A stretch of 32,000 bases of DNA, taken from contig JBHLKY010000020.1 in NCBI GenBank assembly GCA_048886185.1, positions 49,550-81,549 on the forward strand. The letters run 5' to 3'. Shown in pieces: positions 1-32,000 of the stretch. The notes below the pieces were generated by a model. The model made no database searches, was not told the origin of the DNA, and worked only from the letters and a program-made list of their open reading frames with translations. This stretch comes from Candidatus Hermodarchaeota archaeon. GTDB taxonomy: Archaea > Asgardarchaeota > Heimdallarchaeia > Hodarchaeales > Hodarchaeaceae. Both the position numbers and the translations under genes were made by a program. The first letter of the stretch is position 1. Every line of letters begins with the position of its first letter.

Positions 1-2
1 TC

Positions 3-98
3 TCGCACGAAATGGCTATAGAAAATCTTGAAAATAGTCTATTATTAATGAAAAATACAAATATTGAGGTTCAAAAGATAATTATAAGCCACTCATGA
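3..98 (+). CDS. possible 3' end of an upstream gene (partial, hypothetical)
   Basis: Frame 3 is open from the window start to TGA at 96-98 (SHEMAIENLENSLLLMKNTNIEVQKIIISHS*). Too short to assign a family. Confidence 0.3.
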   Translation, partial: SHEMAIENLENSLLLMKNTNIEVQKIIISHS

Positions 99-274
99 CT
101 ACAAATAAAATTTTCTCAATAATTTTAATCTAATAGGGAACGATAGAGGGAATTCTTTCCTTCTTAAGAAGTGCCTCAAAAATTAGTTTTATAAACCTAT
201 TTGTAAAAACCATACATAAATTGGTAAAATGTAATAATTTTACATTTTTATTAAGAAAAAGTGAGGAATTTTTT

Positions 275-451
275 ATGTTGAGCTCCTTTAATCCAAAAAA
301 ATACTTTCATAGATTTTACAAAAAAGAAGGAATCATGCAGAAGAAGAAAGAAATGAATCAAGAAATCCATAGTGACTTTTTGAGGTACCTACGACGTAAA
401 AAAAGGCATCGACCTACTAATTTTCTTCCATTCTATTGGCGGAATGTATAA
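275..451 (+). CDS. small basic hypothetical protein (58 aa; alternative ATG at 335)
   Basis: GTGAGG SD at 261-266 precedes ATG 275. K/R-rich product. A T-tract follows the stop. Confidence 0.35.
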   Translation: MLSSFNPKKYFHRFYKKEGIMQKKKEMNQEIHSDFLRYLRRKKRHRPTNFLPFYWRNV

Positions 452-513
452 CTATAATCTTTGGGGGTTTTTTCTCAAGTTCGTGTATAATATTTCGTTT
501 TTCATCGAATATG

Positions 514-543
514 TCAGCATGTATGCTAATAAAACGCGTTTTA
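514..543. promoter_or_regulatory. tandem palindromes upstream of the serine hydrolase (candidate operator)
   Basis: AGCAT-gt-ATGCT at 516-527 and the perfect 14-bp palindrome TAAAACGCGTTTTA at 530-543, 50-80 nt upstream of ATG 594. Confidence 0.3.
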
Positions 544-593
544 GCTCAATTATTGATTTTTTATAGCCATGGTCACAACGATTGGTGTTTAAA

Positions 594-1691
594 ATGATTA
601 ATATACCTAACCATATTACAAAAATCGATGAATCGCTATTTAGGGAACTACAGGATATTTTAGATCAAGAATTAAAGACATCTAAAGGTATAGGTGCTTC
701 AGTTGCAGTTCTCTTTCCAACACAGGATATATGGATTGGAACTAGTGGTATGTCTGATCCTCTAAATTCGGAGACTATACAATCCGACACATTATTTTAT
801 ATTGGGAGTATCAATAAGAACTTCATTGCGGCTCTGATATTAAAATTAGTCGAGGAAGGTAGACTCACTTTAGAAGATAAGATATATAACTGGCTTCCCT
901 CGCATGAAAACATAAATAATGAAATTATTATCCGTCAGCTTTTAAACCACACAAGTGGTATCTTTGATTACATTGAACACACAAATTCTTACGACAAAAA
1001 AAGACTTGTTTATTTTGATTTGTCAAAAATTTGGACACCTGAAGAGATTATCTCTAGATTTCTAAAAAAGCCTTATTTTCCTCCTGGCAAAGGATGGCAT
1101 TACTCGTCAACTAATTATTTGCTTCTTATGATGATTATTGAATCTATAACACAATCGAAGATATTCTATGAAATTCGACACCGACTCTTAGATCCACTGG
1201 GCCTTAAAAGCATTTTTTTCGATTACTATGAAAAAATCCCACCTGAGTTCCCAATCGCACATAATTGGTTTGATTTAAACCAGAATGGAACTTTAATTGA
1301 TCTTATGACTAAACCTAGGGATGCTATTGCAACCTGGGCTTATGGTGAAATGTACTCAAATGCCACAGATCTCGTAAAATGGTTTGATTATCTTTTTCAT
1401 GGTAAAGTCATAAATAATTACTCTTTAGAAAAAATGTTAACTTTTATCTACCCTACACCAGGCGAGAATTGGATGGAAGGATATGGTTTAGGAATTGGAG
1501 AAAGCAGCTTTGGTAAATTGAAGTATTGGTTACATGCAGGTTCGATCTTCGGTTATACTTCAGCTGTAGTACATATACCTTCTATTAACCTATCTTTGGC
1601 AATATTAGGAAATGATAATACAGTAAGTGTGGAATCCATTGGATATGCACTTGTTGCAACAATTTTATCCTACTTTCAGTCCCTTGGATAA
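594..1691 (+). CDS. serine hydrolase, beta-lactamase/AmpC-like family (family VIII esterase or peptidase type)
   Basis: SxxK (GSINK), LLNHTSG, YSSTNY (YxN-position variant) and HAG motifs. GGTG SD before ATG 594; the ORF track starts at TTG 582. No obvious signal peptide. Confidence 0.9.
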   Translation: MINIPNHITKIDESLFRELQDILDQELKTSKGIGASVAVLFPTQDIWIGTSGMSDPLNSETIQSDTLFYIGSINKNFIAALILKLVEEGRLTLEDKIYNWLPSHENINNEIIIRQLLNHTSGIFDYIEHTNSYDKKRLVYFDLSKIWTPEEIISRFLKKPYFPPGKGWHYSSTNYLLLMMIIESITQSKIFYEIRHRLLDPLGLKSIFFDYYEKIPPEFPIAHNWFDLNQNGTLIDLMTKPRDAIATWAYGEMYSNATDLVKWFDYLFHGKVINNYSLEKMLTFIYPTPGENWMEGYGLGIGESSFGKLKYWLHAGSIFGYTSAVVHIPSINLSLAILGNDNTVSVESIGYALVATILSYFQSLG

Positions 1692-1843
1692 TATAACAAA
1701 TAACATAATAATACTTATTTATGATTTTATGCCATACACTCGTTGCAATGAAAATAAGGTTAATTACTCAAGAATTAATTGACCATAGAGATAATAGCTT
1801 GAAAAGGGGTGAGACTGTTTTCAATAATGAGGAGTAGACTCCA

Positions 1844-4300
1844 GTGAAGAATGAGCTAATATTAGATAATTGGTTTTATAAAATATTTAAAATAAATGAA
1901 AAAGAGATTTTTATTAACAAAGTCAAAAATAATCTATCAATAAGCTCATTAAGGGAAGAATTAAAACCTTTTAGAAATCCTGGTTCACTGCAATCAAATT
2001 TTGTTGAAACAAAGAAATTTAATCCTTATTTTGAAGATAATATAAAAAAAATCACCCATTTAGAAAAATTTTGCTTGTTGTTGATAACTGATTTTTCTCT
2101 AAAAGATCCTAATGATGATTATTTCCTTTGGTTTAGTTATATTGATACAATGGGACAGATCTTTTTGAATGGAGTTGAGATTAAAAATACTGTTAGTGCA
2201 TTTACTCATTATAGGATTCATTTACCAAACGACCTTCTTAAACCGATTAATACTCTTGTTATCATTATTTCTCCACCTATGAGTTTTGTAAACAAAGAGA
2301 TCGATATGGAAGGGGTAGAATACAAAGATCGAGTATATGTTCGACGTCCAGCATATAATTATGGATGGGATTTTGCTCCAAGATCATTGTTAGTGGGTAT
2401 TGGAGAAAGTAAAATCTTTAAGGAGGGAAATATCTCTTTTTCTGATCTATTTATATTGACAAAATCCATTTCAGGTGATTTAGCGAAACTATCGGTTTCA
2501 GTTACCTTAAATAGTGATATAGAGGGAAGAATTGAACTCGAATTGAAAATCATTGACTTATATAGCTATAAACCTGTATTTTCAGAGAATTTTTCACTAA
2601 TCCTTGATCTTGGGTTGAATGAATTGAATAAATCTATTGACCTGAAGAACTATCAGCTTTGGTGGCCGAATGGATTGGGTAATCAACAAATTTATCAGTT
2701 AATCATTTCTGAAAAAGTCACTAACTCCAGCATTGAAACAAGATTCGGAATCAGAACAGTTAAACTTATCTTAAAAGAGGAAGAAGAGAATAAATTCATT
2801 TTTGAGATTAATGGTAAAAGAATATTTGCTAAAGGTGCTAATTGGGTGCCTACTGACTCTTTGACAAATTATGGAACAGAGGAAAAATATAGAAAGCTTT
2901 TAACACTTGCTAAAGAAGCTAATTTCAATATGATTAGGATCTGGGGTGGAGGTGTCGTTGAAAATGATATTTTTTACGATATCTGTGATGAACTTGGTTT
3001 ATTGATATGGCATGATTTCCAATTTGCTTGTAGTATTTATCCTGAGCACAAACAATTTCTTTCTATTGTAGAAGTTGAAATTACTTCCATTGTTACGCGT
3101 TTAAGAAACCATCCTTCAATAATTCTTTGGTGTGGGAATAATGAAAACGAATGGATCGATTTTCAGCATTTTACAAGCAATTTTCGGGAAAATAACAGAA
3201 TTGGTGAAAAACTTCATCAAATAAAGGAGCGAGTATGTTCACAGTTAGATCATTCTAGGCCTTATTGGCGTACAAGTCCATGGAGTCCTTCAGCTGAGAT
3301 CTCTTATGATGTTGACCCTAATTCAATGGATGAGGGGAATTATCATGATTGGTGTGTCTGGCATGGTGTTGGACAGCCGAATTTTGAACCACCAGAATAT
3401 GAAGAGTATAGAAATAACAAAGCGAAATTCATCACAGAATTTGGAATACAGAGTTTTCCATCTAAACATACCATAAACAGAATTTTCAGCAAAAAAACTC
3501 AATCTAAGCCAAATGAGATCTGGAACTTCCATAACTGTGATGTACACAAAATAAAGGTCAATATGAAGAAAATGGGAAATCCAAAAAACATTGATGAATG
3601 GATTCTTTTCACACAAGCAGCCCAAGCATTTGGCATGAAATATGCAATAGAAACGTGGAGAGCTAGGAAATTTGATACTGGGGGAGTATTGGTATGGCAG
3701 TTTAATGAACCATGGCCAACGATCTGTTGGTCATTAATAGATTATTATTTTATCCCTAAAATAGCGTATTGGACATTAAAAAGATCTTTTAAGTTAGTTC
3801 TTATAGTAAAAGTCCCAGATGAGAATAATCTTATCATAATTAATGATTTATTTAAAACTATAAAAGGAACTCTAAGAATTAGAAAATTTAAGTTTAATAG
3901 CGAAATAATACATGAGGAAGATTACAAATTATCGGTTAAATCTAATTCCAAGAAAGAAATTTCCTTAGGATCATTGAACATAAATTTTGATGAGTTTTTA
4001 TGGGCAGAATTTAGAAATAATGACATCATCACAGAGAATATTGTATTACCATGTGATCCAGTAGATATTGACTTTCCTGATCCAACTATCCAGATGAAGT
4101 TAGATAATCAGAGCTTAACTCTCATATCAAAAGAATTTGCATTTTTAGTACATCTTCCTGATGAACTTGAGCCAACTGACAATTATTTTCATCTGATTCC
4201 CAATATTCCAAGAGAAATAAAGCTTAAACACCCTTTAGACAATCAAAAATTAAGAGTTTCAATATGGAATAAACCTCTCAAAGAGATTCGATTAATTTAA
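1844..4300 (+). CDS. glycoside hydrolase family 2, beta-mannosidase
   Basis: GANWVP, RIWGGG, WHDFQFAC, RLRNHPSIILWCGNNE (acid/base Glu), TEFG (nucleophile Glu) and WQFNEPWP motifs. GTG start with GAGGAG SD. Confidence 0.92.
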   Translation: MKNELILDNWFYKIFKINEKEIFINKVKNNLSISSLREELKPFRNPGSLQSNFVETKKFNPYFEDNIKKITHLEKFCLLLITDFSLKDPNDDYFLWFSYIDTMGQIFLNGVEIKNTVSAFTHYRIHLPNDLLKPINTLVIIISPPMSFVNKEIDMEGVEYKDRVYVRRPAYNYGWDFAPRSLLVGIGESKIFKEGNISFSDLFILTKSISGDLAKLSVSVTLNSDIEGRIELELKIIDLYSYKPVFSENFSLILDLGLNELNKSIDLKNYQLWWPNGLGNQQIYQLIISEKVTNSSIETRFGIRTVKLILKEEEENKFIFEINGKRIFAKGANWVPTDSLTNYGTEEKYRKLLTLAKEANFNMIRIWGGGVVENDIFYDICDELGLLIWHDFQFACSIYPEHKQFLSIVEVEITSIVTRLRNHPSIILWCGNNENEWIDFQHFTSNFRENNRIGEKLHQIKERVCSQLDHSRPYWRTSPWSPSAEISYDVDPNSMDEGNYHDWCVWHGVGQPNFEPPEYEEYRNNKAKFITEFGIQSFPSKHTINRIFSKKTQSKPNEIWNFHNCDVHKIKVNMKKMGNPKNIDEWILFTQAAQAFGMKYAIETWRARKFDTGGVLVWQFNEPWPTICWSLIDYYFIPKIAYWTLKRSFKLVLIVKVPDENNLIIINDLFKTIKGTLRIRKFKFNSEIIHEEDYKLSVKSNSKKEISLGSLNINFDEFLWAEFRNNDIITENIVLPCDPVDIDFPDPTIQMKLDNQSLTLISKEFAFLVHLPDELEPTDNYFHLIPNIPREIKLKHPLDNQKLRVSIWNKPLKEIRLI

Positions 4301-4394
4301 TTGTTATTATACTATTCTCTCTACTAGATTCATCCCTTCTATCTTAAATTCAATTAGAAAAAAATCTAGGAACTTTTGTAAAAGCAGTAATTAA

Positions 4395-6440
4395 TCATTT
4401 GAGCTTAAATACTAAGCCTATTAATGCAATCATTAGAAGAATTGTCCCGTAAAAAGCACCCACAAAAGGTGAAAGATTAATTGGTTTTTGAATAGTGAAC
4501 CTATCTGAAATTTCCGATCTAATGAAGCCTAGAGAATCATAAGCTTCAATTTTAATTCGATAGTTTCCTTGAGATATACTACGAATATTCCACTTGAAAT
4601 AACTCACTTCTCCCTTGGTGCTTAGAAGTGTCCAGTTGGTACCGTTATCAACAGAGTAATAAACATCATACATTAATTCATGTCCTAAATTATCATTAGT
4701 CATCCATGTTATTTCCAAAGTAGGTTCCGTAAATGTTTCTCCACTCAAAGGAGAAAGAAGAATTATTTTGGCTATATGGTTAGGAAAGTCTGAAGGGGCT
4801 GAATCATGATTCCTAAGGAAAAGATACCTCTCCTCAAATTCTCCAGGAACCCAGTAATAACCTTCACCCGTCCAATCGGACCAGAAATTCGATGATAGAT
4901 TATTATCCAGACCAGAATCGAACATATTCACATCATTATCATGAAAATCATTTTCCATAACCAGATTATGCTGTGAATTGTCCACTAATATTCCTACCCC
5001 TATTTCATCCGTTGTTTTGCTAGCGGAGATTGAATTATTAGCAATAACATTATTATCGGATTGATTAGTTAACTTGATGCTATTGATGTTGCTATAGAAC
5101 GAATTATGACTGATAAAAATACCTTTAGCGTCTTCAAGTAATAATCCCTCATTGTGTCTTGAAATCGTGTTCTGGCTTATGAAACATTCATCAACGCCTT
5201 TTAGATAAATACCAACTTGGTTATTCTGAAGATTATTATGAAGTATCTGACAATTACTGAGATTATTAAGACAGATTCCTATAACTCCCCCAGATAATAT
5301 ATTGTCAGTAATCTGAAAATAGTAATCTACATTTTTAATATTTATTAAATTCAACGAAATTTTATCAGTAAATATGAATCCACTAATGATATAGGGATCT
5401 ATAGAGCTTCCAGCACCTTTTAGATTGAAATCTTTCACTATAAGATCAAATTCTTTATTTCCATCAATTATAATTGAATGAAGATCAAAATCTGCGTAAG
5501 AATATACCTGTGTTTCATAATTAAGATATATTCGGTCTAGAACTACATAATTCTTAGTTACTATGATTTGAGTAACTATAAGAGATGTCTCTCCTATTTG
5601 TGAATTTCGTAGTAATGCTGCATCAAGGGATACTGAAATCTCATTTATTCCTTCCTCTAGAAAGCTTTGATTCACACTTTTGAGAACCCCCGTAAAGGAA
5701 TCAGTGTCAGGTACCACCTCCATTTCGATATGATACATTCCCCTCTTAAGAATATCTATCCTTATCTCAATAATTAAATGATCAAAATACGAATCGAAAT
5801 CGGAATCTACAACACGTTCCCCAATTATGCCTAATATCAGCAGAAAGTGATCAAATTCCTCACGTAAGTATACACGAGTAGTGTAGGAATCTGTATCTGT
5901 AAATATTGGCGCAGAAAATTGGGTAAAATTAATAATATTGATTTCCTTTATATGGAATGATACATTATAACCAAATGAAAGGAATGATTCAGCTGTAGCT
6001 ACTGGGATACTCAAATTATTAATCCCTATGGACAAAAGCTCTTTTCTCGATATTTCAATAGGTTCAATAGAAAAAGGAGTTATACCTTGCACTAAGGGTT
6101 GAATAAGAAGAGTTATAGTAAAGGGAGTAGGAACATACTGAGTCATGTTGATTTCAACGAATAAAACAACACGATCAAGAAGAGAAGAATTATCCAAATC
6201 TTCTCCCAAATCGGAGTAGTTAACATAAACTACTGGTAATGTGGATGTTTGTTCTATTATGGAAATAGTTGAATCTATTTTAGAAGGAAAAGTATCACAC
6301 TCACCGAGGACTTCTAACTTTGTTGTTTTGATTTCTAATGCTTCTTTGTCTAATCTAGGAAGAATTAGAAGGAAAATAATCATTATTAATACTTTAGTTG
6401 AACAATTCATAATATTAGAACCAGATAATATTTTTCTCAA
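4395..6440 (-). CDS. membrane-anchored cell-surface protein: two beta-sandwich repeats, parallel beta-helix (NosD/CASH-like) repeats, Ig-like domain, C-terminal TM helix
   Basis: N-terminal hydrophobic stretch (VLIMIIFLLILP), IIIDGN...GAGSSIDPYII motif, Asn-rich GIxLxxxxNxxIxxN repeats, NFWSDW, YDVYYSVDNGTNW, and terminal hydrophobic helix with basic tail (FKLK). The start may be ATG 6410. Confidence 0.8.
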   Translation of the reverse strand: MRKILSGSNIMNCSTKVLIMIIFLLILPRLDKEALEIKTTKLEVLGECDTFPSKIDSTISIIEQTSTLPVVYVNYSDLGEDLDNSSLLDRVVLFVEINMTQYVPTPFTITLLIQPLVQGITPFSIEPIEISRKELLSIGINNLSIPVATAESFLSFGYNVSFHIKEINIINFTQFSAPIFTDTDSYTTRVYLREEFDHFLLILGIIGERVVDSDFDSYFDHLIIEIRIDILKRGMYHIEMEVVPDTDSFTGVLKSVNQSFLEEGINEISVSLDAALLRNSQIGETSLIVTQIIVTKNYVVLDRIYLNYETQVYSYADFDLHSIIIDGNKEFDLIVKDFNLKGAGSSIDPYIISGFIFTDKISLNLINIKNVDYYFQITDNILSGGVIGICLNNLSNCQILHNNLQNNQVGIYLKGVDECFISQNTISRHNEGLLLEDAKGIFISHNSFYSNINSIKLTNQSDNNVIANNSISASKTTDEIGVGILVDNSQHNLVMENDFHDNDVNMFDSGLDNNLSSNFWSDWTGEGYYWVPGEFEERYLFLRNHDSAPSDFPNHIAKIILLSPLSGETFTEPTLEITWMTNDNLGHELMYDVYYSVDNGTNWTLLSTKGEVSYFKWNIRSISQGNYRIKIEAYDSLGFIRSEISDRFTIQKPINLSPFVGAFYGTILLMIALIGLVFKLK

Positions 6441-6559
6441 GTAATCTCAAGATTTGATCATTAGATCTTTTTCTGTTTAGCAAAACATCCTTTTTTGCCT
6501 GAAGTTTTAGATATAATAATAATTTATTTCAATAAGTATCTATCTTGTAGGTGGTATAA

Positions 6560-7399
6560 ATGAGTAACGACACAAAGTTTGGTGTATATATTGCCAATTA
6601 TGGAGTTTTTACAGATCCTCAAGAGTATATAAAGCTATCAATTATAGCAGAAGAAAGTAATTGGGATGGTTTTTTTATTTGGGATCACATATATCTAAAT
6701 AAAGATAATCCTGAGCCAACATTTGATCCATGGATATTGTTAGCAAGTGTAGCTGCAAAAACAGAAAAATTGAGAATGGGTACAACTGTGACTGCATTAG
6801 CGAGAAGGAGACCATGGAAAATCGCAAGAGAGACAGTTTCATTAGATCGATTGTCTAATGGAAGATTAATATTAGGAGTTGGATTAGGAGTAGATACTGA
6901 ATTCAGTGATTTCGGCGAAAATAGTGACCCTCAAGTTCGTGGAAAGAAATTGGATGAAGCACTCGACATCTTAGTAGGATTATGGACAGGTGAACCATTC
7001 TCTTATCAAGGTGAATATTATAGGATGAATGAGGTTCAATTCATTCCTAAACCAATACAGGAATCAATACCAATTTGGGTTGGAGGTACCTGGCCAAATA
7101 AAAAGCCTTTTAAACGAGCAGCAAAATTTAATGGGATTTTTCCTCTTAGAGAAGGATTTAACGAACCCTTGTGGCCAGATGATATGAAAGAGATAATTAA
7201 ATTCATTAAACTTCATCAAAAAATCCCAAAATCCTTTGACGTTATACATACTGTCGTCACTTCAACTAAAAAAGAAGAAAATCAATGGATACACGACTAC
7301 ATTGAGGCTGGAGTAACTTGGATCGTTGAGTGCATTTATCCTGGTCGTGATTCCATTAAAAATATTCAAAAGATAGTACAACAGGGGCCACCAGTGTAA
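6560..7399 (+). CDS. LLM-class flavin/F420-dependent oxidoreductase (luciferase-like monooxygenase family)
   Basis: WDGFFIWDH, DPWILLASVAAKT, RRRPWKIARE, LDRLSNGRLILGVGLG and PIWVGG motifs. Confidence 0.92.
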   Translation: MSNDTKFGVYIANYGVFTDPQEYIKLSIIAEESNWDGFFIWDHIYLNKDNPEPTFDPWILLASVAAKTEKLRMGTTVTALARRRPWKIARETVSLDRLSNGRLILGVGLGVDTEFSDFGENSDPQVRGKKLDEALDILVGLWTGEPFSYQGEYYRMNEVQFIPKPIQESIPIWVGGTWPNKKPFKRAAKFNGIFPLREGFNEPLWPDDMKEIIKFIKLHQKIPKSFDVIHTVVTSTKKEENQWIHDYIEAGVTWIVECIYPGRDSIKNIQKIVQQGPPV

Positions 7400-7422
7400 T
7401 AAGTCAGCTGAAAGGGTTTATA

Positions 7423-7851
7423 TTAATTTAATAATTTAAGTTTGAACAAATATTGAAGATAACTACCCTCTCGTTCTAATTTAATTAATAAATCTAATCT
7501 GCTTTGATAAAATTCAATACTTTCATAGAGAAAGGGCAGACGAGAAGAAAAGAACTTCCGTAATTCAGGGTGTGATGTCACCTTCTTATACATTCTAGCT
7601 TTCATTTTTAATAAACAATGACATCCTTTTGTTCTTTGCTTCATTTTATAAATAACGGTTAAAATGTCTTCAAGGTGTTGATCGATATTGTTATATTTTG
7701 CATGCCTGATTTTATGACATATAGAAGATATCTTTCTAAGCTGCCGTAAATTATAGGTCCGATAATGCTCATCATCACTATCTAAGAGTAGAGTTTGTTC
7801 GAAATCAATTATTTTTTTGTTATAAGCTAAAAATTCATGAACAAGTTCCAT
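7423..7851 (-). CDS. hypothetical protein (about 142 aa, helical, basic)
   Basis: ORF with GGAG SD 8 nt before ATG 7851 (ORF track TTG 7869). It fills the gap between neighbouring genes. No family recognised. Confidence 0.6.
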   Translation of the reverse strand: MELVHEFLAYNKKIIDFEQTLLLDSDDEHYRTYNLRQLRKISSICHKIRHAKYNNIDQHLEDILTVIYKMKQRTKGCHCLLKMKARMYKKVTSHPELRKFFSSRLPFLYESIEFYQSRLDLLIKLEREGSYLQYLFKLKLLN

Positions 7852-8067
7852 ATAATTTACTCCAGTCAATTTACATAAAATATAAGTATTATGGAATATT
7901 AAAACCTATCTCGAGAATCTTTCCGGGAATCTATAGCTTCCTTAAAAAGAACAAGGTAAAAACATATTTTTTGTCGGAATTGTTCTTTATACTCTAATTA
8001 CATTTGGGTAAGAAATATCCTTTTGAAGAATTCTATCAGTAACGGAGAATACATCTATTATAATTGA

Positions 8068-8754
8068 ATGTGTATCACTATGTGCTTAGTAATTGAGTGG
8101 CAAGATAAAGGAGAAGAAGTAATATTTCTTATTAATACCTCTATTAAGAAATATAGGGCAGCTCTTAGAAAACTACAATATCCTGAATTAGAAGAGGGGT
8201 TTGGAAGAAGCTTTCCTAAAGATATTCCACACCTAGACAAATATTTCAAGAGATTTAGGAAAATTGCTTTGGAAATGCTCAAACAAACAACCGATGAAGT
8301 ACCTACACCGTGGGAAAAGACATTGATAGCCTTCATGAAATTAATAGGATCTAATCCTCTCCATTGGTGGGTAACAGGAAGTTGTGCGTTGGCTTTATAT
8401 GGTGTGGAGATTTCTCCACGAGATATTGATCTTGTGACAAATTATGAAAGTGCTTTAAAATTGGGGGAACTTCTTGATGATTATATCTACGAACCAGTAA
8501 TTGAACCGCAGGATTGGTTCTGTAAATGGTTTGGAAGAGCATTTTTGCACATGCGAATTGAATGGATTGGAGGAGTATATGAAGACGAAAGCATACAGAT
8601 TCAGAAAGATTTTGGTTATTTAGCAGAAAAGCAATTACAAAATATAAAGTGGAGAAATTATGTCATAAAAGTACCACCATTAGAGACCTTATTAGAGCAG
8701 ACTGAAAGACGTGGATTAGATAGTAGAGCTGAAAAGATTAAAAAAATGTTGTAA
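8068..8754 (+). CDS. nucleotidyltransferase-family protein (Pol-beta superfamily) with N-terminal extension
   Basis: WWVTGSCALALYG...PRDIDL signature (GS plus DxD). The start could be ATG 8080. Confidence 0.8.
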   Translation: MCITMCLVIEWQDKGEEVIFLINTSIKKYRAALRKLQYPELEEGFGRSFPKDIPHLDKYFKRFRKIALEMLKQTTDEVPTPWEKTLIAFMKLIGSNPLHWWVTGSCALALYGVEISPRDIDLVTNYESALKLGELLDDYIYEPVIEPQDWFCKWFGRAFLHMRIEWIGGVYEDESIQIQKDFGYLAEKQLQNIKWRNYVIKVPPLETLLEQTERRGLDSRAEKIKKML

Positions 8755-8758
8755 TTAT

Positions 8759-9532
8759 TTAATCGATTGTGTTCCAACGGCGGTCTTTCATATCCTGCTC
8801 ATAACGATTAAACCATCCTTCACTCGGTTGAGGCCAGTCCCTGAAATTTAATAATAAATCATAGAACTCTGTTGCGGTTGTTAAGCAAGGATTTTGTATT
8901 AATTTCTTCATAAAATAAATAAAATCTTTGGGTTTCTTTTTTGCTTCCTCTAACTGGTTCAAAAACCACTTTCGACCAGGATAAAACATCTTATTATGAG
9001 TTAAAATCATTCTCCCTCCAAATAATGTTATGAGTATTGCTGTTTGGTATAAAACATAAATATTTTTACTATAATGTCCATATTCAAGATAAGAATAATG
9101 CATCTTGACTTGACTATAAAAACATTCTAATCTATTTTCAATATTAGCAGAAGGAAATGTAGTAATTTGCTTCAATAAAGTATCTAGATTTGGTACTTTC
9201 GAAAAAATAACGTTTGATCCAACAAAAGCATACCTAGAAACATCAGAACCATTGTTAATTAGCCACTTCAACATATTCACAGTCTTTGCAGACCCATTTG
9301 CTTCAATACAAGGAGGAATACAAAAAGAATTAATATTGAATTGGATATCGGAATTACGTTCTCTAGTTTTATACTCATCATCTGATACCACTAAAATGAA
9401 ATCAATATCAGATTCAGGGCCTGCTGACCCACGAGCTACAGAGCCGTTAGTGATAAAAGCTAAAACATTTGGATCGTGAATGAAATGCAACTTAATGTTA
9501 TTTATAATCTGCTTATGATGTTCATGGAGCAT
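8759..9532 (-). CDS. nucleotidyltransferase domain protein (Pol-beta superfamily) with C-terminal helical domain
   Basis: GSVARG...SDIDF signature followed by a helical C-terminal half. Confidence 0.85.
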   Translation of the reverse strand: MLHEHHKQIINNIKLHFIHDPNVLAFITNGSVARGSAGPESDIDFILVVSDDEYKTRERNSDIQFNINSFCIPPCIEANGSAKTVNMLKWLINNGSDVSRYAFVGSNVIFSKVPNLDTLLKQITTFPSANIENRLECFYSQVKMHYSYLEYGHYSKNIYVLYQTAILITLFGGRMILTHNKMFYPGRKWFLNQLEEAKKKPKDFIYFMKKLIQNPCLTTATEFYDLLLNFRDWPQPSEGWFNRYEQDMKDRRWNTID

Positions 9533-9583
9533 AAAATAACCTAGAGTGATTTTCTTTATTTATTTTAGCAGATCAATAGATGA

Positions 9584-10507
9584 CTATATCGAAAAGGCAA
9601 TTGCTGGGTTTTCGACAGTGATCTTTTGAATCAAATTATCTTGAATTCCATGGTCGTGTAACATCGGCAAGAATTCGGTGATGAATGGACTAAATGGTCT
9701 TATTTCGCCTCCATTGGGTTCTCCCACGAAGAAACAACCGGCATCTTGTGACAGTAGGATTTGATCCTGATACTCTTGATCAAGCAATATGTCCAAGATA
9801 TTGATTATCTTATCATTTTGACCTTCTTGGCCGACTCCATCGAGCTCTATCCAAGCTCCTCGTTCAGCAACTTGTGAAATAAGTTCAATTTTCTCTTCAA
9901 TGTTTGCATGTACAAAGATCCATTTTTGTGGATTTACATCATATGCCTCAAGAACTTCAAGGATTTGTATTGCTTTCTCTCCAAAACATGTATGAGTGGC
10001 TATTGTAAGATTTGTCTTTTTTGAAACTACTGCTGCCACTTCAATCAATTTCTTTTCGATATCAGTAAATTTCCCACCATCTACAGCAGTTTTAATGAAA
10101 CCTGGTTTAATTCCTGTACCTTCTATACCTTCATTTGCTTCTTGAATCCATTGACCTGCTAATTTTTCGATTGATTGAGTATAGGCTTGCTTTGGAATAT
10201 ATGGTTCTCGGCCATATAAGCCTGTATTTGTAAGAATATTTAGCTTTGTTCTATTTGCCAATTCTTTTAGAATGGAAACATCTCTTGCAAGATACATTGG
10301 TGTACAATCAATAAATGTTGTTACACCGAGCTTTTGGATGTCCATTAGATATGGAAACATGACTTTAATGACTTCTTTAGGATTGTATCTGTGCTTGCCA
10401 GTTTCTTCAGCACCAATAAAATCTACCAAAATATGTTCATGTGGAAGGGTGAAACCCATTTTATTTGATTGGATTTCACCCGTTACTGTCATTATTTTTT
10501 GATTCAT
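9584..10507 (-). CDS. phosphotriesterase-family (PTE/PHP-like) amidohydrolase
   Basis: HEH, GFIK (carbamylated Lys position), ATH, VHAN and SQDAG: a full binuclear metal ligand set. Confidence 0.92.
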   Translation of the reverse strand: MNQKIMTVTGEIQSNKMGFTLPHEHILVDFIGAEETGKHRYNPKEVIKVMFPYLMDIQKLGVTTFIDCTPMYLARDVSILKELANRTKLNILTNTGLYGREPYIPKQAYTQSIEKLAGQWIQEANEGIEGTGIKPGFIKTAVDGGKFTDIEKKLIEVAAVVSKKTNLTIATHTCFGEKAIQILEVLEAYDVNPQKWIFVHANIEEKIELISQVAERGAWIELDGVGQEGQNDKIINILDILLDQEYQDQILLSQDAGCFFVGEPNGGEIRPFSPFITEFLPMLHDHGIQDNLIQKITVENPAIAFSI

Positions 10508-10582
10508 TATAAATCCCTAATTAAAGTTATTTATGAGCTGATAATTAATTTGATTCGTTGAAACAGTAAAATTATTACTAGA

Positions 10583-11077
10583 TCAATTAAAATCATAAAT
10601 GAACGGAGGTTTAATTCCTAGTATACGTAAATATAAGCATAATTGTCCTCTGTGATGAATAGTTTCCTCAAGGATCGTTGATAATGACTCAAATCCTCCC
10701 ATTTTAACACCACCCCAGCAGTTATAAGTAATTTGTTTATCCATGTCTTCCTCCGTTAATTTTTCGACCGTTTCTTGAATAAATTGTTTAACTTTCCCAC
10801 CATATTCTACAATTTCTTTTGAAGAATCAATTTTTTGGGGATCGAAGGGAATAAGATTGTAATCCTCATTATTGAACTCGCCTTTCAAAGCCCCAGCTGT
10901 TAGGGTTAATGAACCCTGGTAAACATGAATACCAAGTTCTGCTATCGTCATTGCATCCTCACTAGGTTTCCAATTGAGTTTATTATCGGGAATTAATAAA
11001 ATTGCTTTATCTAATGTCTTCATTGCCATATTCAATGCATAATGTAATTGACCCTTCACATTTTCTAATTTTTGCAT
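10583..11077 (-). CDS. DinB/YfiT-like family protein
   Basis: WKP...MTIAELGIH and ETIHHRGQLCLYLRILGIKPP. GGTGA SD. Confidence 0.88.
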   Translation of the reverse strand: MQKLENVKGQLHYALNMAMKTLDKAILLIPDNKLNWKPSEDAMTIAELGIHVYQGSLTLTAGALKGEFNNEDYNLIPFDPQKIDSSKEIVEYGGKVKQFIQETVEKLTEEDMDKQITYNCWGGVKMGGFESLSTILEETIHHRGQLCLYLRILGIKPPFIYDFN

Positions 11078-11337
11078 AATTCTTCACCCTTTTTCATCAT
11101 TAATTGAACTAGTAAGTTAATTTAAATGTCAGTGGCTTACATAAATCTGGATTTTTGATATTTTTGTCAGAAAAATTCCTTTAAGCATCGTATTAAAGAT
11201 ATTCTTCGATACATGTTGTTTTATGAAAAACTAATGTTATGAGTTAAAAAATATTTCAATGGTTTTATAGTTTTTAGCTATATTTGTCTGTTTAAATGAT
11301 TTTAATAAATTATCCGAATTAATTGGTGGATTAGTGA

Positions 11338-11739
11338 ATGCAAAAAGAAATCATCATTATTGATGGCATAAAGAGGCCAACAAGTCCATTTAATCATGTT
11401 GTTAAAGCTGGCGATATATTATTTCTTTCTAGCCAATTATCTTGTGATTTGAAAACAGGTGATATTATTCCTGGAACGATTAAGCAGCAAACACAGAAAG
11501 CATTACAAAATGTACAATTTTTATTAGAATCTTCAGGTACTTCAATGGATAATATTGTGAAGGTTACGATCTTTATGAAAGATGTGAATGAATTTAATCA
11601 GATGAATCAAGTATATCGAGAATTTTTTAAAGTTGGACATGAACCCACTCGTGTAACAATCCAAGCTCTTTCGCCAATCGAGGGAATAAAGATTGAGATT
11701 GAAGTAATCGCGGTAATTACAGCTAAACTAAACGATTAA
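11338..11739 (+). CDS. ridA: Rid (YjgF/YER057c/UK114) family imine/enamine deaminase
   Basis: FLSSQL, IVKVTIF, MNQVYREFF, PTR (catalytic Arg) and IEIEVIA motifs. Confidence 0.9.
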   Translation: MQKEIIIIDGIKRPTSPFNHVVKAGDILFLSSQLSCDLKTGDIIPGTIKQQTQKALQNVQFLLESSGTSMDNIVKVTIFMKDVNEFNQMNQVYREFFKVGHEPTRVTIQALSPIEGIKIEIEVIAVITAKLND

Positions 11740-11938
11740 TAACCTCTATACAATCCCTTGTATTATGATAGGGGCCTTTCCGGAATCCAACTCTATCCCC
11801 CGTTATGATAACTTGGTTGAATTTATCAATTATGGCGTTCAATTCTCCATATTCAGTATTAATAATGAATTTTATAACATAATCCTAGATATCAATTTTC
11901 AATTCAATTATTTTAAATTTCATGTAAATTAACGGCAT
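11723..11938 (-). pseudogene. small ORF interrupted by an in-frame TAG (probable pseudogene)
   Basis: ATG 11938 or 11923 gives MKFKIIELKIDI*(TAG 11887-11885)DYVIKFIINTEYGELNAIIDKFNQVIITGDRVGFRKGPYHNTRDCIEVINRLV* (TAG ending at 11723). Confidence 0.35.
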
Positions 11939-11950
11939 TTCAAAGATTAA

Positions 11951-12070
11951 TTATCCTAAAGATGATCTCCATTGCTTAGCAGCTCGTTCTGAATATAAAA
12001 TCCCAGACTCCTCGTATTCCTTTGTTTTCAATAATAGATTAGCTCGCTTTTTCCTATTATCTTCAGTCAT
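11951..12070 (-). pseudogene. short ORF or gene remnant (39 aa, helical TPR-like look)
   Basis: MTEDNRKKRANLLLKTKEYEESGILYSERAAKQWRSSLG*. Resembles the start of a helical-repeat protein; no continuation found. Confidence 0.25.
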
Positions 12071-12188
12071 TGTTTTTTGAGATTTATTCGATTCAATATC
12101 ATAATAAAGGAAAACTATTGAATTCTTAAAGGAAACAAAAAAGTTTGGGAAAAAAACCAAGAAACTACATTATATAATCAATAGAAAC

Positions 12189-13022
12189 TTATGGGGGATT
12201 GAATTTTACTATTGAAGCTTCAATCTTCTCCCCAAGAACAGTAGGATTCAGGGAACCTAGATCATACTTCTCTGCTTCAACCAAGTGAAGAACTTCTTCA
12301 GGTTTAAATCCCATAATCCTAGCCATAGTGGCATCTGTTGACACAGCTTTCCTTCCTATTATGAATCTATCTAAGCGTCTTGATTTTGGCCCTGCCCAAC
12401 CCTCAAGACCTACTCTAGCGTCAACAATACAGAGGTTAGGCCGAACTAACCTATTTATGTCAACAATTACATCGTTAATATGGGGATGATAAAATGTTTG
12501 ATCCTTTCTAGGGAGTAGGCCAAAAGCATTCTTCAATGTTCCAGTTAAAAAAGTCAAGAAATGAGTTTTTGCTACTGCTAAAGAAATTAAAAACTTTGAA
12601 CCAAGAAGAATCTCAGGTAACTTGGGATTCTTAAAATACCTTCCTTCGAAATTGATTTCAATTGTTGGGGAATGAGTAAGATTAATTAATGATACATCAG
12701 AGCCAGACATTTGCATTTTTTCTTCTAAACTTTTATAACCAAATTTGATATAAGCTTCATCAGCAAACTTGCTTGTACTGTCTGACTCCACAATTTTAAT
12801 AGATAGATCTCGGTTTTCTTTAAGAATCAATTTTATTAACGCTTCAACTACTAGTACATCATTTACTGCAAAACCAGTCTTATCTACCTGCGTACAAATA
12901 TTTGGTTTGATCAAGACGGGCGATTTCAGGTTCTCAAAACCATTAATAAGACCAATACCATTCTCTAGAGTCTTTCTGATATTTTTTTCATATTTCACCA
13001 AAGCTACAGAATCCAATATCAT
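12189..13022 (-). CDS. DUF362 domain-containing protein
   Basis: VLIKPNI, IVESD, KTH...TGTLKNAFG and DATMARIMGF motifs. Starts 23 nt after the LLM gene. Confidence 0.85.
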   Translation of the reverse strand: MILDSVALVKYEKNIRKTLENGIGLINGFENLKSPVLIKPNICTQVDKTGFAVNDVLVVEALIKLILKENRDLSIKIVESDSTSKFADEAYIKFGYKSLEEKMQMSGSDVSLINLTHSPTIEINFEGRYFKNPKLPEILLGSKFLISLAVAKTHFLTFLTGTLKNAFGLLPRKDQTFYHPHINDVIVDINRLVRPNLCIVDARVGLEGWAGPKSRRLDRFIIGRKAVSTDATMARIMGFKPEEVLHLVEAEKYDLGSLNPTVLGEKIEASIVKFNPP

Positions 13023-13045
13023 CAGCTACCACTAAAAGCTATTGT

Positions 13046-13900
13046 CTAATCAACATTGGGAGGGCCTCTTTGAATACGTGTGAGAAGCTCTTCTTCAGTA
13101 CCAATCCAATCATTGATGTGTTCCATAAACCAGGTTGCCCCAGCTTCAAACCATGGCTGAACGATTTCGGTATCTTTCGACGTATCAATGCCTGTAGTTG
13201 TACCACCACCTACAACTTCAAACCCTTCAAGATTACCTCTCTTATTCTTTATAATGTTTAATACATCTTTTAACTTGTCAGGACCAAATTCAACACCAAA
13301 CTCTGCTGCAGGAACAACACCTTCATAATTTGCAGCACGATAAAAAGGTAATTTATTAGGCCAATATCCAGCAATCCAAATGGGAATTCTTGGTTCCTGA
13401 AGTGGTTTAGGAATAAATGTTACCTCTTTGATAGTAAAATGTTTACCATTATAAAAGAAGGGTTTTCCTTCCCATAATCCTATAAGAATCTCTAAACCTT
13501 CATCAAGTTTTTCAGCTCTGATTCTTGGCTCCACTGGCTCATTAAAAAGCTCAAATTCCTCAAAAGTACCTCCTAATCCAAAACCAAGTATCAGTCGTCC
13601 TCCTGATAAGTGATCCAAAGTGACAGCTTCTCTCGCCACTTTCCATGGTCTCCTACGCGCCAAAGGTGTCACCATAGGCCCCAGTTTTATTCTTTCAGTT
13701 TTTGCTGCAACAGCGGACAGGATTATCCAAGGATCTAATACTTTTAATGTGTGATTATCCCAAAAACCCCAAATATGGTCCCAGATGAAAAAACCATCCC
13801 ATCCCGCATCTTCAGCTGCTTCTGCGCAATCAATGTGAAATTCAATTCCCTTCTTCTGGTGTCGACCTATAAAACATATTATATTGATTCCATACTTCAC
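13046..13900 (-). CDS. LLM-class flavin/F420-dependent oxidoreductase (paralog of 6560-7399)
   Basis: WDGFFIWDH, DPWIILSAVAAKT, RRRPWKVARE and LDHLSGGRLILGFGLG. GTG start. Confidence 0.92.
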   Translation of the reverse strand: MKYGINIICFIGRHQKKGIEFHIDCAEAAEDAGWDGFFIWDHIWGFWDNHTLKVLDPWIILSAVAAKTERIKLGPMVTPLARRRPWKVAREAVTLDHLSGGRLILGFGLGGTFEEFELFNEPVEPRIRAEKLDEGLEILIGLWEGKPFFYNGKHFTIKEVTFIPKPLQEPRIPIWIAGYWPNKLPFYRAANYEGVVPAAEFGVEFGPDKLKDVLNIIKNKRGNLEGFEVVGGGTTTGIDTSKDTEIVQPWFEAGATWFMEHINDWIGTEEELLTRIQRGPPNVD

Positions 13901-14112
13901 GTTATTACACTGTCCTTATTTTTTTGAATTCCTACTTTGCTTTTTAATTGTGATAGATACAAAGAAGACTACTCTATATTCCTAAAAAGTAAATTTTAAT
14001 TTCTAGTATGAAATATATGATGTTGTTAATCCAGACCAGTTCTAAAGTAACCTTGCCTAGAAAGAGCTTCCCTAGTATTTTTATCTCAATTTTTACAAAA
14101 GAAGCTTGCACT

Positions 14113-15105
14113 CTAAAGATTAGTAACTTTCAAATTTCTAACAAAATCTTGGAGAGAATTAATTTCGTTTTGGTTTTTCATCATATCGTTTTTATTAATT
14201 TGTATAAACCATCCTTTATTTCTAAGCATTCCTGACTGGGTAATGTATTTAGATTCATCTATTAGTTGCTCAAACCTAACATCTAATCCCATTTTTTGTA
14301 AAATTTCGATATAATCAACTAAATTTGATTTATAGGTTAAATGAAAGGAATTTTTAAACATTTTTCGTTTTTCAAGAAATAAACCTGCTGATATGGTTAA
14401 TATCATATCACTATCTTTTTTGATCCTTTGAACTTTACCAAAATGCAATAAAATCCATAAAAATTGCATAACATTCCTTCGAATTGCCAGAAAATCATAA
14501 TATCCTGCATATGTATTCATATCTTGAATCCCAAAATTTGAATCATTTAAAACATTTAGAAAACCAATATCATTCATTAGATGTAATTTAGTTTCTTGGT
14601 TGATTCCATTATCAAAGAAATCGCTCAAGATACCGACTTTGGAAACGCTTTTAGGCTTCTTGATTTCATCTTGCGGGATATTTCTTAGGATTTTATTAAG
14701 AATTGTTATTCTATGGAAAGGTTTTATGAATTGGTTAAAATCTTGTTTAATATTTTCATTATTTTTGTATCTATTTTTAAAATCAGCATAAGAAATCATT
14801 TTTTGTTTTGTTAATTGATCACACGGATATTTAGAGCAATATGCACAATTCTGAATATTATTATAAGTTACACATTTTCGTATTAAACAGGATTTAATAT
14901 TAAAGGAAACTTTTGAATTTTTAGGTAATTCATCGTATTGTGATTGACAACCGGGACAAGGTGCGATAGTCAACTCAGTACCCATGTAAGTGACACATTT
15001 CTTATTAAATAGTTTCAATGCTTGTTTTGTGCTTATTTTTTTTCTAGAATCTATCGACCATGCACAATTTATGCAATCATGTCCACATTTTGCTATATTT
15101 TCCAT
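14113..15105 (-). CDS. DUF3795-like Cys-rich domain protein with long C-terminal extension
   Basis: CGHDCINC, CPGC, C..IRKC and NCAYCSKYPC pattern in the N-terminal about 95 aa. GGAGG SD. Confidence 0.78.
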   Translation of the reverse strand: MENIAKCGHDCINCAWSIDSRKKISTKQALKLFNKKCVTYMGTELTIAPCPGCQSQYDELPKNSKVSFNIKSCLIRKCVTYNNIQNCAYCSKYPCDQLTKQKMISYADFKNRYKNNENIKQDFNQFIKPFHRITILNKILRNIPQDEIKKPKSVSKVGILSDFFDNGINQETKLHLMNDIGFLNVLNDSNFGIQDMNTYAGYYDFLAIRRNVMQFLWILLHFGKVQRIKKDSDMILTISAGLFLEKRKMFKNSFHLTYKSNLVDYIEILQKMGLDVRFEQLIDESKYITQSGMLRNKGWFIQINKNDMMKNQNEINSLQDFVRNLKVTNL

Positions 15106-15222
15106 TGCTATCTTACCTCCTTAGTTAACATTCATAAATAAGGTGTTTTATATTTTCGATATATTGATGAATTCTTATCATGTTGTTTAATCAAAACTAT
15201 TTCTACTGGTCCTCTTGCCTAT

Positions 15223-15771
15223 TCAAGACTGAGTAGAGAGATTTGTTACAAATCTTTTACTAGAAATTTCCTTTAAAAAGGTCATATAATCAAGATCTAT
15301 CGTCTCTTCTTCAACGATTTTTAACGCGATCATGAACTGGCCAGAATGATATATTAAGTGGTTAAAAAATGTAAAAAAGAAATCATTTCCTAGATATATT
15401 TCCTCATTATTAAATACAACAGTTTTTTCAATATTATCTAGCAATAATTCCTTAAATTCAATATAATGCTTTTCCCATCGCCCAAGTAGCTGTTCTTTTG
15501 TAAGAAGACGATAATTTTGGATTGTAGCATTTTCATCCCAAGTTAAACACTTGATTATATGACTCCCATACTCCAATCCAATCATACAGTGTTCAACTAT
15601 GGATCTTAGCGATGATGTTGGACATTCAGTATCGTTAACAAATTTTGACTTAATATCCTGGTTGAATTTCTCGTCAGTAAGCTTTTCAAGATATTTGCTG
15701 AGCTTTTCATTTACCCATAATGAGTATTCAGCAATTTGCACAATAAAACTAGAATTTTTCTTCACTTGCAT
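15223..15771 (-). CDS. DinB family protein
   Basis: YSLWVNEKL, SLRSIVEH and FNHLIYHSGQ (His triad). Confidence 0.82.
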   Translation of the reverse strand: MQVKKNSSFIVQIAEYSLWVNEKLSKYLEKLTDEKFNQDIKSKFVNDTECPTSSLRSIVEHCMIGLEYGSHIIKCLTWDENATIQNYRLLTKEQLLGRWEKHYIEFKELLLDNIEKTVVFNNEEIYLGNDFFFTFFNHLIYHSGQFMIALKIVEEETIDLDYMTFLKEISSKRFVTNLSTQS

Positions 15772-15782
15772 CTCCGGCTCTT

Positions 15783-16814
15783 TTATTCATAGGTGGTTGG
15801 TTTGGTTACTGATGTAATTTCTTGTTCTCCAAGGCCTTTGAAATAAAACTCTTTAGAAGTTTTACACGTTATTTTCAGGAAGTTTTCGCCATCTCGAACC
15901 CCATTTAAATTTTCTTCTACTTGTCCAGTTTCCGATCCTTTCGTTATTCCCTCCTCATATCTAGATTGATGATAAAGTATCTGTAACAACCATCTAGTTC
16001 TGAGTATGAGGTGTAACCATTTTAATTCCGCTTTTGTTACAGGCGCTTCTTCTAGATAAGCAGTAATAAAATCATAGTATTGTCTTTTTCGTTCAGGTTG
16101 GTATAAATCACAATACATCATCATAGGAGCAATATCAAACAAAAGGAAATCGAAGTGAGCAGCGTTAAAGTCAATAATTCCCATATAATTCCCATCCTTA
16201 AAGAGGAAATCTTTTGGCCCTACATCACCATGTATGACAGCCATAGTTAGCTGATTTTTAGGTAAAGAATTTATTTCGTGTTCCCATTTTTCATATTGTT
16301 GTCTTATATACTCATTTTCAGGCATGTACTCTTCACTAGCTTCTATTACGTATGAAATCGTGTCCCATGGTTTAGCTGAAAGCCTCTTTTCACCTTTTTC
16401 TTTAACCATTTGAATGGATACTTGATGAATCCTACCCAATTCTCTTCCATAGAATGAAAGTACTGAATCTATTTTGTCTAATGTTTCATAATAAGTACCA
16501 GGTATAAATGATTGCACAACTATGACATTATCTTCGTATAAAAGACTGAATGTACCTTCTTTAGTCGTTACTGGCTTTGATGTTTTGATCCCATGATCTG
16601 CAAAATAATCATAAACTTCCATAATATATTCTACATTTCTTACTGAATCATAGATAAACCGAAGCACATATTCCCCTTTGTTTGTGCGAATATGATAATT
16701 GTCACTTTGAAATCCACTATTGAGCGCTTTTACTACTTTACTAAGTTCTCCAACATCGAAGTGTTCCACAATATTCCTGATTTTTCTATCATCAAGGATC
16801 ATTATAAGCCACAC
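15783..16814 (-). CDS. phosphotransferase, APH / homoserine-kinase-type-II family
   Basis: SDNYHI...YVLR, IHGDVGPKDFLF (Brenner-type motif with Asn to Asp) and GIIDF. The start may be a downstream ATG (MILDDRK). Confidence 0.85.
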   Translation of the reverse strand: MWLIMILDDRKIRNIVEHFDVGELSKVVKALNSGFQSDNYHIRTNKGEYVLRFIYDSVRNVEYIMEVYDYFADHGIKTSKPVTTKEGTFSLLYEDNVIVVQSFIPGTYYETLDKIDSVLSFYGRELGRIHQVSIQMVKEKGEKRLSAKPWDTISYVIEASEEYMPENEYIRQQYEKWEHEINSLPKNQLTMAVIHGDVGPKDFLFKDGNYMGIIDFNAAHFDFLLFDIAPMMMYCDLYQPERKRQYYDFITAYLEEAPVTKAELKWLHLILRTRWLLQILYHQSRYEEGITKGSETGQVEENLNGVRDGENFLKITCKTSKEFYFKGLGEQEITSVTKPTTYE

Positions 16815-16877
16815 TTGTTATAAACAGCATTTCAATATTGTCACATTCATATAGATATTTCAAAAGCTAAAACAAGT

Positions 16878-17675
16878 TTACGACACATTTTTTAATTTTA
16901 ATTGGAAAATTAATTGGGATGTGGGTGAAACTGGTTCATTTTGATAACTTCCAACTAGTAATTCTACCTCTAGTCCACTTTTTTCAAATAAGGTAAGGTA
17001 TTGGTCTTGGTACATGTATCGAGTTGTCCAAGTTGATTCAGTTCTCTCAATAATGTTATCTTCGGCATCAAAACATGTAAATCGAAGTTTTGTGTATATT
17101 AATTGTGCTTGTATATCTGCAGCTAATGCATCTTCAACTAAAATTGTCTTTCCAGAATTTTCTAAAGGGTATCTGTTTCTAACAGTCCAAATCATTCCTT
17201 GAGATTCTAAACATTTCTGTAAAAAATCTTGGTTTGGATTTGGTGCATTGAAGAGAAATCTTCCTTGAAATGCTAGATGTCTAGAGACACATTTTAAACA
17301 ATTTAATGCTTCTTGTTCAGATAAATTATGAAAGAACGCATCTACACAAATAATTGTATTAAACTTTTTCTTAAAAGAAAAATTATTCATGTCTTGTTTA
17401 AAAATCTCCACTCGCTGGTCAATTTCGATAGGTTCTCTTGAAAGTTTTTCACGGAAGCGAGAGAGCATTCCTTCAGATCGGTCAAAAGCAACAATACTAT
17501 GCCCTTCTCTTGCGAGAAGTATAGACATTCTCCCCGTTCCACTGGCAATGTCAAGAATTGGATCTCCGAAAGAATGAGCTTTTGCAAGGTACCATTTTAC
17601 TTCATGTTTTCCACTTATACCCACTGTTTCATCATAATACTTCACAATAGGGTCTTCAGTCATTGAACCATACAT
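16878..17675 (-). CDS. class I SAM-dependent methyltransferase
   Basis: ILDIASGTGR motif I, AFDRSEGML, and QDM motifs. Confidence 0.9.
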   Translation of the reverse strand: MYGSMTEDPIVKYYDETVGISGKHEVKWYLAKAHSFGDPILDIASGTGRMSILLAREGHSIVAFDRSEGMLSRFREKLSREPIEIDQRVEIFKQDMNNFSFKKKFNTIICVDAFFHNLSEQEALNCLKCVSRHLAFQGRFLFNAPNPNQDFLQKCLESQGMIWTVRNRYPLENSGKTILVEDALAADIQAQLIYTKLRFTCFDAEDNIIERTESTWTTRYMYQDQYLTLFEKSGLEVELLVGSYQNEPVSPTSQLIFQLKLKNVS

Positions 17676-17740
17676 TCATATCCCAAAACTAATGTATTAT
17701 TAATGAAGATTGAAATTTAGAATTCTGGTCTTGTTAGTTA

Positions 17741-18325
17741 TCAGAGTTTCTTTACAATCCGACAGGGATTACCTACCGCTACCACATTAGGAGGAATATC
17801 CTTCGTGACTACAGAACCTGCTCCAATTGTGCTATCAGCACCAATTGTTACTCCAGGTAGTATTATAACACCTGAACCAATCCATGATTGTTTCCCAATT
17901 GAAATTTTATAGGCTAATTCTGAACCCAAGGTTCTTAATTCAGCATCAAGTGGATGAGTGGCTGTAATTATTTGAACGTTTGATCCTATTTGTACTTTTT
18001 TCCCAATGTGTACTCGATTAGGATCTAAAATTGTACAATTGAAATTCATATAAACGCTCTCATCCAAGAATATGTTGTACCCATAATCACAATAAAATGG
18101 TGGCTCGATCCAACAATTATTTCCTAATTTACCAAGAAAATTAGTTAGAATTTGCCTCCGTACTTCATAGAGCTCAGTCAAAGAAAATTCTTCTTCTGAA
18201 GTCCCATTAAATTTTCTCAATACTTGTCGAGCTTTGTATCTATCTCTCATTAGAGAACTCTCTCCAGCATTGTAGAATTCCCCATCAAGCATTTTTTGTT
18301 TTTCTGTTTTTTCTGGATTTACCAA
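17741..18325 (-). CDS. maa: sugar O-acetyltransferase (maltose O-acetyltransferase family)
   Basis: EKQKMLDGEFY, IEPPFYCDYGYNI, TATHP and hexapeptide repeats ending in VVAVGNPCRIVK. Confidence 0.92.
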   Translation of the reverse strand: MVNPEKTEKQKMLDGEFYNAGESSLMRDRYKARQVLRKFNGTSEEEFSLTELYEVRRQILTNFLGKLGNNCWIEPPFYCDYGYNIFLDESVYMNFNCTILDPNRVHIGKKVQIGSNVQIITATHPLDAELRTLGSELAYKISIGKQSWIGSGVIILPGVTIGADSTIGAGSVVTKDIPPNVVAVGNPCRIVKKL

Positions 18326-18431
18326 ATTACTTACCTCTCTATAAATTATGAGAGAATTATAGACTTTTTAGAGGCTAGATATTTAAGAAAAAGAATATCG
18401 TTTCTCAGCATTTATATTTATACAAGAAAAT

Positions 18432-19205
18432 GTGTCTGTACACACTATGAAGGTATATTCATTGATAGAATTAGATGCTTCCTATCTTTCTGATTTGGTA
18501 AATAGATTACTTGATGATTTGAGGAAAGTCAGTAGGGAATTTATTTACGAATCTATTCATAATACAATAGATGAATATGGATATAAAAGATTAGGAATAC
18601 GTGTTCCTGCCATCCGTAAGATTACAGCTCCATATTGGAAAGAATTGAGAGAAAAAGGAATAAAAAATGCGGATGTAGTATTTAAAGTATGCGAACATCT
18701 ATATTCTAAGAAAATTACTGAGTTAAGGCTCATTGCGACAGATTGGAGTTTTAATGTCAAAAATCAATTTAAGGCCAGTCATTTTGATGTTCTAGAATCT
18801 TGGATTAAAAGACATTTCACGAGTTGGGGAAGCTGTGATTCTTTTTGCACAAGAACAATGGGATACTTTCTTCTGCATCATCCAAAGTTTATACCAGATG
18901 TAAAACAATGGACTAAATCAGCAAATCCCTGGGTCCGACGTGCAGCTGCGGTATCATTCATTTATGGATTAAGGAGAGAAAAATTTCTTCAAGATTGTTT
19001 TGATGTTGCAAATACTTTATTAAATGATTCAGATATTTATGTACTCAAAGGGTATGGCTGGATGCTAAAAGAAGCAAGCAATAAATTCAGAGATGAAGTT
19101 TTCAATTATGTTATAGAAAATAAAAGCATAATGCCACGAGTGTCATTACGTTATGCTATTGAGAAGATGCCCAAAGAGATGAGAAGAGTAGCAATGGAAA
19201 AATAA
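18432..19205 (+). CDS. DNA alkylation repair protein (AlkD-like HEAT-repeat family)
   Basis: LGIRVP, SWGSCD, WVRRAAAV, VLKGYGWMLKE and LRYAIEK motifs. The start may be ATG 18447. Confidence 0.85.
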   Translation: MSVHTMKVYSLIELDASYLSDLVNRLLDDLRKVSREFIYESIHNTIDEYGYKRLGIRVPAIRKITAPYWKELREKGIKNADVVFKVCEHLYSKKITELRLIATDWSFNVKNQFKASHFDVLESWIKRHFTSWGSCDSFCTRTMGYFLLHHPKFIPDVKQWTKSANPWVRRAAAVSFIYGLRREKFLQDCFDVANTLLNDSDIYVLKGYGWMLKEASNKFRDEVFNYVIENKSIMPRVSLRYAIEKMPKEMRRVAMEK

Positions 19206-19251
19206 GTCATGCAGTTAAGAAGAAATAAGAGAGTTTTGAAGAGGAACAAAG

Positions 19252-20052
19252 TTGAAATTAAAAAATAAGGTGGTTTTAGTTACAGGAGGAGCATTAGGTT
19301 TTAAAACTGGTGGCCCTTCAATAGGAAGTGCTATAGCTATTAAATTTGCTATAGAAGGAGCTAAAGTAGTTGTTGTTGATGTTTTAGAGGAAATGGGCCA
19401 AAAGACTGTTGATATTATTAACGAACGAGGAGGTGAAGGACTATTTGTAAAAACAGACGTAAGAAAAACTGATGAAGTCAAAAAATCTATAGAAATAACA
19501 ATAAAAAGATTTAAAATGTTGCATACTCTTGTGAATTGTGCAGCATCATATGAAGGAGATATTTTTCGAAATATTGTAGAGATTCCAGAGAAAGATTGGA
19601 ATCATATCATTGATGTGAACTTAAATGGGTATTTCAGGTTTGCTAAGTATTCTATCCCCGTAATTTTGAAAAGTGGCGGAGGTACAATTATAAATATTTC
19701 ATCCATGGCTGCTTTTAAAGTTGTACCAAATTTCAGTGTTTATCCTGTTACTAAAGCTGCAATCAATGCCTTAACGAGAACTTTAGCAATCGATTTTGCC
19801 CCTCAAATTCGTACAAACGCTATTTGTCCAGGTTTTGTAAAGATCGCTAATTCTGAAAGAGATCGTAATCCAGAAGAACTAAAAGAATGGTATTCAATTA
19901 TTGGTAGAACATATCCTCTTAAAAGAGTCTGTACTGTAGCTGAAATTGCTAATACAGCGTTATTCCTGGCTAGTGATGACTCATCATTTATTAATGGTGA
20001 GTGTTTAGTAGTTGATGGAGGGAGATCTGTGTCAGATAGTCATAAATTTTGA
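19252..20052 (+). CDS. SDR family NAD(P)-dependent oxidoreductase
   Basis: Expanded TGG...IG Rossmann loop, NCAA, VNLNG, NISS, YPVTK (YxxxK), NAICPG and VDGG. Confidence 0.93.
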   Translation: MKLKNKVVLVTGGALGFKTGGPSIGSAIAIKFAIEGAKVVVVDVLEEMGQKTVDIINERGGEGLFVKTDVRKTDEVKKSIEITIKRFKMLHTLVNCAASYEGDIFRNIVEIPEKDWNHIIDVNLNGYFRFAKYSIPVILKSGGGTIINISSMAAFKVVPNFSVYPVTKAAINALTRTLAIDFAPQIRTNAICPGFVKIANSERDRNPEELKEWYSIIGRTYPLKRVCTVAEIANTALFLASDDSSFINGECLVVDGGRSVSDSHKF

Positions 20053-20096
20053 TAATATACTCATATTACTGAAGAAATAATTAAAACTAGCTCCAT

Positions 20097-21461
20097 TTAA
20101 TCTTTCCAAGCATCTAGTGCCTTTTTCATTAGAGCTAAGGCTTGCTTCTCATGAGGAATGGCCTCTCGGAGGATTTTCGCTCCTTTAAGTCGTTTCTCTT
20201 TTGATATCTCCCCCTCGAATGCGAAGGGGAAAATTTCCTGAAACGATTTAAGAATCCCCACGATTTCATTGAATTTCTTTGCAGCTTTTCTCAAATGATC
20301 TGAAAAAGGCTCTGAATGGTACTTTTCCGCTAATCGTCCGAGAAATGCGGCAGCTAGATCTTTAGCTTCCAATGTACACTCATTAACATAAGAATTGCCA
20401 TGATATAACACATTCTCTTTTGGAGCTGTTTCCAATACTTTTGCCCATTCTTTGTATGCAAGAGCTCCAGCTACATAATTTTCTTCTGCTAAATGCCCTT
20501 TAGCTAGAGTAATTGCTCTCTGGAGGGCTTTTATGTCATCAGACATGGTAATCTCGTTTTTTTGATTTTCAAAAATGACTGCATGAAGGCCTCCAGGCGC
20601 CTGAAGTGAATCAAAAGCAATAGGATCATCGGGTTGATTCATTAATCTCCGAAATGTACTAACCATATATGAGCTCTCCTGATAACCAGTTACAATTCCA
20701 TATTCGGGGATTGGTATACCCCACAGAACAACAGGATAGTTAAGGTCAATGGCTTTCTTAATCCTTTGAAAGATTTTATCAGCCCTATTACGATCTTTTG
20801 GAGTGATACGTCCTTCTTGCATTGGATAACAACCTGGATCATCGATCTGTTCTGTACTATATCCAAGAGCATCTGTTCCTTTCATGATTTCCTGCCACAT
20901 TTTTCCCAAAGCAGTAGGCCCAGACGGGCAGGTTGAAAGTTTGGAAACATTTGGTAAGGCAAAAGCATACCCAGTATAACCTCCAGTGTTTATGAGATCA
21001 TGTTCTTCTTTCCCTAACGCTTTCATCACCCCTGATACGGATCCTAAATATGAAATCCAACAAGGTTGATAGGCTGGTTCTATCGTTAATTTTTTTCTCA
21101 TCATTTTCATTCTTCCATGTGAATAGCGACTTATGAGTTTCTTTCTCTCTAGTTCTTGTTTGATACTTGTTTCATTATAAAAAGATTTAATTAAAGCAAG
21201 TAGGTTACGTCCATCATCTGTAATCAAATATTTTCCTCGTTCAACACGTTTGATCAATCTGATTTTCAGTATTTTAGTCAGGTGATTAGATAAGGCTGTT
21301 TTTTGTAAATTAGTTTTAGTTAATAACGAGGAAAAGTCTTGTGGTTCATCCATCACCAATGTTAAGATTTCTAATCTTTTTTTATGACCTATTGCTTTTA
21401 AGATCTCTGTTATCTCATCAATTGATCCTAGAATATCTAATTCCATGATTTCGGTACCCAT
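20097..21461 (-). CDS. ArsR-like winged-helix transcriptional regulator fused to a large putative sensor domain
   Basis: N-terminal LKAIGHKKRLEIL...TALSNHL...GKYLITDDG winged HTH. The C-terminal about 330 aa include PVVLW...YGIVTGY (papain/BtrH-like look) and a helical bundle. Confidence 0.8.
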   Translation of the reverse strand: MGTEIMELDILGSIDEITEILKAIGHKKRLEILTLVMDEPQDFSSLLTKTNLQKTALSNHLTKILKIRLIKRVERGKYLITDDGRNLLALIKSFYNETSIKQELERKKLISRYSHGRMKMMRKKLTIEPAYQPCWISYLGSVSGVMKALGKEEHDLINTGGYTGYAFALPNVSKLSTCPSGPTALGKMWQEIMKGTDALGYSTEQIDDPGCYPMQEGRITPKDRNRADKIFQRIKKAIDLNYPVVLWGIPIPEYGIVTGYQESSYMVSTFRRLMNQPDDPIAFDSLQAPGGLHAVIFENQKNEITMSDDIKALQRAITLAKGHLAEENYVAGALAYKEWAKVLETAPKENVLYHGNSYVNECTLEAKDLAAAFLGRLAEKYHSEPFSDHLRKAAKKFNEIVGILKSFQEIFPFAFEGEISKEKRLKGAKILREAIPHEKQALALMKKALDAWKD

Positions 21462-21476
21462 ATTTCGCCATTAAGA

Positions 21477-21508
21477 ACAAAATCATCATTATGATTTGTC
21501 ATATAAAA
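21477..21508 (-). promoter_or_regulatory. candidate TATA box plus inverted-repeat operator for the wHTH gene
   Basis: Minus-strand TTTTATAT at 21508-21501, and inverted repeat ACAAAATCAT-catt-ATGATTTGT at 21477-21499 between it and ATG 21461. Confidence 0.4.
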
Positions 21509-21584
21509 AGATTCCTAAGAATTATGAAATATATTCCTAAAAAAAGTGAATAAAATAATTGCCAGTATATTAAATGAAAGCATC

Positions 21585-22541
21585 CTAAGAATACGTAGAA
21601 TTCTGATAAACACGTATATAGTCAACAATCATTGTTTGAGGGAAAACAGAGTCGTCGATACCATAAAGACCACCCCAAGTACCACCAACAGCAATATTTA
21701 AAATCCAGTAAAAATTTTGGTCGAATGGCCAGGTGTAAGCGGATGCATTCACCTCTTTTTGAAATGTAAAATACTTTATATCATCCACAAAAAAATCAAT
21801 ACGATTGGGAAACCATTCAATGGCATAGATGTGGAATTGTTCCTCACATGTAGCCATAAAAACAGACCCCCCTTGTTGAGTACCCTTCAGATGATTATAA
21901 GCATCACAATGAATCGTTCCATGAATAAGCCCAGGTTGATATCCCACATATTCCATTATATCTATCTCCCCACTTTCGGGCCAGCCACCATAAACACTAC
22001 TTTGGGGCATCATCCAGATAGCAGGCCAGAGTCCTCGGCCATGTGGCAATATTGCACGAGCCTCAAATCTACCATATGTCCAATAAGCCTTTGATTGGGT
22101 ATTTATCCGTGCGGAAGTATATTTAATACCTATTTTATCACTCAATACCGCTTTTATTATCAAGGTTCCATCTTCTACATAGGAATTATTTAGATCCTTT
22201 ACATACTCCTGTTCTTCTTCATTTACCCATCCAGGTCCACGCCATTCAAAATTCCATTTGGATTCATTGGGAAAACCAGAATAATTAAACTCATCAGACC
22301 AATTTAACTGCTCCCAAAGATAAGAAGAATATTGCACCTCAAGGAAAGATGGTTCAGGTTCCTCATCGATTGGGTTGGGTTCCTCAGTTTCTTCAGGTTC
22401 CTCATTCGTTTGTTCATTTGTTGTATTGTTAGAATCAGGGGTTATAGATGGAGTATTTAGGTTAAAAAGAGCTAGAAATGTGACTCCAATTAATAAAAGA
22501 GACATTGAACCTCCAATCATTAATATTCTGCGATAAGACAT
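21585..22541 (-). CDS. glycoside hydrolase family 16 (laminarinase-type beta-1,3-glucanase), N-terminally membrane anchored
   Basis: N-terminal TM helix, E/P/N-rich linker, WSDEF, YTSARI, GLWPAIWM and the catalytic WPESGEIDIME motif. Confidence 0.92.
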   Translation of the reverse strand: MSYRRILMIGGSMSLLLIGVTFLALFNLNTPSITPDSNNTTNEQTNEEPEETEEPNPIDEEPEPSFLEVQYSSYLWEQLNWSDEFNYSGFPNESKWNFEWRGPGWVNEEEQEYVKDLNNSYVEDGTLIIKAVLSDKIGIKYTSARINTQSKAYWTYGRFEARAILPHGRGLWPAIWMMPQSSVYGGWPESGEIDIMEYVGYQPGLIHGTIHCDAYNHLKGTQQGGSVFMATCEEQFHIYAIEWFPNRIDFFVDDIKYFTFQKEVNASAYTWPFDQNFYWILNIAVGGTWGGLYGIDDSVFPQTMIVDYIRVYQNSTYS

Positions 22542-22610
22542 AATTTCACTGTATCTTGAGGATATTATTAAATTTTTCTGTTAGATCACAAAGGAGGAAG
22601 TTGTAAGCCA

Positions 22611-23609
22611 TTATAGTATCGAATTGGTGCGAATAAATTCAATAAGATCATCTACCTGAGTATATGCTATACAGGTCACTGTATCTGCCGCCCCATAATA
22701 GATAGCTATACGTCCTGTTGTTGCATCCGCTAATGCAGCGCATGGAAAAACAACATTAGGTACATCACCAACACATTCATACAATCTTTGAGGGGAAAGA
22801 ATATAAGGCCCCGTTCGATATTTTACATTCCAAGGTTGAGTAATATCAAGTATAGCAGCTCCCATGCTGTAAACAAAGCCATTACATGATGTTATTACAC
22901 CATGATATATCATAAGCCAGCCCTCAGTTGTTTCAATTGGAGTAGGACCAGCTCCAATCTTTGTTGATTGCCAACCAAAATTAGTGGCCATAACCTGACG
23001 ATGATGACCCCAATGAATCATATCAGGGCTTTCACTGTAGAAAATGTCTCCCCACGGTGTGTGTCCTCTATCACTTGGACGACTCAACATTGCATATTTT
23101 CCATTGATTTTTCGCGGAAAAAGAACACCATTCCGATTATATGGTAAAAAAGCATTTTCTAGTTGGTGAAATTCCTCAAAATTATGAGTATATGCCATAC
23201 CAATAGTTGGCCCATAATACCAATTACACCAAGTCACATAGAAGCGATCTTCTAACCAACATACCCTAGGATCATATCCATAAACAAATGTAGCGATATC
23301 AGGATTTTCACATTTAAAAGAAATTGGATCATAATCGATATCCCAATTTATGCCATCCACACTTCTTCCTTGATGGAGTCGCATATTTCTATATTTATCG
23401 TCACACCTAAAAATCCCAGCAAAGTTGCCATTAAACGAAACAACAGCACTATTAAATATACTGTTAGATGAAGGTATTAAATCTCTCGGAATAATAGGAT
23501 TTCGTTCTGATCGCCAAACCACATCTTTGTAATCTCTTGGTTTTTCTTCCCAAGGTATATTTGGTAAATCTTCACCAAGGATCGTTTTTCCAGATACCTC
23601 TTTTCCCAT
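22611..23609 (-). CDS. glycoside hydrolase family 130 beta-mannoside phosphorylase (GH130_2-like)
   Basis: [51 protein letters not shown] and GDVPNVVFP motifs. Confidence 0.93.
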
Positions 23610-23699
23610 TTTAGTTACACCATTCTCATTTCTTCATTGTTTTGGTAGTTAAATTGGTTGTTCCTTTTTTAAAAATTGAAATAAATGGATTTCAGAATT

Positions 23700-24683
23700 T
23701 TAACCTTTTTGGCCCGTTTTTATCCTAGGATCAAGAAATCCATATGTTATATCTACTAAGAAATTACCGATAATTGCGATCACTAAAATCACAATGGTAA
23801 TACCCATTATTAGGGGGTAGTCTCTATTAAATAGGGACTCCATATAAAGTGTACCAATCCCTGGCCACAGAAAAACATATTCTACTATTAATGTTTCACT
23901 AATAAGTTCATTAAATCGTAAATTCAACAAAGTAAATTGAGGTAATATTGCATTTCTTTGGGAATATTGTCTTAGTATTTTAGGCCTGAATCCCATATGC
24001 TTTGCATAGTAAATATAAGACGTCTCCATTTCATAAAGAATCATCGCACGCATCCCCACAGCCCAAAATCCCGCGTTAACAATTATTAATGTTAAGAATG
24101 GGGCCATGTAGTGTCGAAAGAGGTCAATAAAATAGTCAATATTGAAGCCAGGAGACATTTGGGGACTAATTCCACCAGGATGAGAAAGAAAGATATTATT
24201 GCCAGTAACGAAGTAAATGAATATAATGAGGCCCAGCCAATAAAACGGTGCAGATCGTAAACAGAGGAAAAACATATACACAGCATCATTGATTCTACCT
24301 TTTAGATATGCTGCTTTAGCCCCAATCCAATTGCCAATGTAAAAACTAATGAACAAGACTGGTATCACAAGAACTAATGAAAAAACAAGACGAGGAAGCA
24401 TTACATCCACAACTGTCATGGGATAATAGTTAAAAGATGGTCCCAAATCCATTTTAAGTAAATTCTCCCAAAAAATTAGATATTGTTCTTCTAATGGTTT
24501 ATCTAGGTTAAAAAAATAAACAATCCAAATATTTCTGTCTCCTTCGGACATGAATCTTGGGATAAAAAAAGCAAATGTAAGGGCAATGAATAATGCTAAT
24601 GAATAAAAACCTGCTTTTTTTAATACAAATCTGTTATAAGAGCTGTTTAAAATTTGTTTTAGTTTTATACTAAGTTTAAGCAT
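23700..24683 (-). CDS. ABC transporter permease, DppB/OppB type (oligopeptide/oligosaccharide family)
   Basis: LDKPLEEQY...DLGPS, PFYWLGL, EAA-like loop (SYIYYAKHMG...RNAILP), IVEYVFLWPGIG and NRDYPLIMG. Confidence 0.9.
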   Translation of the reverse strand: MLKLSIKLKQILNSSYNRFVLKKAGFYSLALFIALTFAFFIPRFMSEGDRNIWIVYFFNLDKPLEEQYLIFWENLLKMDLGPSFNYYPMTVVDVMLPRLVFSLVLVIPVLFISFYIGNWIGAKAAYLKGRINDAVYMFFLCLRSAPFYWLGLIIFIYFVTGNNIFLSHPGGISPQMSPGFNIDYFIDLFRHYMAPFLTLIIVNAGFWAVGMRAMILYEMETSYIYYAKHMGFRPKILRQYSQRNAILPQFTLLNLRFNELISETLIVEYVFLWPGIGTLYMESLFNRDYPLIMGITIVILVIAIIGNFLVDITYGFLDPRIKTGQKG

Positions 24684-24916
24684 TATCTACGTCTCTATTA
24701 TTTCTTTAATAAATGCTAATTCCATTAATTTGTTGAATTTTGTTAAATTAGATAAGATACTTATAATTATTCTGGAAAAAAAATCATCCTATTACTTATG
24801 ACTTATCTCAACTTCTCTTATTGTTTCCACAATTAATCAATGAAAATTTTTTAGGATATTTTAAATCTCTCGTGATCCTACTTGAAATTTAAAATTAGTC
24901 AGGAAGTATTTAATGT

Positions 24917-25372
24917 ATGTCAAGTATATTAGAAAATCAGATTATTGTACAAATCGGGATAATTGTAAAAGACATTGAAAAAACCTCATTAATGTATTCT
25001 AAACTTTTGGGCGCTAAAAAACCTCAATGGTTTTGGACTGAACCTTTTAACAAAGCGAAGACAGAATATAAAGGAAATCCAACACAAGCCAGAGCAAAAT
25101 TAGCCTTCATAAAATTAGAAAACATAGAAATCGAACTCATTGAACCAGATGAAAATCCTAGTACATGGAGAGAGTATTTAGTCACAAGAGGGGAGGGGAT
25201 TCACCATATAGCATTCATTATAAATGGAATGAAACACAAAATTTCTAATCTAACTGAAATTGGTATCCCCTTAATCCAAAAAGGGGAATATTCAGGAGGC
25301 CGCTATGCCTATTTTGATTCTCTAAAAGACTTGAAAGTGATTATTGAACTACTTGAACATAATAATGTTTAA
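24917..25372 (+). CDS. VOC / glyoxalase family protein (methylmalonyl-CoA epimerase-like)
   Basis: QIGIIVKDIE, IELIEP, GEGIHHIAF and IIELLE. Confidence 0.88.
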   Translation: MSSILENQIIVQIGIIVKDIEKTSLMYSKLLGAKKPQWFWTEPFNKAKTEYKGNPTQARAKLAFIKLENIEIELIEPDENPSTWREYLVTRGEGIHHIAFIINGMKHKISNLTEIGIPLIQKGEYSGGRYAYFDSLKDLKVIIELLEHNNV

Positions 25373-26037
25373 GTAAAGTTGTTCAACATCCTATTTAAAC
25401 ACCATTTGATTGCATTAACTATCATTTTTTGAAAAACATCAGTTTTAACTTGAACTTCTCCATGGCCCAACGCTGTGTAAAAGACATATCCAAGACCGTA
25501 TGGTTTTATCCATGAAATAGGACGTGAAAATCCCTTATAATCACATACAATGAGAGTTTTGATAGGAGGATAGATTTCCATTAAATATAATTCATCCTTT
25601 AAAGAAAAATCTGATATACCTTGCATAATAGGGTGATTAGGCTTAATCACCTTGAATTCATACTCTTCTCCTAATGGAGGATGTGTCAAAAATTTGCCTC
25701 CAAGCATTCGTAGATACTCTTGAGAATTTTGAAAAGAGCAAGAAGCGCCATGAACTCCAATAAATGTCTTAGGTTCTCCAGTTTCTCCCCAAGGGGAGCC
25801 AATTATGGCATTTAAAAGACCCTTTTCCTGTTCTGCGTTTAATTCTCTTCCTGTTGTGCAACAAACAATAACTTTATACTTTTTGATATTATTAGATAAG
25901 AAAAAGTCTAGATCCTGAGTTAGTGTTACCTTAAAGCTAGCTTCTTCTAAGAAATCTTTGAAAATGGATCCCATTATAGAAAAATCATGGAATTTTGTTT
26001 CTAAGCCTCCTACAACTAAAATGTCAATACTACTCAA
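25369..26037 (-). CDS. ThuA-like domain protein (class I glutamine amidotransferase-like fold)
   Basis: FHDF, FIGVHGAS, GGKFLTHP, HPIMQG, DELY, YGLGYVFYTALGH. TTG start with GAGG SD. Confidence 0.85.
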   Translation of the reverse strand: MSSIDILVVGGLETKFHDFSIMGSIFKDFLEEASFKVTLTQDLDFFLSNNIKKYKVIVCCTTGRELNAEQEKGLLNAIIGSPWGETGEPKTFIGVHGASCSFQNSQEYLRMLGGKFLTHPPLGEEYEFKVIKPNHPIMQGISDFSLKDELYLMEIYPPIKTLIVCDYKGFSRPISWIKPYGLGYVFYTALGHGEVQVKTDVFQKMIVNAIKWCLNRMLNNFT

Positions 26038-26147
26038 AATTTTTCGCCTCTTATCTAACCTAATTAAGATTCAATAAAACATTATGGTTATTATTATCCT
26101 TAATCTTTATGATGGATTTCATTTAGGACTGTTCACGATAAATCAAG

Positions 26148-26891
26148 TCAAAGATATTTTTGAAGCCAATTGATGCTTTCTTCAATAAATTCCTCTAATT
26201 GATCATTATTGAACATATGGTCGGCATTTTCAACCAAGAGGAGCTTATGGTCAATGTTCGAAGGAAAATGACCTTCAGCCTTTTTGGATAATTCTGGTTT
26301 AACAGTTTTATCTAACTTTCCATGAATAATTAATGATGGATATTTAAATTTTCGAAGATATTTCTCAGTATCGATTTCTTTTAATTCATGAACGAAATCT
26401 TCCTCAATGTATATTTCTGGGGGAGAAGCAGAGAGTAATTTAAATGGAAAGTGATTATAAAGTGAATTATTAGTAATATTTTCCAAATAAAATGCAGGGG
26501 CCCAAAAGATAGCTGTTCGTACTGGAAGATTTGCAATGAGAGCGGTTAAGCCCCCAAAACTCAATCCAATTATGCCAAAATCAACATAATCTAATTTTTT
26601 AAGCCAATCATAAACATCTACTAAATCCTGAACCTGCTGGGATAATAATACAGGTTCTCTTTTATTTTCTCCAGAACCAGAAAAGTCAAAGATTATGGCA
26701 TCAAATCCCTTTTCATTTAGCCTTTTTGCAGTTTTAGGAAATCGTCCCCATTCATATTTGTCACCTGTAAAGCCATGACATAAAATTACTAATGGGGATT
26801 TTTTCTTGGTATTTGTTGATGTCTCAAATAATATCGAAATTAACTCTCCCCCATTTCTTTTCGGAACTTTTATTTTTCTTTGTAGTATTAT
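26148..26891 (-). CDS. alpha/beta hydrolase (about 247 aa), non-canonical ATA start
   Basis: The frame is open from TAG 26909-26907 to the stop ending at 26148. It encodes LVILCHGFTG, FDFSGSGE, GLSFG (Ser), HGKLD (Asp) and ADH (His). No ATG/GTG/TTG lies before the nucleophile elbow, so the ORF-track call at 26564 is truncated. Confidence 0.82.
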   Translation of the reverse strand: MILQRKIKVPKRNGGELISILFETSTNTKKKSPLVILCHGFTGDKYEWGRFPKTAKRLNEKGFDAIIFDFSGSGENKREPVLLSQQVQDLVDVYDWLKKLDYVDFGIIGLSFGGLTALIANLPVRTAIFWAPAFYLENITNNSLYNHFPFKLLSASPPEIYIEEDFVHELKEIDTEKYLRKFKYPSLIIHGKLDKTVKPELSKKAEGHFPSNIDHKLLLVENADHMFNNDQLEEFIEESINWLQKYL

Positions 26892-27078
26892 ATTCTCACC
26901 AATTTGCTAAATTTTGCTATTATCGAAAGATAAAGGTAAAAAGGATTTAATCTTTTTACACAGGTGTGATAGGACTCTAATTATAGATAGATTTTTATAT
27001 TTCATTCATAGACTATTTAATTTCTTGCTATTAGTATAAGTTATAAAATTTGAAAAATGAACATTTTGTGGGTCTAAA

Positions 27079-30000
27079 ATGGATGTCACGATAAGGTTGA
27101 TGAATAATCAAACCTTTATAATTTCAAAATATGTTTTTCCCGAATTTAATGAAGAAGTTAAAAAAGAAATAAACATAAGACAACTTGCAATAAAAATCTT
27201 CAATATAGTTAACATTTTTGGTCCTAAAGCCCTCGTTCTTGAATGTGAGGATAAAACTCTTCAATCATATCTCATAAATTCTTTGAGTTTATATCTTCAG
27301 GATAATTTCACATTTGAAAAATTAGGTGGGGGGATTCAGATTTTGACTTCTCTTCCTTTTCATAGTGAAGAACCAATTTCTTTAACTTCCAAGATAAAAA
27401 AGTTAGGTCAGTTTGAAAATCAAATAGGGCTGGGTATTGAAATTCAGGGAAAAACGATTAACGGAGTATGCATTGATGGCAATGGAAACATCATTAAACG
27501 ATCAAAAAGAAGTATAAAAAAAGAAGAAGGCTATAGATCAGTCATTAATAGTATTATCGACTTAATCAAAGAACTATTGGAATCTTTGAATCCAGAGAAA
27601 ATTAAAAGCGTGGGGATTGGCATTCCTGGTGGAATCAGCCCTATAGTTGTCAGAAGAATGATAGCTATGGGAGATTTTCATGATATTAATCTCAAAGGTG
27701 AAATAGAAGCAGCTATTGGCCACCCTACATTTATTGAAAATGATGCCAACGTCATTGCTTTAGGAGAAAAAGAAATTTCAAGAATTGAAGGAGATTTTTT
27801 CACTCTCACTCTCGGAGAGAGTGTTGGTGGAGGTATCATAATTAATGATCGAGTAATTCATGGAGAAAACTATTTTGCAGGAGAATTGGGACATATAATA
27901 GTCGATGACGCTATTGATGCACCTGTTTGTGGTTGTGGGAATACTGGCTGCCTTGAAGCTAGAATGTCAACCATTTCTGATCTTAATGAGGAGAATTTGG
28001 ATGAGATTGCTAAAGATGTTGCCAAAGCGATTAGAATCATCGTTGATCTAACAAATATTAACCAAGTGCTTATTGGGAGTAGCGTCACAAAATTTGGGTA
28101 TAATTTTTATGAAGCCGTACGTCATAATTTAGAAACCCAGTTTATCCCAAAAACAACCCCTGTTCAAGTCTATGAATCATCATTAGAGAGATTTCCTGAA
28201 ACTGAACGCAAATTCATTGGAGCGATTGGTGCTGCTATTATGGGGATGCAAAAAGTAGGAGAAATATCTGAAAAAGTTGTAGTAGTTATCAAAAAAGACG
28301 ATCAAGAAATGGGAAAAGCAGCTGCAAGAATAATTTCTGAACAGATCAGGAGAAAACCAAATACAGTGTTGGGATTAGCAACTGGGAGTACTCCTATCAG
28401 TATGTATAAAGAATTAGTTCGAATGCACAATGAAGAAAATCTAGACTTTTCAAAGGTTACAACTTTCAATCTTGATGAATATTATCCCATAGAAAGAGTA
28501 AACAATCAAAGTTATTACAGCTTCATGCATTATTGGCTGTTCGACCAAATCAATATCAATCTAGAAAATGTTCATATCCCCGATGGAGAATGGTCAGAGA
28601 AAGATCTAGAATCTAACTGTGAGCAGTTTGAACAGCTAATCAAGAAAGCAGGAGGAATTGATATTCAGATCTTAGGGATTGGTGAGAGTTTTTTCACAGA
28701 GAAGAGAGAAATTCATGGAGGGCATATTGGATTTAACGAATCTGGCTCTGATTTCTCCTCTCGGACTAGGAAGGTGATTTTAGCAGAAAAAACTCGTGTA
28801 GATAATTCACGATTTTTTCAAAGTATTGAGGAAGTTCCCCGATATGCAATTACTATAGGAATAGGTACAATTTTAGATGCAAAAAGAATAATACTGCTAG
28901 CTTCTGGAGAGCATAAAGCCCTTATAATCAAGGAAGCTGTCGAAGGTAAAATTACTCCTTTTATACCCGCAACGGTATTACAAACTCATGCAAACACAAC
29001 CTTTCTAATAGAAGAGGGAGCAGCATCGAAATTAAGTCGAATGTCTTATCCATGGTTATTTTTCGATATGGATTGGATGAAAGAAACTGATAAAAAGAAA
29101 ACAGATGAAGTTAAAATTGATGAAGCGTTGATTTGGCTCTCATTGACCACAAAGAAACCATTGACCCAACTTGATTTACAAGATTTTCACAATAATTTCC
29201 TTTCAGATCTCCTGCAACTTTTTAACTACAATGTTCCTAGTTTGACTAGCAAGGTGATTGCAAGGATTAATAATAAGATACGTTTTAAAGAAAAACTACC
29301 AAGGCATAAAAAGATATTGGTCGTTTCTTGTCGCCCTGGTGATGATGGTGTTATTGCTGATACCGTTAGAGCTTTGGTTAGTAACGAAAACAAGTTAAAA
29401 ATAATAAATATGGTAAGTGGTAACATTAATGTGAAAAATTCTGATGTTATTGATTACTGTGAAGAGAATCTTTTCGAAGAATCAATTAAAGAAAGTGTTC
29501 TAAAAAATCGTATCGATGTATTCGAATTATTGAAGTTAAAAACTCTTGTTAGGAAATCTGAATCAATTGATATGCATAAATATCTAGGAATCTCTTCTGA
29601 AAATCAATTTTTCTTGAATTTACCTTTCTATGAAACAAGAACTATCGAAAAAATCATTGAAATCTCCGATATAGATATTATACCACTGGTTACAATTCTA
29701 GACCAAGAACAACCAGAGATTATTTTAATTCTTGGAGGAATCACTGATCCACATGGACTCAAAGCAAGAATAGTAGAAATCTTTGAATTAGCATTAAAAA
29801 GGTCTGGAATTCAAAAAACTGAACTCTGGTACTATAAGACAACTATGGAGGAATTCTCTGTTGCAAGAGGAGATATTATCGTTCCATTCACTGAAAAAGA
29901 CATGGATCTTAAAGTAATTGCCATTCAAAGATTAAAGAGTCAACAAGTTGTCGATTTTCTAGCAATTCCTGGATATGATCCACGACCGCTTTGGGAACGT

Positions 30001-30117
30001 ATTAAAGAACGAAATCGAGCTATTGGTTACATCCTTAAGACAACGGGTTTAGTTCCTGACGAATATAATTATGGATCAATTTACCAAGTTTCTCAGTACA
30101 TTAAAGACACGAGATAG
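27079..30117 (+). CDS. nagB: fusion protein: ROK domain + glucosamine-6-phosphate deaminase (NagB) + degenerate PIG-L/LmbE-like domain
   Basis: ROK (aa ~116-392): GIGIPG, ENDAN, GGGIIIN, GELGH, CGCGNTGCLE. NagB (aa ~400-653): LGLATGSTP, FNLDEY, GHIGFNE. PIG-L-like (aa ~744-1000): SGNI, LNLPFYET, DPHG. Confidence 0.88.
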   Translation: MDVTIRLMNNQTFIISKYVFPEFNEEVKKEINIRQLAIKIFNIVNIFGPKALVLECEDKTLQSYLINSLSLYLQDNFTFEKLGGGIQILTSLPFHSEEPISLTSKIKKLGQFENQIGLGIEIQGKTINGVCIDGNGNIIKRSKRSIKKEEGYRSVINSIIDLIKELLESLNPEKIKSVGIGIPGGISPIVVRRMIAMGDFHDINLKGEIEAAIGHPTFIENDANVIALGEKEISRIEGDFFTLTLGESVGGGIIINDRVIHGENYFAGELGHIIVDDAIDAPVCGCGNTGCLEARMSTISDLNEENLDEIAKDVAKAIRIIVDLTNINQVLIGSSVTKFGYNFYEAVRHNLETQFIPKTTPVQVYESSLERFPETERKFIGAIGAAIMGMQKVGEISEKVVVVIKKDDQEMGKAAARIISEQIRRKPNTVLGLATGSTPISMYKELVRMHNEENLDFSKVTTFNLDEYYPIERVNNQSYYSFMHYWLFDQININLENVHIPDGEWSEKDLESNCEQFEQLIKKAGGIDIQILGIGESFFTEKREIHGGHIGFNESGSDFSSRTRKVILAEKTRVDNSRFFQSIEEVPRYAITIGIGTILDAKRIILLASGEHKALIIKEAVEGKITPFIPATVLQTHANTTFLIEEGAASKLSRMSYPWLFFDMDWMKETDKKKTDEVKIDEALIWLSLTTKKPLTQLDLQDFHNNFLSDLLQLFNYNVPSLTSKVIARINNKIRFKEKLPRHKKILVVSCRPGDDGVIADTVRALVSNENKLKIINMVSGNINVKNSDVIDYCEENLFEESIKESVLKNRIDVFELLKLKTLVRKSESIDMHKYLGISSENQFFLNLPFYETRTIEKIIEISDIDIIPLVTILDQEQPEIILILGGITDPHGLKARIVEIFELALKRSGIQKTELWYYKTTMEEFSVARGDIIVPFTEKDMDLKVIAIQRLKSQQVVDFLAIPGYDPRPLWERIKERNRAIGYILKTTGLVPDEYNYGSIYQVSQYIKDTR

Positions 30118-30141
30118 TTTTTCTTATGGAGTAAGAATACA

Positions 30142-32000
30142 ATGACAAGCAAAATTTCTTTGAATAAAGAATGGAAAATGCAATCTTCTGACAAGTTATC
30201 AAAGCATGGTGAAATAATTTCTACAACGGAATTCATCCCAGAAAATTGGTATACTGTCGATGTACCGACAACTGTGGTAAATGGTCTTGCCGTTAACGGT
30301 GAATTTGATTTTAAAAACCCTTATTATGGATTAAATCTAAAATCCATACCTGGTCTTAAAGGAGATATAAAAAGACAGAATTATGAGAGTCGATATAAAC
30401 CTGAAGATAGCCCATTCAGAAAACCATGGTGGTTCAGAAAGGAGTTTATAATAGATGAGGATCATCATAAGAAAGAAACTTGGATAGCTTTTGATGGTAT
30501 TAATTATTCTGCAAACATCTGGTTAAATGGTAGACGGATTGCCGGTTCTGACTATGTTATAGGAACGTATCGGCGATATGACTTTAATGTCACACATTTT
30601 GTGAATCCAGGCATAAATATTCTTGCATTAGAAGTGTTTTCTCCAAATCCTGACGATCTGGGGATTAGTTTTGTTGATTGGAACCCTATGCCTCCTGATG
30701 ATAACATGGGAATTTGGCAACCAGTGTACTTATATTCAACAGGTCCTGTGGCAATAAAATTTCCTTTTGTGAAAAGTAAATTAAACATTGAATCATTAGA
30801 AGAAGCTGAATTAATAATTACTGCAGAATTTCATAATACACAATCAGAATGTGTCAATGCTATTGTGGAAGGAAAAATAGAAAAGGTCAGTTTCCAAAAA
30901 GAAATTTTTCTTGACTCTAAAGAGAAGAAAAACGTTATCTTCTCATCTGAGGAGTTTCCACAACTGATGATAAAAAATCCACGAATATGGTGGCCCTATC
31001 AACTTGGATCTCCTGAATTATATAAACTGGATCTTAAAATTCGTGTTAATGACAAAATCTCTGATAGGCATGAAATTACTTTTGGGATAAGAGAAATTAG
31101 TTCTTATATAAATGAATATTCTTCAAGTAAACTCACTATAAAAAGTCGTATAATCTCAAAGTCAAACCAGAAGGTCGGATCCCGTGTTTTCACAATTAAT
31201 GGTCATGATATTCTACTCCGAGGCGCTGGTTGGACCTGTGATATGATGCTTGCTCAATCTAATGAACAAGATGAAATTGATGTTGCTTTTCTTAAGAATC
31301 TTAACATGAACGTGGTACGTTTTGAGGGGAAACTCGCAACTGACAATTTTTGGGATGTTTGTGATAGGGAAGGCATACTCATTCATGCTGGATGGGTTTG
31401 TTGTAGTCATTGGGAAAAATGGAACCAGTGGAAAACAGGTGATATCGAAGTTGCAGAAGCATCGTTACGCTCTCAAATTCTTCGTTTACGTAACCATCCA
31501 AGTTTTTTAGCTTGGTTTTATGGAAGTGATTTCCCCCCACCGGAGCATGTTGAGAAAGTATATCTCAATGTGTTAGAAAAAACTTATAATGAGCTTTCAA
31601 AGATTTCTAGTGCCACTGCTTATCCAACAAAGTTGACAGGGGAAACTGGTGTGAAAATGACTGGCCCATATACCTATGTTCCCCCTTCTTACTGGTATAC
31701 TGATGGAAGAGTAGGAGCTGCAGATAAATTTAATACTGAAACAGGACCAGATGTATGTATTCCTCCTTATGAAAGCTTAAGAATAATGCTTCCTGAATCC
31801 CAACTTAAAATTGGAAGTGAGGGGTGGAATTATCATACAGGACTAGGTGCTTTTGCTGACACAAAACTTATAGAAGAAGTTATTACAAAACGATATGGTA
31901 AACCTGTTTGTCTTGAGGATTTCTCAAAAACAGCACAAATTCTAGGTTATGAATGCTGGAGAGCAATGTATGAAGCGCATTTAAGAAATTACCCTAAATC
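30142..32000 (+). CDS. glycoside hydrolase family 2, exo-beta-D-glucosaminidase (CsxA-like), 3' partial
   Basis: Open frame of 619 codons from ATG 30142 (GGAG SD at 30128-30131) to the window end, absent from the ORF track. Motifs DWNPMPPDDNMGIW, RFEGK, GWVCCSHWE, RLRNHPS..WFYGSD (Asp463 acid), GPYTYVPPSYW and FNTETG (Glu533 nucleophile). Confidence 0.9.
   Translation, partial: MTSKISLNKEWKMQSSDKLSKHGEIISTTEFIPENWYTVDVPTTVVNGLAVNGEFDFKNPYYGLNLKSIPGLKGDIKRQNYESRYKPEDSPFRKPWWFRKEFIIDEDHHKKETWIAFDGINYSANIWLNGRRIAGSDYVIGTYRRYDFNVTHFVNPGINILALEVFSPNPDDLGISFVDWNPMPPDDNMGIWQPVYLYSTGPVAIKFPFVKSKLNIESLEEAELIITAEFHNTQSECVNAIVEGKIEKVSFQKEIFLDSKEKKNVIFSSEEFPQLMIKNPRIWWPYQLGSPELYKLDLKIRVNDKISDRHEITFGIREISSYINEYSSSKLTIKSRIISKSNQKVGSRVFTINGHDILLRGAGWTCDMMLAQSNEQDEIDVAFLKNLNMNVVRFEGKLATDNFWDVCDREGILIHAGWVCCSHWEKWNQWKTGDIEVAEASLRSQILRLRNHPSFLAWFYGSDFPPPEHVEKVYLNVLEKTYNELSKISSATAYPTKLTGETGVKMTGPYTYVPPSYWYTDGRVGAADKFNTETGPDVCIPPYESLRIMLPESQLKIGSEGWNYHTGLGAFADTKLIEEVITKRYGKPVCLEDFSKTAQILGYECWRAMYEAHLRNYPK

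Follow-up and report, generated by a model that had tools for sequence, protein, structure and literature searches.

The closest described relatives of the protein considered here belong to the two-domain NagB-PIG-L family (NCBIfam NF002557, PRK02122), in which a NagB domain is followed by a C-terminal PIG-L/LmbE-like domain within about 600–680 aa. This family, which a preliminary description of the present DNA had placed in Bacteroidota-type bacteria, is widespread in bacteria, with hosts among Bacteroidota, Gemmatimonadota and Longimicrobiales, and it extends to some archaea. The literature searched held no characterised member of this family, and expression of a Flavobacterium representative failed (PMC7426924). 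Among stand-alone enzymes, the monomeric NagB of B. subtilis (2BKV/2BKX) is the closest match, in both sequence and structure, to the NagB module examined below. The chitin pathway of Thermococcus combines a PIG-L-type deacetylase (Dac), an exo-beta-glucosaminidase, a GlcN kinase and a deaminase. In the ROK family, the zinc motif of which is defined in PMC2742894, regulators such as Mlc, NagC and the Thermotogae ROK repressors have an altered DxGxT motif and a conserved zinc motif (PMC3553997). Finally, GNE, the animal UDP-GlcNAc 2-epimerase/ManNAc kinase, shows that a ROK domain can be joined to a second enzyme of amino-sugar metabolism, and its ROK domain displays a canonical DxGxT and is an active kinase (PMC2742894). 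The preliminary description, which held ROK sugar kinases to be normally separate proteins, overlooked this fusion, although the GNE kinase domain is the top PDB sequence match (E 4e-21) of the ROK module reported here.

The window, i.e. the whole stretch of 32,000 nucleotides analysed from Candidatus Hermodarchaeota archaeon (GCA_048886185.1 JBHLKY010000020.1:49550-81549), carries on its + strand a single ORF of 1012 aa (P0001; 27079–30117) with the order NTD-ROK-NagB-linker-PIG-L-like, the modules, the motifs and the next gene described below lying on the same strand. An N-terminal domain (NTD) that is an orphan by sequence (aa 1–115; 27079–27423) is followed by a ROK module (aa 116–395; 27424–28263), a NagB module, i.e. 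GlcN-6-P deaminase (aa 396–657; 28264–29049), a helical linker region (aa 658–740; 29050–29298) and a PIG-L/LmbE-like module (aa 741–1012; 29299–30114). ORF calling, Pfam, NCBIfam and hhalign concur on the three modules that had been proposed for this ORF. Pfam places ROK at aa 118–297 (E 4e-35) and Glucosamine_iso at aa 410–640 (E 6e-17), and its PIG-L match is weak (aa 753–885, E 0.019, 15.9 bits against a cut-off of 28.2 bits). NF002557, the ‘long’ NagB-like profile, spans aa 395–991 (profile positions 24–638 of 653) with 474.5 bits against a cut-off of 384, at 37–47 % identity to the two-domain family. The limits derived from the structure model (aa 116–392, 400–653 and about 744–1001) lie within a few residues of the domain coordinates first proposed (27424–28254, 28276–29037 and 29308–30080). 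The linker, for which helices are predicted at aa 677–731, is common to the two-domain family and is covered by NF002557. Compared with that family, the protein has about 395 additional N-terminal residues (NTD and ROK). Its start codon is backed by the conserved N-termini of 12 full-length homologues, and full-length homologues in Asgard genomes share 54–85 % identity with it.

A survey of this architecture indicated that it is rare: about 16 protein clusters contain it, as do several independent genomes, and every one of these is from Asgard archaea. Among 400 Asgard genomes, five encode a full-length or near-full-length copy and two in the genus of this host hold only remnants. The host, previously described as apparently archaeal, is an Asgard archaeon with Hodarchaeales-type relatives. 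A triple-fusion protein has already been deposited under the name ‘glucosamine-6-phosphate deaminase’, and no description of a triple fusion was found in the literature, in agreement with the preliminary description, to which no characterised one was known. In a tree of the NagB and PIG-L parts, the triple fusions form one clade (SH-aLRT 99) within the archaeal two-domain clade, with Helarchaeota-type sequences branching first and the window's clade derived. This topology suggests that the triple-fusion family arose once, from within the archaeal two-domain NagB-PIG-L clade.

The possibility of an artefact, either a chimeric assembly or the read-through of adjacent genes, was weighed against these independent occurrences. 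No evidence for an artefact was found. Public DNA contigs (Logan) aligned along the gene display neither joints nor indels, and in three of the four runs they leave most of 27079–28040 uncovered. The full-length architecture occurs as an uninterrupted ORF in independent genomes and metagenomes, including the one-contig genome G067 (85 % identity), G074 and G127, homologues align without a break in conservation across the domain junctions, and dN/dS is well below 1 in each module. A misassembly is thereby excluded, and the chance of any such artefact is practically negligible.

The central module is the one for which a canonical activity is predicted. It scored 275.6 bits against the TIGR00502 cut-off of 236.9 and 62.6 against 27 for PF01182, and the NagB fold was recovered by Foldseek with an E of 1e-25. 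Its superposition on B. subtilis NagB (2bkv) extends over 242 of 242 residues at an rmsd of 0.9 Å (Z 37.6), with 43–45 % identity. None of the residues D466, H549, E554, R564 and K613 varies among 13 full-length homologues, and all five can be aligned with the E. coli and B. subtilis enzymes; we take them to be the equivalents of E. coli D72, H143, E148, R172 and K208, with catalytic or phosphate-binding roles. The conversion of GlcN-6-P to fructose-6-P proposed in the preliminary description is therefore well supported by the conserved catalytic residues and by the profile and fold matches, and the module looks like a working GlcN-6-P deaminase. Unlike the stand-alone B. subtilis enzyme, it has other modules on both sides, and ten additional residues, an insertion common to its archaeal relatives, precede the G-H-I-G-F-N-E motif. 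In hexameric NagB, a free N-terminus takes part in the classical allosteric site for GlcNAc-6-P, and such a site would be unexpected here because the N-terminus of the module is not free.

At the other end of the protein, the C-terminal module is homologous to PIG-L, as a profile-profile comparison (hhalign) with the genome's stand-alone PIG-L proteins confirmed (98.6 %, E 7e-16), and its relatives carry PF02585. However, its active-site motifs diverge from those of the two-domain family. The motif S-P-H-P-D-D-D, found in 108 of 108 two-domain relatives, is replaced by S-C-R-P-G-D-D (29326–29346), and D-P-H-G-T-H and H-x-S-Q, found in nearly all of the 108, by D-P-H-G-L-K (29746–29763) and R-L-K-S-Q (29929–29943). 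The hhalign register places R752 at the His of H-P-D-D, G754 at the base Asp, D755 at the Asp ligand, which is thus kept, and K895 at the His of P-D-H. According to the roles assigned to these motifs in the MshB and LmbE enzymes, two of the three metal ligands and the general base have been lost. The His and Asp of the HPDD-type motif are kept in the 108 two-domain relatives, in the Helarchaeota-type triple fusions and in all four stand-alone PIG-L proteins of the genome. This loss of metal ligands had gone unnoticed in the preliminary description. When aa 395–1012 were searched by sequence against the PDB, no solved relative was obtained for the part after aa 660, and the full-length structure searches were filled by NagB and ROK matches.

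The ROK module combines conserved sugar-binding residues with altered ATP motifs. Its membership of the family is established by PF00480 (122 bits against a cut-off of 22.9) and by its fold, which aligns to E. faecalis glucokinase 2qm1 at Z 29.9 and to ROK kinases (NagK, GlcK, NanK) and regulators at Z 24–30, with the zinc motif, ExGH, NDxN and catalytic Asp in common. All ROK kinase subfamily profiles nevertheless remained below their cut-offs, the glucokinase subfamily scoring 100 against 260 bits. The N-D-A-N motif (aa 221–224; 27739–27750) retains the sugar-ligand Asn and the catalytic-base Asp, both invariant in 13/13 fusion proteins and 113/113 stand-alone ROK relatives. The E-x-G-H and zinc motif C-x-C-G-x-x-G-C-x-E (aa 269–293; 27883–27957) is likewise retained: E269, H272, C284, C286 and C291 are invariant, position 293 is E in 11 of the fusion proteins, the remaining two of the 13 having Q, and H272, C284, C286, C291 and E293 match the pattern G-H-x(9-11)-C-x-C-G-x-x-G-C-x-E. 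N221, D222, E269, H272 and E293 correspond to N104, D105, E154, H157 and D187 of PsNagK (PMC10031466).

The three motifs that hold ATP have in turn been altered. In the phosphate-1 loop G-I-E-I-Q-G-K-T (aa 119–126; 27433–27456; canonical D-x-G-G-T), E121 and K125 occupy the positions of an Asp and a Thr conserved in 113/113 and 112/113 stand-alone ROK relatives, respectively. The phosphate-2 motif L-G-E-S-V-G-G-G (aa 245–252; 27811–27834; canonical G-T-G-x-G-G-G) has E247 and S248 instead of a Thr and a Gly that are both present in 113/113, and the adenosine motif I-G-S-S-V (aa 332–336; 28072–28086; canonical G-G-G) has G-S-S where 111/113 have GG. Moreover, the distance from the zinc motif to the adenosine motif is 40 aa, against a median of 81 in the 113 stand-alone ROKs, and relative to every one of them the large lobe lacks about 40 residues. 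Two of these changes need not be fatal, because in active ASKHA sugar kinases such as human NAGK the phosphate-1 loop has a Glu and the adenosine motif a G-S. PsNagK holds AMP-PNP through the side chains of T10, D105, T132 and E196 and the main chain of G9, T10 and G255, the latter contacting phosphate (PMC10031466). In the same order, these contacts fall here on K125, D222, E247, nothing alignable to E196, G124, K125 and S334/S335, the 40-aa deletion starting at the region of the ribose ligand E196.

Comparison across the family reveals a graded series, from Helarchaeota-type proteins, in which both the ROK and the PIG-L motifs are near-canonical, through G138, where ROK is degenerate but most of the PIG-L motif set is intact, to the window's clade, in which both are degenerate. 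Within the wider derived clade, the metal-binding acidic position is occupied by E, D, F or S. In G138, the most divergent member, none of the phosphate-1, phosphate-2 and adenosine motifs can be recognised, although NDxN, ExGH and the zinc motif are kept, as is the neighbouring GH2 gene. Because this pattern, an altered DxGxT next to a conserved zinc motif, is that of the ROK transcription regulators, the module is probably a sugar-binding non-kinase. It differs from these regulators in having no DNA-binding domain, its N-terminal extension being an orphan alpha/beta domain and not a winged helix. From these motifs we infer that kinase and deacetylase activities were lost in this lineage. We thus consider it modestly probable that the protein is a GlcN-6-P deaminase equipped with a sugar-binding pseudokinase and a pseudo-deacetylase, i.e. 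with non-catalytic additions, and not a pathway in one chain. The kinase and deaminase pairing advanced in the preliminary description would accordingly stand for the deaminase, which is well supported, and be doubtful for the kinase, given the altered ATP-site motifs and the 40 missing residues.

The genomic context speaks for a kinase. The next gene (30142–32000, cut by the window end) encodes a GH2 part homologous to the exo-beta-D-glucosaminidase CsxA (E 3e-103 to 2vzs) and runs on into a GH94 phosphorylase domain, for a total of 1412 aa in this genome. The locus holds, downstream, this GH2-GH94 fusion, a GlmM-like mutase and NagA and, upstream, GH130, GH16 and an ABC permease. Such a neighbourhood favours the pathway logic of the preliminary description, and, with the exo-beta-D-glucosaminidase homologue next door, a kinase role retains some probability. 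The context also calls for a hexosamine kinase, to which GH94/GH130 phosphorolysis would add by freeing GlcNAc; this runs counter to a pseudokinase, as does the retention of an acidic residue at the metal site (E121) and of the catalytic base D222. As in the Thermococcus pathway, a glucosaminidase would then supply GlcN to be phosphorylated and deaminated, and a member of the PIG-L family takes part; the glucosaminidase, kinase and deaminase nevertheless belong to other families there, the PIG-L-like module here is devoid of a metal site, and the ADP-dependent kinase was not found in this genome.

Under such a scheme, the ROK module of a bifunctional hexosamine kinase/deaminase would phosphorylate the GlcN (or GlcNAc) released by the exo-glucosaminidase and hand GlcN-6-P to NagB, through a remodelled nucleotide site or another donor. 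Inactivity would then be confined to the PIG-L-like module and would do no harm, since the substrate arrives without its acetyl group. Four lineages (G067, G074, G065 and G138) preserve the pairing with a GH2 of CsxA type, and the module is the sole ROK match in a 96 %-complete genome, in which searches for Glk, ADP-dependent kinase and NAGK-type kinase returned nothing. The presence of other sugar-kinase families in this genome, with two GalK-like GHMP and four PfkB proteins, counts instead for the pseudokinase. Strong selection acts on the module, in which the zinc site, the catalytic Asp, every sugar ligand and the acidic residue at the metal position are kept, and a Glu may serve at the latter since PsNagK D6 is conserved ‘as an acidic residue’ (PMC10031466). 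The remodelled site may use a phosphoryl donor other than ATP. However, the phosphate-1 Thr, the phosphate-2 Thr and Gly and the adenosine Gly-Gly, all replaced here, are invariant or nearly so in the 113 kinases and serve as ATP contacts in PsNagK. About 40 large-lobe residues are missing, the E196 region among them, and in sister lineages that share the GH2 partner the metal position is occupied by F or S and the ATP motifs are absent altogether. Taken together, a bifunctional enzyme of this kind has, in our view, less than an even prospect.

Selection acts on the whole protein. Within the genus, dN/dS reaches 0.075–0.10 for ROK, 0.05–0.09 for NagB, 0.11–0.18 for PIG-L and 0.08–0.19 for the NTD; with values of 0.05–0.19 throughout, no module is decaying, and the ROK module is as constrained as NagB. 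Such purifying selection in spite of lost catalytic residues is also compatible with flanking modules that are purely structural and bind no ligand, oligomerising or stabilising the deaminase or docking it to GH2. This would be in line with the dimerisation of ROK kinases via their large lobe (PMC10031466) and with G065, in which a stand-alone C-terminal module survives beside GH2 without ROK or NagB. The strict invariance of N221, D222, E269, H272 and the zinc cysteines, while the ATP motifs vary, points instead to sugar binding and makes a purely structural role very unlikely.

The N-terminal domain, on which the preliminary description was silent, is conserved at aa 1–115. When its profile was run against 1.84 billion cluster representatives, nothing outside its own family was retrieved. 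Its model (pLDDT 81) predicts an alpha/beta fold that, in structure comparison, best resembles the large lobe of ROK proteins (Z 6.8 with residues 225–390 of 7rhe), ROK-family proteins accounting for 15 of the 25 top rows, and comparison with ROK clusters of the ESM Atlas gave a TM by query of 0.55–0.59. Foldseek of the model against the PDB produced no match at E <= 0.001, and a language-model feature search peaked at 0.85 with unnamed bacterial clusters, below a meaningful level. The predicted fold is thus tentatively closest to an ASKHA/ROK lobe, with middling Z values.

Returning to the deaminase with two non-catalytic additions, an archaeal NagB-PIG-L protein of two domains would have gained, once, an orphan NTD and a ROK domain. 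In the lineage of this genome, the PIG-L module would then have lost two of its three metal ligands and the general base to become a pseudo-deacetylase, and the ROK module its ATP-holding residues, with the zinc site, sugar ligands and catalytic Asp kept. The latter would bind an amino sugar without phosphorylating it, acting as a sensing/regulatory or assembly domain for a monomeric NagB of non-allosteric type, a regulatory role that is speculative. The central NagB would retain the only canonical activity, from GlcN-6-P to fructose-6-P and ammonium, as the last step of a hexosamine-catabolic locus. The ROK pseudokinase could be a built-in amino-sugar sensor that gives a monomer-type NagB a new allosteric control, with the NTD as a relic ASKHA lobe replacing the partner of the usual ROK dimer; we offer this joint proposal tentatively and judge it less likely than not. 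If true, it would make ROK a regulatory module of an enzyme, neither a kinase nor the effector domain of a repressor. In GNE, the ROK domain has another partner and the domains follow another order.

Pseudoenzyme signatures in two of the three recognisable modules imply that reading this protein as a kinase-deaminase-deacetylase would mis-annotate Asgard amino-sugar metabolism. The motif series could show how fused catalytic domains turn non-catalytic, and any biochemistry of the two-domain parent family, apparently uncharacterised even in bacteria, would be new. In addition, it points to a compact locus for hexosamine/N-glycan-core utilisation, in archaea whose physiology has been read mostly from genomes.

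Three other candidates were set aside. The four BcrAD_BadFG genes, considered as eukaryote-type GlcNAc kinases, are all of acyl-CoA dehydratase activase or benzoyl-CoA reductase types. The APH-family ORF at 15783–16814, considered as an NahK-type N-acetylhexosamine kinase, has homoserine kinase and amicoumacin kinase as its nearest solved relatives. Lastly, the resemblance of G-I-E-I-Q-G-K-T to a Walker A motif is regarded as chance, as the Lys is R, H or N in close relatives and the element is part of the ASKHA beta-hairpin.

The fusion protein (P0001) is real. A single uninterrupted frame of 1012 aa (window 27079-30117, plus strand) encodes the ROK (aa 116-395), NagB (aa 396-657) and PIG-L-like (aa 741-1012) modules that the preliminary description had accurately placed, with a linker (aa 658-740) and a conserved N-terminal domain (NTD, aa 1-115) that it had not mentioned. 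Pfam searches retrieved ROK (aa 118-297, E 4e-35), Glucosamine_iso (aa 410-640, E 6e-17) and, at sub-threshold level only, PIG-L (aa 753-885, E 0.019). Against NCBIfam, the 'long' NagB-like family NF002557 (aa 395-991) and the NagB equivalog TIGR00502 exceeded their cut-offs, while every ROK kinase or regulator model fell far under its own. The start codon appears correct because the N-terminus is conserved among homologues, and public contigs aligned to the gene contain no joints or indels.

Searching 5.8 billion proteins revealed ~16 clusters with the full-length architecture. All come from MAGs of Asgard archaea (labels Hodarchaeales/Hodarchaeota, Helarchaeota or Promethearchaeota), and the homologue groups share 82-83 %, about 60 % or 54-57 % identity with the window protein. 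A survey of 400 Asgard genomes located (near-)full-length copies in the window's genome, in its congeners G067, G074 and G068 (the last divided between two contigs) and in G127, plus a very divergent one in G138. Two further members of the genus, G065 and G072, retain remnants only, and G128 has a two-domain NagB-PIG-L form. The one-contig genome G067 carries the same locus with identical gene order. The architecture was not found described in the published literature; it is already in databases, deposited as 'glucosamine-6-phosphate deaminase'.

This predicted deaminase activity is well supported. The NagB module shares 43-45 % identity with monomeric B. subtilis NagB, and in the AlphaFold model (mean pLDDT 86.6, pTM 0.76) all 242 residues superpose on 2bkv (Z 37.6, rmsd 0.9 Å). 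D466, H549, E554, R564 and K613, which correspond to the catalytic and phosphate-binding residues of E. coli NagB, are unchanged throughout the fusion family, and the genome, 96 % complete, has no second Glucosamine_iso match. Several short alternative contigs from three sediment runs overlap window 28521-28591, with a C/T difference at 28551, which suggests strain-level variation within this module.

The ROK module retains the fold (Z 29.9 to 2qm1) and, compared with 113 stand-alone ROK relatives, all sugar and zinc residues (N221, D222, E269, H272, C284, C286, C291, E293), whereas every ATP-site position is altered: the phosphate-1 Asp (113/113 ROKs) and Thr (112/113) are E121 and K125, the phosphate-2 Thr and Gly (each 113/113) are E247 and S248, the adenosine Gly-Gly (111/113) is S334 and S335, and the segment between the zinc and adenosine motifs spans 40 aa (ROK median 81, minimum 66). 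The ROK kinase PsNagK contacts its nucleotide through the side chains of T10, D105, T132 and E196 and the main chain of G9, T10 and G255, and its D6, which binds the catalytic metal, is essential (PMC10031466); of these, the window module retains only the D105 and G9 equivalents and an acidic residue at D6, a position that is D, F or S in sister lineages. In G138 the ATP motifs are unrecognisable (G-I-S-I-T-R-K-E, I-D-D-Y-V-G-G-G, I-T-T-Q-F), yet the sugar and zinc residues are kept. ROK repressors display the same pattern (PMC3553997).

The NTD may itself be an ASKHA-like relic lobe, a tentative reading since the structural scores are middling. Its model (pLDDT 81) is a beta-beta-alpha-beta-alpha-beta unit whose top match among 48,000 PDB representatives (VIA-align) is a ROK large lobe (7rhe residues 225-390, Z 6.8), with ROK-family proteins filling 15 of the 25 best rows, and an independent ESM Atlas shape search again led to ROK clusters (TM by query 0.55-0.59). 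Foldseek against the PDB returned nothing significant, and among 1.84 billion representatives a profile built from aa 1-116 matched its own family only.

Homology of the PIG-L-like module is secure, as its profile aligns at 98.6 % probability (hhalign) with the four stand-alone PIG-L proteins that this genome also encodes. The motif S-P-H-P-D-D-D is kept in 108/108 two-domain relatives examined and in Helarchaeota-type triple fusions, and D-P-H-G-T-H and H-(K/Q)-S-Q in nearly all of them; the window protein and its clade carry S-C-R-P-G-D-D, D-P-H-G-L-K and R-L-K-S-Q instead. The hhalign register places R752 at a His-ligand position, G754 at the general-base Asp and K895 at the second His ligand, the roles being those of the corresponding residues in MshB/LmbE enzymes. 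Judged from these substitutions, the module could not act as a canonical metal-dependent deacetylase. The preliminary idea of a kinase and a deaminase in one chain holds for the deaminase and is doubtful for the kinase, given the changed ATP-site positions. The reading that we favour, with modest confidence, is a deaminase with a sugar-binding pseudokinase on one side and a pseudo-deacetylase on the other.

In a tree of the NagB and PIG-L part, all triple fusions form a single clade (SH-aLRT 99) within archaeal two-domain proteins; Helarchaeota-type proteins branch first, followed by G138, whose branch is long, and finally by the '60 %' group united with the window's group under full support. 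This topology implies a single fusion event, after which catalytic motifs were lost. Within the genus, dN/dS stays low in each module (NTD 0.08-0.19, ROK 0.075-0.10, NagB 0.05-0.09, PIG-L 0.11-0.18); such purifying selection on every module indicates that the altered modules are in use and not decaying. A purely structural use of the flanking modules appears improbable.

The locus appears geared to convert chito-oligosaccharides or N-glycan cores into fructose-6-P, the final step falling to NagB. The next gene (1412 aa; window 30142-32000, on into L032:92-4330 of the same contig) joins a GH2 part (aa 1-620) homologous to the exo-beta-D-glucosaminidase CsxA (E 3e-103) to a cellobiose/chitobiose-phosphorylase-like GH94 (aa 654-1412). 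GH2 adjacency recurs in G067, G074, G065 and G138; in G074 the GH2 is a separate 868-aa ORF and GH94 homologues (only ~33-35 % identity) lie elsewhere. The GH2-GH94 fusion may be specific to the window's genome, or else an assembly chimera. A 714-aa phosphohexomutase closest to GlmM (L032:4493-6637, plus strand, ~3 kb past the window end), NagA (334 bits, over cut-off) and a SIS_2 protein follow. The mutase, ~270 residues longer than GlmM and scoring 138 bits against an equivalog cut-off of 448, may serve the phosphorolytic route as a GlcN-1-P or GlcNAc-1-P mutase.

Such a hexosamine route calls for a kinase, and the context favours one in the ROK module because the fusion ORF is the genome's sole ROK match, neither Glk nor an ADP-dependent kinase was found there, and its BcrAD_BadFG genes are acyl-CoA dehydratase activases and hence ruled out. 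Two GalK-like GHMP and four PfkB sugar kinases are encoded elsewhere in this genome. Helarchaeota-type ROK modules are nearer canonical (D-I-G-G-H-S, G-T-G, G-G-K, without the deletion); in the G127 locus (L035:7531-8601, minus strand), whose triple fusion has near-canonical ROK and PIG-L motifs, a GalK-like GHMP kinase stands next in place of GH2. Set against the altered ATP site, a still-active, non-canonical hexosamine kinase is a possible but less probable account than a sugar-binding pseudokinase.

The G065 remnant, a 366-aa ORF with the linker and PIG-L-like module only (L037:9821-10921, minus strand), is sister in the tree to the full-length P0010. It lies directly upstream of an apparently split GH2 gene (482-aa and 372-aa ORFs) bearing an exo-glucosaminidase Ig domain, and its other flank is an unrelated NAD(P)H-hydrate dehydratase gene. 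Upstream of the window's fusion gene are alpha/beta hydrolase, ThuA, glyoxalase-family, ABC permease, GH130, GH16 and HTH protein genes. A GH2 beta-mannosidase-like gene, the GH130 phosphorylase and GH16 share these 32 kb (window 1844-4300, plus strand; 21585-23609, minus strand), a set that fits the degradation of either Man-beta-1,4-GlcNAc (the N-glycan core) or beta-mannan and beta-glucan. The alpha/beta-hydrolase frame (window 26148-26906, minus strand, 252 codons stop to stop) has its first ATG/GTG/TTG at an internal TTG (26564), and the 114 codons upstream of it resemble genuine fold elements (H-G-F-T-G, G-L-S-F-G-G).

Follow-up and report, generated by a model that had tools for sequence, protein, structure and literature searches.

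Deacetylases of the LmbE/PIG-L family carry the motif HXD1D2+H, in which D2 and the two His bind the metal and D1 serves as general base, and the characterised LmbE enzymes all rely on it (PMC4101496). In the fusions named nagB-PIGL (PMC13198582), an LmbE domain is joined through a helical linker to NagB, the glucosamine-6-phosphate deaminase. These NagB-PIG-L proteins are catalogued as NF002557 / PRK02122 ('glucosamine-6-phosphate deaminase-like protein'), and a literature search found no biochemical study of them. The normal feeder of NagB is NagA, a GlcNAc-6-phosphate deacetylase of the amidohydrolase fold, which is unrelated to that of LmbE. In archaeal chitin catabolism, a PIG-L deacetylase makes the substrates of exo-glucosaminidases, and in Thermococcales the exo-glucosaminidase acts downstream of such a deacetylase and does not replace one.

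The window, i.e., the whole 32,000-nucleotide stretch that was analysed, contains a larger fusion of this type, followed by a glycoside hydrolase gene (Table 1). NF002557 matched the fusion protein with 474.5 bits (cut-off 384), residues 395-991 corresponding to profile positions 24-638 of 653, so that the NagB and LmbE parts are both covered. Pfam recognised ROK and Glucosamine_iso. The NagB module gave the one match in a whole-genome search and is the sole NagB of the genome; it has a 10-residue insert ahead of GHIGFNE (28684-28740). The linker is conserved from bacteria to Asgard archaea (W686, L698). For the N-terminal part, Pfam and NCBIfam returned no match, and an Atlas search with the N-terminal 116 aa gave only leads at 0.85. 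The ROK module retains its sugar and Zn motifs (ENDAN, 27736-27750; GH..CxCGxxGC, 27889-27957); its ATP motifs are changed, DxGGT reading EIQGKT (GIEIQGKT, 27433-27456) and GTGxGGG reading GESVGGG (LGESVGGG, 27811-27834).

Table 1 Features of the fusion gene and its neighbour (positions in the window)
Feature	Position	Strand	Basis or remark
Fusion gene, 1012 aa	27079..30117	+	single ORF; N-terminal part, ROK, NagB, linker, LmbE/PIG-L-like domain
N-terminal part, ~115 aa, without recognised family	27079..27423	+	kept in all Asgard triple fusions
ROK module	27430..28278	+	PF00480, 122 bits; alignment with human ManNAc kinase and a glucokinase; clade comparison
NagB (glucosamine-6-phosphate deaminase) module	28282..29049	+	TIGR00502, 275.6 bits (equivalog cut-off 236.9)
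Helical linker subdomain, NagB to LmbE	29050..29307	+	model: four helices, high pLDDT
LmbE/PIG-L-fold domain without catalytic motif (putative pseudo-deacetylase)	29308..30114	+	model and fold search
Motif 1: S-C-R752-P-G754-D755-D756 (family S-P-H-P-D-D-D)	29326..29346	+	alignments
Motif 2: D-P-H892-G-L-K895 (family D-P-H-G-T-H); third metal ligand His to Lys	29746..29763	+	alignments
K-T-T-M-E-E-F (family R-G-A-W-x-E-W)	29836..29856	+	alignment/column comparison
R-L952-K-S-Q (family x-H-x-S-Q)	29929..29943	+	alignment/column comparison
CsxA-type GH2 exo-beta-D-glucosaminidase gene	30142..32000 (cut by window end, then 100-N scaffold gap)	+	homology to 2vzs

The first-pass annotation had read CRPGDD in place of HPDD and PHGLK in place of HxxH, and both its letters and its coordinates were exact. 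The codons TGT CGC CCT GGT GAT GAT at 29329-29346 encode C751-R-P-G-D-D756, and P891-H-G-L-K895 begins at 29749. The alignment it had proposed with NagB-PIG-L proteins and Dac confirmed the replacement of the motif columns. Against bacterial, Dictyostelium and other Asgard NagB-PIG-L sequences, SPHPDDDVISxGG corresponds to SCRPGDDGV-IAD, including a one-residue deletion, and DPHGTH to DPHGLK; in a profile of the window domain, the same HPDD column falls on the HPDD of Pyrococcus diacetylchitobiose deacetylases. With HXD1D2+H reading R752-P-G754-D755 and K895 here, the general base is gone, as are two of the three metal ligands, and D2 alone remains of the motif. Among about 90 other relatives, the replaced columns are near-invariant (H 0.99, D 0.98, H 0.95). 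Since, in addition, the signature recurs across different assemblies, the motif loss is neither chance nor an assembly error. Further family-conserved columns are altered in the same clade (Y777N, A784N, G921T, A922T, W923M and H952L, the last turning HxSQ into LxSQ). R825, E828, Y851, D890 and H892 are retained, as are D755 and D756, and the new residues are invariant across the degenerate clade; H892 is Tyr in P0005 and G059. PF02585 scored the window domain at 15.9 bits, below its gathering cut-off of 28.2, and a genome-wide PF02585 search did not report it at E<=1.

Apart from the window's own, 13 sequences carry the combination of RGD and K; they stem from different assemblies and are 55-99% identical. 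Among the 185 proteins surveyed, it was seen nowhere else. HXDD+H is fully kept in 118 of these 185 relatives, the remainder being mostly fragments or varying at one non-ligand position. One candidate carrier of RPGD, P0070, was dismissed since the regular expression had matched elsewhere in the sequence and its motif columns are canonical; likewise, the apparent truncation of the fusion in genome G056 is an N gap. The degenerate sequences are monophyletic (SH-aLRT 100) and form one Hodarchaeales sub-clade, nested within an Asgard clade that holds the intact P0016 and P0017 and the fusion of genome G138, in which HPDDD is kept. The RPGD/K signature is confined to this sub-clade and therefore has a single origin.

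The altered domain has kept its fold. An AF2 model of it has a pLDDT of 92.8 and a pTM of 0.91. In structural comparison, the model matched BshB (6p2t) at Z 21.3, with an rmsd of 2.7 across 207 residues, and Dac (3we7) at Z 21.2, while unrelated folds stayed at Z <=8.3; Foldseek gave E 6e-8 and probability 1.00. The domain is thus predicted to have the Rossmann-like alpha/beta LmbE fold. A phmmer search with the window domain alone against the PDB returned nothing meaningful, and the link to LmbE structures comes from the profile and fold searches. The domain is under purifying selection: its dN/dS is 0.12-0.19, compared to 0.05-0.09 for NagB, 0.07-0.10 for ROK and 0.05-0.07 for the linker. 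A homologous fold, the loss of essential catalytic residues and maintenance by selection, the hallmarks of a pseudoenzyme, were all found. The C-terminal 270-residue segment is a true LmbE/PIG-L-fold domain that, judging from its residues, has probably lost metal-dependent deacetylase activity. The proposal of the first-pass annotation that a pseudo-enzyme was kept as a module has thus held up, with the fold preserved, two ligands and the base replaced and dN/dS well constrained.

Separate deacetylases are encoded in the genome. Beyond the GH2 gene, the locus holds GH94, a phosphosugar mutase and, about 7 kb downstream of the fusion, a canonical NagA (334 bits, cut-off 225.65); the GH94-mutase-NagA route passes through GlcNAc-6P. 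An apparent 1412-aa GH2-GH94 fusion was rejected as an artefact of the 100-N scaffold gap (L014:1952-2050), the two genes being separate in G059. Of the genus's 22 genomes, only G000, G058, G059 and G065 have a NagA above the cut-off. It is absent from all three Asgard genomes whose fusion keeps HPDDD, namely G127 and G128 (both with fully intact fusions, each 94% complete) and G138 (85%). It was found above the cut-off in one of 15 non-Asgard genomes having NagB with an intact PIG-L domain, which are MAGs and may be incomplete, and at E<=1e-30 in three of five Asgard genomes with a stand-alone NagB. Elsewhere in the genome lies a stand-alone Dac-like PIG-L gene, whose product matches Pyrococcus Dac at E 2e-29 and has intact HPDD and HPDH; it was found in all fusion-bearing genomes of the genus. 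In G056, which belongs to the deeper degenerate sub-clade, no NagA was seen in a genome that is 70% complete and has N gaps; the motif loss may predate NagA, or NagA may not be its cause. Of 14 control genomes, one exceeded the NF002557 cut-off; it is probably that of Bacteroides thetaiotaomicron, in which NagA occurs as well; if so, an intact fusion and NagA are able to coexist. A recent transfer of NagA from bacteria could have helped with dating but is unsupported, as the nearest relatives of this NagA are archaeal, and its arrival is not dated in this way.

Taken together, the fused domain is probably a retained pseudo-deacetylase on the cell's only NagB, with deacetylation moved to separate genes and a structural role as its likeliest function. 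In the common ancestor of a single Hodarchaeales sub-lineage, His gave way to Arg752 (first ligand), Asp to Gly754 (base) and His to Lys895 (third ligand), several further active-site columns changing alongside. Ancestrally, the intact fused domain most likely deacetylated ahead of NagB, in place of NagA. In the window lineage, this step would be performed by the downstream NagA and the stand-alone Dac-like PIG-L, so that the fused domain could lose catalysis. Since the locus NagA and the Dac-like gene are present, and NagA is missing where the fused HPDDD is kept, deacetylation was most likely outsourced to separate deacetylase genes rather than made unnecessary. The domain may then have been retained as a rigid part of the NagB protein, most plausibly for folding or oligomer assembly. 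A sugar-binding regulatory site would be a less likely reason, conceivable because R825, E828, Y851, D890 and H892, which by homology appear to include substrate-binding positions, survive. An extended form of this idea, in which a single active NagB is flanked by two pseudoenzyme modules (ROK, its ATP motifs altered, and LmbE, its metal site lost) left over from a trifunctional kinase-deaminase-deacetylase and now acting as sugar sensors, seems rather doubtful. If it were true, the modules might bind GlcNAc or GlcNAc-6P and switch the deaminase on, a built-in allosteric control unlike the classical GlcNAc-6P site of hexameric NagB.

Other accounts of the loss have to be weighed against the pseudo-deacetylase reading. 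The first-pass annotation had tied it to the next gene, whose family yields GlcN rather than GlcNAc. On that account, the domain died since the adjacent GH2 delivers GlcN, which would pass through the ROK kinase to NagB without any deacetylase. The GH2 gene does fit such a role: it aligns to 2vzs at E 1.2e-102, and its VRFEG, GSDF and FNTET motifs align to E394, D469 and E541 of CsxA, whose equivalents we take to be the GH2 catalytic residues, so that homology and these residues alike place it in the CsxA type. Five genomes of the degenerate clade were checked, and the gene adjoins the fusion in each of them; a genome search found no CsxA-type GH2 in either Helarchaeota genome with a fully intact fusion. 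The proposed association stood to this extent but has an exception in G138, where the same GH2 lies next to a fusion that has HPDDD, though with Gln as the third ligand. As one loss event lies behind all degenerate sequences, the links to NagA, Dac and GH2, like the suggested co-occurrence, yield no statistic. The further claim that no deacetylation step would be needed is not supported, given G138, the GlcNAc-6P route of the locus and the NagA and intact Dac-like genes retained in these genomes. Moreover, archaeal exo-glucosaminidases depend on a PIG-L deacetylase for their chitin-derived substrates, and the altered ATP motifs of ROK make the kinase step uncertain. Supply of GlcN by GH2 is therefore an unlikely cause.

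It is very unlikely that the domain is still an enzyme, remodelled to be metal-independent or to use a new metal site or a new substrate, with D755, D756 and H892 working alongside R752, K895, N777 and N784. Strong purifying selection, the clade-wide invariance of the new residues and the survival of D755, D756, R825, E828 and Y851 would be expected of such an enzyme, but its general base is Gly, H892 has become Tyr in P0005 and G059, and the characterised LmbE enzymes all use HXD1D2+H (PMC4101496). The opposite extreme, a functionless remnant heading for deletion, would agree with a dN/dS about twice that of NagB. However, the ratio is still low, none of the assembly-complete members has a frameshift or truncation, identity between species is about 80%, and the fold is confidently predicted, all of which makes a remnant hardly credible.

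The pseudo-deacetylase reading has consequences beyond this locus. The clade offers a datable case in which an enzyme domain became a non-catalytic module within a multi-domain metabolic protein of Asgard archaea. NagB-PIG-L proteins are widespread and uncharacterised, and in organisms without NagA the missing GlcNAc(-6P) deacetylase may be their LmbE domain, where intact. Furthermore, reconstructions of amino-sugar or chitin pathways in Hodarchaeales should leave the protein of this clade out of their list of deacetylases.

Compared to the described systems, the window protein follows the NagB-PIG-L order of NagB, helical linker and LmbE and shares the linker and scaffold motifs VRKSE, FLNLPFYET, SQ and PG.D.R.W.R...RN; unlike those proteins, it adds the N-terminal part and ROK, and its HXDD+H is replaced. 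The Dac enzymes of Pyrococcus and Thermococcus (PDB 3we7, 3wl4, 8bgo) are the best sequence-profile matches to the window domain (E 1e-5) and, on the predicted model, a joint best structural match (Z ~21). Both occur in an amino-sugar context with an exo-glucosaminidase adjacent, but Dac is a stand-alone enzyme with His-Asp-His ligands and an Asp base, whereas the window domain lacks the first His, the base and the third His and is fused to NagB. The intact Asgard ROK-NagB-PIG-L proteins (P0016, and P0017 from G127; Helarchaeota MAGs) share the architecture of the window protein, with 51-52% identity in this region, and form its sister group. They keep SPHPDDD, DPHGTH, AHKSQ and the ROK motif LGTGVGGG, which the window protein does not, and in G127, which has neither NagA nor a CsxA-type GH2, the fusion adjoins a GHMP galactokinase-like kinase. 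In the window lineage, it is NagA that appears to do the job which the fused LmbE domain probably did ancestrally.

The LmbE family is defined by the motif HXD1D2+H, in which both His and D2 are metal ligands and D1 is the general base (PMC4101496). In the C-terminal domain of the fusion protein, the corresponding residues are R752, G754, D755 and K895, of which D755 is retained. The first-pass annotation had read CRPGDD for HPDD and PHGLK for HxxH, and its letters and coordinates were exact when the window sequence was re-read. In alignments A1 and A2, the sequences S-P-H-P-D-D-D-V-I-S-x-G-G, D-P-H-G-T-H and x-H-x-S-Q are found in the NagB-PIG-L proteins of bacteria and Dictyostelium, and also in the Asgard homologues P0016, P0017 (genome G127) and that of G128. 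In the window and its close relatives, motif 1 reads S-(C/A/T/V)-R-P-G-D-(D/N), after which one residue is missing, motif 2 reads D-P-(H/Y)-G-(L/V)-K, and R-L-x-S-Q stands where the family has x-H-x-S-Q. The motif survey covered 185 sequences (33 relatives, the best 150 representatives from a 1.84-billion-protein library and the window's own sequences). All five catalytic columns were canonical in 118, the remainder being mostly fragments or sequences that vary in the first His of HxxH, which is not a ligand, and R-G-D plus K was confined to the window's clade. Among non-Asgard relatives, conservation of the replaced columns is 0.99 (H), 0.98 (D) and 0.95 (H). Other conserved columns changed in this clade are P751, V757, G760, Y777N, A784N, T894, G921T, A922T, W923M and H952L. 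Retained are S750, P753, D755, D756, G781, K821, R825, E828, the FLNLPFYET block, D866, D890, P891, H892 (Tyr in two members), S954, Q955 and the PG.D.R..W.R...RN tail.

Features of the fusion gene, its locus and related genes (window coordinates or protein residues unless a contig or locus is named)
Feature	Position	Strand	Match	dN/dS
Upstream block (GH16, GH130, ABC permease, glyoxalase-fold protein, ThuA, alpha/beta hydrolase)	21585-26564			
Fusion gene, 1012 aa, single ORF	27079-30117	+		
N-terminal part, ~115 residues	27079-27423	+	no Pfam or NCBIfam family	
ROK	residues 118-297	+	Pfam, 122 bits	0.07-0.10
ROK ATP motif, DxGGT to EIQGKT	27433-27456	+		
ROK ATP motif, GTGxGGG to GESVGGG	27811-27834	+		
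NagB	fusion protein	+	TIGR00502, 275.6 bits (cut-off 236.9)	0.05-0.09
Insert SFFTEKREIH preceding the NagB catalytic GHIGFNE block	28684-28740	+		
Linker		+		0.05-0.07
Glucosamine-6-phosphate deaminase-like protein	residues 395-991	+	NF002557 (NCBIfam), 474.5 bits (cut-off 384)	
LmbE/PIG-L-like domain	29308-30114	+	PIG-L, 15.9 bits (below Pfam cut-off 28.2)	0.12-0.19
CsxA-type GH2 exo-beta-D-glucosaminidase, follows fusion	30142 onward		2vzs, E 1.2e-102	
NagA, ~7 kb downstream of fusion	G000 C20:86375-87505		TIGR00221, 334 bits (cut-off 225.65)	
Dac-like PIG-L, 279 aa	G000 C13:80644-81480 (L001:1480-2319)		Pyrococcus Dac, E 2e-29	
Intermediate fusion form	G138 C493, L059:3-899			
GHMP galactokinase-like kinase	G127 L054:7534-8643			
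GHMP galactokinase-like kinase	G128 L055:11739-12806			

The first-pass annotation had suggested a comparison with Thermococcus Dac; the domain profile matches diacetylchitobiose deacetylases of Pyrococcus (E 1e-5), and its HPDD columns line up with theirs. Residues 654-1012 were modelled with AlphaFold2 from an alignment of 66 rows (pLDDT 92.8, pTM 0.91), residues 654-743 appearing as a helical subdomain that packs against the LmbE fold. Foldseek matched the model to Dac, BC1534, BshB, TT1542 and MshB (E 6e-8 to 1e-5). VIA-align gave Z scores of 21.3 (6p2t), 21.2 (3we7), 20.8 (2ixd), 19.1 (1uan) and 17.2 (1q74), compared with at most 8.3 for unrelated folds. These matches show that the LmbE fold of the domain is intact.

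In a maximum-likelihood tree of 106 domains, the 12 degenerate sequences form one clade (SH-aLRT 100), which shows that the motif was lost once. This clade is nested within an Asgard clade (support 99) alongside the intact P0016/P0017 and the intermediate G138 form, and P0038, P0039 and G128/P0037 branch beneath. Pairwise dN/dS among G000 (the window's genome), G058 and G065 indicates constraint on the LmbE-like domain about two-fold weaker than on NagB, and no decay. The pseudo-enzyme assignment of the first-pass annotation is supported by the kept fold, by the replacement of the general base together with two metal ligands, and by continuing purifying selection. Judging from these substitutions, the fused domain has very probably ceased to deacetylate.

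Positions 49550-81549 of G000 C20 make up the window. The source genome (4.84 Mb, 96% complete) has its sole NagB in the fusion, and likewise its sole ROK at E<=1e-10 genome-wide; the nearest homologues are in MAGs named Hodarchaeales, Hodarchaeota, Heimdallarchaeota or Promethearchaeota. Pfam also detected Glucosamine_iso in the protein. The N-terminal part gave only weak leads in the Atlas search and is kept in all Asgard triple fusions. The 10-residue insert just ahead of the NagB catalytic block is likewise present in all of these and not in bacterial or Dictyostelium homologues. The ROK sugar and Zn motifs are intact, the phosphate-1 loop is atypical, and the phosphate-2 change (GTGVGGG to GES/NVGGG) is limited to the clade with the lost PIG-L motif. 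These ATP-motif changes suggest that the fusion may have a single active module.

The gene block upstream of the fusion also flanks it in G058 and G065 (the GH16 match missing from the G065 stretch) and is therefore conserved. Downstream, the identity and adjacency of the GH2 glucosaminidase proposed earlier were borne out, with residues aligning with E394, D469 and E541 of CsxA present. An apparent GH2-GH94 fusion (1412-aa ORF) was rejected as an artefact of a 100-N scaffold gap inside the GH2 gene (L014:1952-2050, just past window position 32000); in the sister species G059, GH2 and GH94 are two distinct genes. There the order is fusion, GH2, GH94, PGM-family mutase and, in opposite orientation, NagA; in G000, NagA is followed by a SIS_2 gene.

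All genomes compared are MAGs. Within the class, the fused PIG-L-like domain occurs in only six of 83 genomes, in one genus. NagA is found in four of the 22 genomes of this genus (G000, G058, G059, G065), all with the degenerate fusion, and was not seen in G056, of a deeper degenerate sub-clade (70% complete, N gaps). No NagA was found at E<=1e-20 in the Helarchaeota MAGs G127 and G128 (both 94% complete), whose motifs are fully intact, nor in G138 (85% complete), which has HPDDD and DPHGTQ, Gln being the third ligand. The intact fusions of G127 and G128 lie beside a GHMP kinase, a possible sign that amino sugars are handled there through a sugar-1-kinase route. Fifteen non-Asgard genomes with NagB fused to intact PIG-L (loci L072-L086 and L126) included Gemmatimonadota, Eisenbacteria, a Planctomycetaceae bacterium, Nitrososphaerales, Abditibacterium, Opitutaceae, Alphaproteobacteria and Bdellovibrionota. 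NagA exceeded the cut-off in one of these 15 MAGs, which lack completeness figures, with a weaker match in one more. As a rough control, a NagA-like gene (E<=1e-30) occurred in three of five Asgard genomes with stand-alone NagB, the other two being 61% and 72% complete, and NagA in 8/14 reference genomes. NagA is also encoded by one control genome above the NF002557 cut-off, probably Bacteroides thetaiotaomicron, which shows that NagA can occur together with an intact fusion. An intact domain without NagA is the only pattern replicated across phyla.

Because genomes carrying the intact domain nearly always lack NagA, this domain probably replaces NagA non-orthologously (moderate confidence). 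Four stand-alone PIG-L genes in G000 keep both HPDD and HxDH. One of them encodes the Dac-like protein, with HPDD and HPDH, and the Dac-like gene occurs in ten of the genus's 22 genomes, namely all six fusion-bearing genomes and four others; it was not found in G138 (85% complete). With similarly moderate confidence, NagA and the Dac-like enzyme would render the fused deacetylase activity redundant in the window's lineage. The present role of the domain is uncertain and is the weakest step of this reading. A role in structure or assembly is favoured by the conservation of the linker, by the rigidity of the model and by the fact that the sole NagB depends on this polypeptide, and the retained R825, E828, Y851, D890 and H892 leave room for a sugar-binding regulatory site. 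The positive Arg and Lys replacing two His beside the surviving Asp pair may fill the metal's place.

The first-pass annotation had instead linked motif loss to the GH2, which would release GlcN and make deacetylation unnecessary. The association holds in part: a CsxA-type GH2 adjoins the fusion in 5/5 degenerate genomes and is absent from G127 and G128, but G138 keeps HPDDD with the same GH2 immediately after. As the motif was lost once, Asgard genomes allow no statistical test of a link between this loss and either GH2 or NagA. The claim that deacetylation is unnecessary does not fit G138, the NagA-containing gene set within the locus or the retained Dac-like gene. Nor does it fit the known archaeal pathway, where a PIG-L deacetylase supplies the substrate of the exo-glucosaminidase. 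The known chitobiose phosphorolysis route runs from a phosphorylase through a GlcNAc-1P mutase to NagA; it proceeds via GlcNAc-6P and requires deacetylation. The layout of the fusion locus, with GH94, PGM-family mutase and NagA, resembles this route.

Follow-up and report, generated by a model that had tools for sequence, protein, structure and literature searches.

The chitin pathway of Thermococcus kodakarensis employs an ADP-dependent kinase and a deaminase that is not of the NagB type. This pathway (ChiA, Dac, GlmA) has the same post-uptake logic as the locus described here, in that a PIG-L deacetylase, an exo-beta-glucosaminidase, phosphorylation and deamination lead to fructose-6-phosphate (PMC6566704). 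A second described relative is CsxA of Amycolatopsis orientalis (GH2 subfamily 16; PDB 2VZS, 2X09), in which Asp469 and Glu541 are catalytic and Glu394 binds the C2 amino group (PMC6566704, PMC12243196). The subfamily (GH2_16) is defined by a strictly conserved Ser-Asp instead of the Asn-Glu of other GH2 enzymes (PMC12243196), its second mark being a Glu that replaces the His of other GH2 groups (PMC12243196; PMC6566704), and beta-1,4-GlcN oligomers are the substrates of CsxA and its characterised relatives (PMC6566704). The third is the NagB and PIG-L two-domain family PRK02122/NF002557 (~610-680 aa; Gemmatimonadota, Bacteroidota, Loki/Helarchaeota), for the function of which a literature search found no paper.

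How does the locus in question compare with these systems? Near the end of the window, by which we mean the whole 32,000-nucleotide stretch analysed, a fusion ORF (27079-30117, + strand, 1012 aa) and a GH2 ORF (30142-31998, + strand, open at its 3' end) lie in that order, 24 nt apart, and these coordinates confirm the gap given in an earlier sequence-only reading. That reading saw a fusion of two parts, where four modules are now found, and the features of the locus are as follows.

26910..27078, + strand: AT-rich upstream region with a TATA-like TATAAAAT ~35 nt before the start codon (sequence read), a putative archaeal promoter of the pair
27079..30117, + strand: four-module fusion gene, 1012 aa, consisting of N-domain, ROK, NagB and PIG-L-like modules (Pfam, NCBIfam)
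27079..27423, + strand: orphan N-terminal domain, residues 1-115, beta-beta-alpha-beta-alpha-beta in the predicted structure
27424..28272, + strand: ROK (ASKHA) domain, residues 116-398, sugar/zinc side intact and ATP motifs degenerate (motifs, fold)
28273..29052, + strand: NagB glucosamine-6-phosphate deaminase domain, residues 399-658, catalytic motifs intact (homology)
29053..30114, + strand: linker and PIG-L/LmbE-like (Dac-like) domain, residues 659-1012, predicted to be catalytically dead (profile, residue mapping)
30118..30141, + strand: 24-nt spacer with a GGAG Shine-Dalgarno-like motif 10 nt ahead of the GH2 start (sequence read)
30142..32000, + strand: 5' 619 codons, cut by a gap, of the gene for a probable cytoplasmic GH2 subfamily 16 (CsxA-type) exo-beta-D-glucosaminidase (homology, motifs)

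We propose, with a probability of about 0.6, that these genes belong to a conserved Asgard operon for the cytoplasmic salvage of beta-linked glucosamine. Judged by gene order, the two genes are a conserved operon-like pair: they are direct neighbours on one strand, the fusion gene coming first, in six of the six Asgard genomes that have both (G000, G067, G074, G068, G065 and G138), at spacings of 24-45 nt (30-45 nt in the five others), and they adjoin each other on further metagenomic contigs as well. A T5 run read right behind the fusion stop codon could be an archaeal terminator and counts against this explanation. No transporter was found inside the pair. The sequence-only reading took the pair for a two-gene unit and needs correcting on two points. 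A 100-N scaffold gap begins right after the end of the window and cuts the GH2 after 619 aa, so that ~250 C-terminal residues are missing, of which a source-sediment contig extends the reading frame by 196 nt. Moreover, genes for a GH94 enzyme, a GlmM-like mutase, NagA (334 bits, cut-off 225.7) and a SIS protein follow the pair, and a contig of a sister species that has no gap here (G068:C164) bears out their order. Of the two phosphorylase types, cellobiose phosphorylase is the closer match of the GH94 (499 bits) and chitobiose phosphorylase the more distant one (426 bits), which also speaks against the proposal.

The names of homologs, synteny and an actin homolog in the genome (E 1.8e-132) identify the host as an Asgard archaeon of the Hodarchaeales/Heimdall group, a possibility raised in the earlier reading. 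The genes for GH16, GH130, an ABC permease, a glyoxalase, ThuA, the fusion and GH2_16 stand in identical order in a closed, single-contig 4.9-Mb genome of the same genus, and the named close homologs are all Asgard. The gene families concerned are common in bacteria, and contamination of this 96%-complete bin is estimated at 5%, which would suit a bacterial contig mis-binned into an archaeal MAG. This explanation is nevertheless extremely improbable, since the closed relatives would then have to be chimeric too; the fusion protein also falls in an archaeal clade of the tree, far from the bacterial clade, and the GC content of the contig agrees with that of the genome.

The best solved match of the GH2 protein is CsxA (PDB 2vzs, phmmer E 1.2e-102), followed by the next GH2 structure at 3.5e-15, and the alignment with CsxA spans residues 13-618. 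In this alignment the acid/base motif GSDF (461-464, nt 31522-31533) places D463 on Asp469 of the CsxA GSDF, and the nucleophile motif FNTETG (530-535, nt 31729-31746) places E533 on Glu541 of FNSETS, which upholds the CsxA-type assignment first made from the GSD and NTETG patterns. RFEG (393-396) aligns with the CsxA RLEG such that E395 falls on Glu394, and this Glu is kept in 30 of the 30 GH2 homologs checked. The Ser-Asp acid/base, the Glu-for-His exchange and the Glu nucleophile of GH2_16 are thus all present. A hydrophobic N-terminus is found neither in this protein nor in 22 relatives at least 54% identical to an Asgard ortholog (the named ones among them all being Asgard), in keeping with the cytoplasmic location that had been suggested, and some bacterial homologs do carry one. 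Orthologs are 845-868 aa long, and every full-length one, including the 82%-identical protein of G068, contains the Ig_GlcNase domain (PF18368), the corresponding part of the present gene falling in the gap. Could the enzyme instead be a beta-mannosidase, or have some other GH2 activity, that serves the adjacent GH130 and mannosidase genes and stands beside NagB by coincidence? Orthologs do give weak matches to Pfam Mannosidase_ig, and a GH130 and a mannosidase-like GH2 lie within the same window. However, the acid/base motif reads SD and not NE, a Glu stands where mannosidases have Trp (PMC12243196), the CsxA match lies 87 orders of magnitude above the best mannosidase structure, and identity to the mannosidase-like GH2 of the window is merely 23%. 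Together with the Ig_GlcNase domain of the orthologs and an adjacency to the fusion that is kept across families, this makes a mannosidase very improbable, and we regard the protein, with good confidence, as a predicted exo-glucosaminidase.

The fusion protein gives Pfam matches to ROK (PF00480, 4e-35) and Glucosamine_iso (6e-17), and the PRK02122/NF002557 model matches residues 395-991 with 474.5 bits (cut-off 384), spanning both of its domains. Hodarchaeales/Heimdall MAGs and a closed genome contain full-length orthologs with 82-85% identity, and dN/dS values of 0.05-0.19 across modules place every module under purifying selection. The NagB domain is best matched in the PDB by B. subtilis NagB (2bkv, E 6e-58), with which its intact motifs NLDEY (464-468) and GHIGFNE (548-554) align, the latter preceded by a 10-residue insert. 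It scores 275.6 bits against the nagB model TIGR00502, above the equivalog cut-off of 236.9, and tblastn with this domain found no second NagB copy in the genome. For this module the motifs and scores predict activity with high confidence. The N-terminal domain, at a dN/dS of 0.09-0.19, has no Pfam match, and its sole full-length match among 1.84 billion representatives is the representative of the fusion family itself; one weak match (P0352) extended towards the N-terminus as far as query residue 48 and no further. Its AF2 model has a pLDDT of ~90 and yields no Foldseek match with E<=0.001, and a VIA-align comparison ranks the second lobe of ROK proteins at the top (Z 5-6.8), which is no more than a weak hint.

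At the other end of the protein, the PIG-L module itself gives no match to PF02585, which is found in its relatives. A profile of its domain family matches the Dac structures 3wl4, 8bgo and 3we7 (E 3e-9), the Thermococcales Dac proteins being the closest solved relatives. The genome encodes elsewhere a stand-alone Dac-like protein with intact motifs (E 2e-29), to which hhalign aligns the module with 95.5% probability, HGTH mapping onto HPDH. In the fusion, R752-P-G754-D755 (nt 29326-29346) takes the place of HPDD and H892-G-L-K895 (nt 29746-29763) that of HxxH, so that Arg752, Gly754, Asp755 and Lys895 stand at Dac His40, Asp42, Asp43 and His151, which are zinc ligands and the general base. 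The substitutions R752, G754 and K895 remove two of the three zinc ligands and the general base, a loss common to the whole clade of this gene, and the module is very probably inactive. Its dN/dS is 0.09-0.19.

A further question is whether the ROK module still phosphorylates glucosamine. Foldseek assigns its fold to ROK kinases and repressors (1e-20), and D222 in ENDAN, GELGH (268-272) and CGCGNTGC (284-291, with C284, C286 and C291) are kept, so that fold, ExGH sugar motif, zinc cysteines and catalytic Asp all agree with the family. The ATP side reads differently, with E121-I-Q123-G-K125 (EIQGK) at the phosphate-1 motif DxGGT, G-E247-S248 (GES) at the phosphate-2 motif GTG and G-S-S (333-335) at the adenosine motif GGG. 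All three depart from the canonical kinase motifs carried by 18 of 18 stand-alone ROK-family reference proteins, and the step from GlcN to GlcN-6P is doubtful for this reason. Q123 recurs in an independent, 99%-identical assembly, and the module evolves at a dN/dS of 0.07-0.10. In the G138 lineage, a ROK domain devoid of any ATP motifs is still retained beside GH2_16, and the domain thus need not be a kinase. We place kinase activity of the module, as predicted from these motifs, slightly below even odds.

These observations lend themselves to a different account, in which the fusion is a deaminase only, its ROK and PIG-L modules being pseudoenzymes that retain amino-sugar binding and serve NagB as allosteric sensors or assembly scaffolds, and GlcN-6-P arises without this ROK, either through an unrelated kinase or because GH94 forms a sugar-1-phosphate, the mutase a sugar-6-phosphate and NagA deacetylates it. 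Such an account would fit ATP motifs that are degenerate in all GH2-linked lineages and gone in G138, beside sugar-binding and zinc motifs that persist, the loss of the PIG-L metal site, and the strong purifying selection on both modules. It would also fit the GH94, mutase and NagA genes directly downstream in G000 and G068, and GH94 beside GH2_16 in four more genomes that do not have the fusion. However, free GlcN released by the GH2 would still need a kinase, and searches of the 96%-complete genome gave no other ROK match than that of the fusion, no match to the ADP-dependent kinase family (PF04587) and no homolog of the PfkB/BadFG kinases that neighbour relatives elsewhere. Furthermore, the Asp to Glu change in phosphate-1 is conservative, the catalytic Asp222 is kept, and G067 and G074 have the pair with no mutase and NagA nearby. 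We consider the deaminase-only account rather unlikely.

The homologies, the state of the motifs, the conserved gene order and the selective constraint on every module are observed, whereas our salvage proposal infers which substrates are used, in what sequence the steps run, whether the ROK module acts as a kinase and what the dead modules do. It reads as follows. Oligosaccharides with GlcN at the non-reducing end would be imported, the candidates being chitosan, partly deacetylated chito-oligomers, or GlcN-GlcNAc produced by the separate Dac-like deacetylase. GH2_16 would free GlcN by a retaining mechanism, with Asp463 as acid/base, Glu533 as nucleophile and Glu395 reading the C2 amino group. 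The fused ROK module, the sole ROK of the genome, is the provisional candidate for the phosphorylation of GlcN, although its ATP site is atypical; the NagB module of the same protein would then convert GlcN-6-P to fructose-6-P and ammonium. The Dac-like PIG-L module, which has no metal site, would no longer perform deacetylation, and it may be retained together with the orphan N-domain for non-catalytic purposes such as ligand binding, assembly or regulation. N-acetylated sugars may join through the GH94 phosphorylase, the GlmM-like mutase and NagA, which would supply GlcN-6-P to NagB. A cytoplasmic route from GlcN oligomers through GlcN and GlcN-6P to Fru-6P, close to the one proposed at the outset for chito-oligosaccharides, is the most likely overall, with its kinase step put in doubt by the degenerate ATP motifs.

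The surrounding island is of a general beta-glycan type (GH16, GH130, mannosidase-like GH2, GH116, GH3, GH1, GH94). This weighs against the proposal, as does the lack of a GH18 match in the genome, and leaves the pair itself to carry the amino-sugar reading. With the same enzymes, the GH2 might act not on chitosan but on other de-N-acetylated glycans that are taken up from dead cells. It might, for instance, trim GlcN from deacetylated peptidoglycan, PNAG, lipid A-type GlcN disaccharides or what is left of glycoproteins and N-glycans, and the island would then serve glycan scavenging in general. The 96%-complete genome has no match to GH18 (PF00704), the neighbours include GH130, the mannosidase-like GH2 and GH16, with GH20, GH116 and GH3 in relatives, and the bacterial two-domain NagB-PIG-L gene has NamZ and GH3 genes of cell-wall recycling for company, all of which would favour such scavenging. 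Against it stands the activity of CsxA and its characterised relatives on beta-1,4-GlcN oligomers (PMC6566704), and we hold it to be a clear minority prospect, roughly a one-in-four matter. The GH2 sequence does not discriminate between linkages.

Where does the fusion come from? PRK02122/NF002557 proteins have NagB and PIG-L in the same order, to which the Asgard clade adds the orphan N-domain and ROK, and the clade of this gene has no PIG-L metal site; a bacterial two-domain form adjoins a separate ASKHA kinase. In the tree, the archaeal NagB-PIG-L proteins are a deep clade of their own, sister to the bacterial clade, so that they are no recent import, and the earlier description of the module as built from bacterial-type parts is thus half right. 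Fusions from Helarchaeota-type Asgard MAGs (1044 aa) have the same four modules at 54-58% identity and form the sister clade. They keep HPDD, HGTH and the near-canonical kinase motifs DIGGHS and GTGVGGG and are followed by a GHMP GalK-like kinase, whereas the Hodarchaeales/Heimdall fusion is followed by GH2_16. With the deacetylase motifs intact and the kinase motifs nearly canonical in these relatives, it is plausible that the ancestral protein joined a deacetylase, a kinase and a deaminase. We tentatively hypothesize, as an idea that is more likely wrong than right, that this single polypeptide was remodelled in one Asgard lineage on recruiting the GH2 glucosaminidase as operon partner, both flanking enzymes losing their catalytic sites, with strong selection preserving them as modules for sugar sensing or assembly, in control of the NagB between them. 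If true, enzymes would here have been converted naturally into regulators within the same protein, joined by an orphan ASKHA-like N-domain so far seen only in Asgard-named or nameless sequences.

A literature search found no paper describing an amino-sugar module of this kind in Asgard archaea, in agreement with the suggestion that it would be undescribed in such a host. The assertion that it is distinct from the known archaeal pathway stands in part: the 96%-complete genome has no match to GH18, GH35 (PF01301), GH42 (PF02449) or ADP-dependent kinases, so that no member of the Thermococcales-type set of GH18 chitinase, GH35-type GlmA and ADP-dependent sugar kinase was found. It was too strong in that T. 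kodakarensis Dac is homologous both to the C-module of the fusion and to the intact stand-alone Asgard protein. CsxA shares with the Asgard GH2 the Ser-Asp acid/base, the Glu nucleophile and the amine-reading Glu, whereas it is secreted and has 1032 aa with a C-terminal carbohydrate-binding module, the Asgard enzyme being cytoplasmic, 845-868 aa long and paired with the NagB fusion, in an archaeal setting of which the papers searched give no description. Relative to T. kodakarensis, the Asgard locus would replace a GH35 glucosaminidase by a GH2, and it combines a NagB-type deaminase with a candidate kinase of the ROK family, which is not ADP-dependent, and with a fused Dac-like module that is predicted to be dead.

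The gene pair lies in the window G000:C20:49550-81549 of a 4.84-Mb assembly of 75 contigs that is 96% complete, with a GC content of about 35%. Its two reading frames are as follows:

27079–30117 (plus strand): a fusion gene of 1012 codons joining an N-terminal domain, a ROK domain, a NagB domain and a PIG-L-like domain
30142–32000 (plus strand): a glycoside hydrolase family 2 (GH2) gene that starts 24 nt after the first and is open at the end of the window

The arrangement described in the sequence-only reading, a fusion followed after 24 nt by a GH2 without a signal peptide, is confirmed. The GH2 and 22 relatives (each at least 54% identical to an Asgard ortholog, the named ones all being Asgard) begin with the mature N-terminus from the first residue, and a signal peptide is present in some bacterial homologs. 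The spacer carries GGAG about 10 nt 5' of the second ATG and leaves no space for a promoter. A run of five T directly 3' of the fusion stop codon is the sole feature that might favor some termination between the two genes, and such runs are likely to be frequent in DNA as AT-rich as this window. A 100-N scaffold gap begins where the window stops, so a 1412-aa frame that reads through this gap and fuses the GH2 to a GH94 gene is an artefact. No contig from the four source sediment runs spans the gap, with loose ends alone on both sides; one source-sediment contig extends the GH2 reading frame 196 nt past the window end. The scaffold join is credible on the basis of a sister species, G068, in which one ungapped 10.2-kb contig carries the fusion, the GH2 (868 aa), the GH94 (94% identical), a mutase and NagA.

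The claim of a new nutritional module had been made conditional on an Asgard host. Full-length homologs of the fusion at 82–85% identity are labelled Hodarchaeota, Hodarchaeales or Promethearchaeota, orthologs of the GH2 are labelled Hodarchaeota, Heimdallarchaeota or Lokiarchaeota, and the source genome encodes an actin homolog (E 1.8e-132); no SSU rRNA was found in the assembly. One hypothesis is that a bacterial contig was mis-binned, but this is ruled out because GH16, GH130, an ABC permease, a glyoxalase, ThuA, the fusion and the GH2 stand in the same string in a congeneric 4.9-Mb genome assembled as one contig. The labels, the actin homolog and this congeneric synteny together satisfy us that the host is Asgard. 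Across the phylum, surveyed with 400 species genomes, five of the 21 congeneric species have at least part of the fusion (three of them its full length), and it also turns up in a few other families; the GH2 subfamily, GH2_16, occurs in 14 of the 400. The genomes with both genes (the source genome, G067, G074, G068, G065 and G138) have them side by side on one strand, the fusion lying 5' of the GH2. G065 retains the PIG-L-like part alone of the fusion, in a 418-aa frame (G065:C1:668971-671971), the adjoining GH2_16 has an in-frame TAA, and the pair looks like a decaying copy. The pair is an accessory nutritional module and a patchy trait, not a hallmark of a lineage.

The assignment of the GH2 as a CsxA-type exo-β-D-glucosaminidase, proposed earlier from its GSD and NTETG motifs, is strengthened by alignment to CsxA, after which the next-ranking GH2 structure scores 3.5e-15. 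GSD and NTETG align exactly to Asp469 and Glu541, and RFEG aligns exactly to Glu394. To our knowledge, this type of GH2 glucosaminidase has been characterised to date only in bacteria and fungi. Full-length orthologs have 845–868 aa and an Ig_GlcNase domain (PF18368), and the JGI pipeline names several of them exo-1,4-beta-D-glucosaminidase. In the 2025 subdivision of GH2, the β-glucosaminidases form GH2_16, with a strictly conserved SD instead of the usual NE motif and a Glu in place of the His conserved in other GH2 proteins (PMC12243196). A review of archaeal GlmA assigns C2-amine binding to Glu394 and the acid/base role to Asp469, which follows a Ser (PMC6566704).

The fusion protein divides into four modules:

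Residues 1–115: N-terminal domain, a small α/β unit with a confident AlphaFold model
Residues 116–398: ROK domain, with the sugar side intact and the nucleotide motifs degenerate
Residues 399–658: NagB domain, with NLDEY and GHIGFNE kept and Bacillus subtilis NagB as best match (6e-58)
Residues 659–1012: PIG-L-like domain related to Dac, the Thermococcales diacetylchitobiose deacetylase, with metal-site residues replaced

Pfam detects the ROK and NagB families, and NCBIfam places residues 402–655 above the equivalog cut-off of nagB and residues 395–991 in PRK02122, a two-domain "deaminase-like" protein. The N-terminal domain has no match in Pfam, none in the PDB by Foldseek at E<=0.001 and only chance-level scores in an Atlas feature search. 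A search of 1.84 billion representatives gave a single full-length match, the fusion family's own representative, and one weak match (P0352) that reaches back no further than query residue 48. In the exhaustive aligner VIA-align most of the listed matches are second lobes of ROK proteins, with a middling Z of 5–6.8, which is only a hint that the domain might be an extra ASKHA-like lobe. Just before the catalytic GHIGFNE of the NagB domain lies a 10-residue insert, ESFFTEKREI (window 28690–28719, fusion residues 538–547); B. subtilis NagB lacks it, and the other fusions examined carry an insert at the same place.

The PIG-L-like domain, searched as a profile of 17 relatives, finds its best solved structures in the Pyrococcus and Thermococcus diacetylchitobiose deacetylases (E 3e-9). 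Of the four stand-alone PIG-L proteins in the source genome, one is Dac-like and keeps both HPDD and HPDH, and hhalign pairs the domain with this protein at 95.5% probability. The HGTH of the fusion family thereby maps to the HPDH of Dac, in which the second His serves as the third zinc ligand. Arg752 replaces a former ligand His, Gly754 the former general-base Asp and Lys895 the former last His, such that Asp755 is the sole remaining metal-site residue. In the ROK domain, the sugar side keeps Asp222 in ENDAN, GELGH and the zinc cysteines. The nucleotide motifs read EIQGK for DxGGT, GES for GTG and GSS for GGG, and all three deviate from the canonical kinase motifs of 18/18 aligned stand-alone ROK-family proteins. 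The unusual Gln123 recurs in an independent 99%-identical assembly.

How would such a pair work? The cytoplasmic GH2_16 would cleave oligosaccharides that are imported and carry GlcN at their non-reducing end, the released GlcN would be phosphorylated, and the NagB module would convert the product to fructose-6-phosphate and ammonium. Chitosan-type oligomers are one possible natural substrate and other de-N-acetylated glycans another, and N-acetylated material would enter via the neighbouring GH94, mutase and NagA or via a separate Dac-like enzyme. The weak link of this route is the kinase. No second ROK was found in the source genome, which makes the domain the sole candidate of its family, and its ATP site is atypical by sequence; tblastn with the NagB domain likewise found no second NagB copy there. 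Under the main alternative hypothesis, NagB would be the only active enzyme of the fusion and the modules on either side of it, ROK and PIG-L, would be pseudoenzymes that bind sugar, as the retained sugar side, the altered nucleotide motifs and the replaced metal ligands would suggest. For the ROK module, whose sole-candidate status speaks for catalysis, we judge continued kinase activity to have slightly worse than even odds. Codon comparison with orthologs in G067, G074 and one 61%-identical relative gave dN/dS of 0.07–0.10 for ROK, 0.05–0.08 for NagB, and 0.09–0.19 for both the PIG-L core and the N-terminal domain. Because these values are low for every module, the degenerate ROK and PIG-L modules are not decaying; they are retained for a function other than, or additional to, their ancestral chemistry.

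A maximum-likelihood tree of the NagB and PIG-L region (45 sequences) shows a long branch between archaeal and bacterial clades, with archaeal two-domain forms basal. Since its root is a midpoint root, the order of fusion events is an inference. The four-module forms all fall in one clade (support 100/99), within which a clade with a dead metal site (100/100) is sister to one of Helarchaeota type that keeps HPDD and HGTH intact. Those intact-site fusions have near-canonical kinase motifs, and the gene after them is a GHMP GalK-like kinase instead of GH2_16. On three contigs with such 1044-aa fusions (L018, L019 and L020) this kinase gene always follows the fusion, near zinc alcohol dehydrogenases, TPP enzymes and HGSNAT-like acyltransferases; gene content suggests a different amino-sugar context, perhaps GalNAc. 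A strict correlation between a dead PIG-L and a GH2 partner was considered and rejected, because the more distant fusion of G138 is paired with GH2_16 and keeps HPDD, losing only the last His (HGTQ), with no recognisable ATP motif. The correlation is therefore only suggestive, and it spans two or three lineages at most, in which kin are non-independent. A bacterial two-domain NagB-PIG-L gene (P0065, locus L024) has a BcrAD_BadFG sugar kinase immediately 3' and NamZ and GH3 5', in what looks like a cell-wall amino-sugar recycling operon; a beta-lactamase-like gene lies on the NamZ/GH3 side and an amidohydrolase on the kinase side. Given the kinase genes in or beside related forms, coupling of a kinase to a deaminase-deacetylase is a recurring theme.

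Beyond the gap, where a look for chitosanase, chitinase or transporter genes had been suggested, lie a GH94 phosphorylase, a GlmM-like mutase, NagA (on the opposite strand) and an SIS protein; the 96%-complete genome gave no GH18 family match. The GH94 scores best as a cellobiose phosphorylase (499 bits, against 426 for chitobiose phosphorylase), and NagA scores 334 bits against a cut-off of 225.7. The mutase (L002:5093-7237; C20:84092-86236) has 714 aa, far above the usual length, and its 138 bits are well below the GlmM cut-off of 447.55; its length is the same in G068. In G067 and G074, adh, GH116, another GH94 and GH3 follow the GH2. Orthologs of GH116, the second GH94, GH3, an ABC permease and GH20, which adjoin GH2_16 in sister genomes, here lie on another contig (G000:C22:306-24693), so the glycan island has been rearranged within the genus. 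Loki-type genomes without the fusion have GH2_16 with GH94, Opp/Dpp-type ABC transporters, an MFS permease or a PfkB kinase. In the Loki-type genome G176 (contig C58, locus L010), two 100%-identical 454-aa genes around GH2_16 (7631–8995 and 12471–13835), considered as transposases, are GH1 glycosidases and reflect either a local duplication or an assembly artefact. Further features of the window are:

1844–4300 (plus strand) and 21585–23609 (minus strand): among the mannosidase-like GH2, GH16 and GH130 phosphorylase genes
26148–26909 (minus strand): an alpha/beta hydrolase, whose longest canonical-start frame (26148–26564) spans only the C-terminal part of the fold; the gene call for the L004 ortholog has 212 aa

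The nearest models to the GH130 are β-mannobiose phosphorylases, well below cut-off, and by family assignment the mannosidase-like GH2, GH16 and GH130 may form a β-mannoside or N-glycan branch of the same island.

The pair is a real, conserved, accessory Asgard amino-sugar module, most unusual for its pseudoenzyme architecture. No known group is more closely related to eukaryotes than the Asgard archaea, and we know of little experimental work on their diet. The locus yields a concrete, assayable prediction, that some Hodarchaeales and Loki-type lineages import and burn glucosamine-containing oligosaccharides by way of this GH2 type. The evolution of pseudoenzymes, too, can be studied on the fusion in compact form: in its sister proteins from related genomes the catalytic motifs range from intact through partly lost to fully lost, and the consequences of loss are therefore directly measurable. 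In openly accessible literature, no paper on an Asgard GH2 glucosaminidase route or on this fusion in Asgard archaea was found, and searches on an Asgard glucosaminidase or chitin route, Hodarchaeales CAZymes and NagB-LmbE fusions returned nothing relevant; within that scope, the module can still be called undescribed. The further claim that it is distinct from the archaeal chitin pathway is overstated. The 96%-complete source genome gave no match to the GH35, GH42, GH18 or ADP-dependent kinase families. The Thermococcus route runs through Dac, an exo-glucosaminidase, a kinase and a deaminase, and the Asgard module follows the same logic. It differs from the Thermococcus route in its parts, which are GH2, ROK and NagB, and in a Dac-like part that is kept but dead.
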